Origin: a virus | Lineage: Duplodnaviria > Heunggongvirae > Uroviricota > Caudoviricetes | Length of the DNA stretch: 5,982 nt | Strand: one strand, 5' to 3' | Virus record (IMG/VR): IMGVR_UViG_2606217106_000001 | Span: 1 to 5,982 of that record | In this document: positions 1-5,982 of the stretch, one piece after another | Layout of the letters: the number at the start of each line of letters is the position of its first letter | How positions within the stretch are numbered: position 1 is the first letter of the stretch | The notes under the pieces: model-generated | Databases searched by the model: none | What the model saw: only the letters and a program-made list of their open reading frames with translations | What the model was told of the DNA's origin: nothing | Made by a program: the position numbers and the translations under genes

Positions 1-631
1 GAGATTGGGTTGGGAGAGTAGTCATGGTGACAGCCCCTATGTTGAATTCAATGAACTCACCACCAAGGCTTTCCACGACCATATAGGTGGTGAGACGTAC
101 AGGGGTGGAAATACCGGTCAACATAGAACCCGGCCCAACCGAAGTTGGCCCTGCACGCCCCACCATAATTTGGGCATAACGATGCTCATGACACGAAAAA
201 ACCGCATGAGCGCGGTTGTGCTCTATATTGAATTTCGGGTTTCCACGCCCGGCACCCGCTTTATAAGGTGCCTGAGCAGTGTAACGTCCCGGAATTGCAG
301 AATCAATATGCTGGTGGTCCTTCACACTCAACAAAATCACGCCTGAATTTCCACAAAGGACTAAAGCACTCATGCGGGTAGTCTTTGCGAAGATAGATAA
401 CGCGCTGTGTTTCTGGCTCCCAACGAATAACATGAACATAAAGTCCTCTTCCGTCACGAAACCAGCGGTTAAGTTCCTGCACAACTCGCCCCCCACAGTC
501 AGGTAAAGTTCTCTGTGGTTACTTACAGCCAGGTGATTTGGTAATCTGCATTCATGCCGTAACAACAGGTGTTCAGCGACGCTGACCACCAGCTGTTGCG
601 ACAAACGGTTATTTGCCGTTAAACTATTCAT
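1..631 (-). CDS. Hypothetical protein, N-terminal ~210 codons; gene continues beyond the window start. Position (after cro and the 183-aa gene) suggests a replication/early-right module, but function is unassigned
   Basis: Hand translation of the minus strand (plus-strand triplets 629-631, 626-628 ... 2-4) is stop-free to position 1. ATG at 631-629 overlaps the TGA of the upstream gene (ATGA at 628-631), with an in-frame stop just upstream at 635-637 and a GGAG about 10 nt upstream. It is missing from the ORF track because no stop lies in the window; the listed + ORF 5..346 is its same-register antisense shadow. No family recognised. Confidence 0.7.
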   Translation of the reverse strand, partial: MNSLTANNRLSQQLVVSVAEHLLLRHECRLPNHLAVSNHRELYLTVGGELCRNLTAGFVTEEDFMFMLFVGSQKHSALSIFAKTTRMSALVLCGNSGVILLSVKDHQHIDSAIPGRYTAQAPYKAGAGRGNPKFNIEHNRAHAVFSCHEHRYAQIMVGRAGPTSVGPGSMLTGISTPVRLTTYMVVESLGGEFIEFNIGAVTMTTLPTQS

Positions 632-1179
632 GCGTTAGTTTCTCCACAGACACAAAACGCCACGACGCCCGGAGCTGCACACTCGCGGGCGTCACTCTTT
701 TCTGGAGCGCAAAAGATTTTGTAGACCAGTGCTGCATGCTCCTGGAGCTTCGAAATTGACAGATACAACTCATCATTAATTGCTGTCTGCTCGTGTGGCT
801 CCACTACCCCATCTTCGATTGCCGAACGAATCTGCTTTGAGTAACTCCCGATCTGTTCGATGACTTCCAGCAGACGCTGGTTAATATCGGCGTTGTCCAC
901 ATCCTCGACGTCAGGAAGAGACACAAAGACGCCATTTGCAGACTGCGCCACAGCGTCAGCAATGAAGTGAGTTCCACCAGCACGTTGTAAAATCATTGCC
1001 CATCCCAGCGGGAAAATCTGATCGCCATCTGCACGAAGGCGGTTGAATAATGCGTTCTCTGTTACATCCAGCCACTCAGCAGCTTCAGCGTAACCCCCCG
1101 GCAACGCCGCGATAGTTTTTCTGACAGCTTTCACGTACCACTCAGGCTGTTTTTCCACTTTCCAGTGATGATTACCCAC
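628..1179 (-). CDS. 183-aa early protein in the cII position, immediately downstream of cro; possibly a CII-like/YdaT-like regulator, function not established
   Basis: GTG start at 1179-1177 preceded by AGGAGG with a 6-nt spacer (reverse complement of 1180-1195). The start overlaps the end of the cro-like gene by 8 nt and the stop overlaps the next start, so the three minus-strand genes are translationally coupled. The functional label is from position only. Confidence 0.7.
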   Translation of the reverse strand: MGNHHWKVEKQPEWYVKAVRKTIAALPGGYAEAAEWLDVTENALFNRLRADGDQIFPLGWAMILQRAGGTHFIADAVAQSANGVFVSLPDVEDVDNADINQRLLEVIEQIGSYSKQIRSAIEDGVVEPHEQTAINDELYLSISKLQEHAALVYKIFCAPEKSDARECAAPGVVAFCVCGETNA

Positions 1180-1432
1180 GGCTTACCTCCTGTTCCTGTG
1201 GTTTAAACCCATTCTGGTTTTGGCTAGATTGAAAACGTGCCGGATAAAGAATCTGCATTTCGCTGATTTCACCCTTAAAAAAATTGGCCAGACGTTCTGC
1301 AAGATCGATAGATGGAATTTGTTCCAGTCTTTCAATACGACTCAGCGTCGCTGGATTGACCTGAACGCCCGCAGCAACATGCTGCAAAGTAAATCCGTGC
1401 GCCTTACGCACATTCCGTAATGGTGATTGCAT
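1172..1432 (-). CDS. Cro-like HTH (XRE-family) transcriptional regulator, 86 aa
   Basis: ATG at 1432-1430 with GGAGG 4 nt upstream (reverse complement of 1433-1441). Protein has a classic XRE helix-turn-helix (FTLQHVAAGVQVNPATLSRIERLEQ). It is divergent from the cI-like gene across a 97-bp operator region. Confidence 0.85.
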   Translation of the reverse strand: MQSPLRNVRKAHGFTLQHVAAGVQVNPATLSRIERLEQIPSIDLAERLANFFKGEISEMQILYPARFQSSQNQNGFKPQEQEVSRG

Positions 1433-1529
1433 ATAACCTCCACATATTGCGTGATGAGCATATTATTTCACGCAAATATTTTGCGCAAGTTGATTTGCTT
1501 AACGCGCAATAAAGAAATGTAATAAACGC
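1433..1529. promoter_or_regulatory. OR-like immunity intergenic region with three dyad-symmetric operator candidates spaced 24 bp centre to centre, plus candidate divergent promoters pR (towards cro) and pRM (towards cI)
   Basis: Dyads at 1447-1461 (TTGC-N7-GCAT), 1471-1485 (CGCAA-N5-TTGCG) and 1495-1509 (TTGC-N7-GCAA). Candidate pR on the minus strand: -35 TTGCGC (reverse complement of 1483-1488), 17-nt spacer, -10 TAATAT (reverse complement of 1460-1465). Candidate pRM on the plus strand: -10 TAATAA at 1520-1525, which puts the transcript start at or near the cI ATG, and there is no SD before 1530. Confidence 0.6.
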
Positions 1530-2222
1530 ATGAACATAGGAAACCGAGTCAGACAACTTCGCCAGGCGAAGAACATGAAAATCGCCGATCTCGCTGAAGC
1601 AATAGGAGTGGATGCGGCGAATATCTCACGCCTGGAAACAGGTAAGCAGAAACAATTCACTGAACAAGCCCTGAGTAATATTGCCAGGAGCTTAGGTGTT
1701 GATATTGCTGATCTCTTTACCTCAGACGTCAAAAGTAATACTGTATGTAAAAACAGTATTAGTGAGGATGTTGCGCAGGTGAAGGATGTATTCCGTATTG
1801 AAATGCTGGATGTCAGTGCCAGTGCGGGAAATGGCCTTATCCAGGGCGGTGATGTCATTGATGTGATTCATGCCATTGAATACAGAACTGATAATGCTGT
1901 ATCGATGTTTGGCGGACGGCCAGCCAATCACATTAAAGTTATCAACGTTCGTGGGGACAGTATGTGTCCAACCATTGAGCCAGGAGATCTCATCTTCGTT
2001 GATATCAGTATCAATCAGTTTGATGGGGATGGTATATATGTATTTGGTTTTGATGATAAAATTTACGTCAAACGACTGCAAATGATACCTGATAAACTGC
2101 TGGTAATTTCTGATAATCAGATTTACCGCGAATGGGGAATTACCAGCGAAAACGAACATCGGTTTATGGTCTTTGGAAAGGTCTTAATCAGTCAGTCACA
2201 AACCCTTAAGCGACACAATTAA
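1530..2222 (+). CDS. cI-like prophage repressor, 230 aa: N-terminal XRE HTH plus C-terminal S24 (LexA-like) autopeptidase domain
   Basis: HTH at roughly residues 17-40 (KIADLAEAIGVDAANISRLETGKQ). Candidate Ala99-Gly100 cleavage site in the linker (SASAG-NG). GDSM with Ser144 and a KRL lysine (Lys181); the Ser-to-Lys spacing of 37 residues equals that of LexA. ATG at 1530 has no SD. Confidence 0.93.
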   Translation: MNIGNRVRQLRQAKNMKIADLAEAIGVDAANISRLETGKQKQFTEQALSNIARSLGVDIADLFTSDVKSNTVCKNSISEDVAQVKDVFRIEMLDVSASAGNGLIQGGDVIDVIHAIEYRTDNAVSMFGGRPANHIKVINVRGDSMCPTIEPGDLIFVDISINQFDGDGIYVFGFDDKIYVKRLQMIPDKLLVISDNQIYREWGITSENEHRFMVFGKVLISQSQTLKRHN

Positions 2223-2242
2223 CCCCTACCTCAACATCAATT

Positions 2243-2267
2243 AGCCACCAGAAGGTGGCTTTTCATT
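2243..2267 (+). terminator. Rho-independent terminator candidate downstream of the cI-like gene
   Basis: AGCCACC (2243-2249), 4-nt loop AGAA, GGTGGCT (2254-2260), followed by TTTTCATT; 21 bp after the cI stop. Confidence 0.6.
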
Positions 2268-2276
2268 ACCCACCAA

Positions 2277-2330
2277 ATTGCATATCTCGCAATAAAAACA
2301 CTTGCATAATGCGCAACTTCATTTTATCTT
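2277..2330 (+). promoter_or_regulatory. OL/pL-like region: two operator dyads matching the OR consensus, overlapping a candidate rightward promoter
   Basis: TTGC-N7-GCAA dyads at 2278-2292 and 2302-2316, centres 24 bp apart, with the shared core TTGCnTAnnnCGCAA. Candidate promoter: -35 TTGCAT at 2302-2307, 17-nt spacer, weak -10 TATCTT at 2325-2330. The promoter assignment is tentative. Confidence 0.45.
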
Positions 2331-2760
2331 TCTTTCCAGACATACAAACAAGGTACTAACAAAATTTGGTTGTAACACGGCGTATGGCACATGCGTCGTT
2401 AGCGGTCTGGTGACGTTAAAGGGGACAATCCACTCCTTGCTCGGGCAAACAAACCAGGTAGCCGGAATGTGCAAGTCAATGATGATGCTGATAAGACGCC
2501 TAACCAGCGTGGCGATTCGGTTTGACGCCTGGGAAGAGACCAGGGTGCAACGATGAGGGCATTTATGGAACCGCGACAAAGTGTGGTGCCGTAACTGGCT
2601 AAGTGCTCTCAGCGTTGTGGTGAATGCGCAGGCTGATGCGCGAAAGACATTGCAGCTATTGCGGAAAAGAGCTGTTCGGCGGGGCAATTAAACGCCCGTG
2701 AGAGTCTGAAATAACCGCAAGCCGGAGATCAGCACCGGTCACCACAACAGCCACTGCTTT

Positions 2761-2807
2761 AGCGGTACCAGTTTGTACACTTGCTTCCGGCTGGTACCGC
2801 TCTTTTT
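2761..2807 (+). terminator. Strong hairpin followed by a U-tract; candidate intrinsic terminator or attenuator upstream of the accessory operon
   Basis: Perfect 11-bp inverted repeat AGCGGTACCAG (2761-2771) and CTGGTACCGCT (2791-2801) around a 19-nt loop, then CTTTTTA at 2802-2808. The minus strand has no U-tract. Confidence 0.4.
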
Positions 2808-2896
2808 ACAAAACAGAGAAGAGCATCACCGGCCGACGGGCTCATAACCCAATCCATCCTGGCGGCTGCCACCGCAGGTGTTCTTCTCTGTTTTGT
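2808..2896. repeat. Perfect 15-bp inverted repeat enclosing 59 bp of GC-rich sequence, just upstream of the yfdP-like ribosome-binding site
   Basis: ACAAAACAGAGAAGA at 2808-2822 is the exact reverse complement of TCTTCTCTGTTTTGT at 2882-2896. The enclosed segment has further local dyads (for example CCTGGCGG...CCGCAGG). Confidence 0.6.
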
Positions 2897-2944
2897 GGAG
2901 AAACCAACCGACCTTGCAGGGTCGATATGATGAGGAGCAGCAAA

Positions 2945-3307
2945 ATGGCTAGCGAACGCAGTACTGATGTGCAGGCATTTATCGGGGAGCTGGACGGCGG
3001 CGTATTTGAAACCAAAATCGGCGCTGTTCTCAGTGAAGTCGCTTCCGGTGTGATGAATACGAAAACCAAAGGTAAGGTCTCGCTCAACCTGGAAATCGAA
3101 CCATTTGATGAGAACCGTGTGAAAATCAAACACAAACTCTCATATGTTCGCCCGACTAACCGCGGGAAAATTTCCGAAGAAGACACCACCGAAACGCCGA
3201 TGTATGTCAATCGCGGTGGTCGCCTGACTATTCTGCAGGAAGACCAGGGACAATTACTGACTCTTGCCGGTGAACCTGACGGAAAACTCCGCGCAGCAGG
3301 TCGTTAA
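2945..3307 (+). CDS. yfdP: YfdP-like prophage protein of unknown function, 120 aa from this start
   Basis: ATG at 2945 preceded by GAGGAG (2932-2937) with a 7-nt spacer. The ORF track begins at ATG 2927 (126 aa), which remains an alternative. Symbol assigned by synteny with yfdQ/yfdR and recalled length; not verified. Confidence 0.7.
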   Translation: MASERSTDVQAFIGELDGGVFETKIGAVLSEVASGVMNTKTKGKVSLNLEIEPFDENRVKIKHKLSYVRPTNRGKISEEDTTETPMYVNRGGRLTILQEDQGQLLTLAGEPDGKLRAAGR

Positions 3308-3372
3308 TATCGTTTTTAATTAACTGATTATTTATCTCATCACTGAATATCTTTATATAGTGAGGACTTATT

Positions 3373-4197
3373 ATGTCTCAGAACTTAGACGCAACCGCAA
3401 TTAATCAAATCCATGCCCTTATTTCTGCTCAGGGTGTTAATGAAATTATCAGTAAGATTGGTGCCGATGCTGTGGCATTGCCTGAGAATTTCCGCATTCA
3501 TGATCTGGAAAAATTTAATTTAAATCGCTTCCGTTTCCGTGGTGCGCTTTCCACTGCCAGCATCGATGACTTTACCCGTTATTCTAAAGATCTTGCAGAT
3601 GAAGGCACCCGCTGCTTTATCGATGCTGATAATATGCGTGCCGTCAGTGTGCTTAACCTGGGTACTATTGATGAACCAGGTCACGCAGATAACACCGCCA
3701 CACTCAAACTGAAAAAGACAGCACCGTTCTCTGCTCTGTTGTCTGTTAACGGCGAGCGTAACTCCCAGAAGTCACTGGCAGAATGGATTGAAGACTGGGC
3801 CGACTACCTTGTGGGCTTTGATGCTAATGGTGACGCTATTCAGGCAACAAAAGCGGCTGCGGCAGTCCGTAAAATCACGATTGAAGCAAACCAGACCGCT
3901 GATTTTGAAGATAATGACTTCAGCGGCAAACGCTCCCTGATGGAATCTGTCGAAGCGAAGACCAAAGACATTATGCCAGTGACATTTGAATTTAAATGCG
4001 TTCCGTTTGAAGGCCTGAAAGAACGTCCGTTTAAATTACGCCTCAGCATTATCACTGGCGATCGTCCTGTACTGGTTCTGCGCATTATTCAGCTGGAGGC
4101 GGTGCAGGAAGAAATGGCTAACGAATTTCGTGATCTGCTTGTTGAGAAATTTAAGGACAGCAAAGTAGAAACCTTTATTGGTACTTTCACCGCCTGA
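3373..4197 (+). CDS. yfdQ: YfdQ-like prophage protein (DUF2303 family as I recall it), 274 aa, function unknown
   Basis: ATG at 3373 with GTGAGGA (3360-3366) at good spacing; a long uninterrupted ORF of protein-like composition. Length and position match CPS-53 YfdQ from memory. Confidence 0.88.
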
Positions 4198-4209
4198 TTT
4201 CATTACTGC

Positions 4210-4231
4210 AAATGCCCCTGCGGGGGCATTT
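4210..4231 (+). other. GC-rich hairpin in the yfdQ-yfdR spacer; weak terminator, attenuator or RNA-stability element
   Basis: AAATGCCCC (4210-4218), loop TGCG, GGGGCATTT (4223-4231): a 9-bp stem starting 13 nt after the yfdQ stop. The 3' T-run is short and mostly inside the stem. Confidence 0.35.
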
Positions 4232-4324
4232 ATGGAAACATAATTTACTCAATAATCGCCGGATGGTGATGGCTTCCTTTTACCAGAATTCAGCGCGGTG
4301 CAGCGCATATACGTGGAGAACAAA

Positions 4325-4861
4325 ATGTCATTTATTAAAACTTTTTCCGGGAAGCATTTTTATTATGACAGGATAAATAAAGACGACATCGTGATTAACG
4401 ATATCGCGGTTTCCCTTTCAAATATCTGTCGCTTTGCAGGACATCTTTCACACTTCTACAGCGTCGCCCAACATGCGGTGCTTTGCAGCCAGCTGGTACC
4501 GCAGGAATTTGCTTTTGAAGCGTTAATGCATGATGCAACAGAAGCGTATTGCCAGGATATTCCCGCTCCACTGAAACGCCTTCTTCCTGACTATAAACGG
4601 ATGGAAGAAAAAATAGACGCCGTAATCCGTGAGAAATACGGGTTACCCCCGGTTATGAGCACGCCCGTGAAATATGCCGATCTCATCATGCTGGCAACCG
4701 AACGCCGCGATCTCGGGCTTGATGATAGCTCTTTCTGGCCTGTACTGGAAGGTATCCCGGCAACAGAGATGTTCAAAGTGATTCCACTGTCGCCAGGCCA
4801 TGCCTACGGGATGTTTATGGAACGTTTTAACGAGTTATCGGAGTTACGCAAATGCGCATGA
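4325..4861 (+). CDS. yfdR: YfdR-like HD-domain phosphohydrolase (YfbR-type 5'-deoxynucleotidase family), 178 aa
   Basis: ATG at 4325 with GGAGAA (4314-4319) upstream; the ORF-track start at 4298 is a GTG 9 codons further up with no SD. HD-domain residues are visible: H40, H43, H50 and the H69-D70 pair (FAGHLSH ... LMHDATEAY). Confidence 0.88.
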   Translation: MSFIKTFSGKHFYYDRINKDDIVINDIAVSLSNICRFAGHLSHFYSVAQHAVLCSQLVPQEFAFEALMHDATEAYCQDIPAPLKRLLPDYKRMEEKIDAVIREKYGLPPVMSTPVKYADLIMLATERRDLGLDDSSFWPVLEGIPATEMFKVIPLSPGHAYGMFMERFNELSELRKCA

Positions 4862-5202
4862 ATGTTTTCGAAATGGAAGGGTTTCTTCGCGGGAAATGTG
4901 TACCACGAGATCTGAAAGTGAATGAAACAAATGCTGAGTATCTGGTGCGTAAATTCGATGAAGTACGTGCTGAGGCTCGCAACGAGGGTATTAACTATAC
5001 CGCAAGCCGTCTTGCTGCGGCTTTCAATCACGGATTTATCAATAAGTCTTTACGTGAAGTTTTCGACGTTACACGCATGATTCTGTCAGCGAAAGAAGAG
5101 TTGGCTAATGAACCACACCCGATTGATGGCCTGTCCGGTGAATATGCGGAGAAATCCCTAGAAGAATGGGCGGAACAGATTCGCAAAGGAGGCAACCAGT
5201 GA
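4852..5202 (+). CDS. YfdS-like small prophage protein, 116 aa; C-terminus ends in the RKGGNQ junction motif
   Basis: ATG at 4852 with GGAG (4840-4843) 8 nt upstream; it overlaps the yfdR stop (4859-4861) by 10 nt. An in-frame ATG at 4858 gives an ATGA overlap instead. The stop overlaps the next gene's GTG start. Confidence 0.75.
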   Translation: MRMNVFEMEGFLRGKCVPRDLKVNETNAEYLVRKFDEVRAEARNEGINYTASRLAAAFNHGFINKSLREVFDVTRMILSAKEELANEPHPIDGLSGEYAEKSLEEWAEQIRKGGNQ

Positions 5203-5204
5203 GC
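5180..5204 (+). repeat. Copy 1 of a 25-bp perfect direct repeat spanning a gene junction (codons for RKGGNQ, SD, stop and GTG start)
   Basis: TTCGCAAAGGAGGCAACCAGTGAGC is identical at 5180-5204 and 5857-5881. About 40 bp of downstream flank is similar but not identical (roughly 70% by eye). Confidence 0.9.
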
Positions 5205-5879
5205 AAGATTGACTATCAAGAACTGCGCGAGGCGGCGGAACAGGCAACGCAAGATGAATGGGTAGCATATATTTTGCCGGGTCATAACGGCATTTATCCT
5301 GCGCGCACGTCTGAGGGTAGGCATTGCGGATACTTTATTGACTGGCCTGGCGTCTGTCAGGGGCGGGAGAGCATCAGCATCAGAACCTACGCAGTGAATT
5401 GCAATGACGCATGGCTAAACACCGAAGGTGATGACATCTCCGGCTCATACGTTAAGTACAAAGACCATCAGGAAGTGGTTGCCGCTCTTGAGGCCAAGTG
5501 CGCGGCGCTGGCTGCTGAGAATGCGGGAATAAAGTCTGCAATTCCAAAATCACGGGATATTGAGGATGACAATGACAATATGGATGACGTATCTCTCGCG
5601 GAAGACTTCGGGTTCAATCATGCAATAGAACGGATGAGGAGACAGATACCTGAAACGCCAACCACTGATGCTTTCCTGGCTGAAGTCCGGGCGCAGGGGG
5701 TGGATGCTGCTATAGAAGCTGCAAAAAATCTGGTGGCCCAAGAATATGAGTGTAAGGATTTCAAAGCGGCGCAGAGTGATTGCTGTATGTACCCTGGTTC
5801 AGACCTGGTAGGGAAGGTTGAAATGACTGAGTGGTTAGTTGACTTTGCTGCCCAGCTTCGCAAAGGAGGCAACCAGTGA
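5199..5879 (+). CDS. Acidic hypothetical protein, 226 aa, tentatively Ead/Ea22-like (typical lambdoid early-left accessory gene)
   Basis: GTG at 5199 preceded by AAGGAGG (5186-5192) with a 6-nt spacer, overlapping the upstream stop (GTGA). The ORF-track start at ATG 5166 has no SD and would overlap the upstream gene by 37 nt. N-terminus SKIDYQELREAAEQ; C-terminus LRKGGNQ. Confidence 0.75.
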   Translation: MSKIDYQELREAAEQATQDEWVAYILPGHNGIYPARTSEGRHCGYFIDWPGVCQGRESISIRTYAVNCNDAWLNTEGDDISGSYVKYKDHQEVVAALEAKCAALAAENAGIKSAIPKSRDIEDDNDNMDDVSLAEDFGFNHAIERMRRQIPETPTTDAFLAEVRAQGVDAAIEAAKNLVAQEYECKDFKAAQSDCCMYPGSDLVGKVEMTEWLVDFAAQLRKGGNQ

Positions 5880-5881
5880 GC
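5857..5881 (+). repeat. Copy 2 of the 25-bp perfect direct repeat at the next gene junction
   Basis: Identical to 5180-5204, 677 bp downstream, in the same relation to stop and start codons. Confidence 0.9.
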
Positions 5882-5982
5882 GAAATTAATTACCAGGCAC
5901 TGCGTGAGGTGGCGGAACGTGCAATTCCAGCAATGGAACGCCTGTTAATGTTGCCAGTTGATGATGATTTGTTAAGTGAACA
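5876..5982 (+). CDS. Paralogue of the preceding gene, first 35 codons only; runs off the window end
   Basis: GTG at 5876 behind the same AAGGAGG and GTGA stop-start overlap. The N-terminus VSEINYQALREVAER parallels VSKIDYQELREAAEQ of the upstream gene. Open to the window end, so not in the ORF track. Confidence 0.55.
   Translation, partial: MSEINYQALREVAERAIPAMERLLMLPVDDDLLSE

Follow-up and report, generated by a model that had tools for sequence, protein, structure and literature searches.

The CII protein of phage lambda comprises 97 aa and binds direct repeats, TTGC-N6-TTGC, which straddle the -35 element. Lambda also produces OOP, a 77 nt RNA transcribed from pO just downstream of cII and antisense to the cII 3' end (PMC7067206). 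CII of phage 186 recognises half-sites centred at -38 and -58 of the pE promoter and makes contacts to the alpha and sigma subunits (PMC6593788). In Rac and CP-933P, YdaT activates a cryptic pRE-like promoter located between ydaS and ydaT (PMC8630535). An antisense transcript, ECS003, was detected by deep sequencing in the e14 element of E. coli K-12 as a Northern band of ~70 nt accompanied by a faint band of ~120 nt, and Shinhara et al. 2011 proposed that it masks the ymfM RBS (PMC3175480). In the literature, we found neither a YmfL operator nor a CP76 protein in lambdoid phages described, and YmfL has so far gone uncharacterised, both in the e14 element of E. coli K-12 and in numerous Stx, Shigella Sf and Salmonella ST64B-type prophages. 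We have analysed a stretch of 5,982 nt from a tailed phage (the window) and assign a probability of roughly 0.65 to the reading that it encodes a 186-type CII, YmfL, which would activate two antisense promoters and act alongside an OOP-like RNA. The weight of this reading lies on the candidate operator of YmfL, the two predicted promoters and their tie to an observed sRNA; the gene overlaps for which the region had been singled out are by themselves unimportant.

Three chained genes on the minus strand would open the rightward early operon in a prophage of the lambdoid type, encoding a cro-like protein, YmfL and an antirepressor-type product. The cro-like gene (1172-1432, minus strand) encodes an 86 aa protein with a Pfam HTH_3 domain and terminates with the codons ...CGT GGG TAA. 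It is followed by ymfL (628-1179, minus strand; 183 aa), which extends from a GTG start at 1179-1177 to a TGA stop at 630-628, and by the 5' part of the next gene (2-631, minus strand), which initiates with ATG at 631-629 and leaves the window at its left end. In the 100% identical prophage of E. coli TOE17, in which the RefSeq/PGAP gene calls match those of the window, this next gene is a 383-aa 'Rha family' ORF whose first ~100 codons form a module common to ymfM-like genes. A cI-type repressor gene (1530-2222, plus strand), encoding an HTH and an S24 peptidase domain, is the expected target of transcription from the promoter P1 predicted below. The cI-cro intergenic operator region (1445-1511) contains TTGCGTGA-N13-TCACGCAA plus related repeats, the sequence of which is unrelated to the two inverted repeats described below.

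The initial annotation drew attention to an 8-nt overlap of the cro stop and ymfL start (1172-1179, minus strand, GTGGGTAA) and to the ATGA shared by the ymfL stop and the start of the next gene (628-631, minus strand, read directly from the sequence). Both are present and correspond to identical gene calls in TOE17. From these overlaps it was argued that the three genes are translated in a coupled manner, at a fixed ratio of their products; that such coupling is the key function is a reading we now consider unlikely. Stop/start overlaps of 4-8 nt are able to support reinitiation, which is physically possible at these junctions, and the overlaps do continue through the operon, eight successive junctions in the TOE17 prophage overlapping by 8, 4, 4, 4, 4, 1, 4 and 4 nt. 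Against a design based on coupling, ymfL possesses a strong Shine-Dalgarno sequence, AGGAGG (1186-1191, minus strand), at the ideal spacing of 6 nt before its GTG and within the spacer of inverted repeat site 1, and a separate GGAG precedes the ATG of the next gene by 10 nt. Among 56 related YmfL loci, whose counts do not represent independent events since the loci are related to each other, six have an 8-nt and one a 14-nt overlap of the cro-type ORF with ymfL, and in the remaining 49 this ORF ends 22-63 nt 5' of ymfL, while ATGA at the ymfL stop is found in 27 and missing in 29; loci without the overlaps retain both the protein and the DNA motifs. In ST64B, the cro gene, which is homologous to that in the window, ends just short of site 1 and does not overlap ymfL. 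Since the whole operon is chained, and the cro overlap and ATGA are found in only 7/56 and 27/56 related loci, respectively, the overlaps are ordinary packing of phage genes. The reading frame of cro continues, in this lineage, across predicted P1 and site 1, both of which are traversed by its last ~20 codons.

Regulatory elements on the antisense strand, conserved at both gene junctions, had been overlooked. Site 1 (1176-1201), an inverted repeat of the form CCACGG-N14-CTGTGG and a predicted YmfL operator, spans the cro stop and the ymfL start, with the GTG start codon inside its distal half-site. Site 2 (493-518), CCACAG-N14-CTGTGG, is a perfect inverted repeat located 110 nt beyond the ymfL stop. 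With 0.04 occurrences expected by chance, the window contains two of the combined motif, CCACRG-N14-CTGTGG, and a 50-kb scan covering the identical prophage and its host flank, including the vicinity of int, xis and Q, gave no further match. An exact repeat search of 1080-1320 with a 6-nt seed missed site 1, which carries one mismatch. Of about 75 loci, 56 carry the pair of sites, separated by 640-800 bp, and the motif matched hardly anywhere else.

On the strand facing cI, each site is followed by a -35-like hexamer, a 17-nt gap and a TAnnnT -10 hexamer, an arrangement that puts the half-site centres at about -38.5 and -58.5 and matches the published geometry of 186 pE. At site 1, the predicted pRE/pE analogue P1 (1202-1230, plus strand) consists of -35 TTTAAA (1202-1207), a 17-nt spacer and -10 TAGATT (1225-1230), with a predicted start at ~1237 from which transcription would read through cro in antisense toward cI. 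At site 2, the predicted promoter P2 (519-547, plus strand) consists of a -35-like TTACTT (519-524), a 17-nt spacer ending in TGG (539-541) and -10 TAATCT (542-547), with a predicted start at ~554. At site 1, TAnnnT lies 23 nt past the proximal half-site in 48/56 loci and 22 nt past it in seven more; at site 2, the gap is fixed at 23 nt in 56/56. In non-redundant subsets the corresponding values are 38/39 and 20/20, and the sense-direction control gave 0. Applied to 186, a generic motif scan also finds the known site, there with a gap of 21 nt to the -10. Neither the predicted promoters P1 and P2 nor the pO-like promoter and bulged terminator described below were reported by a generic sigma-70/terminator scan. 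The hexamers of P1 and P2 are weak; this is what would be expected of activator-dependent promoters, yet it is no proof of them. Taken together, the conserved antisense elements at the two junctions are probably binding sites for YmfL, its target promoters and an OOP-like RNA. YmfL would bind CCACRG-N14-CTGTGG through half-sites two helical turns apart and, from positions of about -38.5 and -58.5, would bring RNA polymerase to promoters that are weak on their own, in the manner of 186 CII at pE. The two activated promoters would both lie on the plus strand, antisense to the early operon, P1 at the cro/ymfL junction providing an establishment transcript for cI that is also antisense to cro.

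The repeats could be true protein sites, bound by YmfL or by another conserved factor, which activate no promoter and instead bridge the ~680 bp between them or form a roadblock to rightward transcription, TAnnnT being incidental. The roughly constant separation of 640-800 bp and the location of site 2 within coding DNA fit such a role, as does the ability of 186 CII, reportedly, to form higher oligomers at high concentration. We nevertheless regard it as quite improbable, as a -10-like hexamer is found at one distance and on one strand in 55/56 and 56/56 loci, is kept beside unrelated cro 3' ends and in intergenic DNA, and shares its geometry with an experimentally defined activated promoter, 186 pE (PMC6593788). 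In addition, elongating polymerase is reportedly not blocked by DNA-bound 186 CII (PMC6593788).

Conservation of the motif could also be a by-product, without a bound regulator, of the Shine-Dalgarno sequence and start codon at site 1 and of the encoded protein at site 2. The GTG start does lie in the distal half of site 1 and the Shine-Dalgarno sequence in the spacer of this site, site 2 covers codons for conserved His and Val-Gly residues, and, because both site 2 and P2 lie inside coding sequence, their conservation could be partly at the protein level. As a full explanation this is very unlikely. The proximal half of site 1 lies 5' of the Shine-Dalgarno sequence, beside unrelated cro sequences, and is still nearly invariant. 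At site 2, the codon phase differs between the two half-sites and their wobble positions are almost invariant, while the 14-nt spacer is free to vary, and in AH07 site 2 resides in unannotated intergenic DNA. In mEp390, which encodes a YmfL homologue of 28% identity (PF06892, 55.8 bits) with a different recognition helix, both sites have switched in parallel to a new sequence, CTACC[AC]-N14-TGGTAG, in the same layout, indicating co-variation of protein and site.

The 183-aa protein itself was previously placed in the cII position, as either an establishment regulator differing from lambda CII or a YdaT-type toxin. The Pfam search proposed at that time upheld the first alternative and not the second, the sole family matched (E<=0.01) being PF06892 (Phage_CP76), at 51.4 bits (gathering cutoff 26), E = 1.4e-13, over residues 17-150; 186 CII scores 163.6 bits against the same model. 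PF06892 is present in 120/120 YmfL homologues among the matches listed. The protein also scores 168.9 bits against the NCBIfam YmfL model (NF041471; equivalog cutoff 90), the identical RefSeq protein is named YmfL, and it falls in PHROG 101, 'CII-like transcriptional activator'. Two AF2 models, of medium confidence (pLDDT 63 and 69.5), predict an HTH domain at the N terminus, followed by two long helices and by a tail, residues 159-183, modelled with low confidence (pLDDT < 50). Foldseek searches with both models returned the 186 CII crystal structures 6VLI, 6VPE and 6VMH as the top 6-8 of 350,542 PDB chains, with a probability of 1.0 (0.99-1.00 for the first model) and a best E of 8e-4. End to end, YmfL and 186 CII align collinearly at 14-19% identity, and hhalign places their HTH motifs in register (VTENALFNRLR and NVQTLRNKLN, respectively). 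A BLASTP comparison of the two was non-significant (E = 12), hhalign of two shallow profiles was weak (E = 0.13), and phmmer and profile hmmsearch of PDB sequences with YmfL gave no relevant match; membership in the 186 CII family rests on the Pfam model together with the fold matches. On this family and fold evidence, the 183-aa protein is assigned as YmfL, of the phage 186-type CII family. The lambda CII family was rejected in view of the single Pfam match, the length of 183 aa and a conserved motif that is an inverted repeat with a 14-nt spacer. The view that the protein is a YdaT-like toxin, or the toxin-antitoxin partner of the cro-like protein, draws only on its position behind the cro-like gene and on its being larger than lambda CII, and is hardly credible given that YdaT (YdaT_toxin/DUF1019) is absent from its Pfam matches at E<=0.01, its PDB sequence matches and its top 50 Foldseek PDB matches, that CP-933P YdaT is itself reported as a CII analogue and non-toxin (PMC8630535), and that induced over-expression of e14 ymfL left cell length normal, without filamentation (bioRxiv 10.1101/2020.11.19.390815). 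YmfL would comprise an N-terminal helix-turn-helix, a helical oligomerisation hairpin and a tail that, in the models, is likely disordered; the low pLDDT of this tail is also the sole pointer, and a hint at most, to rapid proteolysis by FtsH/RseP via the C-terminal region.

The second junction is associated with an antisense RNA. ECS003 aligns over its whole 116 nt to positions 629-738 of the window, its 5' end mapping to 629, and the predicted OOP-like RNA (629-703, plus strand) is the homologue of this e14 sRNA. It is complementary to the ATG and Shine-Dalgarno sequence of the next gene and to the last ~75 nt of ymfL. Immediately upstream is a constitutive-type promoter, analogous to lambda pO (596-625, plus strand; -35 TTGCGA at 596-601, an 18-nt spacer and -10 TAAACT at 620-625), which is present as TTGCGR-18-TAnnnT in 54/54 distinct loci. 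The RNA ends in an intrinsic terminator (664-703, plus strand) with the stem GACGCCCG-GAG / CUC-g-CGGGCGUC (664-693) followed by ACUCUUUUCU, located within the ymfL codons for PEKSDARECAAPG. Across the compared loci, the hairpin is 97.1% paired with compensatory double changes in 6/11 pairs, values reached by 0/500 shuffles. G.U pairs number 35 on the antisense strand vs seven on the sense strand, and the T-tract is found on the antisense strand only. mEp390 carries the same hairpin in non-coding DNA, and the RNA fold of 554-720 has a z of -5.4. Rfam contained no family matching the RNA. By these features the 629-703 RNA is predicted to be of the OOP type, since it would be short and terminated, would start from a promoter immediately beyond the cII-type gene and would run antisense to the 3' end of that gene.

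P2 and the 596-625 promoter, which lies ~75 nt downstream of P2, would share the terminator at 664-703. The short product, ~75 nt beginning at the ATGA junction, would pair with the RBS of the next gene and the ymfL 3' end, and might, in the way of OOP-type RNAs, lower YmfL expression via RNase III cleavage of that duplex. From P2, a further and longer form of about 150 nt, dependent on CII and starting at ~554, would be expected. As ECS003 is constitutive in K-12, the antisense RNA is made without YmfL induction, and the faint ~120-nt ECS003 band does not match the ~160 nt predicted for the P2 product in e14. P2 as the sole source of the RNA was dropped given that a conserved promoter lies downstream of it and that ECS003 has its 5' end at 629. 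The ST64B ncRNA STnc1310 was also considered as the antisense RNA and rejected, its coordinates being on the far side of cI.

The new element reported here is the CCACRG-N14-CTGTGG repeat pair with its associated predicted promoters. DNA similar to this region is found in 2883/5426 complete E. coli genomes. A wider reading, which we hold tentatively and at somewhat less than even odds, is that a large class of lambdoid prophages carries a 186-type rather than a lambda-type CII, YmfL, driving a compact and undescribed antisense programme in which a pRE-like promoter lies on its own start codon and a second promoter boosts an OOP-like sRNA with a terminator overprinted on the C-terminal codons of ymfL, the sRNA silencing the next gene and feeding back on ymfL. 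If true, the gene silenced at the ATGA junction would be a downstream antirepressor or division inhibitor. The analysis further suggests that the unusual two-turn-spaced DNA recognition seen in 186 CII is a portable solution of general use, which would be reused in lambdoid switches at -38/-58, with CTGTGG, TGGTAG and CAAACAT forming a family of natural specificity variants for structural and synthetic-biology work on 186 CII.

As with lambda CII and pRE, the predicted establishment promoter overlaps the junction of cro and the cII-type gene and would be transcribed toward cI, antisense to cro, and predicted P2 resembles the arrangement of lambda pRE, pI and paQ in being an extra CII-dependent antisense promoter further downstream; in contrast to lambda, the activator is an unrelated protein, and the scan of 50 kb showed no site in the vicinity of int or Q. 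YdaT likewise occupies the cII position, behind the Cro-like YdaS, but belongs to a separate family matching YmfL in neither sequence nor fold. The 629-703 RNA is short and terminated as is lambda OOP (~75-78 nt vs 77 nt), but it begins exactly at ATGA, also covers the Shine-Dalgarno sequence and ATG of the next gene, has its terminator embedded in conserved C-terminal codons of ymfL and lies downstream of a predicted CII-dependent promoter. ECS003 is its direct homologue, described as an isolated cis-antisense candidate in a paper from which the conservation, terminator covariation, OOP analogy and YmfL-type site are absent (PMC3175480). CII of phage 186 is of the same PF06892 family and provides the best PDB fold match, has a similarly dispensable-looking C-terminal tail and is encoded after a cro/apl-type gene in the lytic operon; 186 pE, as predicted for P1, has inverted half-sites 20 bp apart near -38/-58 and fires back toward cI, one half-site including the activator's own start codon. 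The two systems differ in that the proteins share about 15% identity, the half-site is CTGTGG here and CAAACAT in 186, the setting here is lambdoid with divergent cI/cro whereas 186 has P2-like face-to-face promoters, and two target promoters are predicted here compared with one in 186.

The three minus-strand early genes are joined as the initial annotation described. The cro-like ORF (1172-1432, minus strand; 86 aa, HTH_3) ends CGT GGG TAA and shares 8 nt, GTGGGTAA on the minus strand, with the start of the 183-aa ORF, ymfL (628-1179, minus strand), which opens at GTG 1179-1177, with an AGGAGG Shine-Dalgarno 6 nt 5' of it, and stops at TGA 630-628, the stop forming ATGA at 628-631 with the ATG (631-629) of the next long ORF, a 'Rha family' sequence that leaves the window at its left end. 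Identical gene calls are made in RefSeq for the 100% identical prophage of E. coli TOE17. The overlap pattern is not peculiar to this trio, further junctions in the same operon overlapping by 4, 4, 4, 1, 4 and 4 nt, nor is it conserved. Among 56 analysable YmfL loci, gathered from phage records and one genome per species, a cro-type ORF overlaps ymfL in seven and ends 22-63 nt upstream in the others, ATGA is found at the ymfL stop in 27, and the ymfL start codon is GTG in 55. The 8-nt overlap arises because the cro frame in this lineage continues for ~20 codons across an inverted repeat (site 1) and a predicted promoter (P1) which are intergenic in most relatives. The chained overlaps, previously taken to imply coupled translation and fixed stoichiometry, are an ordinary trait of phage operons, and the function initially read into them holds only in part. 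Certain database proteins fuse Cro to YmfL at close to their combined length (P0001, 264 aa; P0006, 262 aa, PF14549 plus PF06892), through either a frameshift at the overlap or faulty gene calling. Overlaps, here of 4-10 nt, also link several genes of the leftward operon (3373-5879); for the YfdR-like 5'-deoxynucleotidase, the longest ORF (4298-4861) begins at GTG 4298 and the RefSeq start lies 27 nt later (4325; 10325-10861 in locus L001). Within the 'Rha family' ORF, minus-strand Rfam matches to C4 antisense RNA (83-170; 82 bits, gathering 45) and the isrK Hfq-binding RNA (195-271; 62 bits, gathering 50) lie beside a sub-threshold c4-a1b1 target element (232-284), and the Pfam Phage_ASH match (residues 117-209) spans the same DNA, which suggests that an RNA immunity module resembling P1 immI sits within this coding sequence or has been mistaken for one. 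In ST64B lysogens, the homologous STMMW_20221 greatly exceeds cI, its TPM being ~900-2700 in nearly all 17 conditions and 84 in a single one.

The 183-aa protein had been proposed to be either a different establishment regulator or a YdaT-type toxin. Its sole Pfam match is PF06892 (Phage_CP76, 'phage regulatory protein CII') at 51.4 bits (cutoff 26), it scores 168.9 bits against the NCBIfam YmfL equivalog (cutoff 90), PHROGs labels it 'CII-like transcriptional activator', RefSeq names it YmfL and phage records list it as cII (SfII, Stx2a phages) or hypothetical. CII of phage 186, the lysogeny activator, scores 163.6 bits against PF06892. Direct similarity between YmfL and 186 CII is weak (BLASTP E = 12; hhalign E = 0.13); the helix-turn-helix motifs are in register in hhalign, and the two proteins align collinearly over their whole lengths in a joint alignment (14-19% identity). 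Two AlphaFold models of YmfL, the first built on YmfL sequences alone (pLDDT 63) and the second with 186-type sequences added (pLDDT 69.5, N-terminal domain 78-93), share a fold of five short and two long helices plus a low-confidence tail (159-183) that is likely disordered, and the best PDB matches of both are the 186 CII crystal structures 6VLI, 6VPE and 6VMH. These assignments and fold matches bear out a different establishment regulator. The toxin reading fails on the single Pfam match, on the lack of any YdaT structure in the top 50 PDB fold matches and on the absence of filamentation upon over-expression of e14 ymfL (bioRxiv 10.1101/2020.11.19.390815); YdaT is itself now viewed as a CII analogue, not a toxin (PMC8630535). 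YmfL loci also occur in Chryseobacterium-, Nocardia-, Vagococcus-, Martelella- and Corallococcus-labelled assemblies (L019, L031, L039, L050 and L075; proteins 59-94% identical to the window YmfL), two being ~415-bp low-coverage contigs, and enterobacterial contamination likely lies behind these.

When ymfL starts are aligned, an imperfect inverted repeat, CCACAG-N14-CCGTGG, is conserved, even beside unrelated cro genes. As CCACRG-N14-CYGTGG it occurs twice in the window, at 1176-1201 (site 1), where the ymfL GTG is part of the distal half-site, and at 493-518 (site 2), a perfect palindrome, with a chance expectation of 0.04 per window; no further match occurs in a 50-kb stretch made up of the identical prophage and flanking host DNA. 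Both copies are present in the 56 loci, 640-800 bp apart, with scarcely any other match in those 3.5-kb stretches. Site 2 lies within coding sequence (AAC CAC AGx ... xCT GTG GGx), its halves falling in different codon phases with nearly invariant wobble bases and a spacer free to vary, and in phage AH07 it lies in unannotated DNA, which argues for conservation at the DNA level.

A constant plus-strand layout, directed toward cro and cI, is associated with the repeats: CCAC[GA][GA], 14 variable bases, the nearly invariant proximal half-site CTGTGG, an abutting -35-like hexamer TTAnnn, 17 bases and TAnnnT. TAnnnT is found at the 23-nt gap in 48/56 site-1 loci (seven more at 22 nt) and 56/56 site-2 loci, and in 38/39 and 20/20, respectively, after filtering to <75% identity, with counts of 0-1 at other offsets and 0 in the opposite direction. 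Each site thus resembles a promoter that depends on an activator and points toward cI. Predicted P1 consists of -35 TTTAAA (1202-1207), 17 nt and -10 TAGATT (1225-1230) with a start near 1237; predicted P2 consists of -35 TTACTT (519-524), 17 nt ending TGG and -10 TAATCT (542-547) with a start near 554. Neither was reported by a generic sigma-70 scan, consistent with promoters that require an activator. Taking the -10 at -12 to -7, the half-site centres fall at -38.5 and -58.5; the half-sites of 186 CII, inverted and separated by two helical turns, have their centres at -38/-58 of the target promoter pE, where CII contacts the alpha and sigma subunits (PMC6593788). A generic scan recovers the 186 CII site, with a -10 at a 21-nt gap after a 7-mer half-site. 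In many non-overlap loci, e.g. L006 (1457-1460), L008 and L009, the cro TAA directly adjoins the proximal half-site (..TAACCACAG) and, read on the other strand, provides the predicted P1 -35 hexamer with its TTA.

The cI/cro operators of the window (1445-1511; TTGCGTGA-N13-TCACGCAA and relatives), presumably bound by CI and Cro, have no sequence relationship to either site 1 or site 2, and cro genes differ among loci sharing CTGTGG sites, which points to the CII-type protein, rather than CI or Cro, as the predicted binder. In phage mEp390, the PF06892 protein is 28% identical to YmfL, the recognition helix is VTQFNNNLYE vs TENALFNRLR in YmfL, and two CTACC[AC]-N14-TGGTAG sites, one just past cro and one downstream of cII, are each followed on the antisense strand by an identical -35/17/-10 layout; the site thus changes along with the protein. 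The TTGCGTGA-N13-TCACGCAA sequence (1447-1475) lies inside a 32-nt imperfect inverted repeat of the cI-cro intergenic region, the arms of which are also about two helical turns apart.

An antisense RNA is associated with the ATGA junction. A plus-strand hairpin (664-693) followed by ACUCUUUUCU lies within the ymfL 3' end and is kept in 54/55 loci. Across 47 distinct aligned sequences, pairing is seen in 97.1% of cells, compared with 35-53% in slid controls, and compensatory double changes occur in 6/11 pairs (26 cells); 0/500 shuffles match the observed values for four of five measures, and 6/500 do so for the number of pairs in which both sides change. There are 35 G.U pairs on the antisense strand and 7 on the sense strand, and a T-tract follows the stem on the antisense strand only, indicating that the hairpin is the terminator of a plus-strand RNA. 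In mEp390 the homologous hairpin and T-tract occupy the non-coding stretch that separates cII from the following gene, and it therefore appears to be the RNA element that is primary, not the peptide PEKSDARECAAPG it encodes in YmfL. Such an RNA exists in the K-12 prophage e14, where a small-RNA survey detected ECS003, 116 nt overall with reads mostly in a 78-nt stretch, and a ~70 nt and a faint ~120 nt Northern band; it is expressed constitutively and lies antisense to ymfL and to the ribosome-binding site of ymfM (PMC3175480). The exact ECS003 sequence is found in two e14-bearing loci and aligns with 629-738, so that its 5' end falls at 629, within the ATGA junction, and the 78-nt core stops at the terminator. 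Just upstream of its start, TTGCG[GA], 18 nt (17 in three loci) and TAAACT form a constitutive-type plus-strand promoter (-35 at 596-601, -10 at 620-625) in 54/54 distinct loci, the -10 variants TACAAT, TAGAAT and TAAAAT retaining T1, A2 and T6. From P2, ~75 nt further upstream, YmfL would drive an additional, longer form; the 554-720 transcript is much more stably folded than its shuffled controls (z = -5.4). Codons ~158-183 of ymfL (628-705) encode the tail, with pLDDT below 50, in DNA that is also the antisense-RNA terminator and the ribosome-binding region of the next gene, the homologous mEp390 DNA being non-coding; the tail may have arisen as an overprinted extension, or it may also serve as a tag for degradation in the manner of the 186 CII C-terminus.

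Combined, these results suggest a circuit in which, upon infection or induction, the rightward promoter would express cro, ymfL and downstream genes. Accumulating YmfL would bind site 1 and fire P1, the transcript running antisense through cro into cI to establish repression, while YmfL at site 2 would fire P2 and yield more antisense RNA. This RNA would mask the next gene's start together with its ribosome-binding site and pair with the ymfL 3' end, damping both the lytic programme and YmfL itself. The gene structure, the family membership, the conservation, geometry and strand bias of the motifs, the covariation in the terminator and the presence of the short RNA in e14 are shown directly; that YmfL binds the sites and activates P1 and P2, and what the RNA does in regulation, are inferred. 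Just past the cI stop, a stem-loop (AGCCACC-AGAA-GGTGGCT, 2243-2260) has T-runs on both strands and is, given this position, probably a bidirectional terminator; the SfII record annotates a terminator at the equivalent position.

The region is a 186-type CII module within a lambdoid switch and a good testable example, tying this module to the known but unexplained sRNA ECS003; no description of the YmfL operator/promoter architecture and its sRNA link was found in the open-access literature. The CII site in the phage 186 record overlaps the cII start codon, the ATG lying within its own half-site, as the ymfL GTG likewise lies within the distal half-site of site 1, and the antisense RNA and its promoter are analogous in position, size and orientation to lambda OOP and pO (PMC7067206).

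Follow-up and report, generated by a model that had tools for sequence, protein, structure and literature searches.

Conserved TTGC dyads on both sides of cI as predicted operators of a widespread lambdoid immunity type

The closest characterised relative, among those checked, of the CI repressor considered here is that of phage HK022 (43% identity over residues 19-228). HK022 operators are 15 bp long with a 5-N5-5 layout (TGAAC-N5-GTTCA), and the HK022 OR1-OR2 and OL pairs are both 24 bp apart. HK022 also exhibits a candidate distal site, GGTACTAAAAGTACA, with three mismatches, 267 bp beyond OR1, which we take to be O_FR, an auxiliary operator downstream of PR. O_FR and its function were reportedly described by Carlson and Little in 1993. 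In phage 933W, whose repressor and operator sequences are unrelated to those described below, the left operator has two sites and no OL3, as here (PMC5977221). Phage 1720a-02 is of the same immunity type as our sequence, its module being 96.5% identical at the DNA level. Lytic growth/replication of this phage requires its Cro, which also represses the lytic promoter of a co-resident prophage; an AlphaFold3 model places this Cro on the 20 bp that lie 20-39 bp upstream of cI and has Arg32 in contact with two guanines (bioRxiv 10.1101/2025.01.01.630987). That preprint has one modelled Cro site and no description of the OL pair, the PR site, the site inside cro or CI binding. Our literature searches turned up no operator map obtained by experiment for phages of this immunity type.

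The window, by which we mean the whole stretch of 5,982 nucleotides that was analysed, is on the evidence of sequence identity part of an Escherichia coli lambdoid prophage of the mEp460/SfII/Stx2a-1447/1720a-02 immunity type. The viable temperate phage mEp460 matches positions 1100-3000 with 99.3% identity, the Stx2 phages phiSTEC1575-Stx2k, 1720a-02, Stx2a_1447 and WGPS2 with 96-98%, and Shigella phage SfII with 91%. Of 5426 complete E. coli genomes, 847 (about one in six) contain at least 80% of this query. The features of the region are listed in Table 1. The dyads downstream of cI are followed by about 590 nt without a recognisable gene and then by yfdP, yfdQ and yfdR. A search for an N-like gene after PL gave no Pfam or PHROG match for the ORFs in 2302-2926, in agreement with the report that SfII, SfV and SfIV are without N (PMC3851460). 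Rfam returned nothing in 1433-2330, its sole matches being C4 and isrK at the window's left end.

Table 1. Genes, putative promoters and predicted operators of the immunity region (positions in the window; scores against the family weight matrix)
Feature	Position	Strand	Sequence or motif	Score (bits)	Remarks
CII-like gene	628-1179	minus			Pfam Phage_CP76
cro-like gene, 86 aa	1172..1432	minus			HTH_3
Candidate operator in cro codons 8-12	1397-1411		GTGCGCCTTACGCAC; GTGCG-N5-CGCAC	8.8	
cro/cI control region	97 bp between cro (1172-1432) and cI (1530-2222)				genes divergent
OR1-like predicted operator	1447-1461		TTGCGTGATGAGCAT; TTGC-N7-GCAT, one mismatch	15.6	
PR (putative)	-35 1488..1483; -10 1465..1460	minus	-35 TTGCGC; -10 TAATAT		
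Everted repeat	1471-1485		CGCAAATATTTTGCG; CGCAA-N5-TTGCG	-38.8	same arms pointing outwards
Invariant block	1481..1490		TTGCGCAAGT		contains the putative PR -35 and one operator arm in each orientation
OR3-like predicted operator	1495-1509		TTGCTTAACGCGCAA	17.3	covers -35 and spacer of the putative cI promoter
PRM (cI; putative)	-35 1495-1500; -10 1518-1523	plus	-35 TTGCTT; -10 TGTAAT		
cI repressor, 230 aa	1530..2222	plus			HTH_3 and Peptidase_S24; Ala99-Gly100, Ser144, Lys181
Intrinsic terminator of the cI transcript	2243..2264	plus			
OL2 predicted operator	2278-2292		TTGCATATCTCGCAA	18.7	
OL1 predicted operator	2302-2316		TTGCATAATGCGCAA	20.8	left arm is the putative PL -35
PL (putative)	-35 2302-2307; -10 2325-2330	plus	-35 TTGCAT; -10 TATCTT		

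The CI protein carries an N-terminal helix-turn-helix of the Cro/C1 type (HTH_3, residues 7-62) and a C-terminal Peptidase_S24 domain (104-218), its predicted self-cleaving part. No change is seen at A99, G100, S144 and K181 or in the recognition helix among relatives whose CI is 67-100% identical. A PDB search with this CI gave no close sequence match to lambda CI. In GenBank the annotation of mEp460 cI begins at Met16; since the HTH domain already begins at residue 7, the ATG at 1530 is the real start. The recognition helix of Cro (ATLSRIE) resembles that of CI (ANISRLE), the Arg32 of 1720a-02 Cro is also present in the window's Cro, and a strong Shine-Dalgarno sequence (GGAGGT, 1441..1436) precedes the cro gene. 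The CI sequence is 100% identical to that of viable mEp460, the operators are identical as well, and the residues for cleavage and catalysis are all kept, which bears out the original prediction that the immunity module is intact.

Exact TTGC-N7-GCAA dyads are found in the window only at the OR3-like, OL2 and OL1 sites, the same three places where they had been predicted. Three matches compare with 0.23 expected, a number reached in 1 of 200 dinucleotide shuffles. Each of them also conforms to the predicted extended core TTGCnTAnnnCGCAA, and they are confined to two short intergenic stretches flanking cI; the same motif is indeed present on both sides of the gene, at PR/PRM and at PL. We then scored the sequences with a symmetrised weight matrix built from 29 sites of relatives only, the window and its near-identical copies being excluded. 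Exactly four sites of the window reach at least 15 bits (0.063 expected), namely the three exact dyads and the OR1-like site. In the whole 44.5-kb genome of mEp460 the same four sites, and only these, score at this level (0.48 expected), the next-best score being 12.2. An equal frequency of the motif genome-wide, which the original prediction had named as the result that would speak against it, is thus not what this phage exhibits.

The four sites recur at the same offsets from the cI ATG (-83, -35, about +748 and about +772) in all 14 relatives scanned, with CI 67-100% identical, from 7-8 genera (Escherichia, Shigella, Salmonella, Citrobacter, Klebsiella, Buttiauxella, Trabulsiella and Pseudescherichia). 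Across these relatives, the variation falls in the centres of the sites and the arms are conserved. A wider IMG/VR sample provided 107 distinct OR haplotypes and 155 distinct haplotypes of the downstream region (OL). Both OR sites are kept in all 107 OR haplotypes (OR1-like at 10 bits or more, OR3-like at 13 bits or more, each in 107/107), though the haplotypes are phylogenetically related and such counts overstate the number of independent events. Among 80 copies with CI at least 99% identical, the OL arms vary in 1 of 16 columns, against 10 of 10 columns in the centres and 19 of 31 in the flanks and spacer (Fisher P = 9e-6). The predicted 15-bp operator consensus is most likely W-TTGC-R-N5-Y-GCA-W, with 5-bp arms one helical turn apart.

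Phage Ayreon provides a natural exchange of the module. Both flanks are shared at about 97%, and window positions ~1156-2361 are replaced by another repressor and cro. Ayreon is without TTGC dyads and exhibits its own TGTACC...GGTACA sites at the same places. Its repressor and cro genes match ymfK and ymfT of e14 in length, and its immunity is taken here as e14-type, an assignment by gene lengths only. The e14 element of K-12, checked for the window's immunity type, does not carry it. The module is thus exchanged as a unit between otherwise similar phages, the operators changing with the repressor, and Ayreon is heteroimmune. Because the relatives and haplotypes keep the sites and the Ayreon swap changes the motif, we conclude that the motif is inherited with this repressor. 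Among the phages compared it tracks this repressor type and no other; this co-inheritance, like the positions, the conservation and the specificity of the predicted sites, is shown by the sequence data themselves. The dyads are almost certainly specific and conserved sites bound by the repressor of an ordinary lambdoid immunity type that is very common.

The putative promoters were recognised by conservation. Every proposed -35 hexamer is at the same time an operator arm, and the spacers of PR, PRM and PL are all 17 bp. The family hexamers are TTGCGC/TAAYAT for PR, TTGCNN/TGTAAT for PRM and TTGCNN/TAnnnT for PL. Each -35 matches the consensus in 3 of 6 positions, and PRM is without the -11 A. 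The PR -35 is invariant in 107/107 haplotypes and TAnnAT is present at its -10 in all, being TAATAT, TAACAT or TAAAAT in 105 of them. TGTAAT occupies the PRM -10 position in 104/107 haplotypes. Six variable nt separate this hexamer from the cI ATG and no Shine-Dalgarno sequence is present, which makes a leaderless cI mRNA probable. At the PL spacing a TAnnnT hexamer is found in 154/155 haplotypes and is invariant in 36 OL haplotypes. A generic consensus promoter scan called none of the three. Its only call, a plus-strand TCCACA-16-TATTAT at 1439-1466, was discarded, the -35 lying in the Shine-Dalgarno region of cro and not being conserved in relatives. TTGCA as a sigma-54 -12 element was likewise rejected, there being no upstream GG element. 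A weak site at 1517-1531 (ATGTAATAAACGCAT, 8.0 bits) never reaches 10 bits in any haplotype, and its invariant TGTAAT fits the PRM -10 better.

These features are very probably best explained by a lambdoid immunity module in which the dyads serve as CI/Cro operators. Who binds, the binding order, the cooperativity and the transcription starts are what we infer from the arrangement of sites. CI dimers would most likely bind the 15-bp dyads, as would Cro, which has the Ser-Arg-(Ile/Leu)-Glu of the CI recognition helix. The 20-bp Cro site modelled for 1720a-02 (a structural model and not a footprint) corresponds to 1491-1510 in the window. At the left operator, OL1 would supply the -35 of PL, and OL2, 24 bp upstream, would form with it a cooperative pair shutting off PL. 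The OR1-like site overlaps the last 2 nt of the -10 hexamer and the putative start of PR, the promoter that would drive cro. Its TTGC-N7-GCAT is kept in 14/14 of the first relatives, and this site always ends in T rather than A, a feature explained by the overlap with the last two bases of the putative PR -10. The OR3-like site extends over the -35 hexamer and the spacer of the putative cI promoter, whose transcript appears to start at the cI AUG. Because of this position, Cro or an excess of CI on the OR3-like site would shut off cI.

The left operator follows the original prediction of two dyads at 24-bp spacing within the window (centres 2285 and 2309). As a family constant this spacing does not hold: in 153 haplotypes it is 22 bp (26 haplotypes), 23 bp (95) or 24 bp (32). 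Exactly two OL sites are present in 153/155 haplotypes, and in as many no third OL site of at least 10 bits is found beside OL1 and OL2. A codon-phase check of the PL leader revealed that many haplotypes are mosaic downstream.

The right operator is organised otherwise. Three OR dyads at 24-bp centre spacing had been proposed; the two strong intergenic sites are 48 bp apart, and the element at their midpoint is everted and scores far below zero (Table 1). Three adjacent OR operators about 23-24 bp apart were not found in the window, the best OR2 candidates scoring -1.6 and 0 bits. The first of these, at 1474-1488, is the window equivalent of a normal-polarity OR2 at offset -56, which reaches at least 10 bits in 36% of the 107 haplotypes; where present, it exhibits the form xxGCGAATTGCGCAA with 10-14 bits, and the window retains the right arm only. 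The second, an overlapping alternative at 1481-1495, was rejected, reaching 10 bits in 1% of haplotypes. Between the two strong sites, TTGCGCAAG is present at a fixed offset in 107/107 haplotypes, and high variability marks the 19 nt that separate it from the PR-proximal site. All that lies between the strong sites is the invariant TTGCGCAAGT, the putative PR -35 with back-to-back half-sites, and any OR2 here would be a half-site needing cooperativity. There is no recognisable full OR2 in the window's lineage, and a lambda-type cooperative pair at PR is not evident, which counts against the reading of the locus as a lambdoid CI/Cro module.

A candidate operator that the original prediction had missed, and that is new here, is located inside cro. 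Its centre is 50 bp from OR1, at about +50 from the putative PR start. A dyad is found at this offset (-133) in every relative and reaches at least 10 bits in 84% of the 107 haplotypes, with a median of 14.2 bits; no other offset in the region is above 5.4 bits. The window's version is the weakest in the family and is degenerate at its outermost bases. Codon usage inside the site is strongly biased (Leu TTG 61/61, Val GTG 21/21, Ser TCG 58/58, Ala GCG 21/21, Gln CAA 26/27), compared with the same codons elsewhere in the same cro genes (TTG 19%, GTG 16%, TCG 9.5%, GCG 16%, CAA 50%). Within the site, variation is free at all of the middle codon and at the third base of the Arg codon. The codon choice preserves xTGCG-N5-NCGCAx whatever the amino acids. 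A synonymous-codon test gave P values of 0.005-0.02 in distant relatives and 0.11 in the window. Because codon choice is biased inside the site while its free positions vary, we conclude that the DNA dyad is maintained independently of the protein sequence. We read it as a family-conserved auxiliary operator, which, about 50 bp downstream of the PR start, may act as a roadblock or an extra anchor.

The right operator may, in a reading that we hold only tentatively, not be lambda-like at all: two invariant strong sites 48 bp apart, a third in cro codons 8-12, and an OR2 in about one third of the lineages. The corresponding model, itself somewhat unlikely, is one of three strong sites about 50 bp apart (cro, PR, PRM) with no obligatory OR2, CI acting in a complex that is looped or of higher order and that may include the OL pair, some 800 bp distant, and the intragenic site serving as a roadblock or "antivirulence" operator like HK022 O_FR or TP901-1 O_D. 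It is consistent with the occurrence of sites at -133, -83 and -35 in 84-100% of haplotypes against 36% for -56, with the codon evidence for the site inside cro, and with the candidate distal site of HK022. A distance of 48-50 bp, however, corresponds to about 4.6-4.8 helical turns, poorly phased for direct dimer-dimer contact, and the window has the weakest version of the intragenic site. The distal site of HK022 is about 270 bp away, versus 50 bp here, and not in the N-terminal codons of cro. If this model were true, cI would be leaderless and under tight negative autoregulation, and repression would depend on CI complexes that are looped or of higher order, or on a roadblock to transcription.

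Far less probable is a lambda-like tripartite OR of three equivalent dyads on a 24-bp lattice (centres 1454, 1478 and 1502), with the everted repeat as the middle operator. The repeat has perfect 5-5-5 symmetry and lies at equal distance from the two strong sites; among copies of the window's lineage its centre differs (ATATT, TTATT, CTATT, AAAAT, GTAAA) and its arms do not. Its arms point outwards, however, and its score is strongly negative; the CGCAA arm (1471-1475), constant within the window's own lineage while neighbouring bases vary, is absent from every other lineage among the 107 OR haplotypes, and the middle site of the relatives, where they have one, is located 3 bp rightward, at offset -56 and in the normal polarity. 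By the matrix, the everted repeat is not an operator of the same polarity as the other dyads. PurR/LacI-type boxes are CGCAA-N4-TTGCG with a central CG, and an assignment of the repeat to this type was rejected on spacing and centre (N5 here). That the TTGC elements are only -35 hexamers, the dyads being by-products of promoter conservation or host-factor sites, is scarcely credible: the left arms of three sites do coincide with putative -35 hexamers, but the right arm YGCAW, 7 bp on, is equally invariant despite its location in the promoter spacer, OL2 and the site inside cro are not at promoters, the motif vanishes on the repressor swap with host and flanks unchanged, and it occurs nowhere else in the phage at such strength.

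Returning to the dyads as CI/Cro operators, the locus shares with lambda the divergent cI and cro, dyads overlapping PR and PRM with copies at PL, which follows cI and has its orientation, a CI built of an HTH and an S24 domain with the Ala-Gly site and the Ser/Lys pair, an OL pair 24 bp apart, a probably leaderless cI mRNA and an exchangeable module. Differences from lambda are the length (15 bp) and sequence of the predicted operators, the lack of an OL3 and of a recognisable OR2, the position of the strongest OR site on the -35 of the putative cI promoter, the extra site in cro and the missing N after PL. Given the strong site at the cI promoter, self-repression by CI would set in at low concentrations already, which again differs from lambda. 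With HK022 the locus shares the 15-bp 5-N5-5 layout and the 24-bp OL pair; HK022 differs in its arm sequence and in having a recognisable OR2, and our family matrix gave no match of at least 12 bits on the HK022 locus. The "complete lambda-style switch" of the original prediction therefore stands as regards the motif at PR/PRM and PL and the intact module, and is not supported as regards the 24-bp tripartite OR and an N-like gene after PL. In kind, as far as sequence comparison tells, this is an ordinary lambdoid switch with real and conserved operator-like sites.

The most noteworthy parts of this switch are the candidate operator inside cro and the missing OR2. The consensus and the site map given here allow homo-immunity to be predicted from sequence. 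The same immunity type is carried by the Shiga-toxin phages Stx2a_1447, WGPS2, 1720a-02 and phiSTEC1575. Prophage cross-talk has been shown for Cro in the 1720a-02 preprint (bioRxiv 10.1101/2025.01.01.630987). Given that this immunity type is present in about one sixth of complete E. coli genomes and in several Stx phages, its operators would set the induction threshold for toxin release and the cross-talk between co-resident prophages.

The start of cI differs between database records. RefSeq places it at the ATG at 1530, and the same start was adopted in the present analysis, whereas for mEp460 and Stx2a_1447 GenBank begins the gene at Met16 (1575 vs 1530), a choice that cuts into helix 1 of the HTH domain. 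At the start of cro (window 1427-1431), the sequence TGATTGCAT constitutes a further TTGCA half-site, i.e. one arm of the repressor-type dyad; it lies within the coding sequence for Met-Gln (ATG CAA) and is unchanged in the 14 relatives of the first comparison set, a constancy that may reflect nothing beyond the demands of coding.

At the left end of the window, Rfam returns strong matches to the C4 antisense RNA (82 bits) and to isrK (62 bits), together with a weak match to C4-target. Every one of these matches is found within the N-terminal third of the annotated "Rha/antirepressor", and the annotated start of this ORF is probably wrong. It is likely that the antirepressor 3' of the CII-like gene is subject to RNA control, either P1 immI-like or Gifsy IsrK-like.

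Features of the left end of the window and of the PL leader
Feature	Position	Strand	Source or folding
"Rha/antirepressor" ORF (383 aa)	from 631, off left end of window	-	GenBank + RefSeq
C4	83-170	-	Rfam
isrK	195-271	-	Rfam
C4-target (weak)	232-284	-	Rfam
PL leader, inferred PL start to yfdP (~590 nt)	2337-2926	+	
Terminator-like hairpin, 13 bp, then UCUUUUU	2761-2808	+	-21 kcal/mol, z -3.5
Inverted repeat, 23-bp stem, directly 3' of the hairpin	2805-2899	+	-44 kcal/mol, z -5.7

The leader of PL, the inferred early promoter 3' of cI, is common to heteroimmune phages (Ayreon, cdtI, Stx2c phages) at about 97%, and its initial ~200 nt are the best-conserved portion among IMG/VR copies. Rfam matched nothing in this leader, and its ORFs exhibit no Pfam or PHROG match. 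From the deletion/complementation primers and an alignment, sRNA-17 of E. coli K1 RS218, a published ArcA-regulated RNA (PMC7719688), is placed at about 2612-2806 on the minus strand, antisense to the leader, with its 5' end coinciding with the terminator-like hairpin. The 3' side of this hairpin, CGCTCTTTTTACAA, is boxA-like. With its UCUUUUU tract, the hairpin looks like an intrinsic terminator. Transcription of the early leftward genes would have to read through the leader, yet a gene for an N (lambda-type) antiterminator is not evident.

Follow-up and report, generated by a model that had tools for sequence, protein, structure and literature searches.

The analyzed window comprises 5,982 nucleotides of a caudoviricete virus record (IMGVR_UViG_2606217106_000001), in which positions 2268-2944 lie between two genes. 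Upstream, the gene of a cI-like S24/HTH repressor has its last position at 2222, and downstream a YfdP-like gene with the Shine-Dalgarno sequence GAGGAG (2932-2937) and an ATG at 2945 closes the non-coding interval (2932-2947, plus strand, following the mEp460 annotation). The coordinates of the latter gene yield a product of 120 aa, which we take to be the length of K-12 YfdP as well. Just outside the interval, and given as context only, the terminator scan placed the hairpin AGCCACC-AGAA-GGUGGCU followed by UUUCAUU at the end of the cI transcript (2243-2260, plus strand); its counterpart in SfII is an annotated rho-independent terminator. The interval itself shares 99% identity with mEp460, while parts of it match unrelated phages (P1, epsilon15-like, T1-like, and Ackermannviridae), and 2726 of 5426 complete E. 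coli genomes contain a match to at least part of it.

An earlier note on this DNA, made from the letters alone, had proposed OL-like operators and a candidate promoter at 2277-2330, and both could be located. A pattern search for TTGC-N7-GCAA returned three matches in the window versus 0.23 expected, namely the half-site pair TTGCATATCTCGCAA at 2278-2292, a second OL operator TTGCATAATGCGCAA at 2302-2316 that overlaps the -35 element, and a third site in OR at 1495-1509. The same motif is likewise present after the cI gene of ST64B. Read from the sequence, the candidate PL promoter (2302-2330, plus strand) is composed of a -35 element TTGCAT (2302-2307), a 17-nt spacer, and a -10 element TATCTT (2325-2330), and transcription from it would start near 2337. 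This candidate was not picked up by a consensus promoter scan. Another immunity type carries TATCTA at equal distance from module A, the first of two downstream RNA modules, and L127, mEp390, and SPN1S possess clear promoters immediately upstream of the modules. We consider it highly probable that the early-left (PL) transcription unit of a lambdoid prophage of the mEp460/SfV/ST64B type opens with 2268-2944 as a non-coding head that encodes RNA.

Module A is a conserved, multi-helix structured RNA of ~245 nt, located at 2378-2619 on the plus strand, to which all of its elements refer. It contains a 5' hairpin CGGCG/CGUCG with the loop UAUGGCACAUG (2378-2398), a hairpin ACGC/GCGU with the 7-nt loop CUAACCA (2496-2510), a hairpin CCUGG-GAAGAGA-CCAGG (2528-2544), and a long closing helix around a variable domain, formed by UGCAACGAUGAGGGCA (2546-2561) with UGCUCUCAGCGUUGUG (2604-2619). 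A candidate pseudoknot would join GGCACAU (2386-2392) to AUGUGC (2467-2472), both partners being invariant. Across the 39 diverse copies of alignment A5, 98.2% of the cells are paired (slid controls, 29-47%) and 13 of 42 pairs show changes on both sides, a value reached by 0 of 500 shuffles. As G.U pairs far exceed A.C combinations in these helices (207 versus 11), the plus strand was assigned as the folding strand. Module A occurs in lambdoid, P1-like, and epsilon15-like phages, and a single copy was found in the whole mEp460 genome.

Module B, a four-helix cloverleaf RNA at 2614-2748 (alignment A3), was recognized by our model R1 with 94 bits (E = 4e-24) as the sole copy in the window and in mEp460. 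All of its elements again lie on the plus strand, and the 3' strand of the module A closing helix shares its last 6 nt with the start of module B. The closing helix P1, built by GUUGUGGUG (2614-2622) with CACCACAAC (2740-2748), is followed by the junction AAU (2623-2625), P2 with GCGCA-GGCUGA-UGCGC (2626-2641), a variable P3 domain (2642-2720), and P4 with GCCGG-AGAUCAGCA-CCGGU (2721-2739), which abuts the 3' strand of P1. Candidate loop-loop pairing involves GCUGA and UCAGC, complementary to each other and invariant apart from a change of GC to GU. Within 114 copies carrying unrelated P3 domains, 95.2% of the cells are paired and 15 of 24 pairs covary, again reached by 0 of 500 shuffles. In P1, seven of nine pairs form in no fewer than 92% of the copies, and the zero-nt junction between P4 and P1 holds. 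The overall picture is one of two invariant cores and a hypervariable middle domain, the peripheral stem being of free length (60-270 nt overall). An exact 22-mer of module B is present in at least 120 viral contigs and in 115 bacterial species genomes; the hosts belong to the alpha-, beta-, and gamma-proteobacteria, with near-identical cores across these classes, and the type is also found in lytic phages. A reading of the variable domains as rRNA mimics was dropped, since only one allele carries a 16S helix 11-like segment and two others are tRNA-like.

The earlier note had suggested a covariance-model search and an alignment of homologues as a check. The alignments delivered the compensatory changes, while the Rfam part produced no family match for either module: module A searched separately at E<=10 gave none, the only relevant matches in the whole window at E<=1 were C4 and isrK, both at its left end, and 2560-2830 at E<=10 gave no ribozyme, riboswitch, or STnc100 match. 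An identity with rydB was discarded, as only one 18-nt hairpin is similar and the Rfam match is at chance level. Literature string searches for the core sequences retrieved no relevant paper; the motifs may be among the unnamed entries of a catalogue of ~10,000 candidate structured RNAs from viruses. As far as can be judged from its sequence, module A is a second, larger folded RNA without a catalogued relative.

Downstream of module B, folding revealed an intrinsic terminator T on the plus strand (2761-2807), consisting of AGCGGUACCAG..CUGGUACCGCU as a 13-bp stem (2761-2801) with a large loop and a subsequent CUUUUU, in line with the terminator-like hairpin described earlier. The 15-bp inverted repeat reported next to it is also present, yet its stem in fact extends to ~25 bp within a hairpin C at 2803-2901 (plus strand), formed by UUUUUACAAAACAGAGAAGAGCAUCACC / GGUGUUCUUCUCUGUUUUGUGGAG with the conserved apical part GGGCUCAUAACCCAAUCCA. 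The 5' arm of hairpin C includes the U-tract of terminator T, and the two elements are conserved as one unit. The fold of 2745-2950 reached z = -6.6, and compensatory changes in hairpin C, judged by eye, were seen in L355, L543, L447, and ST64B (e.g., CAGAG/CUCUG to CACAC/GUGUG and AGAGCA/UGUUCU to AGGGCA/UGCCCU). Hairpin C may act as a site of the RNase III type, as a further terminator, or as an element of the 5' UTR. A small hairpin CGACCUUGCAGGGUCG (2909-2926, plus strand by folding, listed on the minus strand by the terminator scan) is found just upstream of the ribosome binding site and is mostly kept in close relatives. No promoter was found between terminator T and yfdP by the promoter scan. 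With modules A and B as well as hairpin C showing compensatory changes in many unrelated phages, the view that the interval works as RNA is strongly supported.

Extension of the analysis toward the genomic neighborhood did not reveal a conserved protein partner. When the ORFs within 3 kb were clustered for 171 contexts, the neighbors were repressors, NinG/RusA/Q, lysis genes, and terminase, with no protein conserved among them; any partner should thus be host-encoded. Many module B copies lie between Q and the lysis genes, and in P1 the plp and upl ORFs overlap or adjoin module B copies on the opposite strand. In L127, module B is framed by a promoter TTGACA-N18-TACATT immediately ahead of it and by the same terminator behind it. 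Terminator-like sites were detected after module B in 53 of 157 contexts, versus 20 on the opposite strand and 16 upstream.

A recurrent association was seen with tRNA genes. These are located within 600 nt at 19 of 126 loci, on the same strand in all 19, and at 10 loci the gap from module B to the next tRNA measures only 3-9 nt. Both modules are found within tRNA arrays, on the tRNA strand and with tRNA-like spacing: module A begins right after trnI in P1, and in phiV10/SPN1S-like phages a tRNA-Arg starts exactly after the GUUGUG of module A. Phage tRNAs and tRNA-like RNase P substrates, such as the C4 RNA of P1/P7, which is processed by RNase P, share with module B the cloverleaf topology and a closing helix apparently stacked on a 5-bp hairpin; tRNA genes and modules further share the array placement, the 3-9-nt spacers, and an always identical orientation. 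The candidate pairing of GCUGA with UCAGC would correspond to the loop-loop contact at the tRNA elbow. A C4 RNA gene is detected by Rfam in the same window. Unlike a tRNA, module B has no canonical D or T loop, no anticodon arm, and no CCA; canonical D- and T-loop sequences are likewise lacking in module A, and ARAGORN and the Rfam tRNA model RF00005 found no tRNA or tmRNA in the window. Because tRNA finders reject the modules and canonical loops are missing, we infer RNase P processing from shape and spacing only.

The closest likeness of module B among catalogued RNAs is to STnc100 (RF02076). The STnc100 consensus and module B share a closing helix ..UGGUG/CACCA.. and, after the junction AAU, a P2 of 5 bp whose loop has 6 nt. 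Middle hairpins that vary come next in both, then a CCGG..CCGG hairpin that abuts the 3' strand of P1 and is followed by an intrinsic terminator; in SfII (L440), the counterpart of terminator T falls on the terminator positions when aligned to the Rfam STnc100 model. They also share their habitat, i.e., prophages, beside and co-oriented with tRNA arrays and often in tandem; true STnc100 copies stand in tandem beside such arrays, and many are placed between Q and the lysis genes. They differ in their loop and P2/P4 sequences, with GGCUGA and AGAUCAGCA in module B but GUGCGG and AGGCA in STnc100, and in their range, as the module B type spans alpha-, beta-, and gamma-proteobacteria as well as lytic phages, whereas STnc100 is catalogued as gammaproteobacterial. 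The Rfam STnc100 model did not match module B in either search (whole window at E<=1, 2560-2830 at E<=10). Intermediates are nonetheless recognized by both models at the same coordinates, in ST64B (L439, ~1295-1419) with 33 bits for R1 and 35 bits for STnc100, and in SfII (L440, ~1808-1933) with 32 and 39.5 bits, to be read against an Rfam gathering threshold of 47 bits for STnc100 and scores of 66-165 bits for its true members. Model R1 moreover cross-matches true STnc100 copies in L562 and L585. The proposed homology to STnc100 would thus rest on common architecture and intermediates.

Published data fit into this picture. RNA sequencing of the ST64B prophage showed that an ncRNA, STnc1310, in the homologous gap and two genes after cI rise together on induction (PMC7067206). 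PasD was recovered by Hfq RIL-seq in a preprint that also shows an alignment of PasD and STnc100 as related sRNAs of prophages; the Pas group consists of Hfq sRNAs from the late region. Among the options raised in the earlier note for this interval (an antitermination RNA, a small RNA, a small protein, or decayed sequence), the small RNA fits best, given the STnc100-like build of module B plus terminator and the inducible STnc1310 in the homologous gap of ST64B. Most likely, module B together with terminator T belongs to the prophage sRNAs of the STnc100/PasD kind as a diverged lineage, which makes it a distant relative of STnc100.

Based on these results, we propose the following course of events. 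Once both OL operators are free of repressor, RNA polymerase would start at PL, and the transcript would run through the tandem modules A and B, the latter folding with its 7-9-bp closing helix directly stacked on a 5-bp hairpin and its two loops possibly paired, before it meets terminator T. The majority of transcripts would stop there. Host tRNA-processing enzymes would then cut module A from module B at the shared GUUGUG junction, as for the tRNAs that replace or flank them elsewhere, and both modules would accumulate as stable, trans-acting RNAs. In these, the invariant core may serve as a scaffold or protein-binding part, with the variable domain and the U-tailed terminator providing specificity, as proposed for STnc100 and PasD. 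Read-through transcripts would bear hairpin C and provide the mRNA of the YfdP-like operon.

A precedent for the production of an abundant short RNA is offered by the 6S RNA of lambda from PR' and by StxS of Stx2 phages, both short promoter-proximal transcripts ending at the first terminator. As in these cases, the RNA would result from transcription that sets out at a major phage promoter and terminates ahead of the first gene; unlike them, it is situated at PL instead of PR', is much larger, and has conserved tertiary-structure-like cores. We rate the account as a whole, mechanism included, in which PL transcribes stable STnc100-type RNAs freed by termination and tRNA-type processing, as evenly poised between right and wrong, and the steps from termination at T to read-through into yfdP, which we infer jointly, as slightly short of that balance. 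Points against it include the failure of the STnc100 model to detect module B, the lack of canonical tRNA loops, a near-total invariance of the cores across alpha-, beta-, and gamma-proteobacterial hosts that exceeds the needs of a mere scaffold of a base-pairing sRNA, and the fact that a recognizable terminator follows only a third of the module B copies.

In a different reading, which we regard as improbable, the invariant core of module B, and perhaps module A, is biochemically active itself and the variable domain only a peripheral stem. Candidates would be an RNA shaped like a tRNA that serves as decoy or substrate of a host tRNA enzyme or of a tRNA-targeting defence nuclease, a self-cleaving ribozyme cutting polycistronic tRNA/ncRNA precursors, or a small-molecule-sequestering aptamer. 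Riboswitch aptamers and ribozymes show the same pattern, in which the nucleotides of junctions and loops are invariant, the stems covary, and a peripheral stem is free to change in length. Furthermore, the cloverleaf has a closing helix reliably paired over 7 bp with no spacer to the 5-bp hairpin, comparable to the acceptor and T stems of tRNA, the modules sit in tRNA arrays with tRNA-like spacing, some variable domains are tRNA-like themselves, and lytic phages carry modules, too. On the other hand, canonical tRNA loops are missing, no Rfam ribozyme or riboswitch matched, and the conserved downstream gene class expected of a riboswitch is lacking, no gene recurring downstream in the 171 contexts and the terminator not overlapping P1 of module B.

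A broader proposal, which we consider rather doubtful, would unite module B, STnc100, and a third allele in the same slot into one large, uncatalogued superfamily of tRNA-shaped phage RNAs, whose invariant core either is a ribozyme or aptamer or engages host machinery found universally, such as RNase P, RNA polymerase, or the ribosome, and whose hypervariable domain is a swappable payload. Module A would then be a second new class of large structured phage RNA, both being tRNA-like "RNA cassettes" shuffled at GUUGUG that might give N-less lambdoid phages an RNA-based read-through of early terminators.

Read-through is also central to the possibility of a cis-acting leader that renders RNA polymerase resistant to terminators or Rho and thereby replaces the missing N as a functional analogue of HK022 put. 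Folded on the nascent transcript, one or both modules would attach to RNA polymerase at a conserved surface, and the enzyme would then pass T, hairpin C, and Rho-dependent sites; in a weaker version, the dense structure would merely deny Rho loading on the 600-nt untranslated leader. As stated in the earlier note, an arginine-rich N-like ORF is absent after PL according to the ORF list and Pfam, and none is annotated in the relatives mEp460 and Stx2a_1447. What the modules have in common with put is a place shortly after an early promoter of an N-less lambdoid phage, with a terminator ahead, and several further observations are in favor of a leader: the scan flagged no promoter on the way from the terminator to yfdP, ncRNA and downstream genes are co-induced in ST64B (PMC7067206), other copies reside in late-operon leaders (Q to lysis genes) or before long operons such as P1 ban, and a universally conserved enzyme as target would account for the identity of the cores in different proteobacterial classes.

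Membership in the put family, to which the earlier note had drawn an analogy, nevertheless fails on sequence similarity, on size and fold, and on copy number. With blastn, both the HK022 immunity region and the complete HK022 genome gave chance words only; put, which suppresses termination in cis through the beta' zinc-binding domain of RNA polymerase, is an element of ~70 nt with two stems compared with multi-helix modules of 135-245 nt; and put forms a PL/PR pair (putL, putR), whereas mEp460 has one copy per module and no PR-side partner. In contrast to put, the modules also inhabit tRNA arrays of lytic phages. A cis-acting leader is further disfavored by the many copies in short units closed by a tRNA or terminator, with nothing left downstream for antitermination to act on (e.g., swi2 and the phiV10-like phages), by late-region copies that already have an upstream Q protein, and by the accumulation of the related STnc100 and PasD as free sRNAs, PasD having been recovered with Hfq. 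Altogether, we assign a low probability to the cis-acting leader.

Far less probable is the encoding of one or more small proteins by the 122-aa minus-strand, the 84-aa plus-strand, or a 36-aa arginine-rich ORF. ORFs of 30-122 aa do exist in the interval, including the one of 84 aa on the plus strand and the one of 122 aa on the minus strand (2319-2687), the latter being one of two minus-strand ORFs annotated by the depositors of the mEp460 GenBank record. However, a Pfam search with all ORFs of the interval gave no match, and PGAP placed no annotation there in nearly all of 40 sampled E. coli matches. The stop-free frame of the 122-aa ORF shifts among homologues relative to the invariant core, most homologues contain stops in every frame across this region, and a stop-free frame arises in 19% of shuffles; a measure of the longest open stretch had first looked suspicious but was an artefact of short sequences with few stops. 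The 36-aa ORF (2581-2691) lies across the hypervariable domain of module B, and conservation tracks helices rather than codons. The initial impression that 2268-2944 holds no credible ORF was hence borne out, a small protein can be rejected, and the homology search for a conserved protein-coding gene, named in the earlier note as a finding that would speak against an RNA element, detected none. Decayed or spacer DNA without function, as a relic of a lost N or rex-type gene, has nothing beyond the missing ORF in its favor and was rejected as close to untenable, being contradicted by the conservation in mEp460, by at least 95% identity in thousands of E. coli genomes, by core 22-mers identical between bacterial classes, and by the compensatory changes.

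Returning to the preferred account of PL-transcribed, STnc100-type RNAs, its basis is a stretch that is left blank or given spurious ORFs in annotation; at least part of it matches about half of the complete E. coli genomes. Two widespread structured RNA families with solid covariation are defined here. Through module B, the STnc100/PasD sRNAs, themselves poorly understood, become connected with a much larger group that includes lytic phages and covers three proteobacterial classes, and this larger STnc100/module B group gains a tRNA-like architecture and a link to tRNA arrays. Both the early-left gene expression of N-less lambdoid phages (SfV, ST64B, mEp460, and some Stx phages) and the purpose of non-tRNA RNAs inside phage tRNA clusters become testable.

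The window corresponds to a lambdoid prophage immunity region. CII/CP76-like (628-1179) and Cro-like HTH (1172-1432) genes on the minus strand are followed on the plus strand by a cI-like HTH/S24 repressor gene (1530-2222), a YfdP-like gene (from 2945) and, 3' of the latter, a DUF2303 (YfdQ-like) gene, a YfdR-like candidate with a weak, sub-threshold match to YfbR-like 5'-deoxynucleotidases, and Ead/Ea22 genes. The stretch between the repressor and YfdP-like genes (2268-2944, about 680 bp) is 99% identical in phage mEp460, and the features that an earlier note had described there are all present. The cI terminator is a hairpin (2243-2260) 3' of cI, the OL-like operators read TTGC-N7-GCAA (2278-2292 and 2302-2316), and the candidate early-left promoter is readable at 2302-2330 (-35 TTGCAT, 17 nt, -10 TATCTT). 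A pattern search of the window revealed a third operator copy in OR, giving three sites versus 0.23 expected; a different immunity type carries TATCTA at equal distance from the conserved downstream sequence. The absence of a credible ORF was likewise upheld: ORFs of 30-122 aa occur, none with a Pfam match, and the frame of the 122-aa ORF is not kept. This minus-strand ORF, annotated in mEp460, was rejected as a gene, its stop-free frame shifting among homologues relative to an invariant 19-mer; most homologues have stops in every frame. PGAP leaves the stretch without annotation in nearly all E. coli genomes among the matches listed.

At the left end of the window, strong Rfam matches on the minus strand comprise C4 antisense RNA (83-170, 82 bits), isrK (195-271, 62 bits) and the c4 a1/b1 target motif (232-284), all lying within a 210-codon open frame (1-633, minus strand). 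In mEp460, a 383-aa Rha antirepressor is annotated with this frame as its N-terminal half; its Rha-like part begins at an internal Met further left. The N-terminal extension in that annotation probably represents an RNA-regulated, P1 immI-like leader.

BLAST against phage genomes showed the stretch to be a mosaic of conserved modules, with its parts matching different, otherwise unrelated phages. Positions 2364-2620 match phage P1 directly 3' of a tRNA-Ile and epsilon15/phiV10-like podophages directly 5' of a tRNA-Arg, 2601-2749 match a P1 isolate 3' of a tRNA-Thr, and a 40-nt core is shared with Klebsiella, Erwinia, T1-like and Ackermannviridae phages, here too near tRNA genes. Two structured elements on the plus strand, module A (2378-2619) and module B (2614-2748), meet at GUUGUG (2614-2619), being the 3' strand of the module A closing helix as well as the start of helix P1 of module B. 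Exactly 3' of this GUUGUG, phiV10- and SPN1S-like phages have the start of a tRNA.

The module A anchors, 19-22-mers CCAGGTAGCCGGAATGTGCAAG and CGGGTAGCCGGAATGTGCAAG, occur in more than 240 viral contigs, and Rfam gave no family match to the module even at E<=10. From an alignment of 39 diverse copies, RNAalifold predicted eight helices, in which 98.2% of cells are paired compared with 29-47% in slid controls; double changes occur at 13 of 42 pairs, a level attained by 0 of 500 shuffles. Best supported are a hairpin whose 7-nt loop, YUCACCA, is conserved (covariation at 4/4 pairs), the CCUSG-GAAGAGA-CSAGG hairpin and the closing helix of 13-17 bp surrounding a variable domain. G.U outnumbers A.C (207 versus 11), so the folding strand is the plus strand. 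Hairpins resembling a T arm, GGUUCAAUUCC and GUUCGAUUC, occur singly or as two in some variable 3' domains (SPN1S L326, L288, L385) and are not called by tRNA finders.

At least 120 IMG/VR contigs carry the exact module B 22-mer GTGAATGCGCAGGCTGATGCGC, as do 115 species-representative genomes across gamma-, beta- and alpha-proteobacteria, and the 3' core CCGGAGATCAGCRCCGGCCAC is as frequent. Further exact 22-mer matches are in MAGs labelled Coriobacteriia, Geobacteraceae, Phycisphaerales and Acidobacteriota (L454, L461, L470, L483), explained either by contaminated bins or by a broader host range. Altogether 185 distinct copies of 60-270 nt were collected, 114 of which, with unrelated middle parts, were aligned. 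Helix P1 (2614-2622 with 2740-2748) is joined by an AAU junction to P2 (2626-2641, loop GGCUGA), followed by a variable P3 domain (2642-2720) and P4 (2721-2739, loop AGAUCAGCA), which abuts the P1 3' strand without spacer. In this alignment, 95.2% of cells are paired (shuffles 88.1%, slid partners 24-52%) and double-sided changes affect 15 of 24 pairs, with 0 of 500 shuffles attaining any measure. Helix P1 covaries freely, one pair being GC in 71, AU in 20, UA in 20 and unpaired in 0 copies, and is dependably paired over seven base pairs; together with the stacked 5-bp P4 it may resemble tRNA acceptor and T stems. Complementarity exists between the P2 and P4 loops (GCUGA/UCAGC), but since both are invariant, the loop-loop contact is an unproven candidate.

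With R1, a covariance model of module B, the window (94 bits) and mEp460 each yielded a single copy, the phage P1 reference record two, another P1 isolate three, and phage Magnus a tandem pair. Those of P1 AF234172 (L003) lie at 1307-1410 and 1568-1693 on the ban-operon strand, the former overlapping the opposite-strand annotated ORFs plp and upl, which may be spurious. A weak R1 match in HK022 (L322, 33580-33693; 16.9 bits, E = 0.013) sits in the nin/late region, far from the put sites. Among the variable-domain alleles, one (L125, L095, L105) matches 40 nt of E. coli 16S rRNA at 85% identity, at positions 314-353 of the searched rrnH stretch, which we take to be helix 11. D and T arms resembling those of tRNAs are present in two others (L087 3978-4026, Rfam tRNA, 34 bits; L123, with a tRNA-Pro called inside by ARAGORN). 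The E. coli K-12 sRNA RydB (L556 2723-2740) contains GCCGGAGAUAAGCGCCGG, nearly the P4 hairpin, the remainder of rydB showing nothing else alike.

Module B is most commonly located just 3' of a same-strand cI-like repressor gene, as in the window, in the NinG/RusA/Q-lysis gene interval or in tRNA arrays; no recurrent protein family was found beside it. Of 126 loci, 19 have tRNA genes no more than 600 nt away, in every case (19/19) on the same strand, and in 10 loci the next tRNA begins 3-9 nt 3' of helix P1. Terminator-like sites follow in 53 of 157 contexts (other strand 20, upstream 16). One locus (L127) has a TTGACA/TACATT promoter directly 5' of helix P1 and, 3', the same terminator as the window.

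This terminator, T (2761-2807), includes the terminator-like hairpin noted earlier, found at 2761-2801 and followed by CUUUUU. The reported 15-bp inverted repeat does form a hairpin, C (2803-2901), whose stem measures about 25 bp rather than 15. T and hairpin C always co-occur and are inseparable because the T U-tract is the start of the hairpin C 5' arm. The conserved composite lies 3' of module B, of a third allele and of STnc100-type elements, 5' of differing genes (also in L557, L585, L440, L264 and others). Hairpin C stems show compensatory changes in divergent copies, and its ends are an A-tract and a U-tract, as in a very long-stemmed terminator. With a small hairpin at 2909-2926, the 3' part of the stretch folds with z = -6.6. 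Window positions 2759-2761 are TAG (TTTAGCGG) and TGG in most relatives, in which a 182-aa ORF runs in frame from that point across T and hairpin C and on into yfdP; this ORF, sometimes annotated by gene callers, is probably an artefact.

Prophage ST64B shares this layout, with cI, an 815-nt gap and YfdP- and YfdQ-like genes, and published RNA-seq reports an ncRNA, STnc1310, expressed with the two genes 3' of cI upon peroxide or nitric-oxide induction (PMC7067206). The ST64B gap contains a module-B-like element scored at identical coordinates by R1 (33 bits) and by the model of the prophage sRNA STnc100 (RF02076; 35 bits), as does SfII (32 and 39.5 bits), both below the STnc100 threshold of 47 bits. 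R1 cross-matches two true STnc100 copies; such copies (66-165 bits), like module B, also occur in tandem beside tRNA arrays. The STnc100 consensus and module B have a common plan including the terminator, and the SfII terminator aligning to the model is the same hairpin as T. The third allele (L240 8382-8510; L677 3745-3875), GUUGUGGU-AAU-CCGCG AAAUGG CGCGG ... ACCACAAC, occupies the interval from module A to T in many E. coli and Stx2c prophages and shares with module B the P1-AAU-P2 plan, closing helix and junction; R1 misses it, and the STnc100 model gave no match at E<=0.001 in L240. Although the STnc100 model does not detect the window's module B at all, architecture and intermediates group it with STnc100-type sRNAs, and because of model overlap, common plan, habitat and intermediates we place it in an STnc100-like superfamily as a putative new branch of far wider distribution. 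PasD, recovered by Hfq RIL-seq in EPEC, is aligned with STnc100 as a related prophage sRNA in a 2026 preprint (10.64898/2026.05.13.724894).

Modules A and B may alternatively act in cis on early-left transcription: this phage has no N gene, the T-yfdP interval lacks a promoter, and in ST64B, STnc1310 is induced together with the genes 3' of it. However, many copies belong to short tRNA units in lytic phages, with nothing there needing antitermination. The proposed analogy to HK022 put failed, the HK022 immunity region having no similarity to the stretch and put being a 70-nt two-stem RNA after both PL and PR (PMC9378689), unlike modules A and B with one copy each per genome. The RNA-based function suggested earlier is strongly supported by the covarying helices of both modules and hairpin C: the stretch encodes a conserved, strand-specific, folded RNA 3' of a repressor-controlled promoter. 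Its transcripts would end at T and be cut at the GUUGUG junction by processing of the tRNA type, and the resulting RNAs would act in trans.

Follow-up and report, generated by a model that had tools for sequence, protein, structure and literature searches.

A probable leaky intrinsic terminator upstream of yfdP forms the 3′ end of sRNA-17 in the early-left leader of mEp460-type lambdoid phages

The window, that is, the whole stretch of 5,982 nt analysed here, is 99.2% identical to the lambdoid phage mEp460 and 100% identical to a sequence in an E. coli chromosome. Its features are listed in Table 1. The repressor gene and a bidirectional terminator are followed by two operator-like repeats, whose consensus TTGC-N7-GCAA recurs at 1495-1509 in the cI-cro spacer. 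After the repeats come 600 nt without a credible ORF, and then the genes yfdP, yfdQ (DUF2303), yfdR and yfdS. Two minus-strand ORFs that carry annotations in mEp460, mEp460_036 and mEp460_037 (window 2729-2872 and 2319-2687), belong to no Pfam family and overlap the mapped plus-strand RNA described below; they are probably spurious.

Table 1. Features of the window in and around the yfdP leader
Feature	Position	Strand	Description and basis
C4 and IsrK-type RNAs	83-271	-	window layout
CII (CP76)-family gene	628-1179	-	window layout
cro-like gene	1172-1432	-	window layout
S24/HTH repressor gene (cI)	1530-2222	+	window layout
bidirectional terminator	2243-2260		after the repressor gene
two operator-like repeats, candidate OL	2278-2316	+	TTGCATATCTCGCAA (2278-2292) and TTGCATAATGCGCAA (2302-2316); direct repeat
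sRNA-17 (~193 nt)	2613-2807	+	STnc100-like domain, 12-nt linker, terminator hairpin, U tract; primer mapping
STnc100-like domain	2614-2748	+	GUUGUGGUGA (2614-2623) pairs with UCACCACAAC (2739-2748); inverted repeat and fold
linker AGCCACUGCUUU, seed position	2749-2760	+	single-stranded; alignments
hairpin 1	2761-2801	+	arms 2761-2771 and 2791-2801, loop 2772-2790
U tract CUUUUUAC	2802-2809	+	T run invariant in all relatives; RNA 3′ end at ~2806-2807
hairpin 2	2803-2901	+	~25-bp closing helix 2803-2832/2872-2901, branched apex; inverted repeat, folds, covariation
CGGGCUCAUAACCC	2837-2850	+	apex of hairpin 2; identical to initiator tRNA anticodon stem-loop
motif GGAGAAACCAAC (GUGGAGAAACUAAC in relatives)	2897-2908	+	single-stranded, conserved; alignments
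hairpin 3, CGACCU-UGCA-GGGUCG	2909-2924	+	just 5′ of the yfdP ribosome-binding site; fold
yfdP	2932-3307	+	SD GAGGAG 2932-2937, ATG 2945, stop 3307; ORF list, relatives' annotation

Positions 2761-2807 read AGCGGTACCAG-TTTGTACACTTGCTTCCGG-CTGGTACCGCT-CTTTTT. The two arms of hairpin 1 are complementary at 11 of 11 nt, stand 19 nt apart and both contain GGTACC, and the tail directly 3′ of the stem is CTTTTTAC. Sequence and fold thus bear out the perfect 11-bp stem with two GGTACC arms and a following CTTTTTA that a first-pass annotation of this DNA had described; its estimate of about 140 bp to yfdP also holds, with 143 nt from the end of the stem to the ATG. Seven of the 11 perfect pairs are G-C, and in the RNA fold two G-U pairs lengthen the stem to 13 bp. 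The fold has an energy of -21.2 kcal/mol, compared with -11.2 ± 2.6 kcal/mol for 200 shuffled sequences (z = -3.9; 0/200 as good). No other perfect 11-bp hairpin with a loop of 3-25 nt is present in the window. Such a hairpin occurred in 14 of 400 windows simulated with a first-order Markov model, and was followed by at least five T in 8 nt in none of the 400.

Hairpin 1 has the stable G + C-rich stem and the directly adjoining U run of an intrinsic terminator. The one non-canonical feature is the loop, and the tract of only five U also counts against a textbook terminator. Catalogued intrinsic terminators mostly have short loops of 3-8 nt; here the loop is 19 nt, or effectively 11-15 nt with the extra G-U pairs, and in relatives it ranges from 3 to about 50 nt. 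A simple terminator scan of the window did not list hairpin 1, because the scan permits loops of 3-8 nt only. On the minus strand, AAAGCAG comes after the stem, and hairpin 1 is therefore terminator-like on the plus strand only.

The RNA of 2749-2947 folds with an energy of -83.3 kcal/mol (z = -5.8). Hairpin 2 shows covariation of its own: over 20 pairs, 89.8% were paired and 11 had double changes, with 52 doubly changed cells where shuffles gave 14.6 ± 3.1 (0/500). By analogy with the dicF-dicB junction, RNase III may cut it in read-through RNA. The sequence at its apex is the longest common substring with K-12 metZ (14 nt, metZ positions 29-42). A tRNA or tRNA-like gene in the leader was considered and rejected: ARAGORN found none in the window or in most relatives, and a tRNA occupies this slot only in Phytobacter loci. 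Hairpin 2 is followed by the conserved stretch GGAGAAACYAAC, a small hairpin, the SD sequence and yfdP; at the place of hairpin 3, relatives have GGCGG-UGGCA-GCCGCC.

YfdP homologue loci were collected from species-representative genomes and IMG/VR, and their upstream regions were reduced to 69 representatives; the sources include E. coli, Shigella, Salmonella ST64B, Klebsiella, Citrobacter, Kosakonia, Providencia and others. In 58 of the 69, a T run directly adjoins a closed hairpin that lies 90-190 nt 5′ of the ATG. The stems of the relatives diverge widely (GGCGGTACCAG/CTGGTACCGCC, GTCGGCGTC/GACGCCGAC, GGCGGTTATCCA/TGGATAACCGCC, TGGCTGGCTGAGT/GCTCAGTCAGCCA and TGCCCATCG/CGGTGGGCA). Alignment of the arms found changes on both sides in 12 of 13 pairs of the basal stem, 86 double-change cells against 40.7 ± 5.6 in shuffles (0/500) and a covariation score of 0.44 against 0.08-0.18 for slid controls, of which the unbiased signal is that in pairs 6-11 only, since the five basal pairs were required in picking the relatives' hairpins.

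Of 5426 complete E. coli genomes, 2491 (~46%) carry the module at 2750-2905, for which RefSeq gives either no annotation or 'hypothetical protein'. The K-12 prophage CPS-53 is without the element, with a deletion junction about 20 nt before yfdP, and for this loss K-12 was rejected as an experimental proxy. A literature search on yfdP with a terminator and on ST64B sRNAs found nothing relevant.

Hairpin 1 ends an RNA that has been published before, sRNA-17 of E. coli K1 strain RS218 (Sun et al., Front Microbiol 2020; PMC7719688). In that study 5′ and 3′ RACE defined an RNA of 193 nt, which gave a northern signal, was induced in stationary phase and was repressed by ArcA. We mapped all primers of its Table S2 onto the window; 20 sRNA-17 primers matched with 0 mismatches, except for 1 mismatch in KO_F, for the knock-out arm. 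The 'full-length' primers lie at 2613-2645 (+) and 2775-2806 (-). The 5′-RACE primers are antisense and nested toward lower coordinates (2613), the 3′-RACE primers are sense and point to 2806, and the northern probe is antisense; these orientations place sRNA-17 on the plus strand, from ~2613 to ~2806. By the RS218 coordinates the ends of sRNA-17 are the cI stop + 392 nt and the yfdQ start - 567 nt, and the window agrees to the nucleotide. The prophage is of the mEp460 type in both RS218 and the window, with A in the window versus G in RS218 at 2761.

The published 3′ end, as mapped here, falls within the U tract 5-6 nt beyond the stem, which is where intrinsic termination would be expected to place it; the same RACE and northern signals would also arise if a longer 3′ end were trimmed back to a stable hairpin. 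The qPCR amplicon used for sRNA-17 in PMC7719688 corresponds to window 2364-2759; it implies a longer precursor, and the 5′ end at 2613 is thus probably a processing product. The STnc100-like domain of the RNA encloses internal hairpins, including CCGG-N9-CCGG at 2721-2738. In most relatives the linker AGCCACUGCUUU is replaced by the RprA-like UUGCUGUGUGUAGUCUU, as seen in the alignments and in an RprA covariance model alignment of the relatives. PMC7719688 reported no Rfam homologue of sRNA-17 and listed yfdP and yfdR as trans 'targets'. The hairpin is never named a terminator there, and neither a kinship with DicF and STnc100 nor the adjoining downstream yfdP is mentioned. The first-pass annotation, for its part, was right to see a terminator-type 3′-end former, but its anonymous terminator was incomplete: the hairpin is of the DicF type and makes up the 3′ module of an sRNA already described.

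A weak candidate pL, TTGCAT-17-TATCTT, overlaps the operator-like repeats (-35 at 2302-2307, -10 at 2325-2330). It lies below the threshold of the promoter scan, and we only infer it. The operator-like repeats and the candidate pL region are kept in SfII, which makes the pL that had been proposed upstream of the hairpin a plausible candidate. A true pL should be repressed in a lysogen, yet sRNA-17 is made; this counts against a terminator fed from pL.

RNA-seq in PMC7719688 gave 0.49 reads for yfdP and 0 reads for yfdR in wild-type RS218. The earlier view of a plus-strand terminator between the repressor/operator region and yfdP is well served by these near-zero counts together with the RACE end in the U tract. 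In the sRNA-17 cassette mutant the values were 47.0 for yfdP and 8.5 for yfdR; the mutant has the CmR cassette left in place and, by primer mapping, a deletion of 2639-2756 with hairpin 1 intact, so the rise of yfdP is confounded and provides no measure of terminator strength. For the ~100-fold rise of yfdP/yfdR, a cis effect is far more probable than regulation in trans. Both genes lie immediately downstream of sRNA-17, which makes cis the simpler reading, by way of transcription from or through the CmR cassette that would leak past the terminator. The joint rise of yfdP and yfdR also fits co-transcription from upstream. Beyond this, sRNA-17 may have a role in trans.

The first gene gated by hairpin 1 is yfdP. 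No sigma-70 promoter was found by the promoter scan either between hairpin 1 and yfdP or in the yfdP-yfdQ spacer. The internal promoter that had been suggested in this spacer hence found no match, and it would not account for yfdP itself. The best-supported reading is that hairpin 1 allows almost no expression of the yfdP genes beyond it in lysogens, with a terminator that would be leaky.

A Rfam scan of window 2250-2960 gave no match even at E = 10, DicF and STnc100 included. Relatives do match: the DicF model (RF00039) hit three of them (L283, L263 and L021) with 28-31 bits (E 0.006-0.04), below its gathering threshold of 48 bits. In the reverse direction, a covariance model (R1) was built from 21 short-loop yfdP-upstream hairpins only. 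Searched against the Qin locus, it found K-12 dicF as its sole match (28.5 bits, E ~0.001); the window scored 54.9 bits, and long-loop relatives were also recovered. An alignment with dicF sets TTTGGCGGTATCAGTTTT...GCCGCCCTTTTTA against TTTAGCGGTACCAGTTTG...ACCGCTCTTTTTA, and in E. coli prophages of the L045 type the flank before the hairpin and that before dicF share 89% identity over 123 nt. In K-12 Qin, a domain closed by GUUGUGGC...GCUGCAAC precedes dicF, the dicF stem GGCGGUAUCAG...CUGCCGCC is followed by CUUUUU, and 9 nt past dicF there is a 21-bp helix around an STnc100-like domain, followed by dicB. Judged by alignment, flanks and reciprocal covariance model matches, hairpin 1 and the DicF terminator of the Qin dicBF operon are positional homologues.

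We conclude, with a probability of about 0.8, that hairpin 1 and its U tract are an intrinsic terminator which forms the 3′ end of sRNA-17, an RNA of the DicF/STnc100 kind, in the early-left leader of mEp460/SfV/ST64B-type lambdoid phages. Transcription would enter from the candidate pL or another promoter before 2364, cross the STnc100-like domain and in most cases stop in the U tract at ~2806, and the terminated RNA would be trimmed at ~2613 to the 193-nt species. Enterobacterial sRNAs usually bind Hfq through a 3′ stem-loop with a U tail, and hairpin 1 with its U tract may serve in this way. A minority of polymerases would read through, in which case the next 100 nt could fold into the 25-bp hairpin 2, engulfing the U tract. 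RNase III would then probably cut hairpin 2, as the analogy with dicF-dicB suggests, freeing a yfdP-yfdQ-yfdR-yfdS mRNA. One element would in this way both make an sRNA and keep basal expression of the accessory operon low. The first-pass annotation held that read-through would need antitermination or an internal promoter; on the precedent of dicBF, with its leaky termination and RNase III/E processing, a dedicated antiterminator would be unnecessary.

Three rival explanations rank below a leaky intrinsic terminator. Hairpin 1 might be a conditional attenuator, at which read-through into yfdP-yfdS needs a signal such as a put-like RNA or a protein antiterminator that loads upstream, or a ribosome in the loop, as in leader-peptide attenuation. 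This would suit a phage group without N, as SfII, SfV and SfIV are reported to be (PMC3851460). In the window, no N-like arginine-rich protein was found after the candidate pL, the cI-yfdP ORFs and YfdP being without a Pfam family, and an N/nut system was rejected as no N-like ORF is among the cI-yfdP ORFs. A boxA-like GUGCUCU (2603-2609) lies just 5′ of the structured domain, and a hairpin GCGCA-GGCUGA-UGCGC (2626-2641) lies within the STnc100-like domain. A put-like antiterminator RNA of the HK022 type was rejected, since blastn against the HK022 immunity region matched the cI gene only and inspection of the putL sequence found no similarity. Long-loop relatives keep an SD-like GGAGG, 8-9 nt and AUG/GUG-UUC-UGA abutting the 3′ arm, where a bound ribosome would block the stem. 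However, the loop of the window has neither SD nor AUG, and the mini-ORF AUG-UUC-UGA, absent from the window, was rejected as coding because its start is AAG/ACG in some relatives and its frame and stop are not conserved. An antiterminator in which the conserved upstream UUGCUGUGUGUAG would pair with the 5′ arm of hairpin 2 was likewise rejected, as the E. coli variants do not preserve this pairing. dicF, too, works without any such device. We regard a conditional attenuator as unlikely.

Hairpin 1 might also be a processing or stability element at which polymerase does not stop, exonucleases or RNase E/III degrading a longer RNA back to a protective stem-loop. The RACE and northern data are as compatible with trimming as with termination, a long helix of the RNase III type starts at 2803 and takes in the U tract, and DicF also has a 3′ end made by RNase III (PMC9438474). 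Against this, relatives that diverge strongly, with changed stems and loops, all keep the T run, a pattern that marks intrinsic termination and not an exonuclease block; processing would have to destroy all downstream RNA to give the ~0 reads of yfdP in the wild type; and the homologous end of the 53-nt DicF is ascribed to termination (PMC9438474). Such an element is in our view quite unlikely. Lastly, the repeat with its two KpnI sites could be a protein-binding or recombination site, a module junction or a chance palindrome with no role in RNA. The homology of many E. coli prophages to the window starts exactly at 2762, and one IMG/VR contig (L044) has a recombination junction within the hairpin. 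Yet compensatory changes preserve pairing as the sequence changes, the strand-specific T tract is invariant and an RNA end lies there in vivo (RACE of PMC7719688), and chance is excluded at ~0/400 simulated windows; this explanation is hardly credible.

A more far-reaching proposal, which we consider improbable and advance as speculation, is that the yfdP leader is a modular RNA 'gate' common to many Enterobacterales prophages, with a DicF-type terminator carrying interchangeable seeds, actively controlled read-through and, in the domain that follows, the exact match to the anticodon arm of the initiator tRNA. The seeds could be a mimic of the RprA 3′ half in most relatives and a ribosome-binding-site mimic or mini-ORF in the long-loop forms. 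If this were true, that domain could be a decoy or sensor, for instance for VapC-type toxins that cleave tRNA-fMet, for IF3/30S or for MetRS, and could couple yfdPQRS expression to the state of translation initiation in the host.

The hairpin itself is ordinary, and the RNA that it ends is already published. What is new here is the assignment of sRNA-17 to the DicF/STnc100 kind, the breadth of its distribution and the cis reinterpretation of its published 'targets'. An sRNA published as homologue-free belongs with DicF and STnc100, and its architecture is that of the dicF-dicB junction. The hairpin-plus-helix module, unannotated in ~46% of complete E. coli genomes and also present in prophages of many other Enterobacterales, is a concrete annotation target, and offers a simple system for the study of leaky termination and RNase III processing in lambdoid phages without N.

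Among known systems, DicF has a similar arrangement. Like sRNA-17, it lies in an early-left operon, 3′ of the repressor gene and 5′ of the first small protein gene (dicBF = ydfABC-dicF-dicB). DicF and the window share a domain closed by GUUGUGG...CAAC, a GGCGGUAxCAG... stem followed by CUUUUU, and a helix of 21-25 bp that lies within 2-9 nt of the hairpin, before the next gene. They differ in that next gene (dicB after DicF, yfdP in the window), in the 5′ single-stranded part (~31 nt in DicF, 12 nt in the window) and in the loop and seed; the DicF loop GUUUUACUCC, which matches the ftsZ ribosome-binding site, is by eye not kept. Crude whole-RNA duplex energies with ftsZ were no better than those of shuffles for DicF and the window RNA alike. 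A 53-nt DicF arises by early Rho-independent termination and RNase E trimming, and a 72-nt DicF by RNase III cutting of read-through RNA (PMC9438474); a 190-nt DicF, whose 5′ end is generated by RNase III, builds up in stationary phase (bioRxiv 10.1101/2023.04.14.536235). DicF and sRNA-17 are alike in having long (~190-nt) and short forms and in their stationary-phase accumulation. The 5′ end of the 193-nt sRNA-17 lies at the foot of the GUUGUGG helix, and the RNA is induced in stationary phase; by analogy, sRNA-17 would seem to correspond to the 190-nt DicF.

STnc100, a prophage sRNA related to PasD, is another relative. On the SfV-type leader, all 206 positions of the STnc100 model (RF02076) align and the hairpin is the model's terminator (39.5 bits, E 4e-5), and the ST64B leader gives a partial alignment (35.1 bits); both scores are below the gathering threshold of 47, and the window copy is undetected. 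The features in common are the closing helix caUGGUGAAU...CACCAug, the last internal hairpin CCGGGAGGCACCCGG and the terminal terminator; in relatives, the RF02076 matches centre on the first two of these. In the window the interior of the domain is replaced, and the domain aligns with the SfV-type copy in its 5′ and 3′ parts. Canonical STnc100 is found in the late region, 3′ of stx2 or near Q, whereas the window copy is in the early-left leader. The Rfam RprA model matches the Klebsiella-type copies, because their linker and hairpin equal the RprA 3′ half. Phage lambda likewise has a terminator, tL1, near the start of its leftward operon, lying between operators and accessory/recombination genes as hairpin 1 does; in contrast to the N-nut system of lambda, no N gene was found in the window, any boxB-type nut site there would be putative, and the terminated product is a stable sRNA.

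The two genes most strongly upregulated among the reported targets of sRNA-17, yfdP (log2 6.6) and yfdR (log2 4.1) (PMC7719688, Table 1), are the genes located directly 3′ of sRNA-17 itself. The sRNA-17 mutant retained the chloramphenicol resistance (CmR) cassette, and hairpin 1, the terminator-type hairpin at the 3′ end of sRNA-17, was still present in it. The rise of yfdP and yfdR in this mutant is probably a cis artefact and not trans regulation. The coordinates of these genes and of the other features are listed in the table.

Features of the window discussed in this part
Feature	Position	Strand	Remark
C4 antisense RNA	83-170	-	Rfam, above threshold, 82.4 bits
IsrK	195-271	-	Rfam, above threshold, 61.6 bits
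mEp460_037	2319-2687	-	Hypothetical protein, mEp460 record annotation
mEp460_036	2729-2872	-	Hypothetical protein, mEp460 record annotation
yfdP	2945-3307		Directly downstream of sRNA-17
yfdR	4298-4861		Downstream of sRNA-17

In the minimum-free-energy fold, CUGCUUU (2754-2760) of the single-stranded linker preceding hairpin 1 was paired with GGAGCAG (2934-2940), which overlaps the Shine-Dalgarno sequence of yfdP. The predicted pairing suggests that the ribosome-binding site could possibly be occluded in the read-through RNA, or that autoregulation could occur. On the opposite strand, mEp460_036 and mEp460_037 are antisense to the mapped sRNA-17 and the leader, and a Pfam search with the longer ORF, mEp460_037, found no family. 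Both are probably spurious gene calls, since they lie on the strand opposite to an experimentally detected RNA. Besides the C4 and IsrK RNAs, the left end of the window gave a weak Rfam match to the c4-a1b1 target site; this end is an immI-like antirepressor control region of the P1/Gifsy type.

In many E. coli prophages, homology to the window starts exactly at the first bases of hairpin 1 (2762), and in one IMG/VR contig (L044) the left arm has been lost via a junction inside the hairpin, about 100 nt 5′ of yfdP. The hairpin 1 element is a marker of a mosaic module boundary. In long-loop relatives (L013, L029, L035, L130, L143 and L266, among others), the hairpin 1 loop carries a conserved motif adjoining the 3′ arm, in the order SD-like GGAGG, 8-9 nt, and AUG/GUG-UUC-UG(A) (GAUAAUGUUCUG); this motif was absent from the window. 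The 60-70-nt version of the hairpin is probably ancestral, and its loop motif could serve as a seed or a mini-ORF, or could mimic a ribosome-binding site. In two Providencia loci, L035 and L037, a CsrA-like ORF ends just 5′ of hairpin 1, so that hairpin 1 there also terminates the csrA homologue. Several GGA motifs were seen in these two loci, both within the loop of hairpin 1 and in the GUGGAG motif 3′ of it.

Segments of the leader were also found on P1-like plasmids, where window 2364-2478 and 2602-2747 are copied at 88-98% identity (L041, 2501-2637; L042, 2501-2612), immediately 3′ of tRNA genes and with partial STnc100 matches 5′ of a terB-like gene. The same leader slot in Phytobacter prophages L025 and L030 holds a predicted tRNA-Ile(AAU) with the acceptor stem GUUGUGG/CCGCAAC. 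In the window, CGGGCTCATAACCC (2837-2850), in the apex of hairpin 2 between hairpin 1 and yfdP, has exactly the sequence of the E. coli initiator-tRNA anticodon stem-loop (metZ positions 29-42), with a chance expectation for such matches against all tRNAs of about 0.003 by a post hoc count. Its CUCAU core is conserved in 31 of the 69 representative relatives, and ARAGORN called no tRNA at 2837-2850.

Most relatives carry UUGCUGUGUGUAGUCUU directly 5′ of the hairpin (e.g. L264, 1240-1340; L268, 1204-1340; L003, 2990-3010); the window is the exception, with AGCCACUGCUUU in its place at 2749-2760. The Klebsiella-type linker, hairpin and U tail together nearly amount to the 3′ half of RprA (46-47 bits with the RprA model), and such copies may represent prophage-borne mimics of RprA in its processed form.

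Follow-up and report, generated by a model that had tools for sequence, protein, structure and literature searches.

A conserved + strand RNA helix in the early-left leader of lambdoid prophages, a candidate RNase III processing site

The intercistronic RNase III sites of phage T7 are simple hairpins with an internal loop that recur between many genes. The thrS operator represents another type of leader structure, a hairpin mimicking the anticodon arm of a tRNA. For the metY-rimP-nusA-infB operon, Regnier and Grunberg-Manago are said to have described in 1989 a leader composed of a tRNAfMet2 gene, a terminator, and an RNase III hairpin. On the PL transcript of phage lambda, RNase III modulates the translation of N at the structured leader (PMC5725501), and the put RNA of phage HK022 binds the zinc-binding domain of the RNA polymerase beta' subunit (PMC9378689). 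The valley of RNase III that takes up double-stranded (ds) RNA spans ~22 bp (PMC6212723). Folding of the lambda PL leader in the present analysis yielded a domain of two hairpins, closed by a long CA/GU-rich stem and located shortly ahead of the Shine-Dalgarno sequence of N. The element presented here is a conserved RNA structure previously uncatalogued. Rfam 15 gave no match at its position, with E up to 1 for the window and up to 10 for 2500-2945, and the element was not found described in the literature on ymfH, yfdP, SfV antitermination, tRNA-like lambdoid leaders, and STnc1310. Its unusual parts are a copy of the tRNAfMet anticodon arm and a modular leader.

The window, i.e. the whole stretch of 5,982 nucleotides that was analysed (IMG/VR record IMGVR_UViG_2606217106_000001, positions 1 to 5,982), is identical to a prophage of Escherichia coli TOE17 and 99% identical to phage mEp460. 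The host element is a lambdoid prophage of the mEp460/SfV/ST64B/e14 type. The following features of the window frame the element:

minus strand: cro-like gene and ymfL
about 1495-1513: OR-type operators
1530-2222: cI-type repressor gene
2243-2260: terminator
2278-2316, + strand: operator-like sites TTGCATATCTCGCAA and TTGCATAATGCGCAA, matching the OR sites
2547-2618, + strand: leader module A, a second long stem with arms (2547-2561 and 2604-2618) resembling those of helix P1
2614-2748, + strand: leader module B, in which, from reading the sequence, GUUGUGGUGA (2614-2623) can pair with UCACCACAAC (2739-2748)
2761-2807, + strand: terminator-like hairpin T, AGCGGUACCAGUU / GGCUGGUACCGCU, then CUUUUU, abutting P1
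2932-2947, + strand: Shine-Dalgarno sequence GAGGAG (2932-2937) and yfdP start codon (2945-2947; ATG at 2945 in RefSeq)

The operator-like sites at 2278-2316 are the probable OL/PL region giving rise to the leader transcript, and ~440 nt without a convincing gene separate them from the terminator-like hairpin. Downstream, the genes follow in the order yfdP, yfdQ, and yfdR, on to xis and int. According to this layout of genes and operators, the element sits on the early-left (PL-type) transcript, at the place taken in lambda by nutL and the N leader. The position is constant among its homologues: on the PL side, past the repressor gene and ahead of whichever gene comes first in the early-left operon (yfdP, xisE in e14, or another).

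The sequence-only reading of this locus had started from a perfect 15-bp inverted repeat. Indeed, ACAAAACAGAGAAGA (2808-2822) is the exact reverse complement of TCTTCTCTGTTTTGT (2882-2896), with 59 nt between the arms, and it is the longest among the short-range perfect inverted repeats of the window. That such a repeat is unlikely to arise by chance, as had been stated, agrees with 300 shuffles of the window, in which the longest perfect repeat reached 13 bp and 186 of which lacked any repeat of at least 10 bp. The enclosed 59 nt are GC-rich as claimed (66% G+C vs 47% for the window), and 35 nt separate the end of the repeat from the GAGGAG Shine-Dalgarno sequence, again in line with that reading. 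The components of the element and its immediate surroundings are:

2803-2827, + strand: 5' strand of the 25-bp helix P1ext, consisting of the U-run U2803-U2807 and ACAAAACAGAGAAGAGCAUC; from the minimum free energy (MFE) fold, RNAalifold, and compensatory changes
2808-2822, + strand: 5' arm of the perfect repeat, part of helix P1
2829-2861, + strand: domain P2, consensus CCGGR (2829-2833) / YCCGG (2857-2861); from covariation
2838-2850, + strand: hairpin GGG-CUCAUAA-CCC; from identity to the tRNAfMet anticodon stem-loop
2862-2875, + strand: hairpin P3, GCGG-CUGCCA-CCGC
2877-2901, + strand: 3' strand of P1ext, GGUGUUCUUCUCUGUUUUGU and GGAGA
2882-2896, + strand: 3' arm of the perfect repeat, part of helix P1
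2897-2904, + strand: conserved GGAGAAAC directly 3' of the helix, the GGAGA of which pairs with the upstream U-run
2909-2924, + strand: hairpin P4, CGACC-UUGCAG-GGUCG, between the element and the Shine-Dalgarno sequence

In the + strand RNA, the stem grows inward to 20 bp (2808-2827/2877-2896) via the pairs G2823.U2881 and U2826.G2878. It also grows outward to 25 bp, since U2803-U2807 pair with A2901-G2897 of the GGAGA motif both in the MFE fold and in RNAalifold. The energy of the 25-bp P1ext helix is ~ -34 kcal/mol. The 89-nt RNA of the repeat folds with -40.5 kcal/mol (z = -5.85), a value equalled by none of 200 shuffles. The overall fold is a P1 helix closing a three-way junction, from which P2 with the GGG-CUCAUAA-CCC hairpin and the variable hairpin P3 emanate. 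In P2, covariation is seen at the inner pair (G-C/A-U/G-U) and in CCAGG/CCUGG variants; the copy in the window is weakened by two uncompensated substitutions, C2833 and U2860, which cmsearch reports as two non-standard pairs. P3 differs in length, and inserts take the whole element from 104 nt up to 131 nt in other phages. Its loop is frequently UUGCAG.

The element is widespread. Of 5426 complete E. coli genomes, 2809 contain the 106-nt block of the element, the median copy number being one; K-12 carries a homologue in e14, located directly before xisE and annotated as the protein YmfH. The block is also present in 62 phage records, including SfII, SfIV, SfV, cdtI, Stx2 phages, ST64B, and phages of Klebsiella and Citrobacter, and homologues occur across the Enterobacterales. 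Phages of Salmonella and Klebsiella are alignable with the window only over 2802-2908, with diverging flanks, and the element thus represents a discrete conserved block. A pattern scan of viral contigs retrieved 65 distinct variants. Since the pattern fixed part of the core sequence, a second sample of 68 loci was collected via the YfdP protein, one genome per species, and searched with a covariance model of 24 variants.

Selection on the helix is evident from the pattern of substitutions. The covariation test comprised 24 variants, 32 proposed pairs, and 500 shuffles. Across the 24 variants, 94.3% of the cells of these pairs are paired vs 37-51% with the partners slid; eight pairs show changes on both sides, and the observed score was reached by 0/500 shuffles. 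RNAalifold, applied to 15 sequences, independently recovered the same fold including the pairing of the U-run with GGAGA, with 9 compensated pairs. A U.G pair in the upper stem is conserved as well (20 U-G and 4 U-A in the 24-variant set). In 32 cross-genus representatives, with 21-29 predicted pairs in total, the + strand helix is more stable than its complement in all 32 cases, by a mean of 7.8 kcal/mol, and 134 G.U pairs occur. Because of this uniform strand difference and the G.U pairs, it is settled that the selected object is the + strand RNA helix, not duplex DNA. The long-range RNA stem closing a structured loop in the yfdP leader, as envisaged by the sequence-only reading, is hence borne out by compensatory substitutions across phages and genera and by a consistent + strand bias; the proposed check by structure prediction and covariation among homologues returned both the stem and co-varying arms.

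The comparison across genera separates what is kept from what is exchanged. Serratia, Yersinia, Providencia, Morganella, and Xenorhabdus retain a near-perfect helix of 23-29 bp with entirely different arm sequences, e.g. ACACACCAGGUGACGUAC in the 5' arm of Serratia, ACAAAUAUAAGUCCACC in Morganella, and CACUCUUAUAGAUAAGGUCAC in Xenorhabdus. The same five genera keep the flanks UUUUU-ACAC...GUGU-GGAGWA and the preceding hairpin with its U-run. Their interior, in contrast, has been replaced or nearly lost, with no more than a simple hairpin left in Yersinia similis and one further case. In Escherichia, Salmonella, Klebsiella, Citrobacter, Enterobacter, Kosakonia, Mangrovibacter, and relatives, the interior is near-invariant, with the loop CUCAUAA, CUCAUUA, or CUCAUUC followed by CCCAAUCC. 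As the interior turns over across genera, the common denominator among the sequences compared is a 23-29 bp helix immediately 3' of a terminator-like hairpin. Some prophages of Kluyvera and Buttiauxella possess neither terminator nor helix and keep GGAGAAAC and P4. In other relatives, the terminator is directly followed by the Shine-Dalgarno sequence, with no helix in between. Since such relatives lack the helix altogether, it is dispensable.

The element is embedded in an untranslated leader of 500-700 nt without a consistent open reading frame (ORF). This modular non-coding leader, the terminator abutting the helix, and the copy of the tRNAfMet anticodon arm had not been part of the sequence-only reading. 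Hairpin T has a stem of 13 bp; the stem sequence varies among the phages, and the hairpin with U5-7 is present nearly always. In P4, the stem co-varies and the loop (U/G)UGCAG is conserved. Pairing within modules A and B is mutually exclusive, because B overlaps the 3' arm of A, and a conserved GCUGUGUGUAGUC motif follows the two modules. T-arm-like hairpins with UUCGAUU loops occur in the upstream leader of related phages. One contig (L098), with a tRNA-like version of module B, has a stretch of 127 nt to which the Rfam tRNA model gives 43.9 bits. These hairpins and this score make the leader look partly tRNA-derived or built to imitate tRNA. For ST64B, transcription data are available: RNA-seq detected STnc1310, an ncRNA of 74 nt whose 3' end falls exactly within the U-run of a sister terminator (hairpin and U5). 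This sister terminator lies upstream of the terminator of the element and is directly followed by the second long stem. As this sister terminator (T0) directly precedes module A, "terminator then long stem" constitutes a repeated unit. In induced ST64B lysogens, STnc1310 is found at ~2300 TPM, the stretch covering the element and yfdP at ~1100-1280 TPM, and yfdQ at ~190-220 TPM.

Three functions had been offered for the repeat by the sequence-only reading, and among these an RNase III processing site fits best. We regard the repeat as the stem of a cis-acting structured RNA in the early-left leader, the most likely role of which is processing by RNase III, a proposal that we hold at about even odds. 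It would operate as follows. Polymerase reading through the terminator-like hairpin (2761-2807) would transcribe the element, and the U-tract and the CA-rich 5' arm would pair with the GU-rich 3' arm and GGAGA. The resulting 25-bp helix would close the junction of the tRNAfMet-anticodon-like hairpin and the variable hairpin, and would be cut by host RNase III. The cut would detach the non-coding leader, with its sRNA-like and tRNA-like modules ending at terminators, from the early-left mRNA. The mRNA left would start just upstream of GGAGAAAC and P4, and this new start would determine how stable the message is and how yfdP and the genes following it are translated. The three-way junction might also be freed as a small RNA; such an excised RNA of ~60-70 nt would contain CUCAUAACCCAAUCC. 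Cleavage by RNase III is inferred here, as is the direction in which it would shift expression.

Several lines of evidence point to an RNase III stem. The length of the helix is held near or above ~22 bp, and the sequence of the helix and the interior are free to change. RNase III substrates are expected to offer a continuous helix of at least ~20-22 bp, and that of the window measures 25 bp. The element lies on the sense strand of a transcribed, untranslated leader, as seen from the context, the + strand bias, and the expression of the homologous region in ST64B. In lambda, the PL leader shows the same layout at the corresponding position, and the order of tRNA-like module, terminator, and long hairpin recalls the metY-nusA operon. 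The second combination of terminator and long stem in the same leader (T0 and module A of ST64B) is counted as support, too. Against processing by RNase III stand the dispensability of the helix, absent in some relatives, and the two uncompensated changes in P2 of the window copy. RNase III alone also leaves unexplained the strong conservation of the interior (CUCAU..CCCAA) in the Escherichia/Salmonella/Klebsiella clade as well as the conserved GGAGAAAC and P4 loop.

The selected helix would equally be expected if it were never cleaved and acted as an insulator or stability element that isolates the folding of the upstream leader from the ribosome-binding region. Such a helix would sequester the U-tract and GGAG, and block loading of Rho or scanning by RNase E. 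The long untranslated leader and the conserved pairing of the U-run with GGAGA are in favor of this explanation. A near-perfect dsRNA of 25 bp is, however, expected to be a substrate of RNase III in E. coli (PMC6212723), and insulation would not need a length of 23-29 bp in every genus. An uncleaved helix is therefore regarded as unlikely.

A second alternative considers the junction as the functional part, with the long helix merely presenting it. The 14 nt of CGGGCUCAUAACCC (2837-2850) equal the anticodon stem-loop of the E. coli initiator tRNAfMet, including the CAU loop and three consecutive G-C pairs, which are the mark of initiator tRNA. GGGCUCAUAACCC is identical to positions 29-41 of tRNAfMet; the reference sequence of the tRNA was confirmed at 100% in K-12. 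When covariance model R1 was run against the metY locus, the anticodon stem-loop was the sole local match. Read this way, the junction would mimic the anticodon arm of initiator tRNA, whether it stays within the leader or is cut out by RNase III as an RNA of 60-70 nt, and it might control translation of the first early-left gene or serve as a decoy or sensor. Candidate partners would be factors recognising this arm of tRNAfMet, such as the 30S P site or IF3, MetRS, or an anticodon nuclease of a toxin-antitoxin or defence system, e.g. VapC, which is known to cut tRNAfMet. CUCAU is invariant in ~25 species-level representatives of the Escherichia/Salmonella/Klebsiella-type clade that were found via yfdP, independently of the motif, and the three G-C pairs of the hairpin never co-vary, as expected if their identity matters. 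The T-arm-like hairpins of the upstream modules, one of which scores as tRNA, fit this picture as well. On the other hand, the motif is missing from Serratia, Yersinia, Providencia, Morganella, Xenorhabdus, and the simple-hairpin versions, and e14 has a degenerate form of it (UUAAUAA). The stem does not go on as in a tRNA below the three G-C pairs, and some species (L140, L143, L161) change the flanking pairing yet keep the sequence. ARAGORN and the Rfam tRNA model gave no tRNA match at the element, which speaks against mimicry and led to the rejection of a tRNA gene. Common descent with the metY-rimP leader was rejected, too, since the similarity is limited to 13-15 nt of the anticodon stem-loop. 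Altogether, the mimic is a doubtful candidate with a small share of our confidence. One does not expect to meet the anticodon arm of initiator tRNA, copied exactly, in the leader of an mRNA. If functional, it would represent a new form of phage tRNA mimicry; together with the T-arm-like modules, it could define a new class of tRNA-mimicking leader RNA in lambdoid phages without N.

Further interactions of the loops and single-stranded parts were considered. An anti-sRNA of the AgvB type had come to mind because of CACAAC(A) motifs; AgvB is located 3' of PR', and its Rfam family has no match here. Kissing of the CUCAU loop with a start-codon AUGAG was dismissed, as AUGAG is missing from some of the downstream genes, and an AUCCAC-GUGGAG pseudoknot finds no support in variants with GUAUGGAG or GUACGGAG. 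Loop-loop pairing between P3 and P4 via UGCA is possible in many variants, with no covariation (e.g. CAGUCA loops), and complementarity of a loop to positions 3-16 of the window was judged to be due to chance.

The map position of the element, between PL and the first gene, is that of lambda nutL and HK022 putL, and it raises the question of a put- or nut-like RNA, i.e. a nascent structure modifying polymerase, by itself or together with factors of host or phage, for read-through of downstream early-left terminators. No N-like gene is annotated in phages carrying the element (mEp460, ST64B, and the source prophage were inspected, and YfdP belongs to no Pfam family), and in one locus (L082) the element begins ~40 nt past a PL-like promoter, as putL does. 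A nut site was nevertheless rejected. The boxA sequences CGCUCUUA / GCUCUUUAACAA are not conserved, as homologues have CCGCCCUUUUU, GCCGCAUUUUUUU, or GGGCACCUUUUUU in place of the boxA-like CGCUCUUUUUACAA of the window and keep only hairpin and U-run; a GNRA-like boxB pentaloop is absent, the hairpin loops being UUGCAG or CUCAUAA. A put-like RNA was rejected as well: each phage has a single copy and the PR operon lacks one, a search of HK022 with model R1 gave no hit, and put is built of two stems that no helix closes, its binding being mediated by specific bulges (PMC9378689). Moreover, the element lies downstream, not upstream, of the adjacent terminator, its interior differs between genera, and terminator-like sites downstream in the window occur at chance level (5 vs 3.1 expected). 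An antitermination role of either kind is accordingly improbable.

A role at the DNA level, such as a palindromic protein-binding or recombination site, a miniature transposable element, or a linker at mosaic boundaries, would match the location at a module boundary, where the 2802-2908 block is kept and the flanks diverge, and deletion variants that resemble recombination between short GUGUGUA repeats. The binding or recombination site put forward by the sequence-only reading is contradicted by the asymmetry of the strands: the conserved G.U pairs turn into A.C mismatches on the other strand, and the + strand is favored in 32/32 representatives. The element is also conserved among phages with different repressors, and genomes have a median of one copy, which is invariably found in the early-left context and is not flanked by a target-site duplication. 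This leaves such a role very improbable.

The attenuator or RNA switch that had been suggested for yfdP is unlikely. A three-way junction closed by P1 in a 5' leader is a common aptamer layout, and the interior is highly conserved within one clade. The 3' arm, however, is followed by GGAGAAAC and not by a U-run, a feature of intrinsic terminators found instead at the upstream hairpin 2761-2807; the Shine-Dalgarno sequence, 35 nt away, is unpaired in the fold and does not form an expression platform. P1ext, with its 25 bp, is too stable to switch, other genera replace or lose the interior while P1 persists, and no Rfam family matches even at E = 10, so that a riboswitch or transcription attenuator has hardly any credit left. 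Equally little is left for a coding sequence (YmfH or a hypothetical protein, a leader peptide, or an N-terminal extension of YfdP), in spite of ORFs annotated across the element (ymfH in K-12, STMMW_20251 in D23580, hypothetical proteins), two open frames in most variants, and an ORF of the window that ends with an ATGA overlap at 2927-2930, because the open frame differs among variants and is lacking in 10/109, P3 insertions are not multiples of three, ORFs from a conserved SD-AUG in the terminator loop span 2 to 184 codons, substitutions are pair-compensating rather than codon-like, and no start codon precedes 2927 in the frame of yfdP.

The element is thus present in about half of the complete E. 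coli genomes, including e14 of K-12, and is often annotated as protein; gene annotations across it (YmfH, hypothetical proteins) are to be treated as spurious. It belongs to a phage family with neither N protein nor put RNA, whose early-left operon ends in xis and int. For these phages, a leader of terminator-ended, tRNA-like modules together with a 25-bp helix of the processing type offers a testable entry to early-left control.

Compared with the known systems, the element shares with thrS-type mimics a leader hairpin that copies the anticodon stem-loop of one specific tRNA. It differs in that this is the initiator tRNA, the copy is confined to one clade, and no cognate binder is known or encoded nearby. 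Like the T7 sites, hairpins of ~20 bp in early phage transcripts that define mRNA ends, the element is predicted to set an mRNA end; unlike them, it is branched and occurs once per genome. HK022 putL and putR are likewise cis-acting structured RNAs in the PL leader (putL) of a lambdoid phage without N. They consist of two stem-loops of ~70 nt with no closing helix and are present in both early operons, whereas the element is single-copy (one each in mEp460, ST64B, and the window), has a 25-bp closing helix, and is absent from HK022. The leader of the metY operon has the same succession of a tRNA(-like) module, an intrinsic terminator, and a long hairpin before the mRNA, and a tRNAfMet anticodon arm is involved in both. 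There, a real tRNA gene lies upstream of the hairpin; here, the anticodon-like hairpin is located inside the hairpin domain. Relative to the lambda PL/N leader, there is no detectable sequence homology, the polarity of the arms is reversed (the 5' arm of lambda being GU-rich), and the element is devoid of nutL and N, includes the terminator U-tract in the helix, and has a tRNAfMet-like hairpin inside. The two agree in their location on the PL transcript, 3' of promoter-proximal signals and ahead of the first early-left gene, and both form a long stem of CA- and GU-rich strands with a two-hairpin domain that ends a few tens of nt before the Shine-Dalgarno sequence.

Copies of the element, the conserved plus-strand RNA structure at 2802-2908 in the early-left (PL) leader before yfdP, vary both in extent and in single positions. 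Variants from Buttiauxella and Kluyvera (L137, L146, L147, L175, L180) lack the terminator-like hairpin that abuts the element as well as the long closing helix P1, and retain GGAGAAAC and P4, the hairpin following the element. Their junction reads ..CGUGUGUAUGGAGA..., a sequence consistent with a deletion that reaches from the GCUGUGUGUA motif before the terminator to the GUUGUGUA end of the 3' arm. The family has A/G at 2833 and G at 2860, but the window's copy carries C and U at these positions; among the 124 collected copies, this combination is common only to the window and strain TOE17. Together, the substitutions disrupt two pairs of the inner helix P2, and the single-sequence minimum free energy prediction then yields a different interior fold.

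In most lineages outside the E. coli type (e.g. L004 2466-2490 in ST64B, L005, L013, L124, L166-L171, L186, and others), the terminator hairpin has a large loop that harbors the conserved motif AGGAGG-N9-(A/G)UGUUCU. Since the ORF beginning at this motif ranges from 2 to 184 codons, what is conserved can only be the binding of ribosomes or else an RNA motif. The terminator might be under ribosome-dependent control.

Hairpins with a (U/G)UGCAG loop are recurrent: P4 is of this type (window 2909-2924), often also hairpin P3 of the element, and further ones are located just upstream of other genes:

ST64B (L131) 22453-22470, minus strand: hairpin just 5' of xis
mEp460 (L130) 37119-37134, plus strand: hairpin just 5' of gp48

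They occur at 2 per genome vs. 0.4 expected, with both counts small. These loops could form kissing contacts, conceivable because UGCA is self-complementary, or mark a protein site.

Upstream in the leader, a second long stem is present at window 2547-2561/2604-2618, the arms of which resemble those of P1 in sequence. It and a further helix, GUUGUGGUGA/UCACCACAAC (2614-2623/2739-2748), are mutually exclusive. CACAAC and GUUGUG segments alternate along the leader, and alternative pairings are therefore possible. The leaders of related phages (L013, L018, L005, L006, L124) contain two T-arm-like hairpins, CUGG-UUCGAUU-CCAG and GUCCG-UUCGAUU-CGGAC. The stretch L098 1077-1203 is tRNA-like, its anticodon region being interrupted by a 64-nt insert; it reaches 43.9 bits against the Rfam tRNA model but receives no ARAGORN call. 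In ST64B, the published ncRNA STnc1310 (L004 2153-2226) lies within the PL leader and is found at 100-500 TPM in uninduced lysogens. Its 3' end lies in the U-run of the hairpin CUGGCGG...CCGCCAG UUUUU, which directly precedes the second long stem.

Several coding annotations overlie the element, namely ymfH of K-12 e14 (L008 2321-2632), STMMW_20251 of D23580, and a 'hypothetical protein' in many E. coli genomes. As the reading frame is not conserved between homologues, the annotated genes are likely to be spurious or to extend too far.

Elsewhere in the window, two consecutive ead/Ea22-like genes share an 89-nt direct repeat (78% identity; 5159-5247 and 5836-5924) that spans their ribosome-binding sites and starts. 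Operator-like TTGC-N6-CGCAA sites border the repressor gene on either side as putative OR (1440-1515) and OL (2278-2316), and ST64B shows the same arrangement (L004 1880-1917). Rfam matches lie on the minus strand:

83-170, minus strand: C4 antisense RNA, strong (82 bits)
195-271, minus strand: isrK, strong (62 bits)
232-284, minus strand: c4-a1b1, weak

All three are contained in a 383-aa ORF (Rha-family protein in RefSeq) whose frame stays open throughout the region; the CDS may therefore be over-extended in its 5' part. Together, the matches represent an immI module of the P1/P7 type, located in the PR operon.

Follow-up and report, generated by a model that had tools for sequence, protein, structure and literature searches.

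The yfdPQR cluster of a lambdoid prophage: combinable early-left cassettes with a possible role in host takeover

Introduction

The block found at positions 2945-5202 of the window (the whole stretch of DNA that was analyzed, 5,982 nucleotides of the IMG/VR virus record IMGVR_UViG_2606217106_000001) is the catalogued yfdPQR cluster of lambdoid prophages, which is already partly characterized and is neither new nor a defense system. Part of this 3-kb block is matched in 3,625 of 5,426 complete E. coli genomes, and the re-finding of something that most genomes of the species contain changes nothing. The reading that we prefer, at a probability of about one half, is that the block serves an early host takeover aimed at DNA replication and nucleotides, by means of three combinable cassettes within a pL-type operon. 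The original prediction had treated its genes as one operon and one module, a picture that has to be redrawn, as YfdP and YfdQ form an obligate pair, YfdR is separable, and the fourth slot is mosaic. The functional unit is narrowed to the YfdP-YfdQ pair, not P-Q-R-S, and this pair is found among the larger functionally unassigned phage protein families (PHROGs 204 and 210; 1,729 clusters).

Gene content of the block

The genes were located by open reading frame listing together with direct reading of the sequence, which confirmed the four genes of the original prediction, all pointing the same way and each preceded by a Shine-Dalgarno site. All lie on the plus strand. The first, yfdP (2945-3307; 120 aa), starts at an ATG with GAGGAG 8 nt upstream, and is followed after a 65-nt gap by yfdQ (3373-4197; 274 aa; DUF2303), which has GAGGA upstream. 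A further 127-nt gap leads to yfdR (4325-4861; 178 aa; upstream GGAGA), which encodes an HD-domain phosphohydrolase and overlaps the fourth gene (4852-5202; 116 aa; upstream GGAG) by 10 nt. A longer, GTG-initiated yfdR frame from 4298 was set aside, as this is not the annotated start. The fifth gene is Ea22-like (5199-5879, plus strand; 226 aa from a GTG; Pfam Ead_Ea22, E=1.7e-27) and its start is the RefSeq start in the prophage of strain TOE17. As its GTG, in the arrangement AAGGAGG-N5-GTG, overlaps the stop of the fourth gene, the transcription unit runs past 5202, and the fifth gene appears to be translationally coupled to the fourth.

Judged by their sequences, the genes of the block are real rather than chance frames, because they are supported by Pfam, by PHROG families 204, 210, and 318 (E=1e-49 to 1e-120), by identity to K-12 (118/119 residues in YfdP, 271/274 in YfdQ, and 173/178 in YfdR, or 97-99%), and by RefSeq, which annotates the same frames in the 99.7% identical TOE17 prophage.

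The early-left operon

Upstream of the block lies the gene for a cI-type prophage repressor (1530-2222, plus strand), composed of a helix-turn-helix domain and an S24 peptidase domain (Pfam HTH_3/HTH_26; Peptidase_S24, E=5.8e-19) and annotated in the TOE17 prophage as an XRE family regulator. Just 3' of this gene, the terminator scan returned a bidirectional terminator-like hairpin (2243-2260), which keeps transcription of the repressor gene apart from that of the yfd block. Two OL-type operator palindromes of the form TTGC-N7-GCAA then follow at 2278-2292 and 2302-2316, recognized as a repeat family and by reading of the sequence, and the stretch between the repressor gene and cro contains a third copy (1495-1509). 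A pL-like promoter of weak consensus (TTGCAT-17-TATCTT) probably lies around 2302-2330, although the scan did not flag these hexamers. In the viable phage mEp460 these elements follow one another in the same order (repressor, terminator, operators that recur between cI and cro, leader, yfdP), and the gene order in TOE17 and mEp460 places the block between the repressor gene and xis-int. A minus-strand frame at 2319-2687, which corresponds to a hypothetical protein of mEp460, was judged spurious, as it starts with TTG, is of low complexity, and is not called by PGAP.

The position had been predicted as one where lambdoid phages keep host-interaction and anti-defense cargo. The block is indeed the promoter-proximal part of an early-left operon. 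The separate suggestion of a defense module is not supported, since PADLOC-DB v2 matched none of its families to the five proteins at E<=0.1. Being placed behind OL-like operators and a terminator, the block should be silent in the lysogen. Between pL and xis-int this prophage has no recognizable Exo/Bet/Gam module, and it encodes a DnaD_N/HTH-type replication protein. The leader of about 620 nt contains no credible open reading frame and no Rfam match; where an N-type antiterminator gene and nut site would be expected, a conserved structured RNA is found.

Within the block, a perfect 9-bp hairpin (AAATGCCCC-TGCG-GGGGCATTT; 4210-4231, plus strand) was read from the sequence in the yfdQ-yfdR gap, 13 nt after the yfdQ stop. 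It is possibly a partial terminator or a stabilizer that separates yfdPQ from yfdR. Tables for K-12 give yfdPQ as its own operon (PMC9181523).

A structured leader RNA

An unannotated, covarying structured leader RNA is found just upstream of yfdP, on the plus strand. It comprises a first hairpin (2761-2808), detected as an inverted repeat and by RNA folding, with perfect 11-nt arms followed by CUCUUUUU in a terminator-like manner; a second (2803-2900), with a stem of about 25 bp, a variable loop, and a fold z-score of -5.98; and a third (2908-2925), identified by RNA folding and pair counting, which lies just 5' of the yfdP Shine-Dalgarno site. The architecture of the first, GGCGGTACC...GGTACCGCC-CTTTTTTA, is conserved in other genera, and the second is likewise conserved 5' of yfdP across genera with compensatory changes. 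The second hairpin occurs, unannotated, in 62 phage records, and no Rfam family matches the leader.

RNAalifold gave no structure on the gappy leader alignment, and pairs were instead counted explicitly against the structure folded from the window sequence. By this approach 19 of the 31 tested pairs are changed on both sides, 81.5% of cells are paired as against 37-57% in slid controls, and the observed pairing score was reached by 0 of 500 shuffles; in helix 5, the third hairpin, 4 of 6 pairs have changes on both sides. The counting leans towards the fold of the window itself, yet the structure is still supported by the comparison with slid controls and by the number of double changes. The covarying leader is a small, concrete new lead on early-left control in lambdoid phages that appear to lack N.

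The mosaic fourth and fifth genes

The fourth gene had been called yfdS-like, which holds for its N-terminal module and fails for the remainder. Identity to K-12 YfdS is confined to residues 1-41 (37 of 41 identical), and the YfdS-type module (residues 1 to about 35) is fused directly to an Ea22-type C-terminal domain that ends in KGGNQ. A profile search, proposed earlier as a check, found PHROG matches to this gene, with phrog_583 covering residues 1-42 and phrog_614/368 covering residues 36-116 through the C-terminal parts of those PHROGs, and returned no Pfam match; DUF551, which K-12 YfdS does match, is absent. This version of the gene is a minority variant, found in about 7 of 59 catalogued loci. 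The fourth and fifth genes share both the junction and their last 14 residues, and only the fifth matches the Pfam Ead/Ea22 family (PF13935). No frame in the window aligns to K-12 YfdT beyond a 17-residue stretch at chance level.

YfdR, DnaA, and nucleotides

YfdR belongs to the HD-domain proteins, matching phrog_318 at E=1e-109 and a structural relative, Atu1052 (PDB 2gz4), at E=1e-13. The residues H50, H69-D70, E73, D78, and D119 are invariant in an alignment with YfbR and a Pseudomonas phage homolog, and they align with the catalytic residues of YfbR, which upholds the predicted intact YfbR-type HD motif. YfdR is nevertheless only 22% identical to YfbR, and scores below the cut-offs of both Pfam PF12917 (YfbR-like; 24.2 vs 25.9 bits) and the NCBIfam equivalog PRK03826 (19.9 vs 122 bits). 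It is thus a member of the phage family phrog_318 and not an equivalog of YfbR.

The literature that the original prediction invoked on the yfdQRST genes and DnaA is real and was accurately quoted (PMC4776307). Purified K-12 YfdR binds specifically to domain I of DnaA, for which Phe46 is important, and moderately inhibits the binding of both DiaA and DnaB to DnaA (PMC4776307). In vivo, multicopy yfdQ and yfdR together with either yfdS or yfdT inhibit initiation at oriC, and oriC replication in vitro is inhibited by extracts that are oversupplied with YfdQRST, with yfdP being dispensable for the initiation phenotype (Noguchi & Katayama 2016, PMC4776307). Only an increase in copy number produced the effect, a yfdQRST deletion was without consequence for initiation, and the authors grant that an artefact is possible (PMC4776307). 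The K-12 phenotype cannot simply be transferred to the alleles of the window, because the window has no yfdT and its yfdS-type gene lacks DUF551; an effect of the same kind from the present allele set is what we infer. For the YfdR family at large, interaction with Phe46 of DnaA is an unlikely role, because hydrolases of this type occur in 337 phage records, including phages of Bacillus, Caulobacter, and Rhizobium.

The foremost alternative, which is possible if somewhat unlikely, is that the real task of YfdR concerns nucleotide pools. It would dephosphorylate dNMPs, for instance those from degraded host DNA, or shape precursor pools, with DnaA binding an overexpression artefact (as its authors concede is possible) and with YfdPQ and the fourth gene unrelated passengers on a shared transcript. 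The intact HD residues favor this account, as do the names given to the family, namely deoxyribonucleoside 5'-monophosphate phosphatase for phrog_318/8467 and 5'-deoxynucleotidase in RefSeq. So too does distribution, in that many unrelated phages with no yfdPQ, lytic and jumbo ones among them, carry members of the YfdR family, and yfdPQ is without an adjoining YfdR in 13 of 72 Enterobacterales-like and 8 of 8 other gammaproteobacterial loci. YfdR stands beside yfdPQ in 59, 0, and 1 of the loci in the Enterobacterales-like (72), other gammaproteobacterial (8), and distant-phage (5) groups, respectively. The account is opposed by the failure of YfdR to reach the YfbR cut-offs, by the specific and Phe46-dependent binding of the purified protein to DnaA, by retention of P-Q-R adjacency in 54 of the 72 Enterobacterales-like loci, and by a nucleotide affinity much lower than that of YfbR (Zimmerman 2008, as cited in PMC4776307). 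A physiological YfdR-DnaA link, should there be one, would give lambdoid phages a second means of silencing oriC in addition to lambda P.

The YfdP-YfdQ pair

YfdP (phrog_204; PF27127 in precomputed annotation) is predicted to consist of a long helix and a three-stranded beta meander, followed by a C-terminal tail that is highly conserved but predicted with low confidence (AF2 pLDDT 77 for the protein). YfdQ is an acidic protein (pI 5.0; AF2 pLDDT 76) that matches Pfam PF10065 (DUF2303) at E=2.5e-92. Of the profile searches and structure predictions envisaged by the original prediction, the profile search assigns YfdQ to DUF2303, and the fold and family searches give no informative match and no biochemical activity for either protein. 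In line with that prediction, a 2025 paper still lists both proteins as functionally unassigned (PMC12315714).

The pairing of the two genes is strict. In 84 of 84 loci yfdP lies immediately 5' of yfdQ, an arrangement that extends to phages of Vibrio, Xanthomonas, Pseudomonas, and Acinetobacter, and hhalign relates YfdP at 99% to the products of the genes upstream in the Vibrio, Xanthomonas, and Pseudomonas phages. Divergence is correlated between P and Q (r=0.87), as compared with r=0.32 between Q and R, and the two proteins probably form a complex. The YfdQ family comprises 1,729 clusters at 50% identity, and the best 150 of these 1,729 representatives are all about 265-290 aa long; domain fusions, sought as a functional clue, are absent among the same 150. 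In distant phages the neighbors of yfdPQ are genes for SSB, YqaJ and DEDD exonucleases, RecT, and ERF, as well as a gp5.9-like gene, making this an early DNA-metabolism region. The pair thus travels with DNA-metabolism genes, and it would serve an induction-early rather than a lysogen function. A link to plasmid leading regions or anti-defense islands was rejected, as 184 phage records contain yfdPQ, compared with just 23 plasmid records, of which most are chromosomes under a wrong label or resemble prophages.

A structure deposited as "YfdQ Protein" (PDB 9o7m; match E=1e-44) contains 36 chains of a Xanthomonas-phage YfdQ homolog, whose source phage is 98.8% to Xanthomonas phage MET23-P3. The PDB holds no near-identical capsid, YfdP homolog, or downstream gene product from this phage; 9o7m is therefore treated as a YfdQ-only assembly, and the possibilities that it is a virion reconstruction or a YfdP-YfdQ complex were rejected. 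Searches of the literature for 9o7m, DUF2303, PF10065, and phrog_210 returned nothing relevant, and the solved assembly may already contain the answer on function.

It can be proposed, as a doubtful reading, that YfdP and YfdQ together make up an unrecognized phage machine, conserved over a wide range, whose fold is an orphan and whose biochemical activity on host replication or immunity is new. YfdQ would form an assembly of around 36 subunits, and a conserved structured leader RNA of a new class would control expression, taking the part of N/nut either by processive antitermination or as a switch that depends on RNase III.

That the pair acts in counter-defense is unlikely. Here a large acidic YfdP-YfdQ oligomer would sequester or mimic an immunity target (a signalling nucleotide, DNA ends, or a nuclease), and YfdR may hydrolyze a nucleotide signal. 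The idea draws on the early-operon position, the restriction to phages, the acidity and high-order oligomerization of YfdQ, the frequent adjoining HD hydrolase, and the presence next to yfdPQ in one locus of a member of the gp5.9-type RecBCD inhibitor family. It is weakened by the finding that neither protein has sequence or fold similarity to known anti-defense proteins or sponges, and by a near-constant length of about 270 aa (in the best 150 of 1,729 clusters) and a sequence conservation that are unusual for fast-evolving anti-defense genes. In addition, the trio-bearing phage LLS encodes no known recombination proteins, and the prophages without an annealing protein are all classed as having no recognizable anti-RecBCD gene (PMC12315714).

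An unrecognized recombination or DNA-end function (annealing or end-binding), by which YfdP-YfdQ would replace the missing Red/Erf of lambdoids with "no Rec module", is very unlikely. Known annealing proteins form large oligomers, as does the YfdQ homolog, yfdPQ lies where a Rec module would be expected in a prophage without Exo/Bet/Gam, and SSB, exonuclease, RecT, and ERF genes adjoin it in distant phages. Deletion of yfdQ has also been associated with weak sensitivity to MMS and H2O2, to the extent cited in PMC4776307. Yet those distant phages have their own RecT/ERF, exonuclease, and SSB beside yfdPQ, YfdQ is acidic, and the two proteins have no sequence or fold similarity to annealing proteins (Red-beta/RecT/ERF), exonucleases, or Gam. 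The trio is moreover present in phages with a complete Rec module, such as ArgO145, and a role of this type was judged unlikely by the authors (PMC12315714).

Finally, a lysogen-expressed anti-phage defense or superinfection-exclusion module that protects the host is barely credible, for although the genes sit in a prophage cargo position, CPS-53 deletions are cited as having stress-tolerance phenotypes, and YfdQ production in a K-12 strain leads to plaques by a resident phage, indicating some phage-phage interplay (bioRxiv 10.1101/413146), the block lies behind OL-type operators and is divided by a terminator from the repressor gene, occupies a lytic-early slot in mEp460, and has its YfdPQ and YfdR genes in many free phages, including non-lambdoid ones.

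A proposed course of host takeover

Under the preferred reading of an early host takeover, the block would form the promoter-proximal part of the early-left operon in a lambdoid prophage of the SfV/mEp460/CPS-53 type. In the lysogen, the cI-type repressor would silence it through the OL-type operators, and upon induction or infection transcription would pass through the structured leader, so that these are probably among the first genes to be switched on at induction. Phages would combine three cassettes independently, these being YfdP with YfdQ, YfdR, and the mosaic Ea22-family slot. YfdP and YfdQ would act as an obligate two-gene unit, in which YfdQ, the larger subunit, builds a high-order oligomer. 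YfdR would sit on the Phe46 surface of DnaA domain I in competition with DiaA and DnaB, and, acting with YfdQ and a partner of the Ea22/YfdS type, it would reduce further initiation at oriC. The phosphohydrolase activity of YfdR may act on dNMPs, and the YfdP-YfdQ complex would act in the same DNA-metabolism context. It is plausible that the prophage benefits from the host DnaB that is freed, because it encodes a DnaD_N/HTH-type replication protein.

Comparison with known systems

The closest known system is the yfdPQRST cluster of K-12 CPS-53 (KpLE1; PMC4776307), which has the same order, spacing, and overlaps, and in which YfdP, YfdQ, and YfdR are 99%, 99%, and 97% identical to those of the window. 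K-12 YfdS contains a coiled-coil segment and DUF551, whereas the fourth gene of the window carries the Ea22-type KGGNQ domain, and where CPS-53 has yfdT the window has the Ea22-like gene. CPS-53 has also lost the repressor, operators, and leader, whereas the window retains an intact regulatory context. The K-12 DNA 5' of yfdP is unrelated to the window beyond about -25 nt, and regulation through SrsR boxes, as for K-12 yfdP, was rejected for the window, where these boxes are absent.

The HD-domain 5'-deoxynucleotidases (YfbR, PHROG 318) share with YfdR the H...HD...E...D...D residues, and YfdR differs in its low identity to YfbR, in falling under the family cut-offs, and in its reported DnaA binding. 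T5 Dmp provides a comparison point for phage 5'-monophosphate phosphatases. Among proteins that act on DnaA are lambda P, which targets domain III, the B. subtilis SirA, and the E. coli DiaA and Dps, which target domain I (PMC4776307). DiaA and DnaB use the same Phe46 surface of domain I as YfdR, with the outcome for YfdR being that initiation is inhibited. YfdR has no sequence relationship to lambda P, SirA, or DiaA/Dps, is an enzyme-fold protein, and, unlike them, needs YfdQ together with YfdS or YfdT in vivo, with an effect that is shown only in over-supply.

With respect to the lambda exo-xis region, the fifth gene is a member of the Ead/Ea22 family and the fourth uses the same kind of portable C-terminal domain; mosaic architecture has been described for Ea22 variants (PMC10834534). 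The fourth gene differs from lambda Ea22 in having the YfdS N-terminal module in place of the Ea22 N-terminal segment and coiled coil.

Like the window, lambda N and HK022 have a conserved long hairpin in the leader that runs from the early-left promoter (pL) to the first gene. That of lambda N contains an RNase III-sensitive hairpin, and HK022 has put antiterminator RNAs. The leader of the window differs from that of lambda N in that it appears to have no N gene and no boxA/boxB, and HK022 is not among the phages that share its hairpin, which is positioned directly 5' of the ribosome-binding site with a terminator-like hairpin before it.

The phages that do share this leader hairpin include SfV, SfIV, mEp460, ST64B, phiNP, LLS, and Stx2c phages, in all of which the same trio comes first after the repressor. 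The "yfbR/yfdQ/yfdP" trio has been described as common (PMC12315714), and the window is one more member, in which only the fourth and fifth genes vary, as among these phages themselves, and nothing essential differs from early-left operons of the SfV/SfIV/mEp460 type.

Prophage setting and organization of the block

The window comprises the immunity region and the early-left arm of a lambdoid prophage of Escherichia coli. Over 3 kb it shares 99.7% identity with the prophage adjoining mlrA in E. coli strain TOE17, and parts of this 3-kb query are present in 3,625 of 5,426 complete E. coli genomes, with at least 80% of its length matched in only 18. The minus strand carries a Cro-like HTH gene (1172-1432) and a CII/CP76-type gene (628-1179), and the plus strand a cI-type HTH and S24 repressor gene (1530-2222), with a terminator on its 3' side (2243-2260). 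Operator-like palindromes of the form TTGC-N7-GCAA are common to the repressor/cro intergenic region (1495-1509) and the region 5' of the yfd leader, where two OL copies (2278-2292 and 2302-2316) are spaced 24 bp apart, start to start. Some 620 nt without credible open reading frames then separate the operators from yfdP. A minus-strand frame of 122 codons with a TTG start (2319-2687) looks spurious; it is antisense to the leader and is not called by PGAP in TOE17, and it is annotated as hypothetical protein mEp460_037 in mEp460, a viable lambdoid phage with the same gene order.

A scan against Rfam also places a C4 antisense RNA (83-170, 82.4 bits) and the Hfq-binding sRNA isrK (195-271, 61.6 bits) on the minus strand, both above the gathering score, together with a sub-threshold c4-a1b1 target match (232-284, minus strand). 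Taken together, these matches point to an RNA module for antisense immunity of the P1/P7 type, or an anti-Q-like one, at the right-operon end of this prophage.

The block itself consists of yfdP (2945-3307), yfdQ (3373-4197), yfdR (4325-4861) and a fourth gene (4852-5202), followed by an Ea22-like gene (5199-5879), all on the plus strand and each preceded by a Shine-Dalgarno sequence. Overlaps of 10 and 4 nt couple the last three translationally. Given these positions, Shine-Dalgarno sequences and overlaps, the original prediction located and described the four co-oriented genes correctly. A perfect 9-bp GC-rich hairpin without a T-run (4210-4231, plus strand) lies 13 nt past the yfdQ stop, inside the 127-nt gap 5' of yfdR, and may set yfdPQ off from yfdR as a unit of its own; a yfdPQ operon is listed in K-12 operon tables (PMC9181523).

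A known block with a mosaic fourth gene

The yfdPQR block is an already known object. In comparison with the K-12 prophage CPS-53, 118 of 119 residues are identical in YfdP, 271 of 274 in YfdQ and 173 of 178 in YfdR. The accessory gene set differs from that of K-12: the match between the fourth protein and K-12 YfdS is confined to the first ~35-41 residues, and comparison with the CPS-53 proteins finds no yfdT among the window's reading frames. The label "yfdS-like", which had been given to the fourth gene, therefore holds for this N-terminal stretch, the C-terminal domain being of the Ea22 type instead.

In every one of 59 related loci the slot after yfdR begins MRMNVFEMEGFLRGKCVPRDLKVNETNAEYLVRKF, and the C-terminal domains differ. 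A constant 35-residue N-module is followed by at least four C-terminal architectures (window 4852-5202 and loci L008-L087), among which a coiled coil with DUF551, the K-12 type, is the commonest; others are a 150-residue alternative and a "KGGNQ" domain, found after a coiled coil or, as in the window, joined directly. The C-terminal domain of the fourth protein matches C-terminal parts of Ea22-type PHROGs, and the protein shares a junction motif and its last 14 residues with the Ea22-like protein encoded next to it. In the window's gene, a deletion seems to have brought the N-module straight up against an Ea22-type C-terminal domain, with "...EVRAEARNEG" as the junction. The shuffled C-terminus fits the mosaic, portable-domain architecture published for Ea22 (PMC10834534), and the fourth slot is an Ea22-family position shuffled by recombination.

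Three cassettes

Comparison of yfdQ loci from 80 species genomes and five distant phages (Vibrio VvAW1, Vibrio 1.151.O, Xanthomonas CP2, Pseudomonas pAN and Acinetobacter Mystique) requires the view of one operon module to be corrected to three cassettes: the P-Q pair, YfdR and the fourth slot. In each of the 84 loci whose sequence extends upstream of yfdQ, the gene immediately 5' of it is a yfdP homologue, and hhalign identifies those of the distant phages as true homologues of YfdP (probabilities 99.2-99.9%). YfdP and YfdQ diverge from the window proteins in a tightly correlated way (r=0.87, n=80), as against r=0.32 for YfdQ and YfdR. YfdR is patchy, occurring in 59 of 72 Enterobacterales-like loci (adjacent in 54), in none of eight other gammaproteobacterial loci and in one of the five distant phages. 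Hydrolases of the YfdR type are found in 337 phage records, and many of these belong to Bacillus, Caulobacter, Rhizobium or jumbo phages that lack yfdPQ. YfdP-YfdQ is therefore an obligate unit, and YfdR an enzyme cassette in its own right, often placed beside the pair in enterobacterial lambdoids.

Enterobacterales-type yfdP-yfdQ-yfdR blocks also occur under the non-enterobacterial titles Chryseobacterium sp. 18061 (L134), a Geobacteraceae MAG (L141) and Martelella alba (L102/L126). Their YfdQ proteins are 55-66% identical to that of the window, as in enterobacterial genera, and contamination or mis-binning is a likelier explanation for these records than a genuine host range.

Function of the block

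The best-supported reading is a putative early function aimed at host DNA metabolism, for which YfdR-DnaA has experimental backing and YfdPQ the support of genomic context. The original statement that overexpression of the K-12 cluster inhibits replication initiation, with YfdR binding DnaA, was accurate. The yfdQRST genes were isolated as a multicopy suppressor of hda-185, and suppression requires yfdQ, yfdR and either yfdS or yfdT, with yfdP not required (Noguchi & Katayama, PMC4776307). Purified YfdR binds DnaA, in which Phe46 is important for binding, and oriC replication in vitro is inhibited in extracts with an excess of YfdQRST; deletion had no effect on initiation, and the authors acknowledge that the over-supply effect might be an artefact (PMC4776307).

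A serious rival, compatible with a role in host DNA metabolism, is that YfdR manipulates the nucleotide pool. Its HD motif is intact, as had been proposed, with H50, H69-D70, E73, D78 and D119 aligning with the catalytic residues of YfbR, and it belongs to the phage family phrog_318, annotated as dNMP phosphatase. The two proteins are 22% identical and YfdR falls below the Pfam and NCBIfam cut-offs; judged by sequence, it is not a YfbR equivalog.

For YfdPQ, counter-defence and a cryptic recombination function are both possible. In the distant phages the pair sits in an early DNA-metabolism region, with neighbours that include SSB, YqaJ and DEDD exonucleases, RecT, ERF, a gp5.9-like protein, methylases and integrases. 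A 2025 survey of lambdoid recombination modules described the yfdPQR trio as common in early-left operons and without known function, and considered a hidden recombinase unlikely because ArgO145 carries the trio together with a full Rec module.

Defence expressed in the lysogen is the least likely role, since the block lies behind the prophage repressor operators and terminator and none of its proteins matches a PADLOC defence model. The early-left position was as originally described, and in mEp460 the early-left operon opens with this block as its first coding sequence. The block is thus expected to be off in the lysogen and to be switched on by induction or infection. Of the original interpretation as a takeover or defence module, the published K-12 work, the HD motif and the genomic position hold up; the defence reading is not supported, and the yfdS-like label and the single operon module call for correction.

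What remains of interest is the unexplained and very widespread YfdP-YfdQ pair, together with an unannotated leader RNA 5' of yfdP. The YfdQ family comprises 1,729 clusters at 50% identity, is constant in length, shows no fusions in the top 150 cluster representatives, and is essentially limited to phages and prophages (184 phage records versus 23 plasmid records). The most conserved segments, the YfdP tail (around residues 70-105) and a YfdQ loop (172-198), are of low confidence in monomer models, as would be expected of interfaces formed only in a complex. A YfdQ homologue from a Xanthomonas phage of the CP2 type (98.8% to MET23-P3) is deposited in the PDB as 9o7m, "YfdQ Protein", an entry with 36 chains. 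Because neither the capsid nor the YfdP homologue of the source phage was found deposited, the entry appears to represent a homo-oligomer of YfdQ. The fold-search libraries do not include 9o7m (the Foldseek copy ends April 2026), and no publication citing it was traced in the literature searched.

The leader RNA

A structured leader RNA (2754-2944, plus strand; fold z-score -6) lies directly 5' of yfdP. It comprises a terminator-like hairpin (2761-2801 plus a U-run), a long hairpin of ~25 bp (2803-2900) and a small hairpin before the yfdP Shine-Dalgarno sequence (2908-2925). The second and third are kept just 5' of yfdP in many enterobacterial genera, with a nucleotide identity of 70-92% (blastn matches of ~60-190 nt) that is often above that of the proteins. 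Compensatory changes affect both sides of 19 of 31 pairs, 81.5% of cells are paired versus 37-57% with slid partners, and loop indels are not multiples of three. The element matches no Rfam family and is present, unannotated, in 62 phage records.

The preceding stretch (2335-2750, plus strand), whose fold is not unusual (z -0.8), contains patches conserved at the nucleotide level in other genera by blastn, especially 2377-2413, 2457-2544, 2602-2645 and 2717-2748. One patch covers a candidate 29-codon frame from ATG 2467 to TGA 2556, MCKSMMMLIRRLTSVAIRFDAWEETRVQR, and could be either coding or RNA.

SrsR (YgfI) boxes have been described in the K-12 spacer 5' of yfdP (PMC9181523), and none was found in the window. 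The K-12 yfdO-yfdP spacer (locus L002, 9248-9604) is unrelated to window 2560-2944 until ~25 nt 5' of the yfdP ATG; in CPS-53 everything 5' of about -25 nt has been lost, the window leader being replaced whole. The lambda N leader, with its RNase III/translational-control hairpin, and RNA-based antitermination devices offer comparisons. By analogy, the window leader may provide a hairpin for RNase III or for translational control, as in lambda, or may form part of an RNA-based antitermination device of these N-less phages.

Follow-up and report, generated by a model that had tools for sequence, protein, structure and literature searches.

Why should two successive gene junctions in one phage operon carry the same 25 bp, base for base? 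The stretch of DNA that raises this question, referred to throughout as the window (5,982 nt), comes from a lambdoid E. coli prophage that is integrated beside mlrA, and covers the immunity region and early-left (PL) operon of that prophage. Genes for CII-like and Cro-like proteins lie on its minus strand, and the plus strand encodes, in order, a CI-like S24 repressor, yfdP, yfdQ (DUF2303), yfdR, a protein of 116 aa and two Ead/Ea22-like proteins. The closest relative, in E. coli TOE17, is 99.9% identical to the window and its operon runs on to xisR and int; the annotations of TOE17, Sf6 and HK620 place the junction within the early-left operon, with the recombination/yfd genes on one side and xis-int on the other. 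An earlier note on this DNA had read the repeat as a conserved linker between tandem paralogous cassettes, able to support their homologous exchange or deletion. The comparisons presented here make it very probable that the repeat is a conserved lambdoid gene-boundary sequence, which would serve at once as a translation-coupling joint and as a homology patch for module exchange.

The direct repeat is exact, as had been claimed, and a scan of the whole window finds the 25-mer TTCGCAAAGGAGGCAACCAGTGAGC exactly twice (Table 1). There is no third site in the window with three or fewer mismatches to it, the best remaining ungapped match is 16/25, and none of 200 dinucleotide shuffles of the window contained any match. 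Similarity extends into the flanks, again in line with the note, as the two copies are enclosed in an 89-nt direct repeat of 78% identity with a spacing of 677 bp. Decoding of the open reading frames agrees at both junctions with the proposal that each copy encodes the RKGGNQ end of one gene, a Shine-Dalgarno sequence, the stop and the GTG start of the next. The strong Shine-Dalgarno AAGGAGG lies inside the upstream ORF and ends 6 nt ahead of the GTG in each copy, and stop and start overlap by 4 nt (GTGA). The 116-aa protein accordingly ends in EWAEQIRKGGNQ, the product of the following ORF begins with VSKIDYQELREAAEQ and ends in EWLVDFAAQLRKGGNQ, and the third ORF opens with VSEINYQALREVAER. 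In TOE17 the second copy has a C>T change at window position 5873, which makes the repeat imperfect there and indicates that the two copies are not strictly held to exact identity.

Table 1. Features at and around the two junctions, in window coordinates.
Feature	Position	Strand	Details
yfdR, HD-domain 5'-deoxynucleotidase	4325..4861	+	ordinary overlapping junction at 3' end
116-aa gene upstream of junction 1	4852..5202	+	chimera, from PHROG and DNA comparison
Conservation island, copy 1	5159..5247	+	last ~6-10 codons of upstream gene, RBS, first ~16 codons of Ead gene
Junction copy 1, TTCGCAAAGGAGGCAACCAGTGAGC	5180..5204	+	Shine-Dalgarno AAGGAGG 5186-5192, spacer CAACCA, GTG 5199-5201, TGA 5200-5202
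Ead/Ea22-like gene, 226 aa, GTG start	5199..5879	+	PF13935; 677-bp cassette between the junction copies
Internal conserved motif FLAEVRAQG in Ead gene	5673..5699	+	breakpoint cluster before variable C-terminal module
Conservation island, copy 2	5836..5924	+	repeat comparison, bsq3 match
Junction copy 2, identical 25-mer	5857..5881	+	Shine-Dalgarno 5863-5869, GTG 5876-5878, TGA 5877-5879
Second Ead/Ea22-like gene, 5' end	5876..5982	+	PF13935; cut by window end

In its 4-nt GTGA overlap, its strong Shine-Dalgarno within the upstream coding sequence and its 6-nt spacer, the junction resembles the coupled ATGA/GTGA junctions that are familiar from phage operons. Ordinary junctions of the coupled kind differ in that they show no conservation from one unrelated gene pair to another. 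That of yfdR with the next gene in the same window is such an ordinary case. The suggestion that the yfdR end (ELRKCA) holds a weaker copy of the repeat fell away, since its stop-anchored match of 6/25 lies at the background (mean 6.3) and is equalled at 63% of window positions.

What holds the linker DNA constant can be read from a degenerate scan that accepted any codons for (R/S)KGGNQ followed by a stop. At genuine junctions AAAGGAGG is invariant and the third positions outside it vary (CGC to CGT or CGA, GGC to GGT or GGA, AAC to AAT, and CAG to CAA). Put in terms of codons, those for the lysine and the first glycine, which form the Shine-Dalgarno, show no variation, and the third positions of the arginine, second glycine, asparagine and glutamine codons do; the CAA variant of the glutamine codon changes the downstream start to ATG. 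The core AAAGGAGGCAACCAGTGA is also found where stop codons close the upstream frame. The invariance of the Shine-Dalgarno codons, together with the presence of the core behind non-coding sequence, shows the core to be primarily the ribosome-binding site of the downstream gene and its start. The Shine-Dalgarno lies within the final codons of the upstream gene, and the shared R-K-G-G-N-Q is therefore largely a translation of the ribosome-binding site in the upstream frame; we argue that by-products of this kind account for the RKGGNQ tails in many 'unrelated' prophage proteins.

These codon patterns bear directly on the view that paralogy and protein-level constraint are sufficient, such that tandem Ead paralogues retain a conserved tail and N-terminal helix and the identity of their DNA has no role in recombination. 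Such a view accommodates the membership of both downstream genes in PF13935, with its conserved N-terminus, and the similar (F)AAQLRKGGNQ tail on many upstream genes. It does not accommodate lysine and glycine codons that never appear as synonymous alternatives where other third positions vary, nor a core that occurs without an upstream read-through ORF and also precedes unrelated genes, and it is further contradicted by the extensive four-gamete reassortment and the clean indel, with its joint inside the repeat, that are described below. To judge from the junction sequences, protein constraint alone is insufficient to explain the conservation of the DNA, and we consider this explanation decidedly improbable. 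An excess of DNA conservation over the needs of the peptide is also what a conserved regulatory RNA element (an sRNA target, RNase site or attenuator) would produce, but the bases that never vary coincide exactly with the Shine-Dalgarno and the start/stop, an Rfam search of the window gave no family overlapping the junction, and the predicted folding of the 89-nt island is no better than that of shuffles (z = 0.33), so that an RNA element is extremely unlikely.

Both genes behind the linker belong to the Ead/Ea22 family (PF13935), which includes lambda Ea22 and P22 Ead: the product of the complete gene matches with 97.3 bits (E=1.5e-27) and that of positions 5876-5980 with 36.2 bits, each above the cut-off of 27. 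The second of these genes is a truncated pseudogene in the annotation of TOE17 and of the syntenic prophage of RM10809-3. NCBIfam returned nothing informative for the junction genes, and a Pfam search with the 116-aa protein gave no match. The latter protein is a chimera, with residues 1-42 of YfdS/Eae type (phrog_583) and residues 36-116 forming an Ead-type C-terminal module that ends in the linker; the last 244 nt of its gene match the 3' end of a bona fide Ead gene in another strain (L201) with 93% identity. It is because this C-terminal module is of Ead type that the 116-aa gene carries the same 3' junction. The description of the locus as tandem paralogous cassettes is therefore apt for the two downstream genes and not for the upstream one, which is no full paralogue.

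Ea22 has been described as a mosaic protein in which a common N-terminal segment and a coiled coil are followed by unrelated C-terminal domains (PMC10834534), and the sub-gene mosaicism found at the window locus is of the same nature. The arrangement differs from that in lambda, which has a single ea22, in that two or three Ead-type genes stand here in tandem and the upstream YfdS/Eae-type gene has gained an Ead-type C-terminal module. The function of Ea22 in lambda and in Stx phages is pro-lysogenic.

If the linker joins different modules in nature, its flanks should be found in many pairings. At least 119 IMG/VR contigs contain the exact 25-mer, nearly all of them, among the matches listed, in a single copy; one second contig with two copies (L007) is present among these matches. 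Across 118 junctions among the matches listed, 17 upstream and 21 downstream sequence types occur in 56 combinations, where types are clusters at 80% or more ungapped identity outside the conserved part, a definition that may split clusters. Quartets in which two upstream and two downstream types are found in all four pairings, the four-gamete pattern, number 54 among the same matches; as the IMG/VR sample was chosen for the exact 25-mer and includes related E. coli isolates, neither count is one of independent events. The downstream genes at the listed junctions are mostly of Ead type and are alike only in their first ~16 residues. Non-Ead cargo also lies straight behind the linker, namely a 335-aa PAPS reductase (PF01507) and proteins of 74 aa and 118 aa of no known type.

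Comparison of one representative per flank combination shows that conservation runs from about -17 to +68 relative to the start of the 25-mer, forming an island of ~85-90 bp with sharp edges. Beyond these edges, in 1302 pairs that are unlike on both sides, identity is 25-29%, which is that of random sequence. The same limits emerge when the window is compared with the listed loci, as the ends of long blocks (150 nt or longer, with an identity of 90% or more) cluster at 5202-5274 and 5879-5908, and only two such blocks span junction 1. Further clusters of breakpoints are seen at 4940-4979, within the 116-aa gene, and at the FLAEVRAQG motif of the Ead gene. A megablast comparison with 5,426 complete E. 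coli genomes gave a similar picture: many matches end at window position 5202 or begin at 5844-5883, and although part of the region 4298-5982 is carried by 3,644 of these genomes, only 7 have at least 80% of it covered. Other junction sequences also precede Ead-type starts, the 25-mer type being the commonest of several. These other junction types, and the breakpoints inside genes, indicate that the linker would be one favoured site of exchange and not the sole one.

The most direct view of such an exchange comes from the sequence that recombination between the two copies is predicted to yield. We used as query the window sequence 4961-5204 joined to 5882-5982, and found it as a contiguous sequence in 6 E. 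coli genomes at 99.4-99.7% identity. One of the six, RM10809-3 (L200), carries the same prophage without the middle Ead gene, sharing with TOE17 the repressor, yfdP/Q/R, an identical protein accession for the 116-aa product and the downstream genes as far as xisR and int. The two prophages align in two collinear blocks with an overlap of 66 nt in RM10809-3, the overlap being exactly the repeated island, so that the difference between them is one 677-bp repeat unit. At the joint, the left flank of copy 1 is followed by the 25-mer and then by the right flank of copy 2, which places the joint inside the repeat. This is a clear natural example of two otherwise syntenic prophages that differ by exactly one linker-bounded gene. 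Alignment over related prophages, which had been put forward as a check, reveals that cassette content between the linkers varies, with at least 4 alleles between the same flanks: nothing, the 677-bp Ead gene, a class I methyltransferase with GGAGG(G)CAACCAGTGA on both sides (822-bp span), and a 77-aa ORF (about 575-bp span). The result that the earlier note had set against its own reading, a fixed gene order with the repeat due purely to protein-level constraint, is thus absent in both its parts, given the variable content here and the core without a read-through ORF described above. With the reassortment and the deletion-product allele in hand, the proposal of a linker for homologous exchange or deletion stands, and a reading of the raw sequence alone had correctly picked out a real recombination linker.

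The same data allow a contrasting model to be weighed, in which illegitimate recombination is followed by selection for intact genes (the Hendrix model) and the island merely travels with the Ead module. This model is, according to PMC3233612, the one generally favoured for phage mosaicism where there is no boundary sequence, and it finds room for the breakpoints that lie inside genes or at the edge of the island and for the several other junction types that precede Ead genes. Independent illegitimate events would not, however, leave the same 25 or more bp at 56 joints, nor would the same sequence be expected on both sides of non-Ead cassettes. An indel of one repeat unit with an ambiguous overlap of 66 nt, as seen between the window and RM10809-3, is the outcome expected of homologous events and not of illegitimate ones. 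We therefore regard the illegitimate model as unlikely at this locus, and the comparative evidence for the linker as a putative focus of homologous recombination as strong, a result of relevance to the debate on whether phage mosaicism arises from homologous recombination at boundaries or from illegitimate recombination and selection.

A sequence with these properties has a precedent. In the GenBank record of Sf6 (NC_005344), 31 nt are annotated as 'bsq3; boundary sequence', a feature that begins one base past the start of the ead/Ea22-like gene. HK620 is identical to the Sf6 bsq3 at 31/31 positions, the window at 28/31 (5200-5230) and 26/31 (5877-5907), and the hkaH/hkaG junction of HK620 is the 25-mer with a single mismatch, A>G. 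Clark and colleagues, in their 2001 account of HK620, are said to have recognised seven boundary sequences in the metabolic domain of lambdoid phages. The linker and bsq3 agree in sequence, in map position (at the start of an ead-type gene in the PL operon, upstream of xis/int) and in proposed role, as a focus of homologous recombination that would assort modules. The model in which boundary sequences are targets of homologous recombination for module assortment is credited in PMC3233612 to Susskind & Botstein 1978 and Clark et al. 2001. The linker and bsq3 differ in that the annotated feature in Sf6 is confined to the 31 nt that follow the start codon, the Sf6 ribosome-binding site being different, whereas in the window and in HK620 the conserved block also takes in the ribosome-binding site and the 3' end of the upstream gene. 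A further difference is the presence here of two copies in one operon, which makes an intramolecular deletion possible; the corresponding allele is the one seen in nature. Both the type of element and the particular sequence have already been described, and this is not a new kind of system; what is added, modestly, is a clean indel of one cassette found in nature and the scale on which reassortment is tabulated.

The anatomy of the junctions, the reassortment over the island, the one-unit indel and the identity with the boundary sequences of HK620 and Sf6 are all shown by sequence comparison, and together they suggest how the linker may work. From its anatomy, the Shine-Dalgarno in the last codons of the upstream gene and the GTGA overlap would couple translation of the downstream gene to that of its neighbour. 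The island of ~85-90 bp, being common to many unrelated neighbours, could act as a homology patch that lets general homologous recombination connect different modules. Within one prophage, an exchange between the direct copies would precisely remove or duplicate the intervening gene, both neighbours staying intact and translatable, and between co-resident or infecting phages recombination at the island would swap cargo. That the island is kept by second-order selection as a signal for cassette exchange, beyond being a passively shared ribosome-binding site, we hold to be unlikely.

An enzymatic mechanism for such a patch would be offered by phage Rad52-like recombinases, whose relaxed homologous recombination tolerates homology that is short or diverged (Martinsohn et al. 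2008; De Paepe et al. 2014), and the mosaics attributed to them are, like those at this locus, flanked by short patches above background identity; in those studies recombination was measured at other loci, while here the evidence is comparative and the prophage has no recognisable recombinase of its own. Efficient pairing needs a minimal segment of 23-27 bp with Red-beta and of 31-34 bp with RecA (PMC3945230), so that the perfect core of 25 bp falls within the range of the Red-beta minimum and below that for RecA pairing. Such a core, set in ~85 bp at about 80% identity, could thus plausibly be acted on by the Rad52-like enzymes of phages, which are known to recombine diverged sequences. No Red, RecT or Erf recombinase is recognisable in the annotation between the repressor and int of this prophage, which suggests that an enzyme of the host or of a co-resident prophage would be needed in trans. 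Several linker-carrying prophages have a gene for Erf/Rad52 or RecT in the operon that holds the linker; the alternative to a phage enzyme supplied in trans would be RecA, acting inefficiently.

Cassettes bracketed by short direct repeats do bring to mind a site-specific system of the integron or shufflon kind, with the linker as the recognition site of a recombinase, but no dedicated recombinase lies beside the array, the only one being the prophage int at the attachment site, and the linker has neither an inverted repeat nor, from the folding result above, a folded structure. The ends of homology are moreover spread over ~70 nt instead of falling at one point, and the sequence is fully accounted for by the ribosome-binding site and the coding ends. 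We consider a site-specific system highly improbable. On the unlikely reading that second-order selection keeps the island as a signal for cassette exchange, it would be a functional analogue of an integron, driven by general or phage homologous recombination; the ead/ea region would then be a dedicated hotspot of accessory genes for lambdoid phages and P1-like phage-plasmids, in which small cargo genes, possibly for lysogeny control or anti-defence, are traded in frame and come pre-equipped for expression.

The junction appears, from database comparisons, to be essentially limited to phages of Escherichia, Shigella and Salmonella. Compared with a phage collection, the 89-nt island matched 310 records from phages of these three genera, including HK620 and Sf6. 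A search of one genome per species gave no match to the exact 25-mer and 4 matches to its 20-mer core, 2 of them in Escherichia. The others are a 1.4-kb contig from a 'Sutterella' MAG, which is 99% E. coli prophage and probably mis-binned, and an Anaerolineales contig (67% GC) with no other similarity, about one chance match being expected for a 20-mer in a sequence set of this size.

The junctions also have a bearing on annotation. RefSeq gives junction 1 of TOE17 the same 4-nt overlap as found here and chooses a later ATG for junction 2. As the Pfam Ead_Ea22 alignment begins at residue 2 of the protein read from the GTG at 5876, we argue for this GTG as the start of the third gene, against the later ATG picked by PGAP.

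Within Ead-type genes, a second conserved island carries the motif FLAEVRAQG, which lies a median of 48 residues ahead of the stop in the fetched loci, where its 122 matches are followed by 30 different continuations. The start points of the homology blocks fall at 5640–5660, immediately before this motif, and the 116-aa gene upstream of the first linker copy contains a similar stretch, FDEVRAEA, at its own breakpoint cluster (about 4940–4979). The FLAEVRAQG island looks like an intragenic boundary for the swapping of C-terminal domains.

Linker copy 2 carries a synonymous AAC to AAT change (window 5873, L001 10576) in the 99.9% identical genome of E. coli TOE17, so that the 25-bp repeat, described in the earlier note as perfect, is there broken into 16 + 8 bp. 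The same variant is found at the junction of another fetched locus, L052.

The Ead cassette and the junction are matched many times on E. coli plasmids of ~90–100 kb (271 of the 847 places for the cassette), and also in a Punavirus P1 record (H123). The linker junction is thus shared by P1-like phage-plasmids, which can exchange cargo with lambdoid prophages. The contig L205 (CAJKAP010000027.1), 1.4 kb long and assigned to an uncultured Sutterella MAG, shares 99% identity with E. coli prophage DNA and has probably been mis-binned. The match in a 67% GC Anaerolineales MAG (L203, CAYRFV010000247.1) showed no similarity beyond the 20-mer itself and is the chance match to be expected. The Ead-start island was also matched in Actinobacillus phage vB_Apl-pPE4 (H146, PP818812.1, 10811–10864), with 90.7% identity over 54 nt; the recorded host is Actinobacillus pleuropneumoniae, and so close a match is unexpected in a phage of the Pasteurellaceae.

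PGAP chooses the starts of Ead genes behind the linker inconsistently, taking the GTG for the gene at 5199 and a downstream ATG for both the third gene, which the annotation flags as a C-terminally truncated pseudogene, and the Ead gene of the fetched locus L003. When the protein is read from the GTG, the Pfam Ead_Ea22 alignment begins at its residue 2.

The C4, isrK and c4-a1b1 matches (83–284, minus strand), taken together, suggest that the lambdoid prophage window has a P1/P7-type antisense module for immunity or antirepressor control at its left end. In the near-identical RefSeq genome, no gene is annotated in the ~700 bp (2223–2926) that separate the gene for the CI-like repressor from yfdP, and an inverted repeat lies within this interval.

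Coordinates of features in the window and in fetched loci
Feature	Position	Strand	Details
C4 antisense RNA (RF01695)	83–170	minus	Rfam, 82 bits, strong
isrK Hfq-binding RNA (RF01394)	195–271	minus	Rfam, 62 bits, strong
c4-a1b1 target	232–284	minus	Rfam match, sub-threshold
Inverted repeat, 25 nt	2808–2832 / 2872–2896		84% complementary, 39-nt loop
Second conserved island	5673–5699		Inside Ead-type gene
Third gene	5876–5982; L001 10636–10950		PGAP start, ATG at window 5933
L003 Ead gene	L003 3082		PGAP start, downstream ATG
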